A DNA stretch of 64,000 nucleotides from Candidatus Latescibacterota bacterium. Its GTDB lineage: Bacteria > Latescibacterota > UBA2968 > GCA-2709665. Positions 1-64,000 of this stretch are shown in pieces. Both the position numbers and the translations under genes were made by a program. The DNA lies in contig OZ252100.1 in assembly GCA_965248435.1 (NCBI GenBank), forward strand, positions 3,520,001 through 3,584,000, in the 5' to 3' direction. The notes under the pieces were generated by a model that worked only from the letters and a program-made list of their open reading frames with translations, ran no database searches and was not told the origin of the DNA. The number at the start of each line of letters is the position of its first letter. Position 1 is the stretch's first letter.

Positions 1-618
1 GAGCGCTACGAGTTCTTGTCAAAGCAGCGAGCAGATCTGGAGGAGGCAGAGAATACACTGAAGAGAACCATCATGAAGATCGACAGGACGGCGAGAGCGC
101 GGTTTTTGGAGGCTTTCTCGAAGATCCGAGAGAATTTTCAGCAGACCTTCACGGCCTTCTTCGAAGGCGGGGAAGCGGACCTCGTGCTTGCGCCTGATGT
201 AGACCCCTTAGAAGCGCCCGTGCAGATTATCGCGCGTCCAAGAGGAAAGCGTCTTCAGAACATCAACCTGCTTTCAGGGGGAGAGCGTGCACTGACCGCG
301 ATTGCCATGCTCTTCGCGATCTATCTGGTCAAGCCGAGTCCTTTCTGCATCCTTGACGAAGTAGACGCGCCGCTCGATGATGCGAATGTTGATCGATTCA
401 TACGTGTGGTTCGTAAGTTCTCGGAGCAGACTCAGTTTATTGTTGTGACCCACAATAAGGGGACGATGGAAGCGGCCGACTGCCTGCACGGGATCACCAT
501 GGAGGAACCAGGCGTATCCAAGCTCGTGTCTGTACGTCTGGGACAGGGCGATGAGTCGGGAGGGAACGGCCAGGCAGAAAGCCTGGAGGAGCCGGCGATG
601 GTTGGAGCCAACGGCTAG
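1..618 (+). CDS. smc: Chromosome segregation protein SMC, C-terminal head (5'-partial)
   Basis: LSGGERAL signature, PSPFCILDEVDAPLDDANV Walker B/D-loop, QFIVVTHN; the frame is open from base 1. Confidence 0.95.
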   Translation, partial: ERYEFLSKQRADLEEAENTLKRTIMKIDRTARARFLEAFSKIRENFQQTFTAFFEGGEADLVLAPDVDPLEAPVQIIARPRGKRLQNINLLSGGERALTAIAMLFAIYLVKPSPFCILDEVDAPLDDANVDRFIRVVRKFSEQTQFIVVTHNKGTMEAADCLHGITMEEPGVSKLVSVRLGQGDESGGNGQAESLEEPAMVGANG

Positions 619-726
619 CTAAAGTGCGCCCTTTACGGGTATCGTCGCTCGTTGACCGTTGATGTTACACGGAGGCCGGATAATCTGATGAATTGATTGA
701 TTAAGCAAGAGCATAGGCCAAAAAAG

Positions 727-763
727 AAAACCCGTGCTGTCCTCGTGGACTGCAGGGGTTTTT
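727..763. terminator. Probable bidirectional intrinsic terminator
   Basis: AAAACCCgTGCtGTCC-tcgt-GGACtGCAgGGGTTTTT, an imperfect stem flanked by A and T runs, between convergent smc and the flagellar operon end. Confidence 0.6.
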
Positions 764-790
764 GCGTTGTGCGTGATCTCCAGAGTGACC

Positions 791-1303
791 TTACGACTCG
801 GATTGACGCGCGGTCCCTTCTTCAGGCAGGTTCATCACGCGCGCGACCATCCGGACCTCTGCGGTTCCGATGCTCAACTCGCGTGCGACATCACGGGTCG
901 ACTTGCCTTCAGATAAGAGTTTTCGTGCCCTTGCGTAGGGGTCGTCATCGATCTCTTCTCTTTCGTCCGCCGCTTCCGGCTTGGAAGACTCAGTGGAACT
1001 GGGTGTCGCTAAGGCTTCGAGCGGCGCAGGCGTCAGTTCCTTTATTCGGTCTAATCTCTCGTCGAGGGACTTAAAGCCCTCATTGAGCTGTTCATCCGCG
1101 GTCTGAAGAGAGGCGGTGGCATGTTGTAGGGATTCCACTACGAGCGAGAGTCTGTCGACTTCCACGGACAGGCCCTTGAGTTGCTTCTGGGCCTCTTCTC
1201 GTTCCTCCTTGCGCCAGCCCCGGCACCAGACCAGGATGGAGAAAACCATGGCGAGACAGAAGAGGATAGAGATGGCCCAGTATAGAATTTCGATACCTTG
1301 CAT
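791..1303 (-). CDS. Membrane-anchored coiled-coil protein with C-terminal HTH-like motif (DUF2802/DUF6115-like), last gene of the flagellar operon
   Basis: N-terminal TM helix, heptad region, C-terminal YARARKLLSEGKSTRDVARELSIGTAEV. Confidence 0.6.
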   Translation of the reverse strand: MQGIEILYWAISILFCLAMVFSILVWCRGWRKEEREEAQKQLKGLSVEVDRLSLVVESLQHATASLQTADEQLNEGFKSLDERLDRIKELTPAPLEALATPSSTESSKPEAADEREEIDDDPYARARKLLSEGKSTRDVARELSIGTAEVRMVARVMNLPEEGTARQSES

Positions 1304-1339
1304 CAGATTTTCAGAATCGTCCGTTCGCGGAGTCCGAGC

Positions 1340-2536
1340 TTACGAAGCCTCGGACGTGTAGTTTGGAAATTCAAGCGTAAAGGTCGTGCCCACGCCGACC
1401 TGGCTGTCTACCGTGATTTTGCCTTTATGATTTTTGACGATACCGTGAATGATGGAAAGCCCCAGCCCGGTACCGCCCTGCTCCTCGCGGGTCGTAAAAA
1501 AGGGATCGAAGATCCGAGGCAGATGGGATTCCGGGATGCCTTCCCCGGTGTCGCGGATGCGGGCGGTGGATTTCTTGCCATCGGAGTGCAATTCGATGTC
1601 GAGTCTCCCGCCCTTGGGCATCGCCTGGTGTGCGTTGATAAGCAAGTTGAGAAAGACCTGTTCGATTTCCCCTACATTGCAATGGATCTTCGGGGAATCA
1701 CCCTCCGGGAGGTGTGTTTGAACTTCGATTCCGGATTTTTCCATCAAGTGCTGCATGAGATTGGCTGTCTGTGTGACCACGTAGACAAGATCGGCGGGCT
1801 TCCATTCTTCCTCTTCATTGTTGTGCCTGGCAAAGTCGAGCAAGCTACGGATGATTCGCGAGACCCGCTTGACGTTAGACTCGATCAGCACCAGGTCATC
1901 GGTAAAACGTTCCTCGTTTGCGTAGCGTATCAACAGGAGTTGTACACGGCTCAGGATGATCTGGAGAGGGTTGTTGACCTCGTGAGCAACGCCCGCTGCC
2001 AACTGGCCAACGGCGGCCAGTTTTCCGGACTGAACCAACTGGATCTGAGAGGCTTTGAGTTTCTCCCGGGTTCGGATCTGAGCATCGTAGAGCCGCACAT
2101 TCTCGAGGGCCATCGCCGCCTGACGTGACAGGATGGATATCAGGTCAAGTTCTTCCTCGGCGTAATCGTCCTGTGCACGGTCGGAGGCAATCACAAAGAG
2201 GCCGAGGACTTGATGATCCTCAGTCACAACCGGTGAGACAACGAGGGTCTTCCCAGTACCTTCGGGGTGGACATCCGCCTCAGACACGACCAGAGGCTTT
2301 TCGATCTCGAAGGTCTCCCTGAGTAGGCCATTCTTGTGGAGCTGATGAACACGGGCTTCAAAGGAGGGGAGCGCGTTCCGCGTCGTGAGCAGTTCGGGAG
2401 CGCCTTTGCCCTGGATCCGAAAGATGCCCGAAGCGTGCGTGTCGGTAAGCGTTTCGCAGAGTTGGAGAAGGGCGTTCAAGACGCCCTCAAGGGGTTCTTT
2501 AGGCATAGTGCCCGCGGTCAGTCTATGCACGTCCAC
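1340..2536 (-). CDS. Cytoplasmic GAF-domain sensor histidine kinase (NtrB-like HisKA/HATPase)
   Basis: GAF end QAAMALENVRLY, H-box AHEVNNPL, N-box NLLINA, G boxes DTGEGI, FDPFFTT, GTGLGL; no TM helix. Confidence 0.9.
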   Translation of the reverse strand: MDVHRLTAGTMPKEPLEGVLNALLQLCETLTDTHASGIFRIQGKGAPELLTTRNALPSFEARVHQLHKNGLLRETFEIEKPLVVSEADVHPEGTGKTLVVSPVVTEDHQVLGLFVIASDRAQDDYAEEELDLISILSRQAAMALENVRLYDAQIRTREKLKASQIQLVQSGKLAAVGQLAAGVAHEVNNPLQIILSRVQLLLIRYANEERFTDDLVLIESNVKRVSRIIRSLLDFARHNNEEEEWKPADLVYVVTQTANLMQHLMEKSGIEVQTHLPEGDSPKIHCNVGEIEQVFLNLLINAHQAMPKGGRLDIELHSDGKKSTARIRDTGEGIPESHLPRIFDPFFTTREEQGGTGLGLSIIHGIVKNHKGKITVDSQVGVGTTFTLEFPNYTSEAS

Positions 2537-2562
2537 ACAGTTGGTTTAATCGCGACTTTACT

Positions 2563-3483
2563 TCAATCACCCAGGTCATCAAAGACCTGAGCCTTGTCAA
2601 GCTCGGCATCGAGACCCTCGCCTAAACGGTCGAGCAGAGCTTCGTCTGAGAGGTCTTCCCCGCCCTTGAACAGGCCCGCTACCATAGCGTCCAGTCTGGC
2701 GGGCTGACTATCTCCACTGTTTCCAATACCGCGATGCCGCACGAGGGCGTTGGCCAGATGGACGAGAAGGAGGAGCTCCTCAGGATTCTCGAGATCGCTG
2801 GGATTGTGGTGATAGGCGATCGTCTCAACGAGGGCTTGAGGGAGGTTCCACTTTTCGGCCAGCCAACCTCCGATGTCAGCGTGGGTCACACCAAGGGTCT
2901 GCTCCTCTGCCTCGGCGATCGTCAAACTTTCAGTCTCGGCCTTTTCTAGGGCTTCAGAGAATTGATCGGGGAAGTACTCGATCAAGATCAGCTTTCCGAT
3001 GTCGTGCAGGATTCCGCAAACGAAAGCTTCGGCCTCGACCTTGTAGTTGAACCTCTTCGCCAGCATCTGCCCCGCGACGGCACTGGCGATGGCGTGGCCC
3101 CAAAATCTCTGCCGGTCAAAGAGCCGGTGTTCCTTTCCGCTGGAGAATCGCTTAAGCACGGCAACACTGAGGCCCAGGTTTTTGACCGCTTCGAACCCCA
3201 GCACGACGATGGCGAGCTGGATCGTCGCGATTTTGCGCGGAAAGCCGTAAAAGGCAGAGTTGGCGACTTTCAGGATCTTCGCCGTCAGGGCCTGGTCGGT
3301 GGATATGAGCTTGGCGAGTTGTCTCGCGGAAGACTTGGGGTCTCCGACCAGGGCGATGAGCTGAGTAACGATGGTCGGTAGGGTGGGCAGCCCAATGATT
3401 TTCTCGGTGACTTGGCGCAGCGCTTGAATGCGGTCCTGTCGCATGTCCACGGTCTGTTCGGATCTCTGGGCCAGTTTTTGCAC
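2563..3483 (-). CDS. HDOD domain protein
   Basis: LPTLP, DQALTAKILKVANSAFYG, GILHDIGKL, THADIGGWLAEKWNLP motifs. Confidence 0.92.
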   Translation of the reverse strand: MQKLAQRSEQTVDMRQDRIQALRQVTEKIIGLPTLPTIVTQLIALVGDPKSSARQLAKLISTDQALTAKILKVANSAFYGFPRKIATIQLAIVVLGFEAVKNLGLSVAVLKRFSSGKEHRLFDRQRFWGHAIASAVAGQMLAKRFNYKVEAEAFVCGILHDIGKLILIEYFPDQFSEALEKAETESLTIAEAEEQTLGVTHADIGGWLAEKWNLPQALVETIAYHHNPSDLENPEELLLLVHLANALVRHRGIGNSGDSQPARLDAMVAGLFKGGEDLSDEALLDRLGEGLDAELDKAQVFDDLGD

Positions 3484-3534
3484 GGTGATTTCCTCAGCGA
3501 TGACTCGGCGAAGCGAGGAACCGGAAATCGATCA

Positions 3535-4308
3535 TTACTGCATCAACCGCATCCGGAGCTTGGCGCGGAGACTGAGGACGGATTTCGTGTGAATCTGTGA
3601 GACTCGGGATTCGGACAGTTCCATTACCTGTCCGATTTCTTTGAGCGTCAACTCTTCATAATAGTAGAGCGCAATGACCAGACGTTCCTGTTCGCTCAGA
3701 AGTTCAATGGATTCGACCAAGAGTTTGCGCATCTCGTCCCGCTCCAAGTCGGAGAGGGCATCAGAGCGTTCGCGAGATTGAAGCGTGTCGATGAGGGGGA
3801 CAGGTTTGTCGTCGTCTGAGCCATAAGTGAGTTCGTCCAACGACAGAAGGGTCGTTGAACTGACATCGTCTAGGAGTTTGTAGAGATCTCCAAGCGAGAT
3901 GTCGAGATTTTCAGCGATTTCTTCCTCAGTGGGTGAGCGTCCCAGTCTGTTTTCGAGGGATGCGATGGCCTTCTCGACCTGGCGGGATCTGGCTCGAGTA
4001 GACCTGGGTGCCCAATCGATGGCGCGGAGTTCATCCAGAATCGAACCCCTGATGCGCATCGAGGCATAACTTTCAAATTTCACGCCTTTGCTCTTGTCGA
4101 AGTTGTTGTAGGCCTCGATGAGCCCCACGACACCGGCGTTGATGAGATCGTCCAGTTCGACCGACTTCGGCAGGCCGATCGCGATTCGCCCGGCGATGTA
4201 TTTGACCAGAGGAAGATAGTTCATAAGCTGCTTCTCTCGCACCGAGGCATCGGATTGTTCCTCGTAGGCTTTGGTCAGGTGCGATTTCTGTTTTTTGGTC
4301 GTTTTCAT
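3535..4308 (-). CDS. fliA: RNA polymerase sigma-28 factor FliA/WhiG
   Basis: RIRGSILDELRAIDW, LYYYEELTLKEIGQVMELSESRVSQIH; ATG at 4308 overlaps the flhG stop (ATGA). Confidence 0.95.
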   Translation of the reverse strand: MKTTKKQKSHLTKAYEEQSDASVREKQLMNYLPLVKYIAGRIAIGLPKSVELDDLINAGVVGLIEAYNNFDKSKGVKFESYASMRIRGSILDELRAIDWAPRSTRARSRQVEKAIASLENRLGRSPTEEEIAENLDISLGDLYKLLDDVSSTTLLSLDELTYGSDDDKPVPLIDTLQSRERSDALSDLERDEMRKLLVESIELLSEQERLVIALYYYEELTLKEIGQVMELSESRVSQIHTKSVLSLRAKLRMRLMQ

Positions 4309-5159
4309 AGCAAACTTTCGGCCTCCGCTTCGGCGACCCATCTGTCCATCAGGCGCTCGAAAAGTCCAGGCCCGGTGTGACGAAGTGTCGTCGTGTCAGG
4401 GGCGAGGAGCTCTGTCAGGTCCGAGATGCATCTGGCGGCAACCGAGTCTGGGTGCGAAAGGATCACGGGACTCTGGTTGCGTGCAGCCTGCTCGACGGAA
4501 GAGTCTTCAAGGACGTGCCCTGCCTTTGAGACCGATGTGCCGAGGAACCGATTGACAATATTGTTGAAGTTCTGGTGAAGCTCGAACGCCTCGCGGGGCG
4601 ACCGCGCCCTGTTGACCAGAAGGCTGACATCGAGGTCTTCACGCTGCGCTTGACAGACCTTGACCATCGCGTAGGCATCCGCAATCGAGGTTGGTTCAGG
4701 TACAGCGACAAGGATCATCCGGTCGGCCGAGAGGACGAAATCGGTGACCTTCGAAGAGATTCCGGCGCCCGTGTCGATCAGAATCAAATCGAATCCTCGT
4801 TCCAATCGCCGCATCTCCTCGGCAAAGGTCTGCTGGTCTCCCGGCCTCCAGGCATCCTGCTCCGATAACCCGGAAGCTGCCGGAAGGATCGAAAGGCCTT
4901 CCGGGCCTGGCACGACGACATCGAACGCGCTGGCACGTCCCTGGAGGAGATCCTCTACGGTGGCCTCCGGAGATAACCCAAGCAGGATGTCTATATTGGC
5001 CAGACCGAGGTCTGCATCGATCAGGAGCACCTGCCTTCCCGCCCTGGATAGGGAGATCCCGAGGTTCAGGCTAAGGGTCGTCTTTCCGACCCCTCCCTTT
5101 CCACTGGTGATCGCCCAGACGGAGGCACTTTCGGCTGCGGGTTCACCCGGAAAGGACAT
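4305..5159 (-). CDS. flhG: MinD-like flagellar number regulator FlhG/FleN
   Basis: SGKGGVGKT, DADLGLANID, DTGAG, EPTSIADAY; lies between flhF and fliA. Confidence 0.92.
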   Translation of the reverse strand: MSFPGEPAAESASVWAITSGKGGVGKTTLSLNLGISLSRAGRQVLLIDADLGLANIDILLGLSPEATVEDLLQGRASAFDVVVPGPEGLSILPAASGLSEQDAWRPGDQQTFAEEMRRLERGFDLILIDTGAGISSKVTDFVLSADRMILVAVPEPTSIADAYAMVKVCQAQREDLDVSLLVNRARSPREAFELHQNFNNIVNRFLGTSVSKAGHVLEDSSVEQAARNQSPVILSHPDSVAARCISDLTELLAPDTTTLRHTGPGLFERLMDRWVAEAEAESLL

Positions 5160-6360
5160 TCGCCCTCCTGTTCAGGCTTGCGACCGCCAGACGACGGGGA
5201 TCGCCCGGGTGCAGGTCGCCGGGCACGGACCTTCCATCGGTCGTGAAAGAGAGCGGAAGCTTGGATCTTACTGCAAAACTGCAAGCCGCACCGAGACGCC
5301 GGGTCTCGTCAAGCTTTGTGAAGAGCAGGCGATCGGCACCCAACCTGGAGAAGGCGCTTAGGGAATCTTTCATCTGCCGATAGTCGGTGGTGGCACTCAG
5401 GACCAGGTGAATTTCGCTCGGACCAGCCTCACGAAGGAACTTGCCCAGGTTTTCCAGTTGCTTGGCGTCCACGGGACTCGTACCGGATGTATCGATCAGG
5501 ATGAGATCGACGTCCCGCCGGGCGTGGATCACCTCTCCCATCTCCTCGGGTGTTTGCGCGATGTCCAGTGGCGTCTGGAGGATGCTGGCGTAGGCCCGAA
5601 GCTGTTCGAGTCCGCCGACCCGATCGGGGTCCGCGGCGATGAACGCCGTGCGTGCCTTCTTTTCTGAACTGTATTGCGCGGCGATCCTGGCTGCCGCCGT
5701 CGTTTTGCCGACACCGGCGGGACCGACCAAAGCAACGACCGTTCTCACGCCTTTGGCCAGGACAGTCGGAGATGGGGGCTGGCAGCGTTCTGCCAACATC
5801 TGCGCCGCTCTACGGTGGAGCCCCTTGAGATCTTCCAGCCCGCCGTCGCCTGGTGCGAGCAGCAGCGATTTCAGGATCTCTTCGGTCAGCGTTGGTTCAA
5901 AGCCGGCGTTCAACATACGCTTGGACAGGGGATCGAGGGCGCCGGGCAGGATCAGGTTTCCTTGCAAAGCCGTCGGCTGGCCCATGGATTCCATGGAGGT
6001 CTGGAGTTCCTCGATCTGCCTGGACAACCGATCGGCCCATCCTGCGTCGGCCGCATCAGCCGTCCGGGTCTTTTGCGGGACGGGGGTTCGCTTGGAAATT
6101 CGCGGCTTCCCCGATCGGGGCGCGGGTGCGGGAGTTTTGGCCATGGGCTTGGGCCGAGGCGCACCGCCCGCCTGCCGAATGACCGCTTTGCCTTTGTCTA
6201 CGGCCGCAGTGATTTCGACCTGCGATTTCCCGAGGATGCCGAGCGCGCTGCTCTTACGAATCGTACGCTTGTTGAGCACGATGGCTTCGGACCCAAGGTC
6301 GGCCTTGACCAGCTTGAGTGCCTCCGGCATGGAGTCGGCTACGTATTTTTTAATTCGCAT
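5143..6360 (-). CDS. flhF: SRP-type GTPase FlhF
   Basis: MRIKKY..MPEALKLVKADLG N-terminus, GPAGVGKTT, DTSG, TKLDE. Confidence 0.93.
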   Translation of the reverse strand: MRIKKYVADSMPEALKLVKADLGSEAIVLNKRTIRKSSALGILGKSQVEITAAVDKGKAVIRQAGGAPRPKPMAKTPAPAPRSGKPRISKRTPVPQKTRTADAADAGWADRLSRQIEELQTSMESMGQPTALQGNLILPGALDPLSKRMLNAGFEPTLTEEILKSLLLAPGDGGLEDLKGLHRRAAQMLAERCQPPSPTVLAKGVRTVVALVGPAGVGKTTAAARIAAQYSSEKKARTAFIAADPDRVGGLEQLRAYASILQTPLDIAQTPEEMGEVIHARRDVDLILIDTSGTSPVDAKQLENLGKFLREAGPSEIHLVLSATTDYRQMKDSLSAFSRLGADRLLFTKLDETRRLGAACSFAVRSKLPLSFTTDGRSVPGDLHPGDPRRLAVASLNRRANVLSG

Positions 6361-8413
6361 TGTCGTCGCTCATTGAGAGCATACCTACGGAGAAGACCTC
6401 TACTCCGGGGATGATCTCGTTGTAGGAGAGGATGACAAGATTGGGGAAGGTGGCCTCGGTCAGCCGTCGAAGGGCGAGCCGTATGTTCGGCGAGACGAGC
6501 AGCAGGGGCTGCCGACCATTTGAAACCATGGAATCGATCGCCTCGGCCAGCTGTTCGAAAAATCGATTGGTCAGGTCGGGGGGTAAGACCGCCTTGATGC
6601 CGACCGGCGTCGTCTGGGTGGCCTCCGAGATCTGTTGCTCCAACTCTGGTGCAACGGTGAGGACAGGAATGTTACCTTCGTCGGTCTGGTAGTTCTGGCA
6701 AATCGGACGGGCGAGGGCCGCCCGGACATACTCGGTGAGGATGTCCGGATCCTGAGTTACCCCGGCGTAGTCGGCAAGGGTCTCAAGGATGGACTGCATA
6801 TCCCGAATCGGGACACGTTCCTTCAGGAGATTCTGCAGCACCTTCTGTACCCCTCCCACCTTGAGTTGATCCGGAATCAGCTCGTCGACGACCGTCGGGT
6901 TCTTCTCCTTGATCTGGTCGATCAGCGTCTGGATGTCCTGCCGCGAGGGGATCTCGTATGCATGGGTCTTGATGATCTCTGTCAAATGGGTCGCGAGTAC
7001 AGCGGGCGGTTCCACGACAGTGTAGCCGAGAAGCTCCGCCTGTTCACGGACGTCCTCCGTAATCCACTTCGCGGGGAGTCCGAATGCCGGTTCCGTCGTA
7101 TCGGTGCCTTCGATTTCTCCTTCCACGTAACCGGGGTCCATCGCGAGCAGGTTTTTTGGTTGGATCTCCCCGCGTGCCACGCTCACACCCTTGATGTTGA
7201 TCGTGTATTCGTTCGGACTGTAAGTGATATCGTCCCGAATGCGGACAGGGGGGATCACGATTCCCAGGTCGAGCGCGGTCTGCTTTCTGAGCATCGTGAC
7301 CCTTTCGAGCAGGTCTCCTCCCTGCGCAGGGTCGACCAGGGGGATGAGGCCATAACCGATCCTGATCTCCAGGGGATCGACAAGCAGGTAGTCTTCAACT
7401 TTCTCCTCCGGCGCCGCTTTTTCTTCTTCAGCGGCTTCTTCCAGGGCGATCTCTTGCATTTGGGATCTATGGGCCGTAAATGCCACGACCGCAGTCGTTG
7501 CGGCCATGATGACAAAAGGAACAGAGGGCAGCCCCGGCACGAAAGCAAAGCCGATCAGTACTGCAGACGCGATCATAATGGCACGAGGTTGCGAAGTGAG
7601 TTCACGGCCCAGATCCATCCCAAGGCTGGCTCTCGATGTGGAGCGGGTAACGATGATGCCCGCAGAAGTCGAGGTAATGAGGGCAGGAATCTGCGTCACG
7701 AGGCCGTCACCGATCGTGAGGATGGTATAGGTCTGGGCGGCACTCGAGGCATCCATGCCTTTCTGGAGGACGCCGATTGCGAGTCCGCCAATGATGTTGA
7801 CGAAGGTGATCAGAATGCCGGCGATTGCATCGCCCCGAACAAACTTGCTGGCGCCATCCATGGCTCCATAGAAGTCTGCTTCGCGGGCAATCGACTGGCG
7901 GCGTTCGCGGGCATCGTCCTCGGTGATTAGACCTGCGTTGAGATCGGCGTCGATGCTCATCTGCTTTCCGGGCATCGCGTCGAGGGTAAACCGCGCAGCG
8001 ACTTCTGCAACCCGGCCTGCGCCCTTTGTAATCACTACGAACTGGATGATGACGATGATCAGGAAGACCACCAGTCCCAGCACGTAGTTTCCTTTTACGA
8101 CAAACAGCCCGAAGGCGTTGATGACCTCTCCCGCATAGGCCTCACCAAGGATGAGCCGCGTCGTGGCGACGTTGAGGGAGAGTCGGAAGAGCGTCAGGAC
8201 AAGGAGCAGACCAGGGAAGACTGATAGCTGGAGGGGATCGGTAATGTAGATGGTCATCAAGAGGACCACCAGGGCGAACGCAATATTGAATGTCAGGAGG
8301 ACATCGATCAGCCCGGGTGGCATCGGGATGATCATGACCGAAATCATCCCGATTACCCCTACTGCAAAAACGACATCGGCATACCCTGCGAGCTTTTCAA
8401 AGAGGGAATTCAC
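6350..8413 (-). CDS. flhA: Flagellar export gate protein FlhA
   Basis: RVAEVAARFTLDAMPGKQMSIDADLNAG, FYGAMDGASKFVRGDAIAG. Confidence 0.97.
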   Translation of the reverse strand: MNSLFEKLAGYADVVFAVGVIGMISVMIIPMPPGLIDVLLTFNIAFALVVLLMTIYITDPLQLSVFPGLLLVLTLFRLSLNVATTRLILGEAYAGEVINAFGLFVVKGNYVLGLVVFLIIVIIQFVVITKGAGRVAEVAARFTLDAMPGKQMSIDADLNAGLITEDDARERRQSIAREADFYGAMDGASKFVRGDAIAGILITFVNIIGGLAIGVLQKGMDASSAAQTYTILTIGDGLVTQIPALITSTSAGIIVTRSTSRASLGMDLGRELTSQPRAIMIASAVLIGFAFVPGLPSVPFVIMAATTAVVAFTAHRSQMQEIALEEAAEEEKAAPEEKVEDYLLVDPLEIRIGYGLIPLVDPAQGGDLLERVTMLRKQTALDLGIVIPPVRIRDDITYSPNEYTINIKGVSVARGEIQPKNLLAMDPGYVEGEIEGTDTTEPAFGLPAKWITEDVREQAELLGYTVVEPPAVLATHLTEIIKTHAYEIPSRQDIQTLIDQIKEKNPTVVDELIPDQLKVGGVQKVLQNLLKERVPIRDMQSILETLADYAGVTQDPDILTEYVRAALARPICQNYQTDEGNIPVLTVAPELEQQISEATQTTPVGIKAVLPPDLTNRFFEQLAEAIDSMVSNGRQPLLLVSPNIRLALRRLTEATFPNLVILSYNEIIPGVEVFSVGMLSMSDDNAN

Positions 8414-8445
8414 ACCTCACCTCCAAGGTTACCGGTCACTTGCAT

Positions 8446-8475
8446 AATATACTCCTAACGTGTCACTTAAGTCAA
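8446..8475 (-). promoter_or_regulatory. Putative sigma70-type promoter for flhA and downstream genes
   Basis: Minus strand TTGACT-N18-TATATT in the flhB-flhA gap, followed by a GGAGGTG SD. Confidence 0.5.
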
Positions 8476-8507
8476 GGCAGAAGGCCTTCTCCTGGACACG
8501 CCCACGC

Positions 8508-9584
8508 TTAGTTGACAATGCTGTTGTTTCCCTTCAGCCGGAAGACGTAAGCCAGGACTTCGGCGACCGCCTTGTAGAGGTCATCGGGTATCTCTGCGCC
8601 TATCCCTACGGCCTTGAACAGCGTCTGCGCCAGTGGCTTGTTCTCCACGATGGGGACACCGGCCTGCTTCGCGACTTCCTTGATCTTTTCTGCGATCAGG
8701 TTCTGTCCCTTGGCAACAAGCTTCGGGGCATCCATGGATTCCATATCGTATCGGAGGGCGACGGCGTAGTGCGTCGGGTTTGTGACGACGACGTCAGCTT
8801 CAGGGACCTCATCCATCATGCGCTTGCGTGCCGCCTCTCTTTGCAGTGCACGGATGCGCATTCTGACCTGTGGGTCACCTTCTGTTTGTTTCAGCTCCTC
8901 CTTGACCTGCTGCTTGGTCATCTTGATGCTTTGGTTGTGCTCCCATCGCTGGTAAGCGTAGTCCAGTGCGGCCAGGACGAGGAGAGCGAGAGAGACATAC
9001 AGTCCTACTTTAAAGACCATGAATCCGATGAACTTGAACGCTGATCCCAGCGACGCATCGGCGAGGATCGCGATTCGTGGCAACTCGGGTGCGATCGTAA
9101 GGTAGCTGATGTATCCGACGATCAGGACTTTAAAGATTCCTTTGACCAGTTCCACGAGGGAACGCTTTGAAAAGATTCGCTTTGCCCCGGAGATCGGGTT
9201 CAGGCGGTTGAACTTGGGGACCAATGCCTCTTCACTCACCATGAAGCCGACCTGAGCCAGACTGACAGCCAGGGCTGCGACGCCGACGGTTAGCAGTATC
9301 GGTCCTATGGCTCCAAAGAACGTCTTTCCCCATCCCAAAAGGTGTGCTTGGAAGTTCGTGGGTGTCAGCTCGAAAGTGTGCACGCTCTCCAGTGTCGTTG
9401 TCATAAGGACGGACAAATCACGATAGAGAATGTCTCCGAGGAGGTAGATACTCGTGATTCCGGCCATCAACACCACGACAGAGTTGAGTTCCTGGCTTTT
9501 GGCAACCTGTCCCTTTCGCCGCGACTCTTCGCGGCGTCGTGGCGTTGCGGGTTCGGTCTTTTCTTGAAAAGATTCTTCAGCCAT
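8508..9584 (-). CDS. flhB: Flagellar export switch protein FlhB
   Basis: EKTEPAT N-terminus, EGDP, NPTH autocleavage motif. Confidence 0.97.
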   Translation of the reverse strand: MAEESFQEKTEPATPRRREESRRKGQVAKSQELNSVVVLMAGITSIYLLGDILYRDLSVLMTTTLESVHTFELTPTNFQAHLLGWGKTFFGAIGPILLTVGVAALAVSLAQVGFMVSEEALVPKFNRLNPISGAKRIFSKRSLVELVKGIFKVLIVGYISYLTIAPELPRIAILADASLGSAFKFIGFMVFKVGLYVSLALLVLAALDYAYQRWEHNQSIKMTKQQVKEELKQTEGDPQVRMRIRALQREAARKRMMDEVPEADVVVTNPTHYAVALRYDMESMDAPKLVAKGQNLIAEKIKEVAKQAGVPIVENKPLAQTLFKAVGIGAEIPDDLYKAVAEVLAYVFRLKGNNSIVN

Positions 9585-9620
9585 CAGAAGTTGCTCTGGT
9601 CGTTCTCAGGTGTGTGTGCG

Positions 9621-10409
9621 CTAGGGTTTGTACATCTGCTGAAGCAGGATGCTGAAATCGGATCCCATACCTGCGAAGAACTTCATCAAGACCGTGTTGA
9701 AAAAGGGCAGGGAGAGCATTATGACCCCCATCCCGATCCCGATCTTGAGGGGGAAACCGACGACGAAGACGTTCATCTGTGGCACGGTGCGGGCAGTGAT
9801 GCCAAGGGCCAGGGAGGTCAGAAAGAGCGCCGCAATGACGGGGGCCGCCAGTTTGGCTGCCATGACGAAAACCCGAGAGGTCATCTGGATCAGGCCCTGA
9901 GCGAGCAGATCTGTAAACTGCATGCCGCCCAATGGCACCATCTCAAAACTCACCGCCAGGGTCTGCAATACGACGTGGTGACCGTTCACAAGGAGAAAGA
10001 CGACGACTGCGATCAAGTTCTTGAATGTCCCGATGATGGATATCTGTTCAGACGACAGCGGGTCTATGATGTTGACGACGCCAAAGCCGACATCGATTCC
10101 GATCACTTCCCCAGCGAATTGTACGGCAAAGAAAATGAGCCTCGCGACGAAGCCGATCATCGTCCCCATGATGAGCTCTTTGACGACTGCAATCGCGTAA
10201 GGGATAAGCTCTACCGTAAGAGACAAGGTGATCGGTATGGCTGGATAGAGGACAATCGCAAGGGCCAGTGCAAGTCCCGCCTTGGCCTGCGAGAGTACGA
10301 TCCTGTGCCCGAATACAGGTGCGACTGCCACGATCCCGATCGTCCGAGTAAACACAAGCAGGAGGATTTGGAACTGGTTTACGGAGATGTCGAGAAAAGT
10401 CGTGTTCAT
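9621..10409 (-). CDS. fliR: Flagellar export protein FliR
   Basis: Multi-TM protein, RTVPQMNVFVVGFPLK motif, synteny. Confidence 0.95.
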   Translation of the reverse strand: MNTTFLDISVNQFQILLLVFTRTIGIVAVAPVFGHRIVLSQAKAGLALALAIVLYPAIPITLSLTVELIPYAIAVVKELIMGTMIGFVARLIFFAVQFAGEVIGIDVGFGVVNIIDPLSSEQISIIGTFKNLIAVVVFLLVNGHHVVLQTLAVSFEMVPLGGMQFTDLLAQGLIQMTSRVFVMAAKLAAPVIAALFLTSLALGITARTVPQMNVFVVGFPLKIGIGMGVIMLSLPFFNTVLMKFFAGMGSDFSILLQQMYKP

Positions 10410-10420
10410 GGGGAAGGCGA

Positions 10421-10690
10421 CTATCCGGCGATCGTGGGGATCTGGTTCATGAGACTAATAACGAAGGAAAGCATCTTTTGGATCATCCAGGGAAGCGCGA
10501 GCATCAGGGCCAGCGAAACCGCCAGGATCTTTGGAATGAATGTGAGCGTCACTTCGTGGATCTGAGTGACGGCCTGCAAGATGCTGATTCCCAGGCCGAT
10601 GAACAGGCCTGCGAGCAGCATGGGCGCGGAGATCTGAAGCATCAAATAGATGGCTTCTTGACCCAAATGGACAACGAACTGATGTGTCAC
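10421..10690 (-). CDS. fliQ: Flagellar export protein FliQ
   Basis: 89 aa, QAVTQIHEVTLTFIPK motif. Confidence 0.96.
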   Translation of the reverse strand: MTHQFVVHLGQEAIYLMLQISAPMLLAGLFIGLGISILQAVTQIHEVTLTFIPKILAVSLALMLALPWMIQKMLSFVISLMNQIPTIAG

Positions 10691-10711
10691 GGCCTTTTCC
10701 CGATACGGACG

Positions 10712-11485
10712 TTATCTAAAACTCAATACGAGGGACTGAACAATCAAGTGCCAGCCGTCGACCAGAACAAAGAGGAGAACCTTGAACGGGAGGGATACCG
10801 TTACAGGAGGCAACATCAGCATCCCCATGGAGAGCAATGTGCTGGATACGACCATGTCGATGATGATGAATGGGATAAAGAGCACGAAAGCGATCTGGAA
10901 GGCAGTCTTCAGTTCGCTGATGACAAAGCCGGGTATCAGCACTCGGTTGGTGAGATCCTCTGGCGTTGCCGGCCGGGGCGAGCGGGACAGTTTCACGAAC
11001 AGCGCGATGTCCTTCTCCCGCGTGTTTCGAAGCATAAACTCACGAATGGGATCCATGCCCAGCTTGAGGGCGACCTTGTGATCGATCTGTTCCTCCAGGT
11101 AGGGCTCAATCGCTGTATCATAAACTCTTTCCCACGTCGGCCCCATCACGAACAGGGTCAAGAAGAGGGAAAGGCCGACGACGAGCTGGGTAGGTGGAAT
11201 CTGCTGAGTCCCGATGGCCATCCGAAGGAAGGAAAGGACGACTACGATTCGGGTAAACGAAGTCAGCATGATCAGGAGGGCCGGGGCCAACGTGAGGATG
11301 GTCAGGAGGAAGATGATCTGAAGCGTGACCGCGGCGTTTTGAGGATTTGAGGCCTCGTCCACCTCTATGCTGATTCGTGGGAGGCCCTGCGCTGAAGGCT
11401 CGTTCGAAACGAGAATCAGGAACATCATACTCAGAAGGAAGGTGCAGATTCCGATTCGGCGCAGGGATTTGTTGAAGCTCGTCAT
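10712..11485 (-). CDS. fliP: Flagellar export protein FliP
   Basis: TSFTRIVVVLSFLR, SELKTAFQI, MGMLMLPP, FVLVDGW. Confidence 0.97.
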   Translation of the reverse strand: MTSFNKSLRRIGICTFLLSMMFLILVSNEPSAQGLPRISIEVDEASNPQNAAVTLQIIFLLTILTLAPALLIMLTSFTRIVVVLSFLRMAIGTQQIPPTQLVVGLSLFLTLFVMGPTWERVYDTAIEPYLEEQIDHKVALKLGMDPIREFMLRNTREKDIALFVKLSRSPRPATPEDLTNRVLIPGFVISELKTAFQIAFVLFIPFIIIDMVVSSTLLSMGMLMLPPVTVSLPFKVLLFVLVDGWHLIVQSLVLSFR

Positions 11486-12003
11486 CAGGCCTTTTCCGTT
11501 TTAGGGAGTTCGCCCGAGAGGCGACCCCGAAGGTTGTTGAAGAGTTTGGCGAACGGGGGAAGGCCGCCATTTTCCTTTATCTGTTGATAGGCAGCCAGGG
11601 TCTGTTCCGAGTCGAGCTCGGTGAGCGTATTCATCTGGGCATCGGTGACCCCGACGGCGAGGACTCGACCGGCTACCTGGATGATGTAGACGGCCTTTTT
11701 GGGTGCGATATAGGTCCTGTCCAGAACGGTCACTTGGGATGCTCCCCTGCCGGGGGAGGCGTTGCTCGAGAGGCGGCGAAAGAGGAAGAGGGCTGCCCAG
11801 ATGAGCAGAATGACCGCTCCGAGGGAGAAAGCCATCCGCGTGACCAGGCTGGAAGGGTCGGGGATATCGGATACTGCAGAGAGCGAATCCTGGGCGGGGG
11901 TCGGGTTGAAGTTGTAGGTGTCGCTGAACTGGAATCCCTGTGCGGGGGCAGGGAAGACTGCCAGGACGAGGCTTAGTGTGAGCAATAACGCAGAGAGTGG
12001 CAC
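11485..12003 (-). CDS. fliO: Flagellar biosynthesis protein FliO
   Basis: Signal/TM helices then VLDRTYIAPKKAVYIIQVAGRVLAVGVT; immediately upstream of fliP. Confidence 0.85.
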   Translation of the reverse strand: MPLSALLLTLSLVLAVFPAPAQGFQFSDTYNFNPTPAQDSLSAVSDIPDPSSLVTRMAFSLGAVILLIWAALFLFRRLSSNASPGRGASQVTVLDRTYIAPKKAVYIIQVAGRVLAVGVTDAQMNTLTELDSEQTLAAYQQIKENGGLPPFAKLFNNLRGRLSGELPKTEKA

Positions 12004-12042
12004 GGGTTTCCCTCCTCAGGGGGGTGGGGACACCTCCTAGAG

Positions 12043-12058
12043 AGCAACCCATATGCCA
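12043..12058 (-). promoter_or_regulatory. Sigma54 (-24/-12) promoter for fliOPQR-flhB
   Basis: Minus strand TGGCAT-ATGGG-TTGCT matches TGGCAC-N5-TTGCW, 40 bp upstream of fliO. Confidence 0.8.
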
Positions 12059-12139
12059 GATCTGGAGGGAAGGGATTCGCGAGGGAATGCCGGGCACGTC
12101 CTGGAAGGGAAACGAGTGGGCGCGCCGCAAATTCAGGAA

Positions 12140-12152
12140 TAAGCTATTGATA
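12140..12152 (-). promoter_or_regulatory. IHF binding site
   Basis: TATCAATAGCTTA is an exact match to WATCAANNNNTTR, in an AT-rich patch ~80 bp upstream of the sigma54 site. Confidence 0.65.
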
Positions 12153-12324
12153 TTACAACGATTTAATCCAAAAAGTCCAAAGTCACCGGGCGTGTCCGAA
12201 TTGCCGGACAAGGGGGCGGAGTTGGCCGATGGACCGGCAGGGATTTCCCCTTACCGGCTGGATTTTCCCCTTGCGTTCGGTCTTGAGGGGAGGGAAGGGG
12301 CTGTTGGTGAGTGTATCGGGAGGG

Positions 12325-12843
12325 CTATCCTCTTGATCCGAGGTTGAAGATCTCAGTCAGGCGTACACCGAAGTTTTCGGAAATGGTGATCACTTCTCCG
12401 ATCGCATACTTCTTTCCGTTGACGAGGACGTCCACGGCATCGCCAGAGACCTTGTCGAGTTCGATTAGCGAACCCTCTGTCCATCCCAGGACAGTGTGGA
12501 TGGCCACATCGGTGTGGCCCAGTTCAATGGAGATCGGAATACTAATGTCCGTCAGCGGGCTCTTTCCCGGCTGTGCAGCGATCGCCCCGGCCGGGATCGG
12601 TCCCTGGACGGCGGTCTCCAGGGCGGACTCTGGATCCCCCGTTTCCTCCATCAGCGCCTGAAGCATGTCCGCCTCAAGGCCAGCTTCCGCATCTTCACCC
12701 GTTTCTGCCTGAGCCTGTTCGGCCGGTGCTTCCGCTTCGGCGGCCGGCTCTGCTTCCCCCGAGCCGGTTTCGGCGGCTTCCTCTTCCATCATGGCAGCCA
12801 TCTCTTCTTCTAGCTGGCGGTCTTGATCATTCTCTTCTGGCAT
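12325..12843 (-). CDS. fliN: C-ring protein FliN (SPOA domain with long acidic N-terminus)
   Basis: DISIPISIELG...GSLIELDK...VDVLVNGK..AIGEVITISENFGVRLTEI. Confidence 0.88.
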   Translation of the reverse strand: MPEENDQDRQLEEEMAAMMEEEAAETGSGEAEPAAEAEAPAEQAQAETGEDAEAGLEADMLQALMEETGDPESALETAVQGPIPAGAIAAQPGKSPLTDISIPISIELGHTDVAIHTVLGWTEGSLIELDKVSGDAVDVLVNGKKYAIGEVITISENFGVRLTEIFNLGSRG

Positions 12844-12865
12844 CGCAATTCCACCCTTGGTTGCT

Positions 12866-13663
12866 CTACTCTATGGGTTCTGGAGGATTCTCCCTGCCTT
12901 CTATCAGGACTCCGCGGTCTTCTATCGTTTTGTAAAGCTCTGTAGGCTTCAGGCCCATTCCACTCTCGTAGAGAACGTGGATTTCGACTCTCCGGTTCTG
13001 GTTCATGTTTTCCTCGGAGTCGTTTGGGACCAGCGGGCGATACTCGCTGTATCCCGTTATGGAGATCCGGTTGGGCGCGATCTTGCCGTTCTGGATGAGG
13101 TAACGTGCGACCGAAAGCGCCCGCATTCCAGACAGCTCCCAGTTGGACGCAAAGAATTCGGTGTTGATCGGGCGATTGTCAGTGTGCCCTTGAATATTGA
13201 TCTGGTTGCTCAACCCACTCAAGACATCTCCGACCTTTCCGAGCAACGGAAGCGCTTCCAGTTTGAGATTCGATTCTGCCAGGTCGAAGAACAGCTTGTC
13301 TGAGATCCGGATGATGATGCCGGAAGATGTCTCCTCCAGCATGACATCGCCCTGAAGCCCTGCATCCTCGATCGACTCCTCGAGTTCCTGAGAGGCCTTC
13401 GTCATGGATTCGGCCTGCGAAAGGTTGCCTTCCGTCTTGGGCAGGGACTGCCGGATGGAGAGGCTGAGTTGAGGCTCACCAGATAGAACACCGAGCGAAC
13501 CGGACAGGGCACCCATCGCGTGGTTGAATTGCTGCACGTTGACCGTTGAGAAGGAAATGAGGAGAACGAAGAAGGTCAGCAGGAGAGACATCAGGTCTCC
13601 GAAGGTGGCCAGCCAGCCCGGCAGGCCTTTAGGACAATCATCTTCTTTTATCTGCTTGCCCAC
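12866..13663 (-). CDS. motB: Stator protein MotB/PomB (downstream copy)
   Basis: WLATFGDLMSLLLTFFVL TM with conserved Asp; OmpA-like GHTD..SNWELS..RA..NRRVEI. Confidence 0.93.
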   Translation of the reverse strand: MGKQIKEDDCPKGLPGWLATFGDLMSLLLTFFVLLISFSTVNVQQFNHAMGALSGSLGVLSGEPQLSLSIRQSLPKTEGNLSQAESMTKASQELEESIEDAGLQGDVMLEETSSGIIIRISDKLFFDLAESNLKLEALPLLGKVGDVLSGLSNQINIQGHTDNRPINTEFFASNWELSGMRALSVARYLIQNGKIAPNRISITGYSEYRPLVPNDSEENMNQNRRVEIHVLYESGMGLKPTELYKTIEDRGVLIEGRENPPEPIE

Positions 13664-13696
13664 GAAAACTCCTTACTCAGGTGTATTGCAGACGAT

Positions 13697-14497
13697 TCAT
13701 CTTCGTCTGATGATGTCGCTTCCATCATCGCGCGAACCCTTCACGCCGTAGTCCTCGAACACCTCTGAGATAATTCTCAGGTTTCCGTCGTCTTCCCCCG
13801 CATAGAGGATGTGGATTTCCACCCTGCGGTTCTTCTGCCGCCCTTCCTCCGTCGCGTTCGAGGCGATCGGTCGATACTCGCCGTATCCTTCGGCCGCGAG
13901 TCGTCGCGGATAGATCGTCTCTTCCGTGATGAGATAGCGCACGAGATTGACGGCCCGCTGGAAGGAGAGCTCCCAGTTGGACGGAAATGGTCCCGACCGG
14001 ACGGGGCGGTTATCCGTGTAGCCCTGAACGACGATGTTATTGGGCAAAAGCTTCAGGATCGCCCCGATCTGAGAAATCACGGGGATGATGGATTCCCGAA
14101 ACTCCGCAACCCCAAGATCGTAGAGGACGGGGGCGCGAATTCGGATCACGAGGCCTGTGGCTGTCCCTTCAAGTGCCAGATCTCCTTCCATCCCTTCGTC
14201 CGAGAGGGTCTTTTCGAGGGCCTCGGCAGCCTTGCGGATGTTCTGCGACTGGTTGATGCTTCCCCGGACCATGGGGATGCTGATGAAGATGGGCTGGCTC
14301 ATCTCGGGTTCGGAGTCAAAGACACCCAGCGCCCCCTTCAGAGATCCCATGGCTTTGTTAAACTTGACTTCTTCCATCGAGGAGAAGGACAGGATGAGCA
14401 CGAAGAATGTCAGCAGCAGGGACATCAGGTCGCCAAAGGTAGCGAGCCACCCCGGCAATCCCTTCGGACATTCGTCTTCATCTATCATCTTCGCCAT
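13697..14497 (-). CDS. motB: Stator protein MotB/PomB (upstream copy)
   Basis: Same TM motif; GYTDN..SNWELS..NRRVEI. Confidence 0.93.
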   Translation of the reverse strand: MAKMIDEDECPKGLPGWLATFGDLMSLLLTFFVLILSFSSMEEVKFNKAMGSLKGALGVFDSEPEMSQPIFISIPMVRGSINQSQNIRKAAEALEKTLSDEGMEGDLALEGTATGLVIRIRAPVLYDLGVAEFRESIIPVISQIGAILKLLPNNIVVQGYTDNRPVRSGPFPSNWELSFQRAVNLVRYLITEETIYPRRLAAEGYGEYRPIASNATEEGRQKNRRVEIHILYAGEDDGNLRIISEVFEDYGVKGSRDDGSDIIRRR

Positions 14498-14499
14498 CG

Positions 14500-15273
14500 T
14501 TACTCCTCCGCCTCTTCTGAGGAGCTTCGCAGATTAGGCGCGATGAATACGTTCAGCTTCTGTTCGACGATGCGGGGATTATCTCCGGATTGGATCGACA
14601 TGATGCCTTCCATAATCATCCGCTTTTGCAGACCCTCCTCGGCGGACCGAACCTTGAGCTTGCCCGCAAAGGGGATGTAGATCAGGTTCGCGGTGACCGC
14701 GCCATAGAACGTCGTGATGAGCGCGGTGGCCATACCCGGCCCGATTGCGGATGGGTCATCCAGGTTCTGGAGCATGTTTACGAGCCCCACCAGGGTGCCG
14801 ATCATCCCGAAGGCCGGGCCTGCAGAGCCCATGAAGTCGAACACTCCGGCGCCCGATTTGTGCCGCTCGTCCACGAAGGAGAGCTCCGTCTCGAGGATCG
14901 TCTGGATCAGTTCGGGTTCGGTGCCATCCACCGCGAGCCGAATTCCGGAGCCCATGAAGGCATCGTCGATTTCCTGAACCGCCTGCTCCAGCGCCAGGAT
15001 GCCTTCTCGACGGGCGGTCTCCGCGAAACCCACAATCTTTTCGATCAACTCGGTCGGGGGGATGCTCTTGTGGAAGAAGGTCTTTTGCATCACGGCCACG
15101 ATTCCGACGATCTGGTTGAGTGGATAACAGACCATCGTGGCCGCAAGGGTCCCGCCGATGGTAATCAGCAGCGACGGGACGTCAAAAAAGTTGATGAGTG
15201 CGCCGCCGTTGAAAATTCCCATGATGATCAGGGTAAAACCGGCGACCAGACCTACGACAGTGGTGATGTCCAT
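14500..15273 (-). CDS. motA: Stator protein MotA/PomA
   Basis: ARREGILALE, PAFGMIGTLVGLVNML, ALITTFYG. Confidence 0.95.
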   Translation of the reverse strand: MDITTVVGLVAGFTLIIMGIFNGGALINFFDVPSLLITIGGTLAATMVCYPLNQIVGIVAVMQKTFFHKSIPPTELIEKIVGFAETARREGILALEQAVQEIDDAFMGSGIRLAVDGTEPELIQTILETELSFVDERHKSGAGVFDFMGSAGPAFGMIGTLVGLVNMLQNLDDPSAIGPGMATALITTFYGAVTANLIYIPFAGKLKVRSAEEGLQKRMIMEGIMSIQSGDNPRIVEQKLNVFIAPNLRSSSEEAEE

Positions 15274-15284
15274 TGCTTTACCCC

Positions 15285-15491
15285 CTATTGGGACCTAACC
15301 TCCGGGGCTGTCTGGAGGAACCGACGTTTGTATTCCACAACTTTTTCGATGATTTCATCGACGGATTCTTTTGCTACGACCTTTCGGCCTGTAGTCAGGG
15401 TAATGATCGAATCGGGGGTGGCCTCCAAAAACTCGATCAGCTCCGCATTGATGACTAAGACGGTATCGTTCAACCGCGTGATTTTGATCAT
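15285..15491 (-). CDS. flbD: FlbD/SwrD family flagellar protein
   Basis: MIKITRLN..LVINAELIEFLEATPDSIITLTTG; lies between flgE and motA. Confidence 0.9.
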   Translation of the reverse strand: MIKITRLNDTVLVINAELIEFLEATPDSIITLTTGRKVVAKESVDEIIEKVVEYKRRFLQTAPEVRSQ

Positions 15492-15518
15492 GGGGACACA
15501 CCTCCGATTACTTTTGGA

Positions 15519-15544
15519 GGAGGAGGGCCCGCCAGCCCTCCTCC
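15519..15544. terminator. GC-rich hairpin downstream of flgE (mRNA stabiliser or attenuator)
   Basis: GGAGGAGGGC-ccgcca-GCCCTCCTCC 10-bp stem; no U-tract on the minus strand. Confidence 0.45.
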
Positions 15545-15591
15545 CCTGGTTCTCTCCGAACGCCCGCTACAACTGCGCGGGCGTCAGATTA

Positions 15592-17559
15592 TTACTGTTT
15601 AAGGTTGACTGTCTCGGCCAGGATCTGATCCGTCGTGGTCACCACCCGGGCGTTCGCCTGGAACCCCCGCTGGGAGACGATCAAATCGGTAAATTCCTGG
15701 GCCAGATCGACGTTGGAGAGCTCGAGTGCCCCGGCTGTGATCTGGGACTCGATCGTCTCCGCCGCGATCTCGATCAGCGGCGGGCCTGTGTTCTCCGTCT
15801 CGGAGAAGATGTTTCCACCGAGACGGTTCAGACCCCCCGGGTTGTCGAAGTTGGCCAGGTTGACCCTCGCCAGGTTCAGGGTCTCGCCGTTCGTGAACCG
15901 TCCCTCGACCACACCGTCCACCCCGATGAAGAGGGTATCCAGACGTCCGGCGGACCGGCCGTTCTGGTCGACCACATCGGCCGTGGATGGGGCGGCGAAC
16001 TGGGTCAATCCGTTGATCCCACGTTCGGGAACCGAGAGACCGGTAAACTCGATCTTGAGCGGCAGGACCTCGCCGTCGGGCGTAAACTCGACGAGCGTGC
16101 CCTCACCCTCGATCGGCGTGAAGGACCGGACGGAGCCGTCCTCGTCGAAGACGACGACACCGGTCCCGCCAGAGGTGGGGAACTGGTTGTCGATCTTCGT
16201 CGTGTAGGTCCACCTGTTCGCGACCGTCGTCCTGGCCAGGGTGATGTCCATCACGTGCGTCCGGCCCTGGGAGTCGAAGATGATCGTGCTGATCTCGTGC
16301 TCCGTCAGGCCGGCCGTGCCGATCAGGCCGCTTCCTGAGCCCTGGTCATCCATGGTGATGTTCATCGTGAACCCGGTGACCGAGCCTCCGGCCGCCTCCT
16401 GGAGCGCGATCTTTCCGGTCAGGTCCAGACTGCCCGTCACGCTGTCGCCGAAGGCGGCGGCGACCGTGTCGAGGAAGTTCTGGACCGTATCCGTCAAGGG
16501 AGTCGCGACCGTGAAGGTGCCGTTGAACGAGCTGCCGTCGGCCCGTGTGCCGCTGAACCGAAGGACGTCGCCGGCATCGAAGGCGGTGCCCACCTGGGCC
16601 AGGTCGTTCAGCAGGGTGGTGCCGCTGGCCACATTACTGGCGGTTCCGGCTGCGCCGAAGACCAGGGTCGCCAGCGCAGTGCCCGTGCCGACATCGGCCA
16701 GCGTGAGCTGAACGCCGCTGCCGCCGCTGGTCGTGCGGATCTGCACGGAACCGGCCGCGGCCGGGTCCTCCTGGACGACGACCGCGCCTGCCAGCCGCTC
16801 GTTGCCGGAGATGGCCGCGTTGAAGGCGTCCACGAACTTGTCGATCGTGAGGTAGGTCGTGTCGGGGATCGTGACGATCCCGCTGGTGACGCCCTCAGGC
16901 GCTGTGATCGTGATCTCTATCTGCTGCGGAGTCGCTACCGTGACCGGAAACCCGGGTCCCCCCGAGATCACGGAAGCGGTTGCAAACTCTGTGCCTATCG
17001 TCAACGCGGGGATCGGTCCTGGATCGACGTTACCCGACAGGCTGAGCCTCGATGTGGCGACGCCGGCGATCTCCCGGTTGAGATCGAGCTGGATGTTTTC
17101 GAGTCCGGTGGTGGCTCCGAATTGCCCCTCGGCATCGGCGATATTACCCTGTACAACCATGCCGTTGCTGGGGTTGACGAGCCGACCCAGGGCGTCGAAT
17201 GCGAACGCCCCGTCGCGGGTGTAGAACCTGGTTACGCCATCGCTGAGGATGAAGAAGCCGTCCCCCTCGATGGCCAGGTCCGTCTCCCGGCCGGTGGTCT
17301 GCAGGCTGCCTTGAATGAAGGACGTATCGATGCTCTTGAGGCGTACCCCGATCCCAATCTGGGAGGGGTTTGTGCCCGAGCGGGACCCTCTGGGTCCTGT
17401 GGCCTCCTTCACGGTCTGTGCCAGCAGTTCCTCGAAGTTTGCCCGACGCGTCTTGAAACCCGTGGTGTTGATGTTGGCAATGTTATCGGCCACCACGTTT
17501 GTTCGGGATTGGTGTGCCTGGATCCCAGACAGACCTGTAAACAACGAGTTACCAGACAT
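15592..17559 (-). CDS. flgE: Flagellar hook protein FlgE (655 aa, large central insertion)
   Basis: ADNIANINTTGFK, TGRETDLAIEGDGFF, YTRDGAF, LELSNVDLAQEFTDLIVSQRGFQANAR; ATG at 17559 with GGAGG SD. Confidence 0.93.
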   Translation of the reverse strand: MSGNSLFTGLSGIQAHQSRTNVVADNIANINTTGFKTRRANFEELLAQTVKEATGPRGSRSGTNPSQIGIGVRLKSIDTSFIQGSLQTTGRETDLAIEGDGFFILSDGVTRFYTRDGAFAFDALGRLVNPSNGMVVQGNIADAEGQFGATTGLENIQLDLNREIAGVATSRLSLSGNVDPGPIPALTIGTEFATASVISGGPGFPVTVATPQQIEITITAPEGVTSGIVTIPDTTYLTIDKFVDAFNAAISGNERLAGAVVVQEDPAAAGSVQIRTTSGGSGVQLTLADVGTGTALATLVFGAAGTASNVASGTTLLNDLAQVGTAFDAGDVLRFSGTRADGSSFNGTFTVATPLTDTVQNFLDTVAAAFGDSVTGSLDLTGKIALQEAAGGSVTGFTMNITMDDQGSGSGLIGTAGLTEHEISTIIFDSQGRTHVMDITLARTTVANRWTYTTKIDNQFPTSGGTGVVVFDEDGSVRSFTPIEGEGTLVEFTPDGEVLPLKIEFTGLSVPERGINGLTQFAAPSTADVVDQNGRSAGRLDTLFIGVDGVVEGRFTNGETLNLARVNLANFDNPGGLNRLGGNIFSETENTGPPLIEIAAETIESQITAGALELSNVDLAQEFTDLIVSQRGFQANARVVTTTDQILAETVNLKQ

Positions 17560-17672
17560 CTCTTGTGACCTCCATAGAGATGGTATCCACTGCCTCAATC
17601 GATCGGCAGCGGTGGGGCCTCCTCACTTGAGGTCCAGCCCCGGGGTGGTCCAACCTCCCAACCGCCCGTTCC
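17557..17672 (-). ncRNA. Candidate structured cis-regulatory leader of flgE
   Basis: Three consecutive hairpins: 17614-17641 with internal loop, 17587-17612 with GA..UGA-bounded loop, 17557-17582 covering the AUG. Confidence 0.55.
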
Positions 17673-17678
17673 CGTTAA

Positions 17679-17707
17679 AAAGTAAGGCGTTCGCTACTCA
17701 ACGTCAA
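17679..17707 (-). promoter_or_regulatory. Putative internal sigma70-type promoter for flgE
   Basis: Minus strand TTGACG-N17-TACTTT just upstream of the structured leader. Confidence 0.5.
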
Positions 17708-17739
17708 ACTCCGCGATCAAGCAGGGTTGTCGATCCGCC

Positions 17740-18168
17740 TTATTGGAGGACGACGGCACTGTCGATGTTGGTGAAGACGCTTTCCCGCATACGCTCACCA
17801 TCCATGGCGGTGACGACCGTCCGGTTGACGACGCTGACGACGAGCGCCAGGTCATCCGTCCGGGATGCGCCCGGGATCAGCACGAGGGCGTCTCTAGCAC
17901 CCTTGGCTGCGGCGCGGTCGACCGCATCATTCAGCCTGTCCATGGCCTGCTGCGTAAACTGGATATCCCTTGAGGTGAGCCGGTCCATGGCGTGGTTGGA
18001 GAATTGGAGCGCCTTTCCCTGGCCGATCTCCTTTTGAAACATCTCCTGGAAGGTGGGGGTCCCACGCTTCCCGACCGGATCCTGCCTCTTCGACGACTCG
18101 CCGATGGGGTCATGCCGCCCGATCCGGGGATCGAACGCGTGACGACCCAGGTGGTCGATCCGGTTCAT
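17740..18168 (-). CDS. Flagellar operon protein (TIGR02530 type)
   Basis: LQFSNHAMDRLTSRDI...AAAKGARDALVL...LVVSVVNRTVVTAMD...VFTNIDSAVV; lies between flgD and flgE. Confidence 0.88.
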   Translation of the reverse strand: MNRIDHLGRHAFDPRIGRHDPIGESSKRQDPVGKRGTPTFQEMFQKEIGQGKALQFSNHAMDRLTSRDIQFTQQAMDRLNDAVDRAAAKGARDALVLIPGASRTDDLALVVSVVNRTVVTAMDGERMRESVFTNIDSAVVLQ

Positions 18169-18180
18169 GGTTAACCTCCT

Positions 18181-18852
18181 TTAGAATATCCGAGTCACTG
18201 CTGAAAGCGGGGCTTCTCCGCCATCCAACGTCAGGATGGGGACCCCGTCTTCGTAGCGGACTCCTGTGACTTGGCCGGTTAAGGCCGCTGAGATGGTTAC
18301 CGGATTGCCCTGACCGTTCACGGCGGCGGAGACGATATGAAATTCTCCTGCCTCAACCACCTGCCCTACGGCATCCCTGCCGTCCCAAATCAGCGATCCG
18401 TTGCCTTCATTGGGCGAGAACTCGGTCAGCGTGCGGACGTGGTCGCCGCCCGCGTCGAAAATCAGGATGTCTACCTGATTGGCAGGACCCGCCAGGTGGT
18501 ACCCGAGTTCCACCGATCCGCCCCCTGAGTAGGCGACGGTATCCGTGGGGATTTCCACACCCTTGCCGATCAAGGAAACAGCTGTGTTGCCCTCGATGGC
18601 CTGGCGGAGATCCAACGTGGCCACCGCTTCGTCATCCGAAGAGACGGCCTTGTTGATGTGCTGAAGCTGTTCAAGAGAACTGAACTGCGCCAGCTGCGCG
18701 AGGAAATCCTGATTCTTCACGGGCTCCATGGGGTCCTGGTTCTGGAGTTGCACCAGCAGCAGCTTTAGGAAGGCATCCTGACCCAGGTTCTGGTTTTGTA
18801 CCAGCGATTGGGTAATCGATTCCTGCTGTTCTGGTGCGATGGGATCAACCAA
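18181..18852 (-). CDS. flgD: Hook capping protein FlgD
   Basis: LGQDAFLKLLLVQLQNQDPMEP..FLAQLAQFSSLEQ, C-terminal WDGRD Ig-like domain. Confidence 0.95.
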   Translation of the reverse strand: MVDPIAPEQQESITQSLVQNQNLGQDAFLKLLLVQLQNQDPMEPVKNQDFLAQLAQFSSLEQLQHINKAVSSDDEAVATLDLRQAIEGNTAVSLIGKGVEIPTDTVAYSGGGSVELGYHLAGPANQVDILIFDAGGDHVRTLTEFSPNEGNGSLIWDGRDAVGQVVEAGEFHIVSAAVNGQGNPVTISAALTGQVTGVRYEDGVPILTLDGGEAPLSAVTRIF

Positions 18853-18897
18853 AGTTATTCACCTCCTTCCGATGATATCTTGGTTTCAATTTCGAGT

Positions 18898-21675
18898 CTA
18901 AGCGGTGAAATCCACGCCTCCGTCCTGAGGGGTGGAACCCCTTTGCCGGGATTCTTCCCACGGGTCGCGACGCTGCCGCGAATTGTCGCTGTCCTCTTCC
19001 GCCTTCCTGTCGGAGGCGTCCCGTGAAGAGGGCGAGGCGGGTTCTCGATCTGCCCCGGCCGATCCTCGCTGGTCGATCGAGACTTCGATCTGGTCGACCC
19101 GCACTCCCTGATTGACGAGGGATTCCGTCAGATCAGCCAAGTTGCCTCGCACGACCTGGTAGGCTTCGCGGTTCCCGACAGCGATTTCACCGGTTACCGT
19201 ATCGTTTACTGTCGCCAGCTTTATCGTGACTTCACCCAGCTCGGGTGGGTCCAACCGCAGGGTGACCTGGGTGGTGCCGTCACGAGAGAGGAGCCGCGCA
19301 CCCCGGACGAGCTGATCGGTGACCCGATGGGTCTCCTGCAGCACCTCGGGGCCAGGGCCTCTCTGTTGGACCGGCTCATTTCCCGTCAGCTGTGAGGGAC
19401 GCGGGGATGAAGGGGCCTGAACGGCCTGTGTCGGTCTTGCTGACACCGGTTCTCGAACCTCTTGAATCCGCTGGCCCTCGGGCTTCGGGGTTGCGTCCTG
19501 CTCGGAGTCGAGTGGCTGGGAGAATCTCCCCGCCTCTCTCTCCGGAGTTTGAGGCGTGTCGCCCGAACGCAACTGGACGATTTCCTCACCGTCGGCTTCG
19601 GGTTGGTCCTGCGTAGCGCTGGCACTCACCTGCGCCTTGCGGGACGCCTGTGGATCGACCGACACAACCCGTTTTGGCTCGACCTGGAGGGTCGGGCGTG
19701 CGGGCTCCTGCCGATGCTCAGCTTGTGGCTGAGCCGGCATTGCCCCGGGCTCGGTCTCCAGTCTCGCTGACGGTTCTGCTTTGGTTCCATTCGCTTCGCC
19801 TGTCCCTGTCGGGTGGTGACGCACGACATTCGGCTCGGCAGGCCCGGGCTGGAGTTTGGACTCCAGCGCGGGTTGATGGGTCGTCCTGGCTGCCGATTTG
19901 GCGACGTCAACAGGCCTCTCCTCGCCGGCCGTCCAGCTTACCTGTGGGCGATCCGGAACAGGAGCCGCTTGGGAATCAGCGGTCCTGCCGGTCTCCGAAG
20001 GAACAGACGACTGGCTTACAGAACCATCCATGTGGGTCTCAGGACTTGGGTGACCTGAATTTCTGGAGGCCTCCTGGCTGTGAACCCACCTGGGTTGGAC
20101 ATCATTTCTCACAAAGCTTCCAGCTGTTGGCGGGTCCCGATCTGCCGAGACTGCCACCTCCCCTGCCGACGCTGCAATAACACCTGCCAGAGGAGATGTG
20201 GCTGAACGACCCCCGCCCGATTCCACGACGCCCTCAGACGATTCCTGTTGGAACGGCATGACCCTGGGAGGAGAGTCGTTCATCCTTCCCTGGGGCAGCC
20301 TCCCGGACGCGAAGACCCCGGGTTGCTGATCGCTCAGCTTTCCCTGGGCCGAAGGCGTCCCGGACCCACCCGGTTCAGGCGGTTCGGGCTGGGACGTAAA
20401 GACCCCGGGTTGCTGATCGCTCAGCTTTCCCTGGGCCGAAGGCGTCCCGGACCCGCCCGGTTCAGGCGGTTTGGGCTGGGACGTAAAGACCCCGGGTTGC
20501 TGATCGCTCAGCTTTCCCTGGGCCGAAGGCGTCCCGGACCCACCCGGTTCAGGCGGTTCGGGCTGGGACGTAAAGACCCCGGGTTGCTGATCGCTCAGCT
20601 TTCCCTGGGCCGAAGGCGTCCCGGACCCGCCCGGTTCAGGCGGTTCGGGCTGGAATTCAACAGCGAGAAGTGATTCGTTCGGACGCACCTGACGGAGTAC
20701 CCCTGAGGATTCCGGTATTCCACCCTCGGACTGCTCTCCAAATAGGGGGTCTACCGGCGGTTGTCCACGTTGAGGGTTCTTCAAGTGTCCGAACGATTCT
20801 GATTCCGTGTCTTCCGGCGGCATTTCCGGTTTCAGGAGCACGGGTTGAGCGGGGTGCGGTCGAGATGATGCTTCGCCCCCGGCCCATCCGCCGTTCCCTT
20901 CCGAACCAAATCGTTCGAGAACGGGCTGGATTCCAAAACTCGGTCCTGAAATGAACGGGATGCCGCCCGACGGGACGGAGTCGGAAGACAGAATGCCTCC
21001 GCCGTCCCCCTCGGCCCTTCGAGGAGGTTCGACCTGCGAACTTCCCTGATCCTGGGTCGCGGGGATCTCTCCGGAATTCGGATGCTCCACTGGCTCAGGC
21101 GATTCCCTTCGCAGGAGGGTGACGTGGCCGGCTTCTACCGGTCCGTTCGTGACCCGGCCAGAAGGGCCGGGGTCGGTTTCACGTTCCTGCAGCACGGGAT
21201 TCGTATGATCCAAAACAGCGTCCTTCAGTCTCTCAAGACCTTTACCGGAAAGTGGGTGCTCCTTGGGATTCCTCGACTCACCATCCTGGATTTCCTCCGG
21301 AATGGCGGGGTCCTGGTCTCGGGCAGGCGCGGGTCTTTCTGCCTGGCCCCATCCAAGCGCCGAGGAGAGGTTCTCTCCTTCCTGAGCAGGTGGCTCTGAC
21401 TCCGCGCCCCATTCTGGTAGCTTTGGGGCGTTCGGATCTGTCCGGAGCGACCTGTCGGCCAAGATTCCTTCGATGAGCTTGGCCAATGAAGGATACACCG
21501 TTTGTGAGCCCCCGGTCGGCGAGGCCTGTCCCAGGTGCGCATCCAAGTCCTGCTGCGCCTGCTGAAGCGCTTCCTGGAACGGAGAATCCTGACTGCCGAA
21601 GAGTGCAGCATTCCCCGAAGGTCCCGTCGTGTTTTCAACCTCCGCCTCTAAGAGTTGGAGTGGATTGAGCAACAT
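18898..21675 (-). CDS. fliK: Hook-length control protein FliK (925 aa)
   Basis: Long P/S/Q/E-rich region plus C-terminal T3S4 domain LRLDPPELGEVTI; ATG at 21675 preceded by GGAGA. Confidence 0.88.
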   Translation of the reverse strand: MLLNPLQLLEAEVENTTGPSGNAALFGSQDSPFQEALQQAQQDLDAHLGQASPTGGSQTVYPSLAKLIEGILADRSLRTDPNAPKLPEWGAESEPPAQEGENLSSALGWGQAERPAPARDQDPAIPEEIQDGESRNPKEHPLSGKGLERLKDAVLDHTNPVLQERETDPGPSGRVTNGPVEAGHVTLLRRESPEPVEHPNSGEIPATQDQGSSQVEPPRRAEGDGGGILSSDSVPSGGIPFISGPSFGIQPVLERFGSEGNGGWAGGEASSRPHPAQPVLLKPEMPPEDTESESFGHLKNPQRGQPPVDPLFGEQSEGGIPESSGVLRQVRPNESLLAVEFQPEPPEPGGSGTPSAQGKLSDQQPGVFTSQPEPPEPGGSGTPSAQGKLSDQQPGVFTSQPKPPEPGGSGTPSAQGKLSDQQPGVFTSQPEPPEPGGSGTPSAQGKLSDQQPGVFASGRLPQGRMNDSPPRVMPFQQESSEGVVESGGGRSATSPLAGVIAASAGEVAVSADRDPPTAGSFVRNDVQPRWVHSQEASRNSGHPSPETHMDGSVSQSSVPSETGRTADSQAAPVPDRPQVSWTAGEERPVDVAKSAARTTHQPALESKLQPGPAEPNVVRHHPTGTGEANGTKAEPSARLETEPGAMPAQPQAEHRQEPARPTLQVEPKRVVSVDPQASRKAQVSASATQDQPEADGEEIVQLRSGDTPQTPEREAGRFSQPLDSEQDATPKPEGQRIQEVREPVSARPTQAVQAPSSPRPSQLTGNEPVQQRGPGPEVLQETHRVTDQLVRGARLLSRDGTTQVTLRLDPPELGEVTIKLATVNDTVTGEIAVGNREAYQVVRGNLADLTESLVNQGVRVDQIEVSIDQRGSAGADREPASPSSRDASDRKAEEDSDNSRQRRDPWEESRQRGSTPQDGGVDFTA
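20312..20653. repeat. In-frame 87-bp tandem repeat, ~3.9 copies, inside fliK
   Basis: GACCCCGGGTTGCTGATC... starts at 20314, 20401, 20488 and 20575; encodes QPEPPEPGGSGTPSAQGKLSDQQPGVFTS. Confidence 0.98.
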
Positions 21676-21745
21676 GGGATGAATCTCCAATTGGGACTCT
21701 GGTAAACCGCAATTGCCAAGCGATAGTCCTACAACTGGAAGTATG

Positions 21746-21761
21746 TGAAAGATCGGTGCCG
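21746..21761 (-). promoter_or_regulatory. Possible degenerate sigma54 promoter for fliK-flgD
   Basis: CGGCAC-CGATC-TTTCA: good -24 element, but the -12 reads TC instead of GC. Confidence 0.3.
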
Positions 21762-21773
21762 TGAATCCGAACA

Positions 21774-22349
21774 TTATTGTTTGCCTCCACCCTTTCCCTC
21801 CAGGAGCTGTGCGGAGAGACTGGCTTTTCGTTCGTCGTTGGCGAGGCCGTTCAGGATTCTGGCGGCTTGACGCTCGTCTAGCGTTGGAAGGATTTCAAGC
21901 ACCATTTGGTCGCTCATCTGGTCCATGATGGCGGCCGCGTCAGCGGGGCGCATCGCTCCGTAGAGTGTCGTAAGCTGTTCCAACCGCTCGGATCGGAGCT
22001 TGCTCTTGTCTTCACTCCCGGATTCGCCCTGCTGAATGAGGTCCTTGACCTCCGTGGAAAGCGAGTCTCTGACCTGAACCAGGACTTTCTGCTCATCGAC
22101 GAGCCTTTGGAGATCGCCTTGGAGTTCCTCCTTCTGCTGCTGCAAAAGCATCAGAGCGTCTTGTTCCTCGGAGACTTCTCCGGCCCTTAGAAACGCACTT
22201 TGACTGCCGGGCATCTCTCCCAACAACAGGGCACGTGCTTCGTCCACGTTTTCTACAACGCCTGTGGCGAAGAGCATGACCAGCCCGATGGCTGAGAACG
22301 AGAGACCCATACCGATAAGCAGCAGCAGCACGAGTGCGAGCTTTTTCAT
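21774..22349 (-). CDS. MotE/YlxF/FlbB-like protein (TM + coiled coil + MgtE-N-like helical domain)
   Basis: LYGAMRPADAAAIMDQM...ILPTLDERQAARIL; lies between fliJ and fliK. Confidence 0.8.
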   Translation of the reverse strand: MKKLALVLLLLIGMGLSFSAIGLVMLFATGVVENVDEARALLLGEMPGSQSAFLRAGEVSEEQDALMLLQQQKEELQGDLQRLVDEQKVLVQVRDSLSTEVKDLIQQGESGSEDKSKLRSERLEQLTTLYGAMRPADAAAIMDQMSDQMVLEILPTLDERQAARILNGLANDERKASLSAQLLEGKGGGKQ

Positions 22350-22512
22350 AAGTTTGGCCGGAAGTCCGCCTTATTATATCCGTGGAAAATCGTTTCCGAC
22401 GTGGCGAGGTCGAGTTTCGAGTCCGGAGGGGTCGATCTGGTCACACTTCTGGATATACGTGGACCTATCTCCCGCCAACGGTTCTCCGTTTTGCCACTAG
22501 CCGGGTGATTCT

Positions 22513-22962
22513 CTACAGATGCGTTCTGTTTGCGCGTCGGTTGGTGCTCTCGTCCATGCGAGCTTGATCCCGACGGCGCTCTGTCTTGCGATACGTCTGG
22601 TAGTCCCGCTCTTTCAGGTTTTCCAGTACCTTTACCTCCTGGACGGTCTTGAGCAGGATTTCCCTCTTCTGATCGGTCACCGATTGGGTGTTTCGTAGAT
22701 TGCGATGCTGCTTCTCTATCTTCCCTTCAAGTCGTTGTAGGTAAGTGCGAGCAAGCTTGAGCTCGGTCGTGTTGATATGCCCCGACTGTTTGGCGCGCAG
22801 TTGATCCAGACAGTCATCTTTCTGGCCCTGGAGCCGGCTGAGATCGGACTCTGTCGATCTCACCCGACGTCTGGCCGCCGCAAGATCTTCGCGATCACGA
22901 TCTTCCTCGCGTTTCTTTGCTTTTTTGACCGATTCCAGTCGCCAGGTGAATCTCCTGGCCAT
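22513..22962 (-). CDS. fliJ: Flagellar export protein FliJ
   Basis: RFTWRLESV N-terminus, coiled coil, VKVLENLKER..DQARMDE; downstream of fliI. Confidence 0.88.
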   Translation of the reverse strand: MARRFTWRLESVKKAKKREEDRDREDLAAARRRVRSTESDLSRLQGQKDDCLDQLRAKQSGHINTTELKLARTYLQRLEGKIEKQHRNLRNTQSVTDQKREILLKTVQEVKVLENLKERDYQTYRKTERRRDQARMDESTNRRANRTHL

Positions 22963-23174
22963 TCATTGACCCCCGTGTGAGTAGATCGTTGGCTCGTTTG
23001 CTACAACGCTGTCCTCGTGGCTTTCTCCCCGTAGGGTTCTGGCCGCTCCTGCGGCGTCTCTGCAAGACAAGGAGGTCCTCAGACATCCACTAGTGGGATG
23101 TTGACGCACGTATCTCCTTAGCTTTTTGCGAAGTACGGCTAAGCACACAACGATATCGAGTCGACTATGTGGGT

Positions 23175-24488
23175 TTATCCAGTCGCCTGGAGCAGATGAA
23201 TCATCTCCTCGACACTCTGGTCGAATTCGAAATGTTCGTTTACACCCTGTCTCAGAAGCTGATTGATCCGATCGATGTGATCGATCGCGAAGTCGATTTG
23301 TTCGCTGTTTCCCCTTTGGTAAGCGCCTACGTTGATCAGGTCCTCGGCTTCCCGGTGTGTGACCATGATCTCCTTGATCCGATTGGCTCGCTCCATGTGC
23401 TCAGGGGTGACGACTTCGCTCATGACCCTGCTGACGCTTCCGAGTGGATCGATGGCTGGATAATGACCCAGAGCCGCCAGTCTTCGGGAAAGGACGATAT
23501 GACCGTCCAGTATGGCCCTGACGGCATCGGCAACGGGTTCATCGAGATCATCTCCTTCCACGAGGACCGTGTAGAGCCCGGTTATGCTTCCTCGCATTCC
23601 CATTCCTGCTCGCTCCAGCAGCCGGGGGAGGAGGGCGAACGTGGATGGCGTGTAGCCCCGTGTCGTGGGCGGTTCACCGATCGCCAAACCGACTTCCCGC
23701 TGGGCGGTGGCCACGCGGGTGACGGAGTCCATGAGCAGCATCACGTCCTTCCCCTGGTCGCGGAAGTATTCAGCGATGGCCGTCGCGACGTGCGCCCCCT
23801 TGATCCGAACGAGGGCGGGCTGGTCGGATGTCGCAACAACGACGATAGACCGGGCCAGTCCTTCCGGGCCAAGGTCCCGCTCCAGAAACTCTCTGACCTC
23901 CCTTCCGCGTTCACCGATGAGCGCAATGACGCTGATATCTGCGTCCGAGTGTTTGGCAAGCATACCCAGGAGAACGCTCTTTCCGATACCGCTGCCGGAG
24001 AAGATCCCGACCCTTTGTCCTTTCCCACACGTGAGCAACGTGTCGACTGCCCGGATGCCGGTTCCGAGGGGTTCCTGAATGCGGCGTCGGGTCATTGGAT
24101 CGGGTGGGGGGCTGGAGGCCGGGCGTTTCTCACTGCTCCAGATCGGTCCCTTCCCGTCGATAGGTTCTCCCAGGCCGTTGATGACTCGCCCGAGGAGCTC
24201 GTCACCGACGCGAACCGCGAAGGGTTCATCCATGGCCGTTACGCGGCTTCCCGGGGCGATGCCCTGCATTTCTCCGAGGGGCATCATCAGCACCCTATTC
24301 TCTTTGAATCCGACGACCTCGGTAAAGACGGGTGTCCCGCCTTCAGGACCGTCAATGCGGCAGGACTCTCCGATGGATACTGGAGGCCCGTTCGTTTCAA
24401 TGACGAGTCCGACGACCTGGCTAACTTTGCCCCTTATGCGGATGGGTTCGGCAGCCTCAACTGCTCGAATCATCCGATTCGTGTTCAT
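23175..24488 (-). CDS. fliI: Flagellar export ATPase FliI
   Basis: GIFSGSGIGKS, ALIGERGREVREF, LLMDSVTR, ILDGHIVLSR. Confidence 0.97.
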   Translation of the reverse strand: MNTNRMIRAVEAAEPIRIRGKVSQVVGLVIETNGPPVSIGESCRIDGPEGGTPVFTEVVGFKENRVLMMPLGEMQGIAPGSRVTAMDEPFAVRVGDELLGRVINGLGEPIDGKGPIWSSEKRPASSPPPDPMTRRRIQEPLGTGIRAVDTLLTCGKGQRVGIFSGSGIGKSVLLGMLAKHSDADISVIALIGERGREVREFLERDLGPEGLARSIVVVATSDQPALVRIKGAHVATAIAEYFRDQGKDVMLLMDSVTRVATAQREVGLAIGEPPTTRGYTPSTFALLPRLLERAGMGMRGSITGLYTVLVEGDDLDEPVADAVRAILDGHIVLSRRLAALGHYPAIDPLGSVSRVMSEVVTPEHMERANRIKEIMVTHREAEDLINVGAYQRGNSEQIDFAIDHIDRINQLLRQGVNEHFEFDQSVEEMIHLLQATG

Positions 24489-25314
24489 CCGCTTCGCCTT
24501 CCCTCCGGATCTCATCGATCAGGACTGTCTTGAGTCTTTCGATTCGTTCCTCTATTTGGGCATCGACATCGCCCTTCGGCGTTTCGACAATGCAGCCTCC
24601 GGGTGAGATATCGCCGTCGGACTCGATGATCAGCTCTTGAATGCCTTCGAGTGCTTGGAGCCAATCGTTTCGGTGCTGCCTGATGGTCTCAAGGTTATCG
24701 GGATGCACTTTGATCACGACCTGGGACTTGTCCTGCAGGTGATCAAGGCACTCCCGAACGGCCTCGAGTATCGGCTCCTCCCGAACTTCTACGGCTTCTC
24801 CGATGATTTTCCTCGATATGGCGAGTACGAGATCGACCAGTGACTGGTCGGAATCCTTGTAGCGGGTCTTCCACTGGGCGCCGAGGTCCTCCAGGACGGA
24901 TTTGAATCGGTCGATCTCTTCCTGGCTCTGGTCCTGGCCTTCCTTCAACCCTTCGGAGCGTCCATCTTCGAACCCGGACTTGTAGGCTTCCTCCTTTTCT
25001 CGCTGGAAGCGTTCCTCGAATTCCTTGAGGCGCTCCTCGACGAGGGCTTCTACCTCGAGGGCAGAAGGCTGCGCCTCTTCGACGGGTTCCTGGCCCTCTT
25101 CGGGCGCTTCGAGTGCGGGCTCCCCCTCTTCCGCGGGTTGCGCTTCTTCTGACTGCTCTCCTTCTGAAGAAGCAACCTGCTCTGCAGACTCCGCGAGATC
25201 GAGGAACTCACCTTCGGCACCTTCGGGTTCAAACTCAGATTCTATTTCACCCAATAGATCCCGTAGTCGTACGGATTGTTCTGAAATTCTGGAGCTGCGA
25301 ATGACCTTGTCCAT
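24457..25314 (-). CDS. fliH: Flagellar assembly protein FliH
   Basis: AYKSGFEDGRSEGLKEG GxxxG repeats, VHPD, GGCIVET. Confidence 0.92.
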   Translation of the reverse strand: MDKVIRSSRISEQSVRLRDLLGEIESEFEPEGAEGEFLDLAESAEQVASSEGEQSEEAQPAEEGEPALEAPEEGQEPVEEAQPSALEVEALVEERLKEFEERFQREKEEAYKSGFEDGRSEGLKEGQDQSQEEIDRFKSVLEDLGAQWKTRYKDSDQSLVDLVLAISRKIIGEAVEVREEPILEAVRECLDHLQDKSQVVIKVHPDNLETIRQHRNDWLQALEGIQELIIESDGDISPGGCIVETPKGDVDAQIEERIERLKTVLIDEIRREGEADEHESDDSSS

Positions 25315-25320
25315 CAGAGC

Positions 25321-26853
25321 CTATGCTGTGGCCGATCTCGTTTGGGCAGCGTCTTCTATGAGCATGGTGCGGATGAGTTTGGCCGCATCTTCAGGCCGCT
25401 CGGATATCAACTGTGCGATGCGACCCAACAAGAGTTCGTGCGGAGTCTCGGGCAGTTCTTCGGCAACCGATTCCTCTTCCAACTCGGCTTGTGCCTGGAG
25501 GGCAATCTCTTCCTCGCGGGCGACACCGCGCCCAATGGCGCCGATGATTGCACGCAGCACCAGCAGGGCCATGATGACGCCGATCAGCTTTGCTGCGTTC
25601 AGGACGATCTCGGTGATGAGCGCTTCACGCTCATCCGCCTTCCGCTTGATATCCTGCTGGGCCCGAATGTCGGTGATCGCGAATGGGAAGCTGCTGATTT
25701 GGAGCTGATCGCCTCGAGCACTGTCCAACCCGACGGCACCACGCACGAGGTCCGCGACCATGTCTATCTCCTCAGGCGTGCGATCTCGGAAGGGCACCGC
25801 TTCATCTTCCGCCGCTTCGAGTATATTCGGCACGTTCCGGTTGACCGTCAGGGAGACAGAAATCCGTCTGATGGAGCCGACCGACCCCGCGATTCGCTTG
25901 ATGGTCTTGTTGACTTCGTAGTTCGAGACGGTGCTTTCCTTGGTTCCGGACTCCGCCGAACTCTCTTCGTTGCGCTGCTCGCTGCGGATGACCCTCGAGG
26001 CTGGATCGAAGGCCTCAACCGTCTCCTCGGTCTGATCGAAGCTCAATTCTGTCGTGACCCTGACGACCGCCTGGTCCGGTCCCAGGACGTGATCGAGCGT
26101 TTCCTGTGCCCTGGCCTCGAGATAGTGCTCGACGTTCCGTTGAACTTCGAGCTGTTTCGAGGTGAGTCGTGCCAGAGGATCGATCTCCTCGGAGAGGAGA
26201 TTCCCCTCGCTGTCTGCGACCACGATGTTTCTGAAGTCCAGACCTTCCACGCTGGCCGCGACCAGCCGCTGAATGCCCTCAATTTGTCTCGTCGTTGGAG
26301 CCATTCTCTGCCGCAACCTGAGCATGATTGAAGCCGTCGTGATCTTCTGGTCCTCGGTGAAGAGGCTGGGTTCAGGCATTACGACGTGGAGCCGAACGTC
26401 TTCCACCTGCTCGAGCTCCATAATCGTCTTCTTGAGTTCGCCCTCGAGGGCCTGACGCATCTTGACCTTCTGAAGAAAGTCCGTCATGCCGAGGGGGACT
26501 TCATCGAAGATCTCGTAGCCGATCAGTCCTGTGGAAGGGAAGCCTTCGGCCGCGAGCGCCGCTCGAAGCCTTAAACGATCTTCCTCGGGGACCATCACGA
26601 GGGTCCCGTCTCCACCCAATTGGTAGTCCTGATTCAACTCCCGAAGCCGGGCGGAGAGTTCCCCTGCTTCTTTAAGATCCAGGTCGGTGTAGAGCGGGAG
26701 GTATTCTACTTTACTCTCGCCGCCGCCAGCCGAGAGGACGATCAAGAGAATGACGACGAGACCTCCACCGCCCCCGAAAGCGATCTTCCGGTTTCGATCG
26801 AGCCCTCCCCACATCTCTTGAGCCCGTTCCATCAGGGCGCGCAGTTGATCCAT
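25321..26853 (-). CDS. fliF: MS-ring protein FliF
   Basis: GYEIFD, ALEGEL, SLF, VAASVEGL, two TM helices, C-terminal PEDAAKLIRTML. Confidence 0.95.
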   Translation of the reverse strand: MDQLRALMERAQEMWGGLDRNRKIAFGGGGGLVVILLIVLSAGGGESKVEYLPLYTDLDLKEAGELSARLRELNQDYQLGGDGTLVMVPEEDRLRLRAALAAEGFPSTGLIGYEIFDEVPLGMTDFLQKVKMRQALEGELKKTIMELEQVEDVRLHVVMPEPSLFTEDQKITTASIMLRLRQRMAPTTRQIEGIQRLVAASVEGLDFRNIVVADSEGNLLSEEIDPLARLTSKQLEVQRNVEHYLEARAQETLDHVLGPDQAVVRVTTELSFDQTEETVEAFDPASRVIRSEQRNEESSAESGTKESTVSNYEVNKTIKRIAGSVGSIRRISVSLTVNRNVPNILEAAEDEAVPFRDRTPEEIDMVADLVRGAVGLDSARGDQLQISSFPFAITDIRAQQDIKRKADEREALITEIVLNAAKLIGVIMALLVLRAIIGAIGRGVAREEEIALQAQAELEEESVAEELPETPHELLLGRIAQLISERPEDAAKLIRTMLIEDAAQTRSATA

Positions 26854-26901
26854 AATTACCTGACCTCTTTGGTGAATCTGGTTTCGGATTTCCCCGACGA
26901 G

Positions 26902-26929
26902 ATATCTGCTTCCTTCGAGTTTCTCTTTA
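26902..26929 (-). promoter_or_regulatory. Putative sigma28-type promoter upstream of fliF
   Basis: TAAA-N16-GCAGATAT versus consensus TAAA-N15/16-GCCGATAW. Confidence 0.4.
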
Positions 26930-27094
26930 GAGTCCCGGGTTGACCACGGATCGAGGCAGACAGACCCCCCCCCGCCAACACCCCATCTACTGGGTATGGA
27001 CTTCCTCTCACGGTCTGGATCGACCGTTAAATCAGATCAAGGCCACAGATGTTCGGATGATGCCTGTCGCTTCTCCTGATCTTAAGTCTGCACC

Positions 27095-27463
27095 TTACAC
27101 CTGAATTCTCATAATTTCCTGGAATGATTCCATGGTACGGTTTCTGATTTCAAGCAACAAGTCCAAGGCAAGGCCGGCTTCCTGAACGGCAACCATGACC
27201 TGGTGGACGTCCGTGATCTCACCGGCCGCAAAGGCGTCTATCGCTCTGCCCGACTGAAGGGAAACATCGTTGACATCGCCGATAAAGTTTCGAACAAGGT
27301 CGAGAAATTCTGGTTTGGGAGCTCCCTCGGGGGCTTCAAGGATGCCCGGGCCTTCTGGAGATCCTACTTCAAGTTTGCGGGGCTGGCCTTGCTCGAGCTG
27401 TCGGAATGACTGCTGGCCCCCGGGGCCCTGGGCCTCTGACGAGATGATATTCGTGATCGGCAT
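27095..27463 (-). CDS. fliE: Hook-basal body protein FliE
   Basis: GEITDVHQVMVAVQEAGLALDLLLEIRNRTMESFQEIMRIQV. Confidence 0.93.
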   Translation of the reverse strand: MPITNIISSEAQGPGGQQSFRQLEQGQPRKLEVGSPEGPGILEAPEGAPKPEFLDLVRNFIGDVNDVSLQSGRAIDAFAAGEITDVHQVMVAVQEAGLALDLLLEIRNRTMESFQEIMRIQV

Positions 27464-27464
27464 T

Positions 27465-28169
27465 CTAGAATGGGTTCCTGTCCAGGATCGATTTAATTCG
27501 CAGGACTTCGGGTACGAATCGTTTGGTTTCGAGGGGCATTCTTTTTTTCTGAACCGCTCCTGGACCCGCATTGTAGGCCCAGAGCGCCAGCTCAGGATGG
27601 TCGAACTGCGTCAAAAGAGAACCCAGATAGCGGGTGCCGCCAAAGATGTTCTGTGCCGCATCGAACGGGTTGCTCACACCAACCTCAGAGGCCGTGGCGG
27701 GCATCAACTGCATCAGACCCTTTGCCCCACGATTGGAGACGGCCTTCGGATCGCTGCCCGACTCGACATAGATCAAGGCTCGAACCAGATTGGGATCTAT
27801 GCTGTTCATTCGGCTATAGCGTTCAATGAGGGGATCGTATCGTTTGAGGCGTTTCAAGACCCTGGTATCCAGGCCGGTCGGAATCAGTGACGGGGAAGGC
27901 GGTCGCTTCGGACCCGAAAGGAGGGGGTCCGGATCTTGTCTGGCCTCAGGCGGGCTAGAAAAGAGGTCAAAGGGGATTCGGCTATCCGCCACGGGCAGAC
28001 CCGAGCTACGGAGCAGGATCCGATAGGCCAGATCCGCGCGATAGCTCCGCTCCAAAAGGGCCCTGTTTTCCATGCGGCGGACAGCCCTCTTTTCGGCCGA
28101 TGCTGGACTGGAATCCGCACTCAGCGCGCCAAAGATACAGAAAAGGATGTAGGGGGTCAATTTGTTCAT
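27465..28169 (-). CDS. Lytic transglycosylase (SLT domain) with signal peptide
   Basis: LIYVES catalytic Glu, GAKGLMQLMP, AYNAG, ETKRFV. Confidence 0.92.
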   Translation of the reverse strand: MNKLTPYILFCIFGALSADSSPASAEKRAVRRMENRALLERSYRADLAYRILLRSSGLPVADSRIPFDLFSSPPEARQDPDPLLSGPKRPPSPSLIPTGLDTRVLKRLKRYDPLIERYSRMNSIDPNLVRALIYVESGSDPKAVSNRGAKGLMQLMPATASEVGVSNPFDAAQNIFGGTRYLGSLLTQFDHPELALWAYNAGPGAVQKKRMPLETKRFVPEVLRIKSILDRNPF

Positions 28170-28282
28170 CTCTTATAATTCCCTACTCTTGAAAGGGTTT
28201 TTTTGGACATAGTTGTAGATCTAGGTCCGGGATCGGAAGGCCTATGGACCTGGTGTCCGACCGAGATTCCGGGTGGACGGTT

Positions 28283-28558
28283 CTATGCCTGCAAGTCCAG
28301 GGAGTTCCCTGGGATGGAATAACTTCTTGCCGCCCCGCGAGCGGTGTAAACTTCCTTTAACGGGGCGAAGAGCGATTCAATGGCCCGACTTTCTTCGGCC
28401 GTGAGCACGCCCTTTATCGTTCCGATTTGGGGTGATGGTTTCCCTGCGTCGCCGGACTCGAGCGCTTCGGGCCGGGCGGGATCTGAAACTGTGATATCAA
28501 TGGTCCGAGCCGCCGGCTTGGCCGCTTCGGACACGTTCGTGATGGGTCTCAAGTTCAT
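28283..28558 (-). CDS. Small hypothetical protein
   Basis: 91-aa ORF starting 21 bp after the flgB stop; ends GNSLDLQA. Confidence 0.65.
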   Translation of the reverse strand: MNLRPITNVSEAAKPAARTIDITVSDPARPEALESGDAGKPSPQIGTIKGVLTAEESRAIESLFAPLKEVYTARGAARSYSIPGNSLDLQA

Positions 28559-28579
28559 TTCTGGTCGCGGTGAGGGTTA

Positions 28580-29002
28580 TCAGGCGCCGGGTTGACCGGT
28601 TATGCTCTTACGGATTCCCTTGAACTGTCCCCTGAGCAGGGTGGCCCCAATGTTGTACAAGAGGTGATTTTCGGCCAGGTCACCCATTTCCGAATCGATG
28701 TCTACGTTGTTGATTCCCGTTGTATTGGGCCCCGGTTCGGGCTGGAGGATCCTGGGTCTGGCCAGCGGATCTGTCTCCCCGACGGGCATGTGTCGCTGAT
28801 CGGTTCGCGCGCCCTGGACTGCAGGCTTGACGACCTGGGCCCTGAGGTAGGTGGCGAAGTTGACGTCTTTTCTTCGGTAATTGACCGTGTTGACGTTTGC
28901 GATGTTGTTGGAAATCGCCTTGTGACGTAGCGATGTCACGTTCAGCATCTTGTTCAGGAGCGGGATCTTCGTCTTGTCAAAGACAAGGTTCCTCATTAGC
29001 AC
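28580..29002 (-). CDS. flgB: Basal-body rod protein FlgB
   Basis: RHKAISNNIANVNTVNYRRKDVNF, NNVDIDSEM. Confidence 0.95.
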   Translation of the reverse strand: MLMRNLVFDKTKIPLLNKMLNVTSLRHKAISNNIANVNTVNYRRKDVNFATYLRAQVVKPAVQGARTDQRHMPVGETDPLARPRILQPEPGPNTTGINNVDIDSEMGDLAENHLLYNIGATLLRGQFKGIRKSITGQPGA

Positions 29003-29068
29003 GGCGCGACTGCCCTCCAGGTTGGGACACCTTTTTCTGACTTCGATAAAGTTGCTCTCGCCCTCAAA

Positions 29069-29084
29069 AGCAACATGTGTACCG
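29069..29084 (-). promoter_or_regulatory. Sigma54 promoter of the flgB operon
   Basis: CGGTAC-ACATG-TTGCT with GG and GC correctly spaced, ~65 bp upstream of flgB. Confidence 0.7.
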
Positions 29085-29135
29085 AAGCCGGATGGAGACC
29101 CTCCCTAGGGGCAATGTGATATGTTATTATATATA

Positions 29136-29148
29136 TATCAATATGTTA
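29136..29148 (+). promoter_or_regulatory. IHF binding site
   Basis: TATCAATATGTTA is an exact match to WATCAANNNNTTR, in an AT-rich patch ~50 bp upstream of the sigma54 site. Confidence 0.65.
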
Positions 29149-29300
29149 TATTGAATTCTCCGGGAATCCACGGACGTATTTATGAGGGGGTTTCTCAAGA
29201 AAAACCTTCCCAGAAGGTGGGAAAGCGAGGGGATCAGTGGCTGAGGCAGTCGTGATCCGGTATCCCAGGTGGGGGCGGAGCGCGTTACGACTGATGCTTC

Positions 29301-29329
29301 TTGACGGTGGGATGGACAACCCATATTAT
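29301..29329 (+). promoter_or_regulatory. Putative sigma70 promoter for modBC
   Basis: TTGACG-N17-TATTAT. Confidence 0.6.
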
Positions 29330-29332
29330 CAC

Positions 29333-29360
29333 CTCGTATCTCGTATCTCGTATCCTGCTT
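29333..29360. repeat. 7-bp tandem repeat (CTCGTAT)x3 plus one degenerate unit
   Basis: ctcgtat ctcgtat ctcgtat cctgctt. Confidence 0.8.
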
Positions 29361-29379
29361 CGTTCGAGGACTTTGACCC

Positions 29380-30057
29380 GTGCTAACCGCACCTGAGTGG
29401 CAGGCCCTGCTTCTTTCGATCAAGGTTGGTGTTCTCTGTGTCTTGCTGAGCCTCTTACCGGCTGTGCTTTTGGGTTGGGCGCTCGCTCGCGTGCCGTTTC
29501 GGGGTAAGATCCTGGTGGATGGACTCTGTCATATGCCCCTGGTCCTTCCCCCTGTCGTCACGGGCTACCTGCTTCTTGTCCTGTTCGGGCGTCGTGGGGT
29601 CTTTGGGGGAATCATCGAGGGCGTCCTGGGCATTCAGCTTGCCTTCGACTGGAAAGGGGCCGTCGTGGCATCGGCAGTGGTTGGATTTCCGCTGATGCTG
29701 AGGGCCATACGGCTTTCGATCGAGGGCGTGGATACTCGGTTGGAGAGGGCCGCCCGCACGCTTGGGGCAGGACCCTTACGCGCTTTTTGGACGGTCACCC
29801 TGAGGTTGGCGTCGCCCGGACTGCTCGTGGGCGCTCTGCTTTCTTTCGCAAGGAGCCTGGGCGAGTTCGGGGCAACCATCACCTTTGTCTCGAATATCGC
29901 GGGCGAGACCCGGACGCTCCCGCTCGCGATGTTCACCTATCTGAGCCAACCCGGTGGAGAACAGGCCTCGGCGAGGCTGGCCCTTATCTCGGTGATTCTG
30001 GCGTTTACCGCCCTCCTGGCGAGCGAGTGGGTTGCCAGGAGAGTCAAGCGGGGATAG
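29380..30057 (+). CDS. modB: Molybdate ABC transporter permease
   Basis: PLVLPPVVTGYLLL, AARTLGA, FARSLGEFGATI, ETRTLPLA. Confidence 0.95.
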   Translation: MLTAPEWQALLLSIKVGVLCVLLSLLPAVLLGWALARVPFRGKILVDGLCHMPLVLPPVVTGYLLLVLFGRRGVFGGIIEGVLGIQLAFDWKGAVVASAVVGFPLMLRAIRLSIEGVDTRLERAARTLGAGPLRAFWTVTLRLASPGLLVGALLSFARSLGEFGATITFVSNIAGETRTLPLAMFTYLSQPGGEQASARLALISVILAFTALLASEWVARRVKRG

Positions 30058-30058
30058 T

Positions 30059-31138
30059 TTGCTTTCTATCGACCTCGAGTGGCGCCGATCCGACTTCAGG
30101 CTGAGTGTAGAAGTCGTCTGTCCTTACGCTGTGACGGCGGTCTTCGGACCTTCCGGCGCAGGGAAGACGACGCTGTTGAACCTTCTCGCCGGTTTCACCC
30201 TCCCTGACCGGGGGGAAGTGAAGATCGGGGAGGAGATCCTCTTTTCATCCAAAAGGGGGATCAATCTTCCTCCTGAGAAACGCCGCGTGGGGCTGGTCTT
30301 TCAAGACGGTCTCCTCTTCCCGCACATGACCGCCATCCAGAACCTGCGCTACGGTTATGACATGCTTCGCCCGGGGGCGCGGCGGTTCGAGGTAGATTCT
30401 ATTGTGGAGCTGCTCTCCCTCGGCGGCCTGCTGGATCGACGACCGGACACGCTTTCCGGAGGGGAGCGGCAGCGCGTCGCGCTCGGTCGAGCGATTCTGG
30501 CTTCTCCTAGAATGCTTTTGATGGACGAACCCCTGGCCTCCCTCGACCAGGGGCTGAAGGATCGAATCATTCCCTACCTGCGTCATATCCGGTCAGATCT
30601 CGAGATCCCCATGTTTTATGTGAGCCATTCGGTCGCAGAAATCCTGGAATTGACCGGTCAGGTGATCGTCCTGAATTCCGGCCGTGTGGTTGCGCACGGA
30701 GATTTCTTCGATATCGCACACGATCCTGAGGTACTTCCGCTGGTTGAGGCTCACGGATTCGAGAACGTCCTCCCGGTTCAGCTCGTGTCGAGCGATGCCT
30801 CTCGAGGGACTTCTGTCGTAAACTACAGAGACCAGGAATTGAAAGTACCCTACACCGATCGGCCGATCGGTCGGAGAATGTTTATTGGCATTCGAGCGAA
30901 CGATATCATCCTTTGTAGAAAACGTCCGGAAGGGCTGAGTATCCGCAATGCCCTTCCCGGCCGGATCCTCGAAGTATCCGAGGTAGCCGGGAAACAGCTG
31001 ATCTATGTGGATGTCGGGAAGCGGCTTGCAGTGGAAGTGACCGCTGAGGCAGTGGAGGAACTCGGTCTAAACGCCGCAGACAGGGTTGTCTGTTTGATCA
31101 AGACACATTCGATTCGGATCGGACCGGAGGCGGAATAA
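30059..31138 (+). CDS. modC: Molybdate ABC transporter ATPase with TOBE domain
   Basis: GPSGAGKT, LSGGERQRVALGRA, LLMDEPLASLD, SIRNALPG; TTG start just after the modB stop. Confidence 0.93.
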   Translation: MLSIDLEWRRSDFRLSVEVVCPYAVTAVFGPSGAGKTTLLNLLAGFTLPDRGEVKIGEEILFSSKRGINLPPEKRRVGLVFQDGLLFPHMTAIQNLRYGYDMLRPGARRFEVDSIVELLSLGGLLDRRPDTLSGGERQRVALGRAILASPRMLLMDEPLASLDQGLKDRIIPYLRHIRSDLEIPMFYVSHSVAEILELTGQVIVLNSGRVVAHGDFFDIAHDPEVLPLVEAHGFENVLPVQLVSSDASRGTSVVNYRDQELKVPYTDRPIGRRMFIGIRANDIILCRKRPEGLSIRNALPGRILEVSEVAGKQLIYVDVGKRLAVEVTAEAVEELGLNAADRVVCLIKTHSIRIGPEAE

Positions 31139-31195
31139 CGGGTACCGGGCAGGCAGAGAAGGGTACCGTAAATACAACTGCGGGCGGATTGAGGA

Positions 31196-32158
31196 TTGAA
31201 AGGAATTGAGGCTATCGAGGTGAGTGTTGCATCCTCTTTGTTGGGGTCTGGTCCACTCAGGCTTAAAGGCAACTGCCACTGTCACTCGACGTATTCGGAT
31301 GGGGCCCATCCACCGGATGAGACAGTTGGACGATACCGCGCGGCTGGCTACGACTTCCTTTTTCTTACCGAGCACTGCGACAAACTTACGAATGGCGAGT
31401 TTCCTGATTTCGGGGTGCTGGACAGCCCGGACTTCCGCGTGCTGCCCGGAGTGGAGTACAGAAATACCACGCACCGGGGCGGACGTGAAAGGATGGCCAT
31501 GATTCTGGGTTTGGGGACCCTGGAGGTAGATCACTGGAGGCCCGGTTTGGATCAACAGTCCACGATCGATGCGATCAATCAAGATGGGGGGCTGGCTGTT
31601 CTGAGCTGTACGGTTTGGGATGGAAGAGTAGCGGGTGATATGTTGAACCTGGAGGGCGTGTCCGGTATCGAGATCTACAATGCAACGTGCGAAGGATCCG
31701 TCAACAAGGGATTCGCGCTGACGCACTGGGATGCACTGCTGGAGTCCGGAATGCGGCTCAACGGTTTGGCCGTGGATGATACACACTTCAGCGAGTGGCC
31801 CGACTTTGGGTTGGGCTGGATCGTCGTGTCGGCGAAGGACAGGACGCCTCCCTCGATCGTGGAGGGCCTTAGAACCGGCGTATTCTACTCGTCTTGCGGA
31901 CCAGAGATAAAGGAATGGTCGATTCAAGGCTCCAGGATTCGTTTTCGCTGCTCTCCGGTCGAGAAGATCGTCTATAGTGGGGTCGGACCGTGGGGTCGCG
32001 TCGTTCGAATGACGGGTGAGGGTCTACTCACGGAGTTGACGTTGGATTTCGAGCTGGATTGTCGGCCAGAAATGACGTTCATCCGGTTTTCGTGCTGCGA
32101 CACCGACGGGTGCTGGGCGTGGACGAACCCGGTTTGGCTAAGCGATATAGTGTCCTAG
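31196..32158 (+). CDS. PHP-domain metallohydrolase (CehA/McbA-like)
   Basis: KGNCHCHSTYSDG, FLTEH, IEIYN, AVDDTH, AWTNP; start uncertain. Confidence 0.8.
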   Translation: MKGIEAIEVSVASSLLGSGPLRLKGNCHCHSTYSDGAHPPDETVGRYRAAGYDFLFLTEHCDKLTNGEFPDFGVLDSPDFRVLPGVEYRNTTHRGGRERMAMILGLGTLEVDHWRPGLDQQSTIDAINQDGGLAVLSCTVWDGRVAGDMLNLEGVSGIEIYNATCEGSVNKGFALTHWDALLESGMRLNGLAVDDTHFSEWPDFGLGWIVVSAKDRTPPSIVEGLRTGVFYSSCGPEIKEWSIQGSRIRFRCSPVEKIVYSGVGPWGRVVRMTGEGLLTELTLDFELDCRPEMTFIRFSCCDTDGCWAWTNPVWLSDIVS

Positions 32159-32185
32159 AACAGTTTATACGCAACAGGAGGCAGG

Positions 32186-32992
32186 ATGACCCAACCGTTC
32201 TTCGATGAATCGACTGTGCGTACGCTTGCGTCCAATCACATCTTCATGCGCGGAGAGCAATATTCCGAGGGGGGGGCTGTCAGTGATCTTACCGTTGAAG
32301 GTGAGACCTACGGCGCCATCGTCTACGGAAAACACAATTACTTGGTCAAGATCTGGCGAAAAGGTGACGACGTGAAGAACTCCTGTTCTTGTTCTTACTA
32401 CGGGAAAGGAATCTGCAGACACGTGGTCGCCGTGATGCTTACGATTCTTCGACAGGGCCAGACTCATGGGGACTTCAAGTGGTATGACGGCGGCCTTCAA
32501 GTTTCTGGCTCCCGACCAGAGAGAGGGAAATCTCCACCGGCAGGTCGGACACCCGCCTCTTCCAATGTTCAAGGACAAGCCACGCTTGCGAAACAGATCA
32601 TGAATTCGCCGGTCAAGACGCTCTCCCCGGAAACGAGCCTGGTTGATGCCTACCTTTTTATCCTTGACCATCGGTTTCGACACGTTCCGGTTACTTCTGA
32701 AGACAAGAAGCTGGTCGGAATCCTGTCTGACCGAGATCTGCTTCGCGCTGCGGCGGGCATCACGACCGCCCCGAGTTCTGGCTCCGCCAGGATCATACGG
32801 GACCTCATGAAGACAACTGTGCTGACGGCGAGTCCGGAAACGGAAATCCGGCAGATTGCCCGGGTCTTCTTCCAGGAGCGGGTCGGTGCGATGCCGATAC
32901 TCGATGCGTCGGAGCGTGTCGTGGGGATTATCACCCGGAGCGATGTCCTGCGGACTCTGGTGAACAGTGCTCCGATTGATCTTTGGCTGTGA
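32186..32992 (+). CDS. SWIM zinc finger + CBS-pair protein
   Basis: CSC..GKGICRHVVAV, then FRHVPV..LVGILSDRDL and VGAMPI..VVGIITRSD. Confidence 0.8.
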   Translation: MTQPFFDESTVRTLASNHIFMRGEQYSEGGAVSDLTVEGETYGAIVYGKHNYLVKIWRKGDDVKNSCSCSYYGKGICRHVVAVMLTILRQGQTHGDFKWYDGGLQVSGSRPERGKSPPAGRTPASSNVQGQATLAKQIMNSPVKTLSPETSLVDAYLFILDHRFRHVPVTSEDKKLVGILSDRDLLRAAAGITTAPSSGSARIIRDLMKTTVLTASPETEIRQIARVFFQERVGAMPILDASERVVGIITRSDVLRTLVNSAPIDLWL

Positions 32993-33282
32993 TCATGGAA
33001 TGGATCGCGACCTCTACACATCTCGCTTCGGGTGATTTCCAGGCCAGTTCGCCAACCCCCTCTCATCCTGCGCACCCCTGTCTTCGCCGCTCTCCTGTCT
33101 CATCCCAAACCCTCAAAAAACGATAACTGTTTCTTTCAGATAGCGACCCTGCCGCGGAAAGAGAATCTGCTTGACACGGCCTGTTTGAAAGGAATATATA
33201 GGGTTATGCGTCCGGGTCAGCCGTCCCGGGACGCTGTTCTTTGAAGAATTAGGATTTCTTCATTCATCGAAAGGGTAAAGCT

Positions 33283-34218
33283 ATGATCTCGGAAAAAGTC
33301 TTAGGGGCCTACGCCTCAGTCGGATCCCTTTCCGGCCAGGAGCAAGCGGAGTGGTACAAGCGGGCCCAGCGTGATTGGGGAATCAGCTGTTTTGAGATCC
33401 CGCTCCTCGGAGGCGTGGCGATGGCGCCCGAGCTGGTCGAGGCGTTCTCGGAAATGAAGTCTTCCCTCGTGGTGACTCTCGTCGCGCAGTGGGCCACGAA
33501 GGGACAAGGAAATCCAGCCTATGGCCTGTCTTCCCTGGAGGAGTCATCCAGGCAGGAAGCTCTCGTGGACGCCGCTTCCGTCGTTCGACAGTGCAGGGCG
33601 CTTTCCGAGCAGGGCATCCAGATCAGAAACATCGTTGTTCATACCGGGCAGCGAATGGGTAAACCGATCCCACACGCTATTTCATTCTATCGCAGCCTGG
33701 TGCAGCTCCGCAGTGCGGTGGCCGGTGTCCTGCCGGAGAGCGTGCTTGCCGTCGAGCTGACGGACAGCCGACCTCCGGAGCATCCGATCGCCTTTCCTGC
33801 GTCAAAGAAGGCTTCTCTCAAGCTGGCTTGTCTCATTTCGACCCTTGCCACTGTAAACCGCGAGGTCGGACCGGGTCATCCGATTCCACTCGTCGTGAAC
33901 TGGGGTCGTGTGCTTATCAATGAAGACGATCCTCTGGCCAGCATAAAGGAGATTCTGGATTCCGATGTGCCCCTGGCCGGCGTGATCATGTCAGGAGCCG
34001 GAGCATCTGAGCAGGGATTTTCGGACTCTCACAACTCCCATCTGGATCCGGACAGCGGGTTTACCGAGGCTGACGCCTCTGCCTGTGCTTCGGCGCTGGC
34101 ATCCAGCTCCCAATCGACCTTTATCGGGATGAAATGCAGCGTCGCCAAAGGCGGTGACAAGGTCTCCGTGGAGGAGGTGCTCACCGCCCAGGCAAAGGTT
34201 CTGAATGATGTCGGCTAG
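33283..34218 (+). CDS. DUF4862-like TIM-barrel protein
   Basis: GAYAS start, YGLSS..SRQEAL, VNWGR, DSH motifs recalled for DUF4862. Confidence 0.6.
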   Translation: MISEKVLGAYASVGSLSGQEQAEWYKRAQRDWGISCFEIPLLGGVAMAPELVEAFSEMKSSLVVTLVAQWATKGQGNPAYGLSSLEESSRQEALVDAASVVRQCRALSEQGIQIRNIVVHTGQRMGKPIPHAISFYRSLVQLRSAVAGVLPESVLAVELTDSRPPEHPIAFPASKKASLKLACLISTLATVNREVGPGHPIPLVVNWGRVLINEDDPLASIKEILDSDVPLAGVIMSGAGASEQGFSDSHNSHLDPDSGFTEADASACASALASSSQSTFIGMKCSVAKGGDKVSVEEVLTAQAKVLNDVG

Positions 34219-34244
34219 CACGCAGAAGACTGAGGGTTGAACGA

Positions 34245-35294
34245 ATGGCAGGACAGACATACCGCGCAGGCATCATCGGGACGGGCTTTATCGGCGGGGC
34301 GGACCAGGTTTCAGGAGACGCACTCGGACAGCAGGTGAGCGGTCTCGATGGGACGCACTTTGGTGTCTACTCGAAGCACCCACGCGTGGAGCTCGTTTCC
34401 GGGAGCAGTCGAGACCCGGGAAGGCGAGAGCGATTCGAGGCGCGAAGCGGTGCACGCGCTTACGAAGACTGGGCGAAGATGCTGGCTGAAGAAGCCCTCG
34501 ACATCGTGAGTGTAGCGACATACACAGATGTGCGCGCCGAGATAACAGTTGCCTGTGCGGAGGCCGGGACCCGCGTGATATATGCCGAGAAGCCGATCGC
34601 GCAGGTCCTTGGCGACGCAGAACGAATGCTGAGCGCGTGTAGGTCCTCCAAATCCCTCCTCGTCGTCAATCACAATCGACGATACATACCCAACTTCCAT
34701 AGATTGAGAGATCTGGTCGCCGATGGCGGCCTTGGGGAGCTTACTTCGGCGGGTGTTCGATGGCCAACGGGGCGGCTCGGGAATCTAGGCACCCACAACC
34801 TTGACGCCGTTCGGATGTTAACCGGGAGGGAGGTCCTGGCGGTCTCCGGCACCCTCGACCCTGCAGGCAAGCCTGACTGCAGGGGGCCCAGGTTCCGTGA
34901 TCCGGGGGGTTGGGGCGTGATGAGGCTCGATGGCGACCTGATGGCTACCGTGGATGCGGCGGATTGGGGTGTCGGCATTGCTTGGATCATTCTGTACGGT
35001 TCCGAAGGGCGGGCCGTCTTGTCCGGTCTGGACGATGTCGAGATCGAGTACCTGGACGGCCGAAAAGAGCACTTGCCCACCAGCAAGAAAGAAGGAACGA
35101 CCTCCATGGATCGGGCGCTGGATTCGATCGTGGCGTGGATGGATGACGGGACGCCGTTCCCCTGTCCACCTGGGGAATCGGTGAGGACGCTGGAAGTCAT
35201 CCTCGCATTCCACGCATCAGATGCCCGAAACGGGGCCTGGGTTGAACTCCCCCTTGATGGCGAAGACCGCGAGCGCATCCTGCGTAGCGGCTAA
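34245..35294 (+). CDS. Gfo/Idh/MocA family oxidoreductase
   Basis: GIIGTGFIG, AEKPIA, NHNRRY, GTHNLD. Confidence 0.92.
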   Translation: MAGQTYRAGIIGTGFIGGADQVSGDALGQQVSGLDGTHFGVYSKHPRVELVSGSSRDPGRRERFEARSGARAYEDWAKMLAEEALDIVSVATYTDVRAEITVACAEAGTRVIYAEKPIAQVLGDAERMLSACRSSKSLLVVNHNRRYIPNFHRLRDLVADGGLGELTSAGVRWPTGRLGNLGTHNLDAVRMLTGREVLAVSGTLDPAGKPDCRGPRFRDPGGWGVMRLDGDLMATVDAADWGVGIAWIILYGSEGRAVLSGLDDVEIEYLDGRKEHLPTSKKEGTTSMDRALDSIVAWMDDGTPFPCPPGESVRTLEVILAFHASDARNGAWVELPLDGEDRERILRSG

Positions 35295-35370
35295 CAAATC
35301 AGGTTCGAAAGCGTGTCTGTAATATCTGCGCGCGATTTCCCCTTTGTGTGGATCAAAAAAGGAGAACCCC

Positions 35371-35748
35371 ATGGGCAAACCTACAACTCAAGTGCGCGAC
35401 GGATCCTCCGTCAAGCTGATGAATGCTCCGATTCCGGAGGATCAGATTCTGGAAGGCGAAGCGAAGGCCAGGATGTGGATTTCGGCACAATCTCCGGACC
35501 TGAAGGTGACGCAGGGGGTCTGGGACTGCACTGCTGGAAAGTTCACGTGGAATTACACCTGGGACGAGTTCGTGTTTATCCTGGAGGGAGAGGCCACTGT
35601 GGTCGACGAAGGGGGTGAAAGCAGGACCTTCAAGGCCGGTGACTTTGCCAATTTTCCTGCAGGGCTGAGTGCCACGTGGCACGTTCCGGAATACATCAAA
35701 AAGACCTTCGTCCTTCGAACGCCGGAACCGCTCGAGCTTTACGCGTGA
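35371..35748 (+). CDS. Cupin (DUF861/EutQ-like)
   Basis: GVWDCTAG..DEFVFILEGEATV..AGD..FPAG..W; AGGAGA SD. Confidence 0.85.
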   Translation: MGKPTTQVRDGSSVKLMNAPIPEDQILEGEAKARMWISAQSPDLKVTQGVWDCTAGKFTWNYTWDEFVFILEGEATVVDEGGESRTFKAGDFANFPAGLSATWHVPEYIKKTFVLRTPEPLELYA

Positions 35749-35764
35749 CTCAACGGGAGACGGA

Positions 35765-36658
35765 ATGGGACCCTGGAACTGCGTCCTTACGCTGAAAGCT
35801 GATCGAAGCGTCGTGGCCGGTGGCGAATTGGCGCTGGCCGATGCCATCCGGGCCGGTGCGGACCTGCGTATCTGTACTGAATTTCTATACAACGAACACG
35901 TCAACACCTCCTCGGACAATCCGGAGGTGGTCCGGGAAGTCTGCGAATTCAAAATCACCTACCTCGTTGACAACAGATGGGTGGCGGCCGTCATGGGCCT
36001 TCGTCAACCCACCCACCTTCCGGACGGTTTTGGTGGAAGGCCGTCGATGTCCTTTTTCCTGTATAATCAGAACGGACAGCAGGCGATCGCCCGTCCTTAC
36101 CTGGATGGCCCGCCTGTGAAGGGACCCCTGGGTTCGACCCCCCAAAGTGAACACTTGGACATGCCCAAGATGCACGGGCAGAGCGGCTGGGACGGGGACA
36201 CGAACGCACCCAGCCGAAACTTCATCTACGATTTCGAGGTCTTCCGTTTCTACGTGAACGATTCGTGGGAGGAGGTCTTCTCCCACGATGCAGACGGCGT
36301 CGCGACCTCCGGATCGCTGGATGCTCTGACCGAGGCGTTTTCCGAGGGTAAAGAGGTGAAGGTCGGTGTGAGGGATCTCTGCCAGGATATGCCAAACGCG
36401 CAGAACGTGGCGCACGAGGTTTTTACACAGGTGGGTTCTTGCTACTATTTTACGGAAAGCAGGTGGTTCATCGCCGGATCTCATCCCGTTGTTCGGGTGA
36501 AGCCTGCGATTCCGATGTTGTATGAGAGCAATGGGTGGGATTTCGGCTGGCTGATGCTCCGCTCCGACGGTCACGTTGCTTTCAGGCGATGCGACCCCTA
36601 TACCCTTCGTTTCGAAGAGATCGAACAGAAGCTGGCGATCCGCTGGTTTGTGCGTTGA
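35765..36658 (+). CDS. Hypothetical protein with internal two-fold repeat
   Basis: 297-aa ORF after a GGGAGA SD; two similar W...G..AL..A...G...[RK][IV] segments. Confidence 0.7.
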   Translation: MGPWNCVLTLKADRSVVAGGELALADAIRAGADLRICTEFLYNEHVNTSSDNPEVVREVCEFKITYLVDNRWVAAVMGLRQPTHLPDGFGGRPSMSFFLYNQNGQQAIARPYLDGPPVKGPLGSTPQSEHLDMPKMHGQSGWDGDTNAPSRNFIYDFEVFRFYVNDSWEEVFSHDADGVATSGSLDALTEAFSEGKEVKVGVRDLCQDMPNAQNVAHEVFTQVGSCYYFTESRWFIAGSHPVVRVKPAIPMLYESNGWDFGWLMLRSDGHVAFRRCDPYTLRFEEIEQKLAIRWFVR

Positions 36659-36705
36659 CTTGACCTGCCTCCCGCTATCTACGTAACCCGATGGGGTTGT
36701 GAGCG

Positions 36706-37206
36706 ATGGCCATAAGAGAAATTCTGCTGCTCGGGAACCCGAAACTCTACGAGGTATGCGAGCCGGTTCGAGAGGACGAGCTCCAGGGTCTCGAACCTGT
36801 AGTGCAGGATCTCCACGACACGATGATGGACTTCAAAGACAGGTACGGACTGGGGCGCGCGATCGCCGCCCCGCAGATCGGGGTGATGAAGCGGCTCGTC
36901 TACATGTTCGTCGAATTGCCTTCGATTTTTGTCAATCCGACGATCGATCAGAAGAGCGAAGAGATGATCGAGATGTGGGACGACTGCATGAGCTTTCCCG
37001 AGCTCGTCGTGAAGGTGAAAAGGCACAAGACGTGTCGCATCACCTTTCGGGACGAAAACTGGGCGGAACAGCGCGAAGACCTGGACGAAGATCTGGGGGA
37101 GCTGCTGCAGCACGAAGTGGATCATCTGGATGGAATTCTGGCCGTACAGCGCGCGATCGACGAGAAGTCGTTCGGGCTCAGGAGTCAGTTGAGTCTGCTG
37201 AAGTAG
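36706..37206 (+). CDS. def: Peptide deformylase (variant motifs)
   Basis: GRAIAAPQIG, DDCMS in place of EGCLS, QHEVDHLDG. Confidence 0.88.
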   Translation: MAIREILLLGNPKLYEVCEPVREDELQGLEPVVQDLHDTMMDFKDRYGLGRAIAAPQIGVMKRLVYMFVELPSIFVNPTIDQKSEEMIEMWDDCMSFPELVVKVKRHKTCRITFRDENWAEQREDLDEDLGELLQHEVDHLDGILAVQRAIDEKSFGLRSQLSLLK

Positions 37207-37224
37207 GTTTGCAAAGGGACCAAG

Positions 37225-38307
37225 ATGCGCGCCGTTGTCATGCGTGACAAAAAGCTAATTACCGATGATCTTCCGCTTCCTGAACCGGGGGAAGGGGAGG
37301 TCCTCGTGAAGACGCTCGCGTGCGGCATCTGCGGGACGGACCTCCACGCGTTCAAGCACGCCGAGAAGTTTATGGAGCGCGCCCGTCGCGTCGGATCGCC
37401 TCACGTGACCGACATTTCGCGGGACATCGTGATGGGTCACGAATTCTGCTCCGAGATCGTAGACTACGGGCCGGGTACTACCAAAAAACTGAAGGCTGGC
37501 ACGAGGGTGTGCGGCATCCCCCGTCTTGTTCGGCCGGACCGAATTCGCGCCGTGGGCTTTTCTTGCGAGACCCCGGGAGGTTTCGCCGAGTACATGCCAC
37601 TGACCGAATCCCTGCTGTTCGAGGTCCCTGAGGACCTGCCTTCGGAACAGGCGGCCCTTACGGAGCCGATGGCGGTGGGCACCCACGCAGTCGAGAAGGC
37701 TCGCCTGGATCCTAACGATGTCGCGCTCGTGATCGGCTGTGGTCCGATTGGCCTCGCAGTCATCGCGGCGCTCCGATTGAAGGGCGTACGGCCGATTGTC
37801 GCGGCTGATTTTTCTCAGCGAAGAAGGGAATTTGCGGAAGCCCTCGGGGCTGACGTGACCGTCGATCCTGCGGAGCACTCGCCTTACGAAAGCTGGACCG
37901 AGGCGGCCGCTAAGGACAGGGCAGAGGATGCGCCCTCTTCGCATGCTCTGTTCCCCGGACAGTCCATTCGTCCGGCTCTAATCTTCGAGTGTGTCGGGAC
38001 ACCGGGCGTCATCGAGCAGGTGATGGCTTCTGCCCCTCGCAATTCCCGCATCGTCGCCCTCGGGCTGTGTATGGAACGAGATCAGTTCGAGCCGGCGTTC
38101 GGGGTCCTCAAGGAGCTGAACCTCCAGTTCTTGATCGGCTACAGCCTGGATGAGTTCGGAGATACCCTTCGCAGCATCGCGGACGGGAAGATTCCTGTGG
38201 AACCGCTCATCACGGGCAAGGTCGGCCTTGAAGGCGTGGCGGGCGCGTTCGAGGAGCTCAATTCGCCGGAGAAACACGCGAAGATTGTCGTCGAACCGAC
38301 ACGGTGA
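37225..38307 (+). CDS. Zinc-binding MDR alcohol dehydrogenase
   Basis: CGICGTDLH, GHEF, GCGPIG. Confidence 0.92.
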   Translation: MRAVVMRDKKLITDDLPLPEPGEGEVLVKTLACGICGTDLHAFKHAEKFMERARRVGSPHVTDISRDIVMGHEFCSEIVDYGPGTTKKLKAGTRVCGIPRLVRPDRIRAVGFSCETPGGFAEYMPLTESLLFEVPEDLPSEQAALTEPMAVGTHAVEKARLDPNDVALVIGCGPIGLAVIAALRLKGVRPIVAADFSQRRREFAEALGADVTVDPAEHSPYESWTEAAAKDRAEDAPSSHALFPGQSIRPALIFECVGTPGVIEQVMASAPRNSRIVALGLCMERDQFEPAFGVLKELNLQFLIGYSLDEFGDTLRSIADGKIPVEPLITGKVGLEGVAGAFEELNSPEKHAKIVVEPTR

Positions 38308-38336
38308 TATGAGGGCCCACCTAAGAATCGTGATCA

Positions 38337-38371
38337 CTGACCGCGGACGACAGACGGCTGACCGCGGATGA
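38337..38371. repeat. Degenerate 7-bp-period repeat x5
   Basis: ctgaccg cggacga cagacgg ctgaccg cggatga. Confidence 0.6.
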
Positions 38372-38387
38372 AGGGAGCGCTTCGGAT

Positions 38388-41216
38388 ATGCAAGTCGTAC
38401 AGGCCGACTATATGACACAGTTGCTCACGCTTACGCTTCCCGGAGATCCGAAGCACTGGGGAAGGCTAAGCGCGTGGGTGAAGGTCACGCAGCCCTGTGG
38501 CTATTCAGTCGAGCTGGATGGCGATTTGAGGACCGAGGGCAAGCAGGCGAAGGTCCGCATCCACTACCCGTTGATGGATGATGGGGCCTATGAACAGATC
38601 GAAGGACCTGCCTCTTCTCTCCTGTTCGACATGGGTGCGACGACATTCACGGTCGAGATATCGAGCGACGGCGCTCCGATTGTCTCTGAAACGGCCGAGT
38701 TGGATCAGGATCAGCTCTTTGCCAACAGCTCCAAAGGGCGGCTTCGTGACGACTTCCCACCCGGTTTTATCGAGTGCGCACCGCTTCGGCCGGTGTGCAT
38801 CGACCACGATGAAGTGCCGGTGACGATCCGACTGAAGACCGAGCGCGTGCCGGCGTGCCGCGTCCGTCTGGATGTGACGGCGCGCCGCGGGACCGAATCG
38901 CTCGTGGATCCCGTGGAGCTGGATTTGACTGAGAAATCCCAGGTCGTCAGGTTCCAGCACGCGGGATGGGATCGAGGGGAGTACTGGGTCCGGGTCCAGC
39001 TGGTCGAGGACGGAAAGGCGTCCGGGCCCTACATGGTCAGGAAGTTCTGGAAAGAGGTGATGGGTCCTGACGTGGTGCCGGAGCCTCCGTTGAAGTTGGG
39101 AGATTCTGTGGAGTACATGTGCGACGGTTGGCTTTTTGAGGATCTGAATGGGATCGATTTCTGGCCGATGAGTTACGATCCGAATCCTGACAAGCCGGCG
39201 ATCGCGATGGAAAAGCCGTGGGAATTCGGAATGATAGGCATGGAGGCTCCGGAGTTCGACGCGGAGGCGGGCCTCTACAAGACGAAATACAAGATGATGG
39301 TAGAGGTGTATCACCGGAGGGGCTACGACTGGCACCTTTTGGCGGACGATCTCGACTCAGACGACGACCTGGCGACTCTGGAGCGGTTGGAATCTTGGCT
39401 ACGCCGTTCTGGTCGCGGTAGGTCAGGCGTTCCGGCAAAGGAACTGAGACGGATAGACATTGGCGTGAAGAAAGAAAAATTGGATCCGATGGCCGGGCCA
39501 TATGGCGAGCTTCTAGAGAAGTTGCTTGCCGAAGGAATACCCGTTCAGGAATACAACATCCCTCCGCTCGGCTTCTCTTACGCCATTCTGAATGATCCGC
39601 GGCCGAATGCGGAACGGAACACAGACCACGTAATGCTCGCTGTACCTGGTATGCGGGAAGATGGCGCGCTTCCCGACCCCAGGGAGATCGACGGAGCGCA
39701 GGCCCAGATCTTCGAGATGTGGCCCGAAGACCTGAATCGGCCAAACTACGTCTGTCTTGCCACCTCAAAGGACGGGGTGGAATGGGAAAAACCGGAAGTC
39801 GGGCGTGTCGAGTTCCACGGGTCAAAGGCGAACAACATCCTTGGCACCTTTGAAGAATTTTTTCGTGAAAGAAACCCTCAGGATGTCACCGCGGCGTTCA
39901 CGCTGGGGATCACGACGCCCAAGTTCAAATTTCGCAAGTATGATCCGAAACGCGACGGTCCCGTGGACATCGACAAGATGTTTATGGCCCAGATCTCGGA
40001 GGGAAGAAATTCTAAAGTCGACTTCATGTGGCCGGATGATTTCGAGGACTCGAAAGAGGAGCTGGGCTTTACGCCGATGGTTCGCAGCTACTATCCTATG
40101 ATGTACAAAGGGGACAACGAATATCTCTTCCTGAGCGACAAACCCTTGATTCACATGGGCGGTGGAATGGATCTGATGCATTCCACAGAGACGATTCGCC
40201 ATCAGGTCGAACGTGTTGACGAGCCGACGATTTTCTGGTACTACAGACCCAATACGCCCGGCTACGCACCACATTGCGCGACGTGGGACAACCATCAGGG
40301 ACAGATGCGCAACCTGGCGGTAATGTGGACGGACGACGGTGTGAACTTCCGAAAGCTGGCCTGTTTGGGCGTCGACGAGTTCGATCCACCCGGGATGCAG
40401 TACTATGGAATGGAACTGATTCTTGAGCATCCGGCGTGTGAAAGCGGCAGGACAATGCTGAGAAGGACGTCGAGTTCCGGCGTGGCGGTGAAGCGGGAGG
40501 GGATGTACGTCGCCACAGTTCGTGCGCATCCAGCGATGGATCAAACCCAGTACCCTGAACTCATCTGGTCGCGCGACCTTCTGCACTGGCATCGGTTCAC
40601 GGACCACCGGGCGCCTCTTGTAAAGCTCAGACCTGATGAAGGGGCCTACAACTGGGGTATGAACTTTGGCGGGACCAGCTACTATTCGTTCAGGAACAGG
40701 GATGGAAACGAGACTTGGGGGCTTGTCAACACCGCAAGCACAGGGCGCCACCACCACGTGAGCATCGGGACCCGACACCGGACGCTGAAAGGATTCCAGG
40801 CCCTTTTCCCGCATTATAGCGACACCCCGTTCTTCAAGGACTGGGATACCCTGTGGCAGAGAGCAAAGCGTCAGTCTTATACACCTCTTATCACGCACAT
40901 CAAACCGGGGCGGCTTGCCTACGCAGCGCCGAAGGACGGGTCGGGTGAATTCACGACCCATCCGATCCACTTCGAGGCCGAGGATCTGATTATCAATGCT
41001 CAGGTTGAAGCGGGAAGTCTGCGCGCTGAAGTCCAGGATAATTCCGGCGGGGTGATTGAGGGGTATGCACTCGGCGACTCGGATGCCTTCACCGGAGATG
41101 AGGTCAACCACCGGCCTTCGTGGAGTGGGAGGGGACTCGGCGACCTTTCAGGGCGGATTCTGAAGTTTCGCTTTGTTCTTGAGAGCGCGAAGTTTTTTGC
41201 GATGAACTTGGTTTAG
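38388..41216 (+). CDS. Large multidomain protein with glycoside-hydrolase-like beta-propeller and C-terminal beta-sandwich (paralogue A)
   Basis: CLATSKDGVEWEKP, WTDDG, WSRDLLHW blade motifs; C-terminal GEFTTHP..LIINA..GSLRAEV..LKFRF. Confidence 0.6.
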   Translation: MQVVQADYMTQLLTLTLPGDPKHWGRLSAWVKVTQPCGYSVELDGDLRTEGKQAKVRIHYPLMDDGAYEQIEGPASSLLFDMGATTFTVEISSDGAPIVSETAELDQDQLFANSSKGRLRDDFPPGFIECAPLRPVCIDHDEVPVTIRLKTERVPACRVRLDVTARRGTESLVDPVELDLTEKSQVVRFQHAGWDRGEYWVRVQLVEDGKASGPYMVRKFWKEVMGPDVVPEPPLKLGDSVEYMCDGWLFEDLNGIDFWPMSYDPNPDKPAIAMEKPWEFGMIGMEAPEFDAEAGLYKTKYKMMVEVYHRRGYDWHLLADDLDSDDDLATLERLESWLRRSGRGRSGVPAKELRRIDIGVKKEKLDPMAGPYGELLEKLLAEGIPVQEYNIPPLGFSYAILNDPRPNAERNTDHVMLAVPGMREDGALPDPREIDGAQAQIFEMWPEDLNRPNYVCLATSKDGVEWEKPEVGRVEFHGSKANNILGTFEEFFRERNPQDVTAAFTLGITTPKFKFRKYDPKRDGPVDIDKMFMAQISEGRNSKVDFMWPDDFEDSKEELGFTPMVRSYYPMMYKGDNEYLFLSDKPLIHMGGGMDLMHSTETIRHQVERVDEPTIFWYYRPNTPGYAPHCATWDNHQGQMRNLAVMWTDDGVNFRKLACLGVDEFDPPGMQYYGMELILEHPACESGRTMLRRTSSSGVAVKREGMYVATVRAHPAMDQTQYPELIWSRDLLHWHRFTDHRAPLVKLRPDEGAYNWGMNFGGTSYYSFRNRDGNETWGLVNTASTGRHHHVSIGTRHRTLKGFQALFPHYSDTPFFKDWDTLWQRAKRQSYTPLITHIKPGRLAYAAPKDGSGEFTTHPIHFEAEDLIINAQVEAGSLRAEVQDNSGGVIEGYALGDSDAFTGDEVNHRPSWSGRGLGDLSGRILKFRFVLESAKFFAMNLV

Positions 41217-41272
41217 TGATCGATCGTGTTCAAAGTCACGTCGGTCGCTAATCACACGACGGGGTGAATGAT

Positions 41273-44068
41273 ATGCAGGTGACACAGGCTGATTACACGA
41301 CGCAGGTGCTTACGCTCACGCTTCCCGGCGATCCGAAGCACTGGGGCCGGTTGAGTGCACGGGTGAAGGTCACGCAGCCCTGTGGTTACGCGGTTGAGCT
41401 GGATGGCGACCTGAGGACCGAGGGCAAGCAGGCGGAGGTCCGGATCCATTACCCATTGATGGATGATGGAGCCTACGAGCAGATCGAAGGGCCTGTGTCT
41501 TCTCTCCTGTTCGACATGGGTGTGACGACATTCACGGTGGAGATCTCGAGCGACGGCGCTCCGTTTGTTTCTGAGACGGCCGAGCTGGAGCAGGATCAGC
41601 TCTTCGCGTACAGCCCCAAAGGGCGGCTTCGTGACGATTTCCCGCCAGGGTTTGTCGAGTGCGCCCCTCTTCGACCCGTGTGCATCGACCACGATGAAGT
41701 GCCCGTGACGATACGACTGAAGACAGAGCGTGTGCCGGAGTGCCGCGTACGTCTGGATGTGACCGCGCGCCGCGGGGCCGAATCGCTCGTGGATCCCGTG
41801 GAACTGGACTTGACGGAGAATCACCAGGTCGTCAGGTTCCAGCACGCCGGATGGGACCGAGGAGAATACTGGGTCCGGGTCCAGCTTATCGAGGGGGGAA
41901 GGGCATCTGGACCTTACATGGTCAGGAAGTTCTGGAAAGAGGTGATCGGTCCGGACGTGGTGCCGAAGCCTCCGTTGAAGTTGGGCGATTCTGTGCAGTA
42001 CATGTGCGACGGCTGGCTGTTCGAGGAGCTGAAAGGGATCGACTTCTGGCCGATGAGCTACGATCCGAATCCTGACAGGCCGGCCGTCGTGATGGAGAAA
42101 CCCTGGGAATTCGGCATGTTCCAGATCTACGACCTGAAGTTCGACGCTGAGGCGGGTCTCTACAACTTGAAGTACAAGATGATGGTAGAGGCGTACCACC
42201 GCAGAGGCTACGACTGGCATCTGCTTGCGGACGACGTAGACTCGGAGGACGACGTTGCCCACATCGAACGGTTCGAATCGACAAAGGATCTGCGACAGAT
42301 CGAGGTTGGGGTGAAGAAGGAGGGATCGGATCCGATGGCCGAGCCGTACAGGGCCCTCCTCCAGAAGCTGCTTGACGAAGGAAAACCCGTTCAGGAATAC
42401 AACATCCCTCCGCTCGGTTTCTCTTACGCCATTCTGAACGACCCCAGACCGAAGGGGGAACGGAACACAGCCCACTTGATGCTGGCCGTGCCGGGAATGA
42501 GGGAAGATGGCGCGCTTCCCGGCCCCAGGGAGATCGACTCGGCGCAGGCCCAGATCTTCGAGATGTGGCCCGAAGACCTGAATCGGCCAAACTACGTCTG
42601 TCTTGCCACCTCGAAGGATGGGGTGGAATGGGAGAAACCGGAAGTCGGGCGGGTCGAGTTCCACGGGTCAAAGGCGAATAACATCCTCGGCACCTTTGAA
42701 GAATTCCTTCGTGAAAGAAATCCTCAGGACGTCACGGCGGCGATCACGCTGGGGATCACGACGCCCAAGTTCAAATTTCGCAAGTATGATCCGAAACGTG
42801 ACGGTCCCGTTGACGTCGACAAGGTGTTTATGGCCCTGATCGTGGGAGGAAGAAACCCCAAAGTCGATTTCAACTGGCCGGATGACTTCGAGGATTCGAA
42901 GGAGGCGCTGGGGTTTACACCCACGGTCCGTTCCTATTACCCGGTGATGTACAAAGGAGACAACGAATATCTCTTCCTGAGCGACAAGCCGTTGATCTTC
43001 TTGGGCGGCGGGATGGACCTGATGCATTCCACAGAGACGATCCGGCATCAAATCGAGTGTGTTGACGAGCCGACGATTTTCTGGTACTACAGACCGAACA
43101 CACCGGGCTACGCACCGCACTGCGCGACGTGGGACAACCACCAGGGTCAGATGCGCAACCTGGCAGTGATGTGGACCGACGACGGCGTGAATTTCCACAA
43201 GCGGACATGTCTGGGCGTCGACGAGTTCGACCCGCCCGGGATGCAGTACTATTCAATGGGATTGATTCAGGATCAGAGTGCCGGTGAAGGTGGCAGGACC
43301 GTGCTGCGTGGAAACTCGACGTCCGGGGTCGCGGTGAAGCGCGGCGAGATGTACGTCGCCTGGGTCCGGGCGCATCCCGCGATCGATCAAACCCAGCACC
43401 CGGAACTCATCTGGTCGCGAGACCTCCTGCACTGGCATCGCTTCACAGACCACCGGGCGCCGCTCGTAAAGCTCAGACCGGATGAAGGTGCCTACAACTG
43501 GGGGATGAATTTTTCGTCGACGAGCTACTATCGGTTCAAGGACCGCGAAGGAAACGAGACATGGGGGCTCGTGAACACCGCAAGCACGGGGCGGCACAAT
43601 CACGTCGGCATCGGGATCCGGCACCGGACGCTGAAGGGGGTTCAGTCCCTGTTCCCACATTACAGCGACGCCCCGTTCTTCAAGGATTGGGAGACCCTGT
43701 GGGAGCGCGCAAAGCGACTTTCGTATACACCGCTTATTACACACATCAAGCCAGGTCGGTTGGCCTACGCTGGCCCGACGGACGGGTCGGGTGAATTCAC
43801 GACCCATCCGATCCGCTTCGATGCCGAGGGTTTGATCATCAATGCTCAGGTTGAAGCGGGAGGCAGTCTGCGCGTTGAAGTCCAGGACGATTCACGCGAG
43901 GTGATCGAGGGATATGGTATGGATGACTCGGATGCCTTCACCGGAGACGAGGTCGAATATCGGCCTTCCTGGAGCGGACGGACGCTCGGGGGACTTTCAG
44001 GGCGGATTCTGAAGTTCCGCTTTGCCCTGGAGCGTGCAAGGATCTTCACCCTGAATCTTGAAACATAA
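41273..44068 (+). CDS. Large multidomain protein (paralogue B, tandem duplicate of A)
   Basis: Colinear with and highly similar to 38388-41216 over its full length. Confidence 0.6.
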   Translation: MQVTQADYTTQVLTLTLPGDPKHWGRLSARVKVTQPCGYAVELDGDLRTEGKQAEVRIHYPLMDDGAYEQIEGPVSSLLFDMGVTTFTVEISSDGAPFVSETAELEQDQLFAYSPKGRLRDDFPPGFVECAPLRPVCIDHDEVPVTIRLKTERVPECRVRLDVTARRGAESLVDPVELDLTENHQVVRFQHAGWDRGEYWVRVQLIEGGRASGPYMVRKFWKEVIGPDVVPKPPLKLGDSVQYMCDGWLFEELKGIDFWPMSYDPNPDRPAVVMEKPWEFGMFQIYDLKFDAEAGLYNLKYKMMVEAYHRRGYDWHLLADDVDSEDDVAHIERFESTKDLRQIEVGVKKEGSDPMAEPYRALLQKLLDEGKPVQEYNIPPLGFSYAILNDPRPKGERNTAHLMLAVPGMREDGALPGPREIDSAQAQIFEMWPEDLNRPNYVCLATSKDGVEWEKPEVGRVEFHGSKANNILGTFEEFLRERNPQDVTAAITLGITTPKFKFRKYDPKRDGPVDVDKVFMALIVGGRNPKVDFNWPDDFEDSKEALGFTPTVRSYYPVMYKGDNEYLFLSDKPLIFLGGGMDLMHSTETIRHQIECVDEPTIFWYYRPNTPGYAPHCATWDNHQGQMRNLAVMWTDDGVNFHKRTCLGVDEFDPPGMQYYSMGLIQDQSAGEGGRTVLRGNSTSGVAVKRGEMYVAWVRAHPAIDQTQHPELIWSRDLLHWHRFTDHRAPLVKLRPDEGAYNWGMNFSSTSYYRFKDREGNETWGLVNTASTGRHNHVGIGIRHRTLKGVQSLFPHYSDAPFFKDWETLWERAKRLSYTPLITHIKPGRLAYAGPTDGSGEFTTHPIRFDAEGLIINAQVEAGGSLRVEVQDDSREVIEGYGMDDSDAFTGDEVEYRPSWSGRTLGGLSGRILKFRFALERARIFTLNLET

Positions 44069-44082
44069 CTGCTGGAGCGGGG

Positions 44083-45024
44083 ATGGATGAATTTCGACCA
44101 GAGATGAACGTGTTTCACCAGGAGCGTTATCCCGACCCTGGTGTTCGGTTCGAGAAGGACTCGAGGGCAGTGATCGATCTGGATCCGACCTTTCCGAGAA
44201 GCAAGATCCTTTGCCCCCGGGCGTTCGAACTGGACGATGGTACCTACAAGCTTCTTTTCATGGAGTATGGTCGATTCTGTCCGACGGGCGTCAATGGGGT
44301 GATCGTAAGCGCTTCATCTCGAGACGGGATCATGTGGGAGCGAGACGGAAAGATCTGTGTCGGGCCGAATCCGCCCTTCGCGACACATCGATCTCTCGCG
44401 CCGGATGTCGTGAGACTTCCGGGCGGAGGGTTTCGGATGTATTTCGAGGGTCGCTCGGGAAACCACTCCCACGTGATCCTGAGCGCCCTATCTGAAAACG
44501 GCCAGTCGTGGACCGTAGAAGAAGGGGTCCGCGTGCACGATGACGAGAACAAGATCGATTTCGGTACGCCGGCCTGTGTGCGGCTCCCTGACCAGGGGGG
44601 CTGGCGTCTGTATTTTCACGCTCGGGACCCTCAGCGATGTGAAATTTGGAGCGCTCGCTCAGAAGACGGCCTGACGTGGGAGCGGGAGCCGGACGCTCGG
44701 ATTTCTCAGACACGTCCGGAGGAGGCCCACGGGGCCTACAGCCCGCACGTGATTCAGACCTCGAGAGGGTTCTGGCGGATGGTCTATTCGGGCTGGTGCC
44801 GCCACCCTGAGATGCGGGGAAGAATCCTCGCTGCACGATCGGATGACGGTCTGACCTGGGAGAAGGAAGCGGGCGTCGTGCTGGAACCCGGCCTCGAACT
44901 TGACGCCGTTCACTGTTCGGAACCCTGCCTGCTTCGCCTGTCTAATGGACGCTGGAGGCTGTTCTACGAAGCTTCGGACAAAAAGGGGCGCTGGCGGATT
45001 CTGGGCGCGAGCAACCGAATGTGA
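44083..45024 (+). CDS. Beta-propeller glycoside-hydrolase-like protein (Asp-box-like SxDGxxW repeats)
   Basis: SRDGIMW, SENGQSW, SEDGLTW, SDDGLTW, each preceded by P..(R/K)(M/L)(Y/F) strands. Confidence 0.7.
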   Translation: MDEFRPEMNVFHQERYPDPGVRFEKDSRAVIDLDPTFPRSKILCPRAFELDDGTYKLLFMEYGRFCPTGVNGVIVSASSRDGIMWERDGKICVGPNPPFATHRSLAPDVVRLPGGGFRMYFEGRSGNHSHVILSALSENGQSWTVEEGVRVHDDENKIDFGTPACVRLPDQGGWRLYFHARDPQRCEIWSARSEDGLTWEREPDARISQTRPEEAHGAYSPHVIQTSRGFWRMVYSGWCRHPEMRGRILAARSDDGLTWEKEAGVVLEPGLELDAVHCSEPCLLRLSNGRWRLFYEASDKKGRWRILGASNRM

Positions 45025-45072
45025 GGAAGATTACCTGATTCACTTTTTGCATTGTAAGCCTCGGGGATCCTG

Positions 45073-46416
45073 ATGAAGCTCGATGATCGTCAAGAAAAGC
45101 TGATCAGACGCACCTTCCTGGACTATCAGCAACTCTCCGCGTTTATCGAAAACCCTATCGTGATGCACAAAGCGGAGGGGCTTTACTACTGGGATGTAGA
45201 AGGGAAGCGCTACTTCGACGGCATCGGCGGCATCTTTGTGGCGACGCTCGGGCACAGACATCCCAGACTGATCGAGGCGATGCGGAAGCAGATGGAAGTG
45301 CTGACCTTCGCGCCTCCGATGCACGGAACGGCAGATCTGACGCTCGATTTCATCGAGAGACTGGGGGAAGTGTCCCCGGGGGATTTAAACTACATCAAGC
45401 CTTACAGTGGCGGGTCGGAGTCTGTGGAATCCGCCCTGAAGTTTACGAGACAGTACTTCAAACAGACGGGGCATCCTGGGAAGTACAAGTTTGTCAGCAG
45501 ATACCACGGTTATCACGGTGGCACGCTGGGTGCGCTCGCCGCCAGCGGGACGGGGTCACGGAAAAGCGGATCGGAGCCGCATCTTGCCGGCTTTCCAAAG
45601 GTGTTTCCGCCGACGGTCTACCGGGATCGTTTTCCATCGTGGGATGCGTGCAACCGATTCTGTGCGCAGATGTTTGAAGATGTGATCATCCACGAAGATC
45701 CAGAAACGGTGGCCGGGGTGATTCTGGAACCGATCGGAAATACGGGCGGAATCGTCACGCCTACGGAGGAATATTTCCAAATCATCCGGGAGGCGTGCGA
45801 TCGTCACAACGTGATCCTGATCTATGATGAGATCATCACGGGGTATGGTCGGACCGGAAATATGTTCGCGGCGCAGACGTTCGGAACGACGCCAGATATC
45901 ATCTGCGGGGGAAAGGGGCTCTCGAGTGGAATGATCCCGCTCGGGGCCATGATTGCCAGAGAAGATATGGGCGATGCATTCCTTGGTTCGCCAGATGACC
46001 AGAATTTCTTCGCTCACGGGCATACCTTCGCGGGCAATCCGCTAGCCGCCGCGGTTGGTATGGCGGTGATCGACGAGATCGTGGAAAACAAGCTGGACGA
46101 GAAGGCGCGGACGCTGGGCGAATACCTTGCAGAGAAGCTGGAGAGGTTGAAAGCCTACGGTGTTGTCAGGGAAGTCAGGGGCCGAGGTCTTCTTCGCGGC
46201 GTGGAACTGGTGAAGGATACCGAGAGTATGACGCCCTTCCCGGAACTGGGAAAGGAATTGAAGAAGACGGCCCTCAAGAACGGGCTGATCATACGCATCG
46301 ATCCGAACTGGTTTGCCGTGAGCCCCGCCCTGACCGCGGGGAAGAGTGATATTGACGAGCTTTGTGAACTGATTGAGAAGAGCCTGAAGGAGGCGCTTGA
46401 ACAGGTTCGGGCCTAG
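45073..46416 (+). CDS. Class III PLP aminotransferase
   Basis: GGSESVE, YHG, DEIITGYGRTG, GKGLSSG, HGHTF. Confidence 0.93.
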   Translation: MKLDDRQEKLIRRTFLDYQQLSAFIENPIVMHKAEGLYYWDVEGKRYFDGIGGIFVATLGHRHPRLIEAMRKQMEVLTFAPPMHGTADLTLDFIERLGEVSPGDLNYIKPYSGGSESVESALKFTRQYFKQTGHPGKYKFVSRYHGYHGGTLGALAASGTGSRKSGSEPHLAGFPKVFPPTVYRDRFPSWDACNRFCAQMFEDVIIHEDPETVAGVILEPIGNTGGIVTPTEEYFQIIREACDRHNVILIYDEIITGYGRTGNMFAAQTFGTTPDIICGGKGLSSGMIPLGAMIAREDMGDAFLGSPDDQNFFAHGHTFAGNPLAAAVGMAVIDEIVENKLDEKARTLGEYLAEKLERLKAYGVVREVRGRGLLRGVELVKDTESMTPFPELGKELKKTALKNGLIIRIDPNWFAVSPALTAGKSDIDELCELIEKSLKEALEQVRA

Positions 46417-46442
46417 CCGAAATACCGGAATTTGCAGTTCAG

Positions 46443-46485
46443 AGGAAGGGCTCAGAATTTGTACCCGGGCCCTTCCTTTATTTTT
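46443..46485 (+). terminator. Intrinsic terminator
   Basis: AGGAAGGGCTC...GGGCCCTTCCT stem followed by TTATTTTT. Confidence 0.6.
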
Positions 46486-46521
46486 ATCTTACCTCTTCAA
46501 AATAGTAGATGCAGTGAGCGT

Positions 46522-46547
46522 CTGGATTCCCGCGTGTGCGGGGACGA
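46522..46547. repeat. Degenerate REP-like element (CTGGATTCCCGC..GCGGGAATGAC type)
   Basis: CTGGATTCCCGCGTGTGCGGGGACGA. Confidence 0.4.
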
Positions 46548-46562
46548 AACTGGGAACGGCGT

Positions 46563-47627
46563 ATGAAGATCGCCACCTTGCTTTCCGGGGGCGTTGACAG
46601 CTCGGTCGCCTTGAGTATGATGGTGAACGAGGGCTGTCACGACATCACAGCCTATTATCTCAAGATTTGGCTCGAGGATGAACTCGCTTCACTTGGAGAG
46701 TGCCCGTGGGAGACAGACCTTGAATTCGCGAGGGCCGTCTGCGAAAAGCTGAGTGTTCCGCTCCAGGTCATCTCCCTCCAGTCGGAATACCTCGAGATGG
46801 TCGTCGGCCACGCCCTGGATGAGTTGAAGGCAGGGCGAACCCCGAGTCCCGACATTCTCTGCAATCAACGAGTCAAGTTTGGTGAGTTCCTGAGGCGGCT
46901 GGACGCTGACACGGATAAAGTCGTCTCCGGCCATTATGCCCGGGTCGAGAAGGATAATGGAAGCTATATCCTGCGGAGATCGCCGGACCCGGTCAAGGAT
47001 CAGACCTACTTTCTTTCCAATCTGAACCAGGAACAGTTGAGCCGATCCCATTTTCCGATCGGGCACCTCACGAAATCAGATGTGAGGGCGATGGCCAAGC
47101 GATTCGACCTCCCGACTCAGGACCGCAAGGACAGTCAGGGGATCTGCTTTCTGGGAAAGATACACTATCCTGATTTTGTGAGGTTTCATCTGGGTGAGAG
47201 AGAGGGACAGATCGTCGAATTGGAATCCAGCCTACGCCTCGGGAAGCACAGGGGGTTCTGGTTTTTCACGATCGGACAGCGTGAGGGCCTGGGCCTGAAC
47301 GCGGGGCCGTGGTACGTGGTCAAAAAGGACGCGATTACGAACACTGTCTATGTATCCCATAGGGACAATCGAGCCTCGCAAGCGAGGGATCGATTTAAGG
47401 TGGCTGACCTCAACTGGATTTCGGGGAGACCCGACCGAGAGGAACTTCAAGTCAAGATTCGACACGGACCCATGATGAGCGACTGCCACATCGAGCCGAC
47501 GGATGACAATCACCTCACCGCACAGATGTCCTGCGGGGACCCCGGCATCGCTCCGGGTCAGTTCGCGGTCTTCTACGACGGGGATATCTGTCTTGGAGGC
47601 GGCGTGATCGAATCCGTCGATGGTTGA
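46563..47627 (+). CDS. mnmA: tRNA 2-thiouridylase MnmA
   Basis: SGGVDS, TPSPDILCN, GHYA, KDQTYFL, DSQGICF, APGQFAVFY. Confidence 0.97.
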   Translation: MKIATLLSGGVDSSVALSMMVNEGCHDITAYYLKIWLEDELASLGECPWETDLEFARAVCEKLSVPLQVISLQSEYLEMVVGHALDELKAGRTPSPDILCNQRVKFGEFLRRLDADTDKVVSGHYARVEKDNGSYILRRSPDPVKDQTYFLSNLNQEQLSRSHFPIGHLTKSDVRAMAKRFDLPTQDRKDSQGICFLGKIHYPDFVRFHLGEREGQIVELESSLRLGKHRGFWFFTIGQREGLGLNAGPWYVVKKDAITNTVYVSHRDNRASQARDRFKVADLNWISGRPDREELQVKIRHGPMMSDCHIEPTDDNHLTAQMSCGDPGIAPGQFAVFYDGDICLGGGVIESVDG

Positions 47628-47682
47628 TCGTGCTCGAAATCTCTGGACCGCCTAAAGTTCATTGAAATAGAGGACTAAAGAC

Positions 47683-49026
47683 ATGGCAACCAAAGCAGCT
47701 GAAATAGCCCGCTCCCCCAAAGGTCAAGCGCTTTTCGACGAAGCTTCAAAGCTGATGCCCGGGGGCGCAGCCGCGTCGGTCAGGCTGAACAAGGCACTGG
47801 GGCGCACGGTCTACCACGCGAGAGGCGACGGGTCGAGGATCTGGGACGTGGATGGCAACGAATACGTCGATCTCTGCACATCCCACGGCGCGTCGATCCT
47901 CGGCCACAATCATCCACGGATCAGGGAGGCGATCGAGACGGCCCTGGATATGGGCATCATCTGTTCCGCAGAAACGGAGTATCACGTTGCCCTCGGTCGG
48001 AAGATCTCCGAAATGGTCCCGGGTGCGGAGATGGTGCGGCTCTCGGGAAGCGGTTCCGAGACGATCATGTACGCCGTCCGCCTTGCTCGGGCCTTTACAG
48101 GCCGGAAGAAACTGATCAAGTTCGAAGGGCATTTCCACGGAAACTATGACGGGGTTCACTGGAGCACAGGCCCGCCGCTCGATGACGCGGGACCCGAGAA
48201 CGCGCCCATCCCGTACTGCCAGTCCGCTGGCATGCTGGAAGGCGCTGAAGATCAGCTCGTGATCGTTCCATTCAATGACCTGAACGCCCTTGAACTGGCG
48301 ATTCGGAGTCACAAGGATGACCTTGCCGGTGTGATTCTGGAGCCGGTGAACTACGATGCGGGATGTATCCTGCCTCAGCCGGGTTACCTGGAGGCGGTCC
48401 GGGATTTGACGACCGAGAACGAGATCCTGATGATCTACGACGAAGTCCTTACCTCCTTCCGGATCGCACCGGGTGGGGCACAGGAATTCTACGGTGTGAT
48501 CCCGGACCTGGCGGTGCTGGGGAAGGCCACAGGAGGCGGGCTGCCGATGAGTGCGATTACCGGGAGACGGGAAGTGATGTCACACCTCCGTCCGCTGGGA
48601 GAAGCGGAGCACAGCGGGACCTACATGGGTCATCTTTTTGCCGTGATGGGTTCGCTGGCCTGTCTGACGGAGCTCTCTCAGCCGGGTGTCTTCCCTCGAC
48701 TCTTCTCGATGGGCGAGCGCCTTTACGAGGGGCTCGACAGGATCATTCGGGAAACAGGCGTTCGGGCGCGGCTGCAGCATCTGGGCCCCAGGTTTTTTAT
48801 CTACTTCGGCCTGGATCCGGATGAGGAAGTTTTGAATTACCGCGCCGCGGCTCGACACGATTCCGATAAGGTCCTCGCATTTTATCGGGAAGCGACGCAC
48901 CGGGGCGTCTACTTTCACGACTACAAGGGCGGGCTTGCGCACCACGGATTTTCTACCGCACATAGGGTGGAAGATATCGACGAGGCGTTGAACGGGATTG
49001 AAGACGCGTTCAAGGCGATAAGCTAG
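47683..49026 (+). CDS. Class III aminotransferase, glutamate-1-semialdehyde aminomutase-like
   Basis: SGSET, KFEGHFHG, DEVLTSFR, GKATGGGLP, HSGTY; divergent from true HemL. Confidence 0.85.
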   Translation: MATKAAEIARSPKGQALFDEASKLMPGGAAASVRLNKALGRTVYHARGDGSRIWDVDGNEYVDLCTSHGASILGHNHPRIREAIETALDMGIICSAETEYHVALGRKISEMVPGAEMVRLSGSGSETIMYAVRLARAFTGRKKLIKFEGHFHGNYDGVHWSTGPPLDDAGPENAPIPYCQSAGMLEGAEDQLVIVPFNDLNALELAIRSHKDDLAGVILEPVNYDAGCILPQPGYLEAVRDLTTENEILMIYDEVLTSFRIAPGGAQEFYGVIPDLAVLGKATGGGLPMSAITGRREVMSHLRPLGEAEHSGTYMGHLFAVMGSLACLTELSQPGVFPRLFSMGERLYEGLDRIIRETGVRARLQHLGPRFFIYFGLDPDEEVLNYRAAARHDSDKVLAFYREATHRGVYFHDYKGGLAHHGFSTAHRVEDIDEALNGIEDAFKAIS

Positions 49027-49129
49027 CCGTGCGACCAGGAGGGGTTGCCGATCGGATTGCGCCGATGTTCGGGATCGCGGCTAGGAAGCCTGGGTTCATC
49101 AGCGTATCTCCAATCCATTAAGGGAACCC

Positions 49130-49819
49130 GTGATGACTGATGAAACACGAGTCGATGGGCTGCGTCCAGGAGAAATACCTTCTTTGTGGCGGGCGCTCTC
49201 CGCGAACGAAGGGGCCGTTCAGCATCTGTTCAATGTTGTCGTGCCGGGTATGACGCCGGACGACTTGAAGGAGGAGTTTACGAAAGAGATCCGCAGACGC
49301 GGATTCTCGGGCGAGGTGTCGGGTGCCGCCTTCGTCGTGGGTGAGGGGGGTGTGGGTCCGAAGCTGCGGCTCAATCAGCCGCTCGCGGAGAACGACCTGT
49401 GGGGCATGGACTTTCAATTCGCCTGCGACGGCTTTTACTCAGATATCGGTCGCTACGCTGTCCAGGGCGAGCCGTCGCCCGAACGGTTGGCACGGCATGG
49501 CCGCATTCTGGAACTGGAGGACGCGATCGCGGAGGCGATCCGCCCGGGTCGGACGATTGCCGAGGCGCTTGAAAGCGGGCTGCCGCATCCTGACCTGCAG
49601 CCTCACGCCGGCGGGCATCGTGTCGGGCTGGAGATGCACGAACACCCCGAGTTTCCAGCCCAGGAGGATGAACGCGATCACCGCGCGATTCTGGGGACGG
49701 TAATGTGCGTCGAGATCTGGGCCGGTCTGGATGGCGGGATCGAAGACGAATTCCTGGTTACGGAGAACGGCCTTCAGCGACTGACCACCCTGCCGCGCGA
49801 ACTCGTCAACACGCTCTGA
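49130..49819 (+). CDS. M24 family metallopeptidase (catalytic domain only)
   Basis: MD..YSDIGR, GHRVGLEMHE, VE, IED metal-ligand motifs. Confidence 0.8.
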   Translation: MMTDETRVDGLRPGEIPSLWRALSANEGAVQHLFNVVVPGMTPDDLKEEFTKEIRRRGFSGEVSGAAFVVGEGGVGPKLRLNQPLAENDLWGMDFQFACDGFYSDIGRYAVQGEPSPERLARHGRILELEDAIAEAIRPGRTIAEALESGLPHPDLQPHAGGHRVGLEMHEHPEFPAQEDERDHRAILGTVMCVEIWAGLDGGIEDEFLVTENGLQRLTTLPRELVNTL

Positions 49820-49852
49820 TCTGGAAAAGCCCGACTCCGCTCGAGGTCCGCC

Positions 49853-51358
49853 GTGCGCATCGCCCTAGGTGGCATCTACCAGGAATCCCACTCGTTTTCC
49901 CCTGCCCCGACGACGCTCGACCAGTTCGTGGCAGGTCACCTCCTCAGAGGCGAGGAGGTCGTCGACAGGCTGAAGGGGATCAACCACGAAGTCGGTGGTG
50001 CCCTTGAAGCGGCCGCAGGGCACGAGATCGTCCCGCTTCTCCATGCTTCCACGGTTTCGTCCGGCCAGCCCATTCGCCGGGCAGTCTACGACGCCCTGTT
50101 CGAAGAGCTGCTGGACCGCCTCAAAGCGGCCCTTCCCGTGGACGGTGTTTTTCTCGCGATGCACGGTGCGATGGTGGCTGAACATTTCGATGACGCGACC
50201 GGACACCTGCTCAAGGCCGTGAGGGAGGTGACGGGCAACGATGTCCCGATTGTCGCGACACTCGACCTTCACGCCAACGTGACCCGCGAGATGGCGGCGA
50301 CGGCAGATGCGCTCGTCGGTTATCACACCTACCCGCACATCGACCAGGGAGACACGGGACGCCGTGGGATGTCTCTGTTGCTGGACATCGCAGCAGGGAA
50401 CGTCAAACCTGAGATGGCCCTGCGTCAGATCCCCATGGTGCTTCCCCCCGAAAACGGTCAGACCACGACGGGACCATACTCCGAGGTCATGCAGCAGGTT
50501 ATGGCGCTCGAGCAGGACCCGAATATCTCAGCTGCCTCGGTCTATCACGTGCAGCCCTGGCTCGATCTGCCGGAGATGGGTTGCAGCGTGGTGGTCGTCG
50601 CGAATCGAGACGCAGATCGTGCCCAGGCGGAGGCCGACCGTCTGGCCGTTGAGTTCTGGCGGCGACGGGAGGCGTTTGTGCCGGAGCTCGTCCCTGCGCA
50701 GGAGGCGATCGATCGTGCCCTGGCTGATGATCGACGTCCCTTCGTGTTCTCGGACTCGGCCGATTCCACGACTTCCGGCGCTCCGGGAGACAGCACGGTC
50801 CTCCTGAAGGCCCTGCTGGATCGGAAGGTCCAGGAGACCGCGCTGCTCAACATCGTGGATCCCCGTGCGGTCGCGGCGGCGATCGATGCGGGGGTCGGTG
50901 AAACCGTTGAGCTCACGGTCGGTGCGACATTCTCGAGGACGTTTTATGAGCCCGTCACCTTTACCGGAGTTGTAAAAGCTCTGTCCGACGGGAGGTTTCG
51001 TCACAAGGGCCCCGGGTTCAAGGGCTCCGAATTCCAAATGGGGCGCACGGCCGTGGTGGTTTCGGGAGGCATTCACCTCGTGATTATGGAGCAGACGGTG
51101 TTCCAGTGGGACCCTGAACTCTACCGGAGCCAGGGCCTGGAACCGGAAGACGCAAAGATCGTGGCCGTCAAGTCGCCCGCAGCCTTTCGGGCCGCATTCG
51201 CTCCGATCGCGGCGGAGATCCTCGTCCTGGAACTGCCCGGGGTGAGCAGCCCGGACCTGCAGTCCTTTCCGTGGGAACGGATCACCCACCCGATGTTTCC
51301 GTTCGACGATTCCGAAGATGAAACGTGGCTGGAAGGTGCTTTAAAAGTAAGCGGATGA
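49853..51358 (+). CDS. M81 family metallopeptidase (MlrC-like)
   Basis: QESHSFSP, MHGAM, LDLHAN, YPHID, GAPGD, AVKS. Confidence 0.92.
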   Translation: MRIALGGIYQESHSFSPAPTTLDQFVAGHLLRGEEVVDRLKGINHEVGGALEAAAGHEIVPLLHASTVSSGQPIRRAVYDALFEELLDRLKAALPVDGVFLAMHGAMVAEHFDDATGHLLKAVREVTGNDVPIVATLDLHANVTREMAATADALVGYHTYPHIDQGDTGRRGMSLLLDIAAGNVKPEMALRQIPMVLPPENGQTTTGPYSEVMQQVMALEQDPNISAASVYHVQPWLDLPEMGCSVVVVANRDADRAQAEADRLAVEFWRRREAFVPELVPAQEAIDRALADDRRPFVFSDSADSTTSGAPGDSTVLLKALLDRKVQETALLNIVDPRAVAAAIDAGVGETVELTVGATFSRTFYEPVTFTGVVKALSDGRFRHKGPGFKGSEFQMGRTAVVVSGGIHLVIMEQTVFQWDPELYRSQGLEPEDAKIVAVKSPAAFRAAFAPIAAEILVLELPGVSSPDLQSFPWERITHPMFPFDDSEDETWLEGALKVSG

Positions 51359-51368
51359 AGAGCGTGCC

Positions 51369-51851
51369 GTGAACGCTACGCTGAAGAATGGCAGTTCGAT
51401 CACGATTCGTTCCACGAGAGAGGATGACGGGGACGCATTGGGCCGGATGCACGAAGCGTGCTCGGAGCGCACCTACCAGACCTTTCATCCTTACCCACTT
51501 ACTTATGAATCGGGTATGGAGGTGGCGGCCAATGAGGATATCCTCTGCTTCATCGCCTTCGGTAGCGAGAGTGAAGCGGTCGGTTACAGCTGGATTCGCC
51601 ACAAGAGAGATGTTCCGTCGCTGGGTGTCTGCGTTCGCGACGGATGGCAGGGCCTGGGCGTCGGCCGTCTGCTTACGGAACGAGCGATCGCATGCGCGAG
51701 GGATCTGAAGAGAGAAGGGGTCCGTTTGACGGTGGTCAAGGAGAACGTGATCGGTGTTACGCTTTACAAGAGCCTTGGGTTCGTCGTGGACGGCGGGTTC
51801 ACGAACGATTGGGGACCGTCGCATCGCATGACGTTGAGGTTTGATCACTAG
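51369..51851 (+). CDS. GNAT acetyltransferase
   Basis: V..GWQGLGVG, LTV..N..LYKSLGF. Confidence 0.9.
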   Translation: MNATLKNGSSITIRSTREDDGDALGRMHEACSERTYQTFHPYPLTYESGMEVAANEDILCFIAFGSESEAVGYSWIRHKRDVPSLGVCVRDGWQGLGVGRLLTERAIACARDLKREGVRLTVVKENVIGVTLYKSLGFVVDGGFTNDWGPSHRMTLRFDH

Positions 51852-51868
51852 GATTGGAGGCGAACTTC

Positions 51869-52915
51869 ATGATCGTGAAAAAAGCCGATGACCTTCGCGA
51901 CCTGGTCAGGAGGATCTTCCTGGCTGCAGGTGCGGATGAGCGAAATGCGAGCGGAGTGGCCGAGCATCTCGTTCTTGCGAACCTGAGCGGCGTGGATACG
52001 CACGGCGTGATTCAAATTGGAGGTTACGTAGATTTCATCCGGAAGGAGCAGATCGTTCCCACGGCCTGGCCGGAGATCATCAAGGAGGGGCCAACGAGTG
52101 CGCTCGTTTCCGGAAACTGGACGTTCGGCCAGATAGCGGCGAAGTACACGATGGAGGTCGTGATTCAGAAGGCAAAGGAACAGGGCGTTGCCGTGGGGGG
52201 ACTGGTACAGTCTTACCACATCGGGAGGCTGGGTCATTTTGTGGAGATGGCGGCGCCTGAGGGTTTGATCGCGATGGTCTGGGGCGGTGGCTACGGCGCG
52301 GAGTCGCCCGTCGCGGTTCCCTTCGGTGGGAAGGAACGGGTACTGCACACGAATCCACTCTCGTTCGGGTTTCCGTTGAGCGATGGGAATCGGATGATGT
52401 TCGACTTTGCTACGACGGCCATTTCCGGCGTGAAGGTCCGAAACGCCTATCGCAGGAAAGAGACGCTTCCGCCAGGCTGCATCGTTGACAAGGATGGGAA
52501 TCCGAGCACAGACCCGGACGATTTCGAAAACGGAGGGGGTGCGCTTCCTTTCGGCGGCCACAAGGGGTACGCCCTGATGATGGCCTCGGAATACCTGGGT
52601 CGTATCTTCACCGGCGCGGACGCCCACGCGGACCCGAACCGAGGGGGCCCGATCATGAGGCGCCAGGGCGTGACGATGATCGCCTTCAAGGCGGATCAAT
52701 TCCAGGCGTTCGCAGACTATTCGAGCCGGGCCGATGAAATGGTGAAGAGGGTAAGGGAGATCCCGCCGGCTCCAGGTTTCGAGGAGGTGCTGGCACCCGG
52801 GGATCCCGAGGTCCGGACGCGCGCCGCTCGAGGGAAGGAAGGGATTCCGATCGCCGATGACGTTTGGGAGGAGATTGTGGAAACCGCTCGATCCTTGAAC
52901 GTCGACATCGACTAG
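51869..52915 (+). CDS. Ldh_2 family (malate/L-lactate/sulfolactate-type) dehydrogenase
   Basis: GVDTHG, HIGRLG, TNPLSFG, DFATT, LPFGGHKGY. Confidence 0.92.
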   Translation: MIVKKADDLRDLVRRIFLAAGADERNASGVAEHLVLANLSGVDTHGVIQIGGYVDFIRKEQIVPTAWPEIIKEGPTSALVSGNWTFGQIAAKYTMEVVIQKAKEQGVAVGGLVQSYHIGRLGHFVEMAAPEGLIAMVWGGGYGAESPVAVPFGGKERVLHTNPLSFGFPLSDGNRMMFDFATTAISGVKVRNAYRRKETLPPGCIVDKDGNPSTDPDDFENGGGALPFGGHKGYALMMASEYLGRIFTGADAHADPNRGGPIMRRQGVTMIAFKADQFQAFADYSSRADEMVKRVREIPPAPGFEEVLAPGDPEVRTRAARGKEGIPIADDVWEEIVETARSLNVDID

Positions 52916-52935
52916 CTGACAGGAGTGAGACTCCG

Positions 52936-53628
52936 ATGCGCGATAACCTTCCGTCCGAAGTCCTGGAGTCGTTGGGCCGGATCGACAGCGCGACGGTCGC
53001 CAATGCGATCGAACACTTCAAGGTTCGAGATCCGGTCACGGGCTACGCATCGATGGAGCTGGGCTGTCAGTTCCCCGATCTGAAGCCGATGGTCGGCTAC
53101 GCCGTCACCTGCACTGCGGATACGACGACGCCGGGAGATGACCGGCCGATGCGGATGCATGAGCTGCTGGATGCCATCCACGAGGCGTCGAAGCCGGCGG
53201 TGCTTGTCGTTCAATATGCAGGAAACGACCGGATGCGAAGCTGCAAGGCGGGAGACATGTTTTGTACGGCGCTTCAGAAGCTGGGGGTGGTGGGCCTGGT
53301 TACCGACATGGGGAACCGTGACTTGAAGGGCATTCAGGAGCGCGCACCGGGCTTTCAGGTGTTTTGTCCGGGTGTGGTTGTCTCTCACGGATACGGCGTC
53401 TATGTCGAGTTCAACACGACGGTTTCGGTCTGTGGTTTGACGGTAAGTCCCGGGGATCTGGTGCACGGGGATGACAACGGGGTCGTGCGGGTGCCCCTGG
53501 AGGTGGCGGAGCGGGTGGTCGAGCGTGCCAGAGAGGTGCAGAAGGAGGAGGCGGCCTATTTCGATTTCATGCGGAGCGATTCGTATAGCTACGAGGGGTT
53601 GAAGCAGCGCCTCGGGCGTAAAGATTGA
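52936..53628 (+). CDS. RraA/HMG aldolase family protein
   Basis: ATVANAIE, GYAVT, GNRD, PGDLVHGDDNGVV. Confidence 0.88.
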   Translation: MRDNLPSEVLESLGRIDSATVANAIEHFKVRDPVTGYASMELGCQFPDLKPMVGYAVTCTADTTTPGDDRPMRMHELLDAIHEASKPAVLVVQYAGNDRMRSCKAGDMFCTALQKLGVVGLVTDMGNRDLKGIQERAPGFQVFCPGVVVSHGYGVYVEFNTTVSVCGLTVSPGDLVHGDDNGVVRVPLEVAERVVERAREVQKEEAAYFDFMRSDSYSYEGLKQRLGRKD

Positions 53629-53639
53629 GGAGTTTCACG

Positions 53640-54514
53640 ATGGCTGGATTGAAATACTCAATCGTCGTGGATACGCTGGCGACGTTTGGGCTCAGCATCT
53701 GGGAGAAACCGCGCGAGGTGCTCGAGATGGTGGCGAACGCGGGATACGACGCCGTAGACTTCACCGCGGAACCCGACCGGATCGATCTAAAGGTCTATCG
53801 GGAGATCGCGGGCCCAGGTCCCTGGGTCTGGAAGTCGCAGCGCTGCTTGGAGCGTGGGCGACCTGGCACGCGGGGGAGCCAAGAGACCTGGCGTCGACGG
53901 ACGAAGAGGTCAGACGCCACGCGGTCGGCTATGCCTATAAATGCACTGAACTGGCAGCGGAGCTGAGTGTGCCGGTCTATGAGATCTGTTGTTGTGCCGC
54001 GGTACCGAAGTTTCCGGTTCCTGATGAGCCTATCAGTACAATCAGGAAAGGTTTCGTTGAGTCGGCTCGAGAGATCAGTCGCCAAGCGGCCGAGCGGGGT
54101 GTGAGGGTGGCTATGGAACCGGTCAACCGCTTCGAGGGCTATGCGGGGTTTATGAACAGCGTGGTTGATGCGGTGAGCGTGGCCGAAGAGGTCGACGCGG
54201 ACAACCTGGGGGTGATGGTGGACTTCTTCCACGCAAACATCGAAGATGTCTCGGTTCCCGATACGATTAAGCAGGCGGGTCAGAGGCTGATGTTGATCCA
54301 TCTGGCCGATAGCAACCGCCAGATGCCTGGCACGGGGCATATCGATTTCACTCGAGTGATCAGGGAACTCGGCGCGATAGACTTCCAGGGCTACCTTGCC
54401 CTGGATTGTCTGCCAGCCAGGCCTGACGCCAAGACCTATTTGGAGGACTCCATAGGCTACATGAAACAACTGGAGCAGATCGTTGGGCTGCAACAGAGGT
54501 TATACGGGGGCTGA
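53640..54514 (+). pseudogene. Sugar phosphate isomerase/epimerase (TIM barrel), frameshifted near 53811-53815
   Basis: N-terminus MAGLKYS..GYDAVD in one frame; SLGLEV..DLASTDEEVRR..EPVNRFE..DFFH..HLADSNR in another. Confidence 0.8.
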
Positions 54515-54549
54515 GATTGTGAGCACGAAACGGGTCTTGAGGGGATTAC

Positions 54550-55602
54550 ATGATCGTTAAACCTGCAGATGAACTGAGTGATTTGGTTGAGAAAATCTTC
54601 GTGGCTGCAGGTGCCGACGACGGGAACGCGAAGGTCGTCGCGGATCACCTGGTCCTGGCCAGCCTCAGCGGTGTGGATTCACACGGCGTGATAAAGGTGC
54701 CGAATTATATCGATTATGTGAAGAAGGGTGAGATCGTTCCGGACGCGAAGCCGGAGGTGCTGAGTGAGGGCCCAACCCGGGTCCTGGTGAAAGGCAACTG
54801 GACATTCGGCCACGTCGCGGCGGAGTTCGCGATGCGGGAGGGTATCGAGAAGGCCAGGTCTTCCGGGGTTGTGACCGTGGGCATCGTGGAGGCTCACCAC
54901 ATGGGTCGCATGGGGCATTTTACAGAGCTGGCGGCTTCAGAAGGGATGATCTCCATGGTCTGGATGGGAGGTCAGGGTGAGGACAACGGATTCGCGGTCC
55001 CTCACGGGGGGCGCGAACGCGCGAGCGGCCTCCACACGAACCCCATCTCCCTCGGGTTTCCGGCCGGAGACGGATGGCCGATGATGTTCGATTATGCGAC
55101 GACTCAGGTTGCGGGAACGAAGGTCTTGCTCGCGCGCGACCGCGGCGAGGCGCTGCCGCCAGGCTGTATCGTGGACAAGGCGGGGAACCCGAGCACCGAC
55201 CCGAACGATTTCTTTACCGGAGGCGGGATGCTCCCCTTCGGGGGGCACAAGGGATACGCGATGATGATGGCCACCGAGTTTCTGGGTCGCATCTTCACTG
55301 GGGCTGACGCCTTCTCCGAAACAGACCACGGTGGTGTCGTTTTTCGGCACCAGGGCGTTTCGATGATCGTCTTCCGGGCTGACCTCTTTCAGTCTTTCGA
55401 TAGCTATGAGGGGCGCGCGGAGGAGACGAGACACCGGGTCAGGTCGGTCGCGCCCGCCCCTGGGTTCGATGAGGTACTGGCGCCGGGTGATCTGGAGGGT
55501 CGAACACGGGTCACCCGTCAGCGGGACGGAATTCCTCTACGTGATGACGTCTGGGAGAAGATCGCAGAGACGGCCGAGTCGCTTGGCGTAGCAGTGGATT
55601 GA
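54550..55602 (+). CDS. Ldh_2 family dehydrogenase (second paralogue)
   Basis: GVDSHG, HMGRMG, TNPISLG, LPFGGHKGY; colinear with 51869-52915. Confidence 0.92.
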   Translation: MIVKPADELSDLVEKIFVAAGADDGNAKVVADHLVLASLSGVDSHGVIKVPNYIDYVKKGEIVPDAKPEVLSEGPTRVLVKGNWTFGHVAAEFAMREGIEKARSSGVVTVGIVEAHHMGRMGHFTELAASEGMISMVWMGGQGEDNGFAVPHGGRERASGLHTNPISLGFPAGDGWPMMFDYATTQVAGTKVLLARDRGEALPPGCIVDKAGNPSTDPNDFFTGGGMLPFGGHKGYAMMMATEFLGRIFTGADAFSETDHGGVVFRHQGVSMIVFRADLFQSFDSYEGRAEETRHRVRSVAPAPGFDEVLAPGDLEGRTRVTRQRDGIPLRDDVWEKIAETAESLGVAVD

Positions 55603-55624
55603 AAAGCGGGTGAAGCACATTGCG

Positions 55625-55653
55625 GTAGAGACGCCCCGCCGGGCCGCCTCTAC
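55625..55653. repeat. GTAG-type REP-like palindrome
   Basis: GTAGAGACGCCCCGCCGGGCCGCCTCTAC imperfect hairpin with GTAG/CTAC ends. Confidence 0.55.
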
Positions 55654-55668
55654 AGGTTAGGTATTCTG

Positions 55669-56478
55669 GTGATGGAATTATTGAAGGAAAAAATCTCGGT
55701 GGTTACTGGCGCGGGCCGGGGTATCGGGCGTGCCGTGGCCATCGGTATGGCGAATGAGGGGGCTACCGTCGTCCTGTCTGCGCGCAGCGCGGACGAGATA
55801 GAGGACGCTGCGGAAGAGATCCGCTCGAAGGGCGGACGCGCGCTGGCTGTTCAGGCCGACGTGGCGCAGCAGGAGAGCGTAGACGCCCTGTTCGAAAGGG
55901 TCGGGAAGGAGCTGGGAGACGCGGAAATCCTCGTGAACAATGCAGCCATCATAAGCAAGGAGATCGGCCTCCTGTGGGAGCTCGATCCGAACGACTGGCT
56001 GGACATGTTCAACGTGAACGTGATCGGGATGGTCCGGTGCGCCCGTGCGGTGCTTCCATCAATGATCGAGAAGCGATACGGCAAGATCATCATCGTGGGG
56101 TCGATCGCGGGTTACAAGGAAGGCTGGGCGCTGCGAAGTCACTCTCAGATGGGCTACGCGTTGACGAAGGCGGCGGCAAACCACTTCAGCAAGGTCCTCT
56201 CCGCCCAGGTCAGGAATTACGGCATCAATGTCAACTGTATCGGGGTAGGCGCGCACACGCGCCTGGGGTTTGCTGCGCGCCAAGAACTTGCGAGGAAGCG
56301 GGGCCAGCCTCCTCCCCCGAGTCCGGAAGCGCGACCCGACGAGGAACGCATAGAGCCAGAAGAAAACGTACCGCCGTTCATCTTTCTGGCGTCTCATCTT
56401 GCCGATCACATTACAGGAGAGTATATCGAGGCCAACATGATGACGGATGGCCAACGCAGAGGAATCAAAAGCCCGTAA
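55669..56478 (+). CDS. Short-chain dehydrogenase/reductase
   Basis: TGAGRGIG, NNAA, YALTK. Confidence 0.93.
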   Translation: MMELLKEKISVVTGAGRGIGRAVAIGMANEGATVVLSARSADEIEDAAEEIRSKGGRALAVQADVAQQESVDALFERVGKELGDAEILVNNAAIISKEIGLLWELDPNDWLDMFNVNVIGMVRCARAVLPSMIEKRYGKIIIVGSIAGYKEGWALRSHSQMGYALTKAAANHFSKVLSAQVRNYGINVNCIGVGAHTRLGFAARQELARKRGQPPPPSPEARPDEERIEPEENVPPFIFLASHLADHITGEYIEANMMTDGQRRGIKSP

Positions 56479-56480
56479 GG

Positions 56481-56583
56481 GGATTGCGGATTGCGGAGTG
56501 GGGATTGCGGAATAAAAGGCGGAAGGGCTGGTCTAAAACGCGTATTGGTTTCCATCCGCAATCCGAAATCGCAAATCCGCAAT
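56481..56583. repeat. Inverted array of 7-bp repeats (GGATTGC)n ... (GCAATCC)n
   Basis: ggattgc ggattgc ggagtgg ggattgc (56481-56508) and tccatcc gcaatcc gaaatcg caaatcc gcaat (56551-56583). Confidence 0.85.
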
Positions 56584-56597
56584 TGAATGAGGCCGCT

Positions 56598-57818
56598 ATG
56601 AAATCACAGCGACATTTCTTCCAGAATGCCTCAGGAGAAAAGCTCGGGGCGCGTTTGGATTTTCCCGATGGCGGGAGCTCGCGTGCCTGCGCCTTGTTCG
56701 CCCACTGCTTCACCTGCTCCAAAAACCTGAAGGCAGTGGGGAACATCAGTCAGGCACTCACTGAGGAAGGGATCGCCGTGCTCCGGTTCGATTTTACGGG
56801 CCTGGGAGAGAGCGAGGGGGATTTCGCGGATACGAATTTCTCTTCCAACGTGGCGGACCTGATTTCTGCGGCCGATTTTTTGAAATCGGAATTGGACGCC
56901 CCGAGGATCCTGATCGGGCATTCACTCGGAGGCGCTGCCGTGCTGCAGGCTGCTGCCGACATTCCGTCTGTCCTGGCAGTGGCGACGATCGGGGCGCCGG
57001 CTGAGCCGTCGCACGTGACCCGCCTCCTGGAAAGCGAGCGAGCGACGATTGAAGCGGAAGGCGAGGCCGAGGTCAACCTGGCAGGGAGGACGTTCAGGAT
57101 CAAGAAGCAGTTCCTGGATGACCTGGACCGTGCACGAATGACAGAACGGATCCGTGATCTCAAACGGGCGCTGATGATCTTTCACTCGCCTGTGGACGAT
57201 ACGGTGGGCATCGACAATGCGGGCGAGATCTTTCAGGCAGCACGACATCCCAAGAGTTTCGTATCTCTGGACGCGGCGGACCACCTCCTGCTGGACGAGC
57301 GGGATTCGCGTTATGTGGGCTCTGTGATCTCTGCCTGGGCGAGCAAGTATATCGAGCACCCGGCTCCCCGAGAAGAGGAGATACCGGCATCGGAGGGTTG
57401 GGTCACGGTGCAAACAGGGGCGACCGGCTACAGGACAGATATTCGATCCGACGGCCATCGCCTGGTCGCGGATGAACCCGTTGGGTATGGCGGAACGGAC
57501 ACGGGACCCAGCCCGTACGACTACCTGTCCGTCGCCCTGGGTTCGTGTACTTCGATTACGCTTCGGATGTACGCAGACCGAAAGGGCTGGCCGCTTGATC
57601 GGATTCGCGTGCGACTGCGGCACCAGAAGATCCACGCCGAGGACTGCTCGGCGTGCGAGACGGAGACCGGGTTGGTCGACCGGATCGAACGCGAGATCGA
57701 TCTCTCGGGTCCTCTGGATGATCTGCAGCGCAGGCGGCTGATCGAGATCGCCGACCGATGTCCAGTCCATCGAACGCTACATTCGGAGGTTTCCGTAGAG
57801 ACTCACCTGAAAAGGTGA
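56598..57818 (+). CDS. Bifunctional alpha/beta hydrolase / OsmC family protein
   Basis: FAHCFTCSK, GHSLGG, then ADEP..GG..GPSPYD..CT..TLRMYA..K.WP and CPVHRTL. Confidence 0.93.
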   Translation: MKSQRHFFQNASGEKLGARLDFPDGGSSRACALFAHCFTCSKNLKAVGNISQALTEEGIAVLRFDFTGLGESEGDFADTNFSSNVADLISAADFLKSELDAPRILIGHSLGGAAVLQAAADIPSVLAVATIGAPAEPSHVTRLLESERATIEAEGEAEVNLAGRTFRIKKQFLDDLDRARMTERIRDLKRALMIFHSPVDDTVGIDNAGEIFQAARHPKSFVSLDAADHLLLDERDSRYVGSVISAWASKYIEHPAPREEEIPASEGWVTVQTGATGYRTDIRSDGHRLVADEPVGYGGTDTGPSPYDYLSVALGSCTSITLRMYADRKGWPLDRIRVRLRHQKIHAEDCSACETETGLVDRIEREIDLSGPLDDLQRRRLIEIADRCPVHRTLHSEVSVETHLKR

Positions 57819-57836
57819 TCCAGGCGGAGCCACACC

Positions 57837-58340
57837 ATGACCAGGGAAGCGGCCTACTGGATCGAGAAGCTGAGCCTCAAACCCCATCCTGAAGGTGGAT
57901 ACTTCCGGGAGGTCTACCGATCGAAAGAAACGATTCCAGCGGGGGCACTTCCAGACCGGTTCGATGGAGATCGGACGTTTTCGACCGCGATCTATTTTCT
58001 GCTCGAAAGTGACCAGATCTCTGCCTTCCACCGCATCAAGTCGGACGAGGTGTGGCATTTTTATTCCGGGTCATCTTTGACTATACATATTATAGATGAC
58101 CAAGGGGGCTACGTTCAGCAAGGACTGGGAGGAAATCTGGAGGCGGACGAGAGTTTTCAGGCGATCATCCCCGCCGGATCGTGGTACGGGGCTTCGGTGA
58201 ATACCCCCGATTCCTATTCGCTGGTCGGCGGGACGGTGGCTCCAGGATTCGACTTCGCTGACTTCGAGCTGGCCAAAAGGGATGAGCTACTAAGAAACTA
58301 TCCGGGGCACGGCGAGATTATCGAGCGATTGACGACGTGA
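57837..58340 (+). CDS. Cupin_5 (DUF985) protein
   Basis: HPEGGYF, TAIYFLL, FHRIKSDEVWHFY, VAPGFDF. Confidence 0.92.
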   Translation: MTREAAYWIEKLSLKPHPEGGYFREVYRSKETIPAGALPDRFDGDRTFSTAIYFLLESDQISAFHRIKSDEVWHFYSGSSLTIHIIDDQGGYVQQGLGGNLEADESFQAIIPAGSWYGASVNTPDSYSLVGGTVAPGFDFADFELAKRDELLRNYPGHGEIIERLTT

Positions 58341-58401
58341 GCTTTTATATTGTGCGCAAGACTAAAGTCGGACGAGAGTCGAGCCTTGCAGGGAAGGGGT
58401 T

Positions 58402-59346
58402 ATGACGAGGGTGGGGATCGTCAGCCACACGGATTATTTGAAGCACGACACAGGGCCCGGGCACCCGGAGCGGCCGGACAGACTCCGGGCGATCCACGGA
58501 CGCCTGGACGAGACAGGTCTTGCCCAGGACCTTGACCCGATCGTCCCCAGATCGGTCGAGCAATCGTGGCTGGAGGCCGTCCACGCGCGAGCGCACGTAG
58601 ACAACGTCAGGTCATTGTGTGAGAAGGGTGCCCCGCACATGGGCGATGGGGAGACGACGATCTGTCCCCCTTCGTTCGACATCGCATCCCTTGCAGTCGG
58701 TGGGACCTTCGAAGCGGTAGACGCGGTGATGGGAGACCGGGTTGACTCCGTTTTCTGTGCGGTAAGGCCGCCGGGTCACCACGCTGAGCGAGACAGGGCG
58801 ATGGGGTTCTGTCTGTTCAACAATGTGGCGATTACGGCTCGCTACATCCAGAAGACCCACGAACTGGAGCGTGTGCTGATCATCGACTGGGACGTCCATC
58901 ACGGGAATGGCACTCAGCACATTTTTGACAGAGATCCGACCGTTTTCTATTTCAGCATCCATCAGTATCCCCACTATCCTGGGACCGGCGACTCGAATGA
59001 GATTGGAATTGACGAGGGTGAGGGGACGACGCTGAACGTTCCGGTCGGCGCAGGGTCTGGGGATTCTGAATATCTCGATGCCTTCAGGGAGCGTCTGCTT
59101 CCCGCTGCAGAGGAATTCCAACCTGAGTTCGTAATTATCTCCGCGGGCTTCGATGCACACAGAGATGATCCTTTGTCGGGAACGCGTGTAACGGAGGCAG
59201 GGTTTGGAGAGATGACCCAATTCGTCCTTCAGATTGTAAGAGATTTCGCCGAGGGCCGTCTGATCTCTGTCCTGGAGGGAGGTTACAACCTGGACAGCCT
59301 TTCCAGGAGCCTGGAGACACACCTGCGGACGCTGCTGGAGGCTTGA
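58402..59346 (+). CDS. Histone deacetylase family amidohydrolase
   Basis: GHPE, RPPGHHA, GFCLFNN, DWDVHHGNGT, SAGFDAH, LEGGY. Confidence 0.95.
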   Translation: MTRVGIVSHTDYLKHDTGPGHPERPDRLRAIHGRLDETGLAQDLDPIVPRSVEQSWLEAVHARAHVDNVRSLCEKGAPHMGDGETTICPPSFDIASLAVGGTFEAVDAVMGDRVDSVFCAVRPPGHHAERDRAMGFCLFNNVAITARYIQKTHELERVLIIDWDVHHGNGTQHIFDRDPTVFYFSIHQYPHYPGTGDSNEIGIDEGEGTTLNVPVGAGSGDSEYLDAFRERLLPAAEEFQPEFVIISAGFDAHRDDPLSGTRVTEAGFGEMTQFVLQIVRDFAEGRLISVLEGGYNLDSLSRSLETHLRTLLEA

Positions 59347-59348
59347 GG

Positions 59349-60218
59349 ATGGGACCGCAGGGCGAAATCGTGGTTGCGTTTCAGGGGGAGATGGGGGCCT
59401 TCAGCGAAGCTGCTGCTCGGGCATACTTTCACGAAGCAGTGGCCGTTGTTCCCCATCCGAGCTTTTTCAAACTTTTCGAGGCCGTCGAAGGTGGGCGCTG
59501 TACGCACGGGGTCGTTCCCATCGAGAACTCACTTGCAGGGAGCATTCACGAGAATTACGACCTGCTGCTGAAACACAACCTTCAAATCGTGGGCGAACTC
59601 AAGCTGAGGGTTGTGCATAATCTGATCGTGAATCACGGCGTGAAGCTTGAAGAGGTCAGGAGAATTTTTTCTCATCCGCAGGCGCTCGCTCAATGCAGCG
59701 ATTTCATAAAGGGCCTGGCGGACGCCGACGCGATCGTAGACTACGACACGGCCGGGGCGGTTAAGCGCATCAAGGAATCAGGCACTCGAGCGGCGGCTTC
59801 CATCGCAAGCGCGCAGGCGGCCCTCGACTACAATCTCGAGATCTTGAGGCCGCGTATCGAGAACAACCACCAAAATTTCACCCGGTTTCTTGTAGTGGCG
59901 ATGGAAGCAGTGAAACCGGAAGGTCCCGCAAAGACCTCGATCGTGTATGCGCTCAAGAACGAGCCGGGTGTTCTATTCAGAAGTCTTGGAGCGTTTGAAG
60001 CCAGAAATATCAACCTTCTCAAGATTGAATCGCGGCCGCTAGATGGACGGCCCTGGGAGTACGCATTCTATCTCGATTTCTCAGGAGACCTGGAGGAGGA
60101 GAGCGGCGTGCAGGCGATACAAGAACTGAGAGAGATGGCGACTTTCCTGAAGATCCTGGGTTCCTACGCTCAGGGAGAGACCGTTGAAGGGAAAGTGAGA
60201 CAAAAGGGGGTTTCGTGA
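59349..60218 (+). CDS. pheA: Prephenate dehydratase with ACT domain
   Basis: FQGEMGAFSE, PIENS, SHPQALAQC, NFTRF, IESRP. Confidence 0.95.
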   Translation: MGPQGEIVVAFQGEMGAFSEAAARAYFHEAVAVVPHPSFFKLFEAVEGGRCTHGVVPIENSLAGSIHENYDLLLKHNLQIVGELKLRVVHNLIVNHGVKLEEVRRIFSHPQALAQCSDFIKGLADADAIVDYDTAGAVKRIKESGTRAAASIASAQAALDYNLEILRPRIENNHQNFTRFLVVAMEAVKPEGPAKTSIVYALKNEPGVLFRSLGAFEARNINLLKIESRPLDGRPWEYAFYLDFSGDLEEESGVQAIQELREMATFLKILGSYAQGETVEGKVRQKGVS

Positions 60219-61384
60219 TGAATTTCGCTGACAGGTTATCCTTGCTGGGCACCGAGACGGCATTCGAAGTACTTGTCAAGGCTCGAGCGCTCGAGGCCGA
60301 GGGAAGGGACGTCGTTCACCTGGAGATCGGTGAGCCCGACTTCGATACACCGAGACATATCATCGAAGCGGGACAGAAGGCCCTGGACGAGGGGTATACC
60401 CACTACGGTCCCTCGGCAGGTCTGCCCGAGCTCCGCCAGGCGATTGCGGAGGACGTCGGGACCCTGCGGGGTACATCTGTGAATCCCGACCAGGTGGTGG
60501 TGACACCGGGCGGCAAGCCGATCATGTTTTTCACGATACTTGCCCTGGCCCAAGAAGGGGATGAAGTCATTTATCCCAACCCGGGGTTTCCGATCTACGA
60601 ATCGGTCATCAAGTTTTCAGGCGCGAAACCCGTGCCCATCCCACTCCAGGAAGAACGGGAATTCGGTCTGGATGTGAATCAGCTGGCAGACCTTGTCACG
60701 GACCGGACGAAACTGATCATCATCAACTCTCCGCAGAACCCGACCGGAGGCGTTCTTGCGAAGGAGGACCTGAAGGCGATCGCGGAGATCGCGGTAAAGC
60801 ATCAGGTGCCGGTGATGGCGGATGAAATCTACTCCCGCATTATTTACGAGGATTTCAACAGCATCTCTGTCTACGAAGGGATGGAAGACCTGACGATTAT
60901 CCTGGACGGTTTCTCGAAGACCTACGCGATGACGGGCTGGAGGATGGGCTACGGTGTTATGCCACTTGACCTGGCCCCGCACGTCACTCGTCTGATGACG
61001 AACAGTAACTCGTGCACGGCCTCGATGACACAGCGCGCGGGGCTTGCGGCGCTTCAAGGGCCTCAGGACGCGGTAGGCGAGATGGCCGCGGAGTTCAAGA
61101 AGAGACGAGATGTCTTCACGGAAGGTTTGAACGCGATTCCAGGCATCAGCTGCACGATTCCCAGAGGGGCATTCTATCTCTTCCCGAACATCACCGGATT
61201 GGGTAAGAGTTCAAAAGAGGTTGCAGATGCCCTGTTGTATGAGGGAGACGTTGCCGCCCTGGCGGGCCCGGATTTCGGAGCTTACGGGGAGGGATATGTC
61301 CGGTTTTCTTACGCCAACTCGATCGAAAACATTCAGAAGGCCCTGGAGCGGATCGCGGATTGCGCGGCAAAGCTGCGAGGATGA
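60215..61384 (+). CDS. Class I/II PLP aminotransferase (aspartate/aromatic type)
   Basis: IGEPDF, NSPQNPTG, DEIY, GFSKTYAMTGWRMGY. Confidence 0.95.
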   Translation: MMNFADRLSLLGTETAFEVLVKARALEAEGRDVVHLEIGEPDFDTPRHIIEAGQKALDEGYTHYGPSAGLPELRQAIAEDVGTLRGTSVNPDQVVVTPGGKPIMFFTILALAQEGDEVIYPNPGFPIYESVIKFSGAKPVPIPLQEEREFGLDVNQLADLVTDRTKLIIINSPQNPTGGVLAKEDLKAIAEIAVKHQVPVMADEIYSRIIYEDFNSISVYEGMEDLTIILDGFSKTYAMTGWRMGYGVMPLDLAPHVTRLMTNSNSCTASMTQRAGLAALQGPQDAVGEMAAEFKKRRDVFTEGLNAIPGISCTIPRGAFYLFPNITGLGKSSKEVADALLYEGDVAALAGPDFGAYGEGYVRFSYANSIENIQKALERIADCAAKLRG

Positions 61385-61409
61385 TCGTCCGTATACATCT
61401 TGAAATTAT

Positions 61410-61443
61410 CACCCTCCCGCAGGATGCGGGAGGGTGTTTTTTT
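61410..61443 (+). terminator. Intrinsic terminator
   Basis: CACCCTCCCGCA-gga-TGCGGGAGGGTG followed by T7. Confidence 0.92.
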
Positions 61444-61503
61444 GATTACATTTGGAAGAGGAATTTGCGGATTTCCGGCGTCAGAATCGTGAGGAGGTGA
61501 ACC

Positions 61504-63241
61504 GTGGCGAAAAAGAATGGACGGCTGCACGCCTGTTCGATGGAAGACCTCAAGGCAAAGGGAAGTGTCGTCGTAACGGGAGGACCCGCTCCGATCGCTG
61601 TCTTCTATGACAACGGAGCTGCGCACGCCGTCGACAACCGGTGCCCCCACATGGGGTTTCCGTTCCATAAGGGCTCGGTGCAGGACGGGATCCTCACCTG
61701 CCACTGGCATCACGCCCGGTTCGATTTGAAGAGCGGGTGTACATTCGATCTCTTTGCAGACGACGCCATCTCTTATCCCGTGGAAATCAGCGATGGAGAG
61801 ATCTACGTCCTGACTGATGGGGTCGGTCGAGATCCGGTGGAACACGGGAAGCGGCGACTGAGGGAAGGGATGGAGCAGAACCTCCGGCTCGTGATCGCGA
61901 AAGCGGTCGTTGGCCTGCTCTGCGCGGATGTCGACGCGGATGAGATCGCACGCATTGGCGGCCTCTACGGCGTTCGTCACCGCCGGAGCGGATGGGCCTC
62001 GGGACTCACGATCCTCTCCGCAATGGCGAATGTCTGTGACCATCTGGAAAAGGAAGAGAAGATCGCACCCCTGTATCACGGGCTCGTTCACGTCGCAGCG
62101 AATTGTGCTGGCCAGCCGCAGAGGTTCGACCTGCGTCCACTGGATTCCGAGGATGTCTCGCTGGACACCCTCAAACGCTGGTTCCGAACCTTCGTGGAGG
62201 TGCGCGACTCCGACGGCGCTGAGCGGTGCCTGCTGACCGCAATCCATCAAGGGGCCGGCGATAGAGAGCTTGCAGATTTGATGGTTTCCGCCGCGACGGA
62301 TTACTTCTACCTGGACACGGGGCACGTGGTGGACTTCATCAACAAGGCGTTCGAGCTCCTGGATCGAATCGGCTGGGAGCACGCCGCCCAGGTCCTGCCT
62401 TCCCTGGTCAGGCAGCTCAGTTCGGCCCGCAGGGGCGAAGAGCTTAACGCATGGCGGCACCCGATCGACCTGGTCCCCATTCTCCGTGCTGCGTTTGAAC
62501 AGCTTCCGGAACTGACGGAGGCAGGGGCGGGGAAGACATGGGAGCGATCCGATGAGTTTGTGCAGACGCTTCTCGGAGAGGATCCGAATGCCAGCGTAGA
62601 GGCCCTGAAGGACGCTCTTCGAGAAGGGGCCGGCCAAGTTCAGCTTGCCCGGACGGTGACTTACGCCGCGGCACTCCGCGTCGCCAGGTTTCACGTCCAG
62701 AACGAATTCTCCGACTGGCTCGTGGTGCTGCATACGTTTTCATACCTGAATGCGCTGCATCAGCTGATGAAGCGAAACGATTCGCCTGATCTGCTGCGAG
62801 GCGTTTTCCACGGCGCGATGCGTGTCTACCTGGATCGGTTCCTGAATATCCCGCCGGCACGACTCCCGTCCGAGAACGGGAAGGCTGGAGATTCCGATGC
62901 TTCGCTGGACGGGTTTCTGGACCGGCTAGATCACCAGCAGCAGACGGATGAGGCTGGGCGGCTGGTCTACCGCTACCTGAAGTCTGGGGGTGAAGCGACT
63001 TCCCTATATCGGATCCTGGCGGAGTCACTGGTGCGGGAGGACGCGGAGTTTCACAGCTTCCAGGTGCTGGAAGCAGCGATTCGCCAGTACGGGGAACTGG
63101 AAGACGAAGAGGCGCGCAGGATGGTGATGGTGGCTGCGGCGCGTTACCTGGCCGCGCGCCCCGACGCAGCGCGAAATGCTCCAGACCCTCCAGGTGGCGC
63201 TTCGCCTCCATCGGGGGGAGCCGGTCTACGAGGCCGAATAG
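61504..63241 (+). CDS. Rieske (2Fe-2S) domain fused to a long helical region; probable frameshift near 63157
   Basis: CPHMG..CHWH Rieske ligands; a plausible C-terminus APTQREMLQTLQVALRLHRGEPVYEAE* lies in another frame ending at TAG 63241 (as-read ORF ends 63297). Confidence 0.8.
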
Positions 63242-63339
63242 GGCAATGTCTCGTATCATTCGGGGCGAATGACCGAGCAAACGACGGACGTCCTTAGGCA
63301 GTCTATTTTCTGTCCAATTGTTGTTTTTTAGTGATTTAG

Positions 63340-63369
63340 AGCAATATTCCACGCGCGTGGAATATTGCT
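63340..63369. repeat. Perfect 30-bp palindrome with no spacer
   Basis: AGCAATATTCCACGC|GCGTGGAATATTGCT. Confidence 0.95.
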
Positions 63370-63506
63370 GTCGTTCGCAGAACCAAAACCACCCACCCGC
63401 AGCCACCGCATTCCCCAATCCGAAATCCGTGACTGAAGAAATCGTATCCCGTTCTCGGTGAATCTCTCCGAAACCCTTTATCTGTAGAGCCGTTGGGTTC
63501 CAGCGA

Positions 63507-64000
63507 CTACCACATCACCCTGAAGTGCGTCGCCGATGTATCCACCTGACCGGTCTTGAGGTCGGTCACCACGACCCGGAATTCCCGGTAGCCCGGCATC
63601 GAGCCGTCCATGTCCAGAGTCAGATAGTTCGGCTCCCAGTCTCTCGTCCCCTCACGCGAATATGAGACAGTTGTCGTCCAGTCGGGGTCGGGGTTTTCCA
63701 CACCCTCCTCGAGGGCGCGGACCTGGTATTCGGTCTGGTAGTGCGTCGACCCGAACTCGTCGCGGGCAAGATTGTAGACCTCGAAGTAGAAAGAGGCCTG
63801 TCCAAAGCGCTCGCAGCGCCCGATCGGGTTGGGCAGCACCATGAACGCCTCGCGGCCGAACGGTCTGTCGTTTCGTTCCACGACCTTTCTGGCCAGGAGC
63901 AGACTGCTTACCTGGAGCGAGTCCCGGCCAAAGCGACGCACGGGTAAATCGTATCGGAAGGTACCGATGGTCTTCGTCTCCGCATCCTCCACCTCCGCGG
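63507..64000 (-). CDS. C-terminal part of a probable GWxTD-domain-containing protein (start outside window)
   Basis: LQVSSLLLA..PNP..FYFEVYNL..VTDLKTG Ig-like tail resembles GWxTD proteins; the GWxTD motif itself is not in the window. Confidence 0.55.
   Translation of the reverse strand, partial: AEVEDAETKTIGTFRYDLPVRRFGRDSLQVSSLLLARKVVERNDRPFGREAFMVLPNPIGRCERFGQASFYFEVYNLARDEFGSTHYQTEYQVRALEEGVENPDPDWTTTVSYSREGTRDWEPNYLTLDMDGSMPGYREFRVVVTDLKTGQVDTSATHFRVMW

Follow-up and report, generated by a model that had tools for sequence, protein, structure and literature searches.

A conserved, covarying leader RNA before rod and hook genes in genomes that encode the flagellar protein TIGR02530

Results

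The hook-gene leader in the window

The window, by which we mean the whole 64,000-nucleotide stretch of DNA that was analysed, carries flgD, a TIGR02530-family gene and flgE in this order along the minus strand, with flbD after flgE (Table 1). An earlier sequence-only reading had named the TIGR02530-type gene, flgE and the 180-nt gap between them (17560-17739), and NCBIfam and Pfam matches together with the coordinates bear this out; the TIGR02530 product scores above the curated NCBIfam cut-off for TIGR02530 (flg_new), and its gene has the site between flgD and flgE.

Table 1. Coordinates of genes and leader features in the window
Feature	Position	Strand	Evidence and remarks
flgD (hook cap)	18181..18852	minus	PF03963 70 bits, PF13861, PF13860, NF005176; upstream of the TIGR02530 gene
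TIGR02530-family gene, 142 aa	17740..18168	minus	TIGR02530.1 106.5 bits (cut-off 83.2); PF12611
flgE (hook protein, 655 aa)	15592..17559	minus	NF004241 343.6 bits, TIGR03506 259.4 bits, Pfam FlgE domains
flhB (export-gate component)	8508..9584	minus	PF01312 435 bits
TTGACG-N17-TACTTT promoter-like text	17679..17707	minus	text present; promoter role unsupported
Leader motif, full covariance-model match (P1, P2 and short flanks)	17581..17649	minus	model R2, 70.3 bits, E 5e-13
P1 hairpin	17614..17641	minus	outer stem GGGGCU/GGCCCC, internal loop GGA opposite A
P2 hairpin	17587..17612	minus	8-bp stem closing loop GAUCGAUUGA (GAnnGAnnGA)
Shine-Dalgarno GGAGG of flgE	17569..17573	minus	13 nt after P2, 9 nt before AUG

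Two hairpins, P1 and P2, form a 55-nt element in the gap (17587-17641, minus strand), and their texts, GGGGCUGGACCUCAAGUGAGGAGGCCCC and CCGCUGCCGAUCGAUUGAGGCAGUGG, stand exactly where the sequence-only reading had placed them. The inner stem of P1 is CCUC/GAGG with a variable loop AAGU, and its 3' strand bears Shine-Dalgarno (SD)-like GAGGA/AGGAGG. The minimum-free-energy fold of the leader contains both hairpins, with a folding energy that is modestly unusual (z -2.06; 8 of 200 shuffles fold equally well); the strength of the motif comes from comparison across genomes and not from this energy alone. A covariance model built from other genomes scores 70.3 bits at the leader, against 12.9 bits (E 0.38) for the next best match in the 64-kb window, and the whole source genome holds a single copy. 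The end of P2 lies 27 nt from the start codon, compared with a median of 40 nt across instances (own script).

Two further elements, a promoter of the leader's own and a third hairpin spanning SD and AUG, fare less well. The promoter-like text is present, but a sigma-70 consensus scan of 17300-18400 returns 0 sites, the same text is absent from the TIGR02530-flgE gaps of the nearest relatives, and most lineages carry the motif inside a polycistronic message; the distance from the TIGR02530 stop codon to the start of the motif is 15 nt or less in 95 of 143 loci, too short there for a promoter. The SD/AUG hairpin occurs in the window's own fold but is missing from the consensus fold of nine relatives, which consists of P1 and P2 only. 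With 0 terminator-like sites around the leader (17300-18400 scan) and no conserved SD-sequestering helix, we find no riboswitch expression platform. Metatranscriptome contigs from a strain about 94% alike bridge the TIGR02530 gene, leader and flgE in two of four runs; these are assembled contigs from one study, from which neither the strand nor the ends of transcripts can be read. In run X2, one contig stops at 17703.

A conserved and covarying RNA structure

Across 165 unique instances the P1 core GCYGGACC...GGRRGC is almost invariant, with the consensus 5' GC-Y-GGA-CC ... GG-R-R-GC 3', in which an internal loop of three nucleotides, GGA, faces a single purine, and the P2 loop GAnnGAnnGA is exact in 141; loci labelled Bdellovibrio keep P1 and have a P2 that is devoid of the GA loop. 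The sequence-only reading had expected GGCUGGACC..GGA(A/G)GCC and GA..GA text behind Firmicutes TIGR02530 genes, and the sampled loci bear this out. The motif is present in 10 of 10 relatives with the TIGR02530 gene, for which RNAalifold gives 18 pairs, nine of them with compensatory changes. Model-fitted alignments are biased towards the model's structure, and the covariation figures that follow are to be read with this in mind: in 67 instances 94.3% of cells are paired, 15 of the 18 pairs change on both sides, and the covariation score of 0.481 compares with a shuffled mean of 0.176, is reached by none of 500 shuffles, and falls to at most 0.106 when pairing partners are slid along the alignment. 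A second set, drawn from metagenomes with a DNA pattern, gives 94.5% paired cells and a score of 0.532 (0.165 shuffled; 0 of 500 reach it), with 12 pairs changed on both sides, a count that 109 of 500 shuffles match. All seven modelled pairs of P2 are compensatory in both analyses. The orthologous gaps hold the conserved, covarying structure that had been predicted for them, and the leader contains a genuine structured RNA motif.

Of 80 TIGR02530 loci, with record titles that include Bacillota, Bdellovibrionota, Planctomycetales, KSB1, Fibrobacteraceae, Zixibacteria and others, 79 have a match to model R2 directly behind the gene. Fifteen of the 80 metagenome pattern loci were set aside as chance matches, since they fail the model and adjoin no flagellar gene, as was L229, a weak model pass (24.3 bits) that likewise has no flagellar gene beside it. 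A search of Rfam 15 finds no family that covers the leader structure: in E-value mode the best three matches in 17300-18400 have E 5.2-7.1 and 12-14 bits against gathering thresholds of 40-50, and 20 motif loci yield 0 matches at the gathering threshold. A role of the conserved text at the DNA level, as flgE promoter or operator, is hardly credible; the GCCGA of P2 is faintly like a sigma-28 -10 element, but it has no conserved -35 partner, compensatory changes preserve pairing in both stems, and 162 of 162 model matches among TIGR02530, extra-copy and metagenome loci lie on the same strand as the adjoining flagellar gene.

Position of the motif before rod and hook genes

At every motif locus with sequence to judge, the downstream gene is a rod or hook gene. 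The setting proposed from the window, a flgE leader directly behind the TIGR02530 gene, is the usual one, but in some genomes the motif also precedes flgG, flgB or a second flgE; NCBIfam confirms FlgG, FlgB-FlgC-FliE and the second FlgE behind these extra copies, none of which has the TIGR02530 gene adjacent. We class the motif as a rod- and hook-gene leader, neither a satellite of the TIGR02530 gene nor specific to flgE.

Such placement also suits an element that works independently of TIGR02530, either as a processing or stabilising site for general RNases or as a ribosome standby or enhancer site, inherited with a shared ancestral operon type. In the RNase version the messages of the abundant FlgE and FlgG subunits would receive a protected 5' end inside long operon transcripts. 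The motif lies within polycistronic operons at a median of 8 nt from the upstream stop codon (143 loci, with the short spacing given above), it is followed by flgE and flgG, the most abundant early subunit genes, RNA contigs run across the gap in half of the runs, and the P1 3' strand is SD-like. On the other side, the GGA and GAnnGAnnGA are near-invariant and unpaired across phyla, suggesting a dedicated reader, and copies distant from the TIGR02530 gene occur only in genomes that have it. We hold this reading possible but doubtful, and the genomic distribution of the motif bears on it further.

Co-occurrence with TIGR02530

Among 61 relatives, gene and motif occur in the identical 10 genomes, and the other two FlgD-positive relatives have neither. 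Within a Paenibacillus-class sample of 151 genomes, FlgD is found in 111, TIGR02530 in 69 and the motif in 59, all of which fall within the 69; none of the 42 FlgD-positive, TIGR02530-less genomes has the motif, nor does any of the 82 TIGR02530-less genomes overall. A Sporomusa-class sample (101 genomes) has both gene and motif in 58, and all 32 of its genomes with at least two motif copies encode TIGR02530. The genomes inside each sample are kin, and the co-occurrence is in part a matter of physical linkage and shared descent, because most copies adjoin the gene. Under strict filters there is no motif match in 10 of the 69 TIGR02530-positive Paenibacillus-class genomes, seven of which have only sub-cut-off, longer homologues, and none in 3 of 61 such Sporomusa-class genomes. 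Only four assemblies across the three samples have the motif without TIGR02530. We rejected them as counter-examples since all four also lack FlgD: two have no match of FlgE length, a third carries FlgE on a 2.6-kb contig only, and the motif of the fourth lies 25 nt from a contig end. The expectation that the motif would be missing where TIGR02530 is missing thus holds in the 42 flagellated genomes and in both relatives, and in the samples examined the motif is restricted to genomes encoding TIGR02530. Over 143 pairs, protein columns share at most 0.27 bits of mutual information with the RNA variants (GGA versus GGU/GGC; GA loop present or absent), in patterns confounded by lineage.

These counts weigh against an element read by general RNases or ribosomes, which the 42 flagellated, TIGR02530-less genomes possess, yet none has the motif. 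They also bear on the view that another flagellar regulator, CsrA/FliW or FlbD, binds the motif in place of TIGR02530. CsrA reads GGA, the P1 GGA is invariant, and flbD follows flgE in the window; the GGA, however, sits in an internal loop and not in a hairpin loop, and FlbD and CsrA are presumably also present in Bacillus subtilis-type operons, while a control search finds TIGR02530 absent from B. subtilis and the 82 TIGR02530-less Paenibacillus-class genomes are motif-free. We regard this view as quite improbable. Very improbable, too, is a riboswitch aptamer by which a small molecule or ion tunes hook synthesis. Strong sequence conservation at unpaired positions and closeness to the ribosome-binding site would fit, but the motif is two simple hairpins in which we find no junction or pseudoknot, it comes with neither a terminator nor a conserved SD-sequestering helix, the Bdellovibrio-labelled loci retain P1 and lose the P2 GA loop, and strict co-occurrence with a single protein gene typifies protein-binding leaders.

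The TIGR02530 protein

AlphaFold2 models residues 50-142 as an alpha/beta domain that holds the FSxHAxxRLxxRxI segment and a C-terminal VFTNIDSAV, and the invariant polar residues of the family are H59, K89, T117, T120, T133 and D136. The sequence-only reading had seen in this domain a likeness to RNA-binding or RNase folds, which returns in several weak matches but not in Foldseek, where nothing in the PDB is found at E <= 0.001 and the best rows, ribosome-inactivating proteins, were taken as noise (probability <=0.47). In hhalign, TIGR02530 aligns with DUF4258 at a probability of 85.7% (A1 against 15 DUF4258 ORFs) and 87.1% (A8), with E of about 4-6e-6 over 55 columns. Pfam DUF4258 (PF14076) gives sub-threshold matches in 13 of 23 members (best E 0.0068); none of the 23 reaches the gathering threshold, and the window protein has no DUF4258 match. 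Two VIA fold searches return the toxin RelE1 as the best match (9g12_B; Z 5.8, rmsd 3.1, 68 aligned in the first; Z 5.5, rmsd 2.7, 65 aligned in the second), in both cases below the Z of 7-8 given by the tool as the usual best score of models that have no match, and RelE, ParE or HigB toxins make up seven of the best 10 fold matches, at Z under the tool's noise level. A PDB sequence profile search gives two chance-level rows only (E 1 and 1.5), and the ESM Atlas has no usable match for the protein. Of the DUF4258 invariants H21, E47, Y49, H71, T86, Y88 and P90, only H21 aligns with a TIGR02530 invariant, H59, so catalysis may be lost in TIGR02530. These models and alignments suggest, by a likeness that is weak but repeated, that TIGR02530 may be a diverged DUF4258/RelE-like (BECR-fold) protein.

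The N-terminus has a different character. Predicted disorder covers residues 1-4 and 6-38 (AlphaFold2 pLDDT <50), and in a second model the first four 10-residue blocks average pLDDT 46-57. The gate-recognition motif of early flagellar export substrates reportedly has the form F-x-x-x-hydrophobic (Evans, 2013). F40-QEM-F44 of the window protein resembles such a motif, and F-x-x-x-[LIVMF] is found in 98 of 98 relatives at residues 30-52 from the N-terminus (median 37); FlgD and FlgE of the window have FLKLL at 28 and FEELL at 42. As described in PMC8983047, the gate-recognition motif is a small hydrophobic sequence at least 30 residues from the N-terminus. In sequence and prediction, the protein has two marks of an early substrate, the recognition motif and a disordered N-terminal region, and its cytoplasmic level may follow export activity. 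A complex prediction for FlhB 210-358 with TIGR02530 1-60 gives weak support (score 0.36; best of three controls 0.00), at least 81% of contacts agreeing between runs and the partner pLDDT at 47 or above; of 157 solved complexes 116 attain the mark used, as do 2 of 215 mismatched pairs, but at scores of 0.60 or under it is attained by only 18 of the 157 and by both passing mismatches. We propose the FlhB C-terminal domain as a candidate docking site of the TIGR02530 N-terminus.

Discussion

The 55-nt element is best read as one case of a widespread, undescribed cis-regulatory motif before flagellar axial-protein genes. As to its reader, we lean somewhat towards P1-P2 being a cis-regulatory leader that is bound or cut by the TIGR02530 protein. 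Binding or cutting at the motif would set how much the rod and hook messages downstream are translated or how stable they are, and the level of the protein might in turn track export activity through its F-x-x-x-hydrophobic N-terminus. A fuller version, in which TIGR02530 is a domesticated BECR/RelE-like RNA binder or cutter that is exported as an early substrate, tells by its cytoplasmic level whether rod and hook are still under construction, and switches flgE, flgG and flgB translation through P1-P2 accordingly, we consider unlikely as a whole; if true, it would amount to a checkpoint like that of FlgM, but at the RNA level and on early genes, conserved from Bacillota to Planctomycetes and Bdellovibrio.

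Several known systems resemble parts of the proposed leader control. In the CsrA-FliW-flagellin (hag) system of B. subtilis, CsrA attaches near the SD to the 5' leader of a flagellar gene, and this control is coupled to subunit export; leader control of a flagellar structural gene near the SD is the shared feature, as is the export coupling that we propose here, but there the target is the late flagellin and CsrA reads a hairpin-loop GGA, whereas in our case rod and hook genes, which are early, would be the targets, a BECR/RelE-like protein is the candidate reader and the GGA belongs to an internal loop. The flagellar type III system exports FlgM late, and FlgM makes an anti-sigma contact on sigma-28. 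It too is an exported regulator encoded among flagellar genes, a likeness that matches only the putative export step, but it acts on transcription, whereas action on mRNA is proposed here for a protein with an early-substrate-like N-terminal motif. In Yersinia, with YopD/LcrH and LcrQ, the protein that binds the 5' untranslated regions of yop mRNAs is likewise a type III substrate that is secreted; this system serves an injectisome instead of a flagellum, its protein has an unrelated fold, and we know of no structured, covarying RNA motif of such a kind described for yop mRNAs.

As RNA, the motif resembles ribosomal-protein leaders, which are small, structured, covarying and widespread and are read by a protein of the same operon, as is proposed here; the differences are that the TIGR02530 gene usually lies upstream of the site with the controlled genes downstream, and that no rRNA mimicry is identified in P1-P2. 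The P2 helix is extended by 5'-GA...GA-3', which by its sequence could form tandem sheared G-A pairs beside a loop, as in a K-turn or K-loop, but the middle GA and the fixed 2-nt spacing lie outside the K-loop definition, and no L7Ae-type protein is implicated. In loci L036, L038 and L061 the first G and last A of this loop are jointly changed to A and C.

On the protein side, the likeness to DUF4258 and RelE/ParE lies in an N-terminal helix with the motif (F/I)SxHAxxRxxxRxI, after which comes a beta-sheet. DUF4258 is filed among BECR-fold toxin families in PMC11980606 and the preprint 10.64898/2026.08.28.747851, the former describing it as a toxin-antitoxin toxin of unknown activity; the string 'flagell' is absent from the main texts of both. 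Unlike such toxins, TIGR02530 has a flagellar-operon setting with no antitoxin-like neighbour gene in the window, a 40-50 residue disordered N-terminal extension and one retained DUF4258 invariant. Small RNAs are linked post-transcriptionally to the flgE operon in Campylobacter jejuni, but these act in trans and are no leader structure (PMC11187230). Among the matches listed in the open-access literature searched, none describes, by title and abstract, a flgE-leader RNA motif or a function for TIGR02530/PF12611. One literature match to TIGR02530 is a preprint on the phage G genome.

With an RNA of only about 55 nt and a small protein, binding, cleavage, reporter and secretion assays are straightforward. 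The motif adds to flagellar biology a widespread, strongly covarying class of cis-regulatory RNA with no match in Rfam 15, and it provides a first concrete, testable function for TIGR02530, a family found across many phyla in flagellar operons. For bacteria whose flagellar genes form long operons, it suggests that the supply of hook and rod subunits is controlled after transcription and, if TIGR02530 proves to be a BECR-fold relative, a toxin-type RNase fold would have been recruited to housekeeping regulation.

Two covarying hairpins precede flgE

We find the two hairpins P1 and P2, placed by a sequence-only reading in the leader RNA between the TIGR02530-type gene and flgE, exactly where that reading had put them, and both belong to the leader's minimum-free-energy fold, whose energy is only modestly beyond that of shuffled sequences (z = -2.06; 8 of 200 shuffles fold equally well). 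Ten of 61 related genomes encode TIGR02530, all ten in the gene order flgD, TIGR02530, flgE, and all ten have both hairpins in a gap whose remaining sequence is dissimilar; RNAalifold predicts 18 pairs for these relatives, and 9 of those pairs show compensatory changes. A covariance model built from the ten motifs (R1) was scanned against 80 loci, fetched by TIGR02530 protein profile from named genomes, with lineages taken from record titles (Peptococcaceae, Thermincola, Paenibacillus, Sporomusa, Halanaerobiales, Bdellovibrio, Planctomycetales, KSB1, Fibrobacteraceae, Zixibacteria and others). R1 gives 74 matches at E ≤ 1, every one on the strand of the gene; apart from a second, weak match in one locus (L081, E = 0.14), they lie directly 3′ of it. 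A second model (R2), built from 67 motif instances, finds 79 of these loci at E ≤ 0.1 and misses only L043; its runner-up within the window scores 12.9 bits, and the window's genome holds one motif copy. A search of the window region and 20 motif loci returned no Rfam 15 family for the motif.

Positions in the window of the leader and surrounding features; the minus strand carries every gene of the flagellar stretch
Feature	Position	Strand	Remarks
fliK	18898-21774	-	PF02120
FliK repeats	~20270-20660		
flgD	18181-18852	-	5′ neighbour of TIGR02530 gene
TIGR02530 gene, 142 aa	17740-18168	-	106.5 bits (cut-off 83.2); PF12611
Gap, TIGR02530 gene to flgE, 180 nt	17560-17739	-	
Promoter-like text	17707-17679		
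Heptamer 5′ of P1	17642-17649		
R2 match	17581-17649	-	70.3 bits, E = 5e-13
P1	17641-17614	-	
P2	17612-17587	-	
flgE	15592-17559	-	followed by flbD, motA/motB
MotB-like ORFs, adjoining	12866-13663 and 13697-14497	-	after motA
flhB	8508-9584	-	farther on than motA/motB; flhA also farther on

The orthologous gaps contain covarying structure. Among the 67 instances, paired cells amount to 94.3%, both sides change in 15 of 18 pairs, and the covariation score is 0.481 vs 0.176 for shuffles (0 of 500 as high), a comparison to be read, here and for the second set below, knowing that model-fitted alignments are biased toward the model's own structure; sliding the partners lowers the score to ≤0.106. 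An independent set was drawn from metagenome contigs by searching for a DNA pattern, which matched at least 119 stretches; 80 loci were fetched, and among the matches listed 65 of these 80 pass R2 (E ≤ 0.01). This set is 94.5% paired and scores 0.532 vs 0.165, again with 0 of 500 shuffles as high; in both sets kin sequences may outscore shuffles even without structure. All seven P2 pairs are compensatory in the metagenome set; the tally of pairs with both partners altered (12) is not significant there, as 109 of 500 shuffles reach it.

Anatomy of the motif

Across 165 unique instances, P1 has a variable outer stem followed by an almost fixed core, in which an internal loop of GGA facing a single purine sits between a Y-R pair and two C-G pairs, the latter almost invariant (66/67 each). 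On the 5′ side, 110 instances have GCUGGACC as the core and 19 have GCCGGACC, with GGA replaced by GGU (15), GGC (4) or CGA (4); the 3′ side reads GGAAGC (84), GGAGGC (38), GGGAGC (20) or GGGGGC (12). The P2 stem, of 5-8 bp, covaries freely, and its loop is exactly GAnnGAnnGA in 141 instances. Three loci (L036, L038 and L061) carry A and C in place of the loop's first G and last A, a joint substitution that fits tandem non-canonical G-A pairs lengthening the stem; the K-loop geometry proposed earlier for P2 is possible. Loci labelled Bdellovibrio keep P1, as GGUCC, and lose the GA loop of P2, and P1 is thus the universal part of the motif. The heptamer CCACCC(C/A/U) occurs immediately 5′ of P1 in nine of the ten relatives (L002-L010, not L001) and is not retained in other phyla.

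The motif lies within a polycistronic message in most lineages

P1 begins a median of 8 nt after the preceding stop codon (quartiles -1, 8 and 33; by script, n = 143), and in 95 of 143 loci this spacing is ≤15 nt, which places the motif within a polycistronic message in most lineages; the window, at 98 nt, has an unusually long spacing. The start codon follows P2 at a median distance of 40 nt (quartiles 34-48, n = 149), and at 27 nt in the window. RNA data, in the form of contigs assembled from four metatranscriptome runs within a single study and representing a strain ~94% alike, include in two of the four runs one contig that reaches from flgE across the leader into the TIGR02530 gene (17000-18193 and 17000-18143), which fits co-transcription of the three and is not proof of it. 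In this strain, differences inside the motif are confined to the P1 loop (17625, 17626 and 17628) and to 17589, where a P2 G-U pair becomes G-C.

Besides the two hairpins, which stand, the sequence-only reading had described a promoter-like element and a third hairpin over the SD and AUG, which prove wrong or unsupported: the promoter-like text fails a consensus scan and is not common to the nearest relatives, and the third hairpin is absent from the consensus fold of nine relatives. A scan of the leader region found no terminator. Unrelated inverted repeats lie between the TIGR02530 stop codon and the motif in the close relatives L005 (about 1860-1925 of that locus; GCGGAATGTGGATT…AATCCACATTCCGC), L006 and L007, and could be terminator-like or repeat elements.

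Elsewhere in the flagellar stretch, the FliK homologue reaches the great length of 958 aa, and a 29-residue unit (…PEPPEPGGSGTPSAQGKLSDQQPGVFTSQ…) recurs within it about four times in tandem, as read from ORF translations; two weak covariance-model matches of equal score lie 174 nt apart. Of the two MotB-like ORFs, the second is confirmed by MotB_plug and OmpA, and the first is assigned from sequence only.

The motif leads axial-protein genes

Extra copies, located by whole-genome searches with neighbouring genes confirmed by NCBIfam, indicate that the motif is a leader of axial-protein genes rather than a satellite of TIGR02530. Of the three copies in Sporomusa malonica, one comes after TIGR02530 and before flgE, one between flgF and flgG, and one inside a second flgD-flgE pair, where the TIGR02530 gene is absent. 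Fuchsiella likewise has a copy, its second, between flgF and flgG, and a Planctomycetales assembly has one ahead of flgB-flgC-fliE. Among the metagenome matches listed are 64 strong instances, with TIGR02530 directly 5′ in 56 (L173 and L212 checked by eye, L179 not), a position between flgF and flgG in four (L184, L194, L196 and L231), and truncation by the contig end in three. The remaining instance (L185) shows an unusual arrangement in which the motif follows flgD and is itself followed by a short, 260-aa FlgE/G-like gene and then TIGR02530; the TIGR02530 gene can therefore sit 3′ of the putatively controlled gene.

Motif and TIGR02530 occur in the same genomes

Gene and motif are held by the identical ten of the 61 relatives; FlgD is found in 12, and the two that have FlgD without TIGR02530 (G053 and G059) show a plain flgD-gap-flgE arrangement with the motif absent. 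The class of Paenibacillus sp. Soil787, sampled as 151 genomes, has FlgD in 111, TIGR02530 in 69 (61 above cut-off) and the motif in 59, all of which fall among the 69. The expected absence of the motif where TIGR02530 is missing is borne out here: the motif occurs in 0 of the 82 gene-less genomes and in 0 of the 42 of those with FlgD. Ten genomes have TIGR02530 without a motif match, three of them above cut-off and seven with only sub-cut-off, longer homologues. Such sub-cut-off matches (60-73 bits, ORFs of 183-265 aa) occur in eight genomes of this class (G070, G095, G134, G150, G164, G178, G191 and G203), seven without a motif match and one with a weak match (E = 3.4e-4), and may represent a diverged subfamily from which the RNA has been lost.

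In the class of Sporomusa malonica (101 genomes), 62 genomes have the motif, 61 TIGR02530 and 58 both, and at least two motif copies are present in 32 of the 62, every one with TIGR02530; in all these counts most motif copies are physically linked to the TIGR02530 gene, and the genomes inside each sample are kin. Three genomes of this class have the gene without a motif match and four the motif without the gene. As candidate counter-examples we set these four aside as assembly gaps, uninformative either way: all are also without FlgD, two have no FlgE-length match, one has FlgE solely on a 2.6-kb contig, and in the fourth the motif lies 25 nt from a contig end. The flgG and flgB copies are the more telling part of the link, and the motif is linked with TIGR02530 at the level of genomes.

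A faecal-sample record filed as 'UNVERIFIED: Bacteriophage sp.' (MT835480.1 34633-40929) has a TIGR02530 homologue with the motif directly behind it (34.5 bits, E = 1.3e-6) and is probably bacterial flagellar DNA. A preprint on phage G reports a TIGR02530-related ORF, gp136 (10.1101/2024.12.16.628780); in a tblastn search with a Paenibacillus family member, MT835480.1 is the sole phage record at E ≤ 1e-3, and gp136 as a homologue is unconfirmed.

Fold of the TIGR02530 protein

Two AlphaFold2 models (mean pLDDT 67.1 with 23 sequences, 74.2 with 98) both have a low-confidence N-terminus, a helix at residues 40-50 and then a domain in the order helix, helix, three strands, short helix, last strand. 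Foldseek finds no match to the TIGR02530 model at E ≤ 0.001. A Foldseek-independent aligner ranks RelE, ParE and HigB toxins top, the best match being 9g12_B (Z 5.8, rmsd 3.1, 68 aligned; in the other run Z 5.5, rmsd 2.7, 65), with Z under the tool's stated noise level of 7-8; in the run with Z 5.5, such toxins fill seven of the best ten rows. Pfam DUF4258 gives sub-threshold matches in 13 of 23 members (best E = 0.0068). Comparison of profiles, using a DUF4258 alignment of 15 sequences (25 ORFs from 30 loci in relatives, near-duplicates dropped), gives probabilities of 85.7% and 87.1% over 55 columns, which cover FSxHAxxRxxxRxI and the first strands; the only invariant DUF4258 residue matched is the His of that segment. 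DUF4258 is presented as a BECR-fold toxin family in PMC11980606 and preprint 10.64898/2026.08.28.747851, the former describing the activity of DUF4258 as unknown, and 'flagell' is absent from the main texts of both. Fold and sequence evidence combined thus give repeated but weak support for the RelE/DUF4258-like fold suggested by the sequence-only reading, a likeness that points to RNA. DUF4258 genes themselves occur in 41 of the 61 related genomes (G000-G060), with up to six matches each, and the window's own genome has one (C1:930270-930473).

The N-terminus resembles early export substrates

In early rod and hook subunits, the gate-recognition motif is said, after Evans 2013, to take an F-x-x-x-hydrophobic form. 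A similar sequence is found in the TIGR02530 N-terminus, with F-x-x-x-[LIVMF] at the invariant F40 column in 98 of 98 aligned members, 30-52 residues (median 37) from the N-terminus. The window's proteins read FQEMF in TIGR02530, FLKLL at 28 in FlgD and FEELL at 42 in FlgE. Complex prediction of FlhB 210-358 with TIGR02530 1-60 scores 0.36, against 0.00 for the best of three controls, on a scale where 116 of 157 solved complexes attain the mark, as do 2 of 215 mismatched pairs; only 18 of the 157 attain it at 0.60 or under, together with both passing mismatches. Contacts are shared between runs to at least 81%, with partner pLDDT of at least 47. This prediction lends weak support to docking of the TIGR02530 N-terminus on FlhB, the export-gate component on whose C-terminal domain, according to PMC8983047, early subunits dock through the gate-recognition motif, a small hydrophobic stretch (FlgD residues 36-40) at least 30 residues from the N-terminus. 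A fuller checkpoint model, in which the TIGR02530 protein is itself exported, seems to us unlikely.

What the sequence-only reading proposed is partly supported: the leader RNA is a new, widespread motif of rod and hook genes with a genome-level tie to TIGR02530, a protein whose fold likeness is weak. We lean, by a narrow measure, towards the TIGR02530 protein as the direct reader of the P1-P2 motif, which it would bind or cut.
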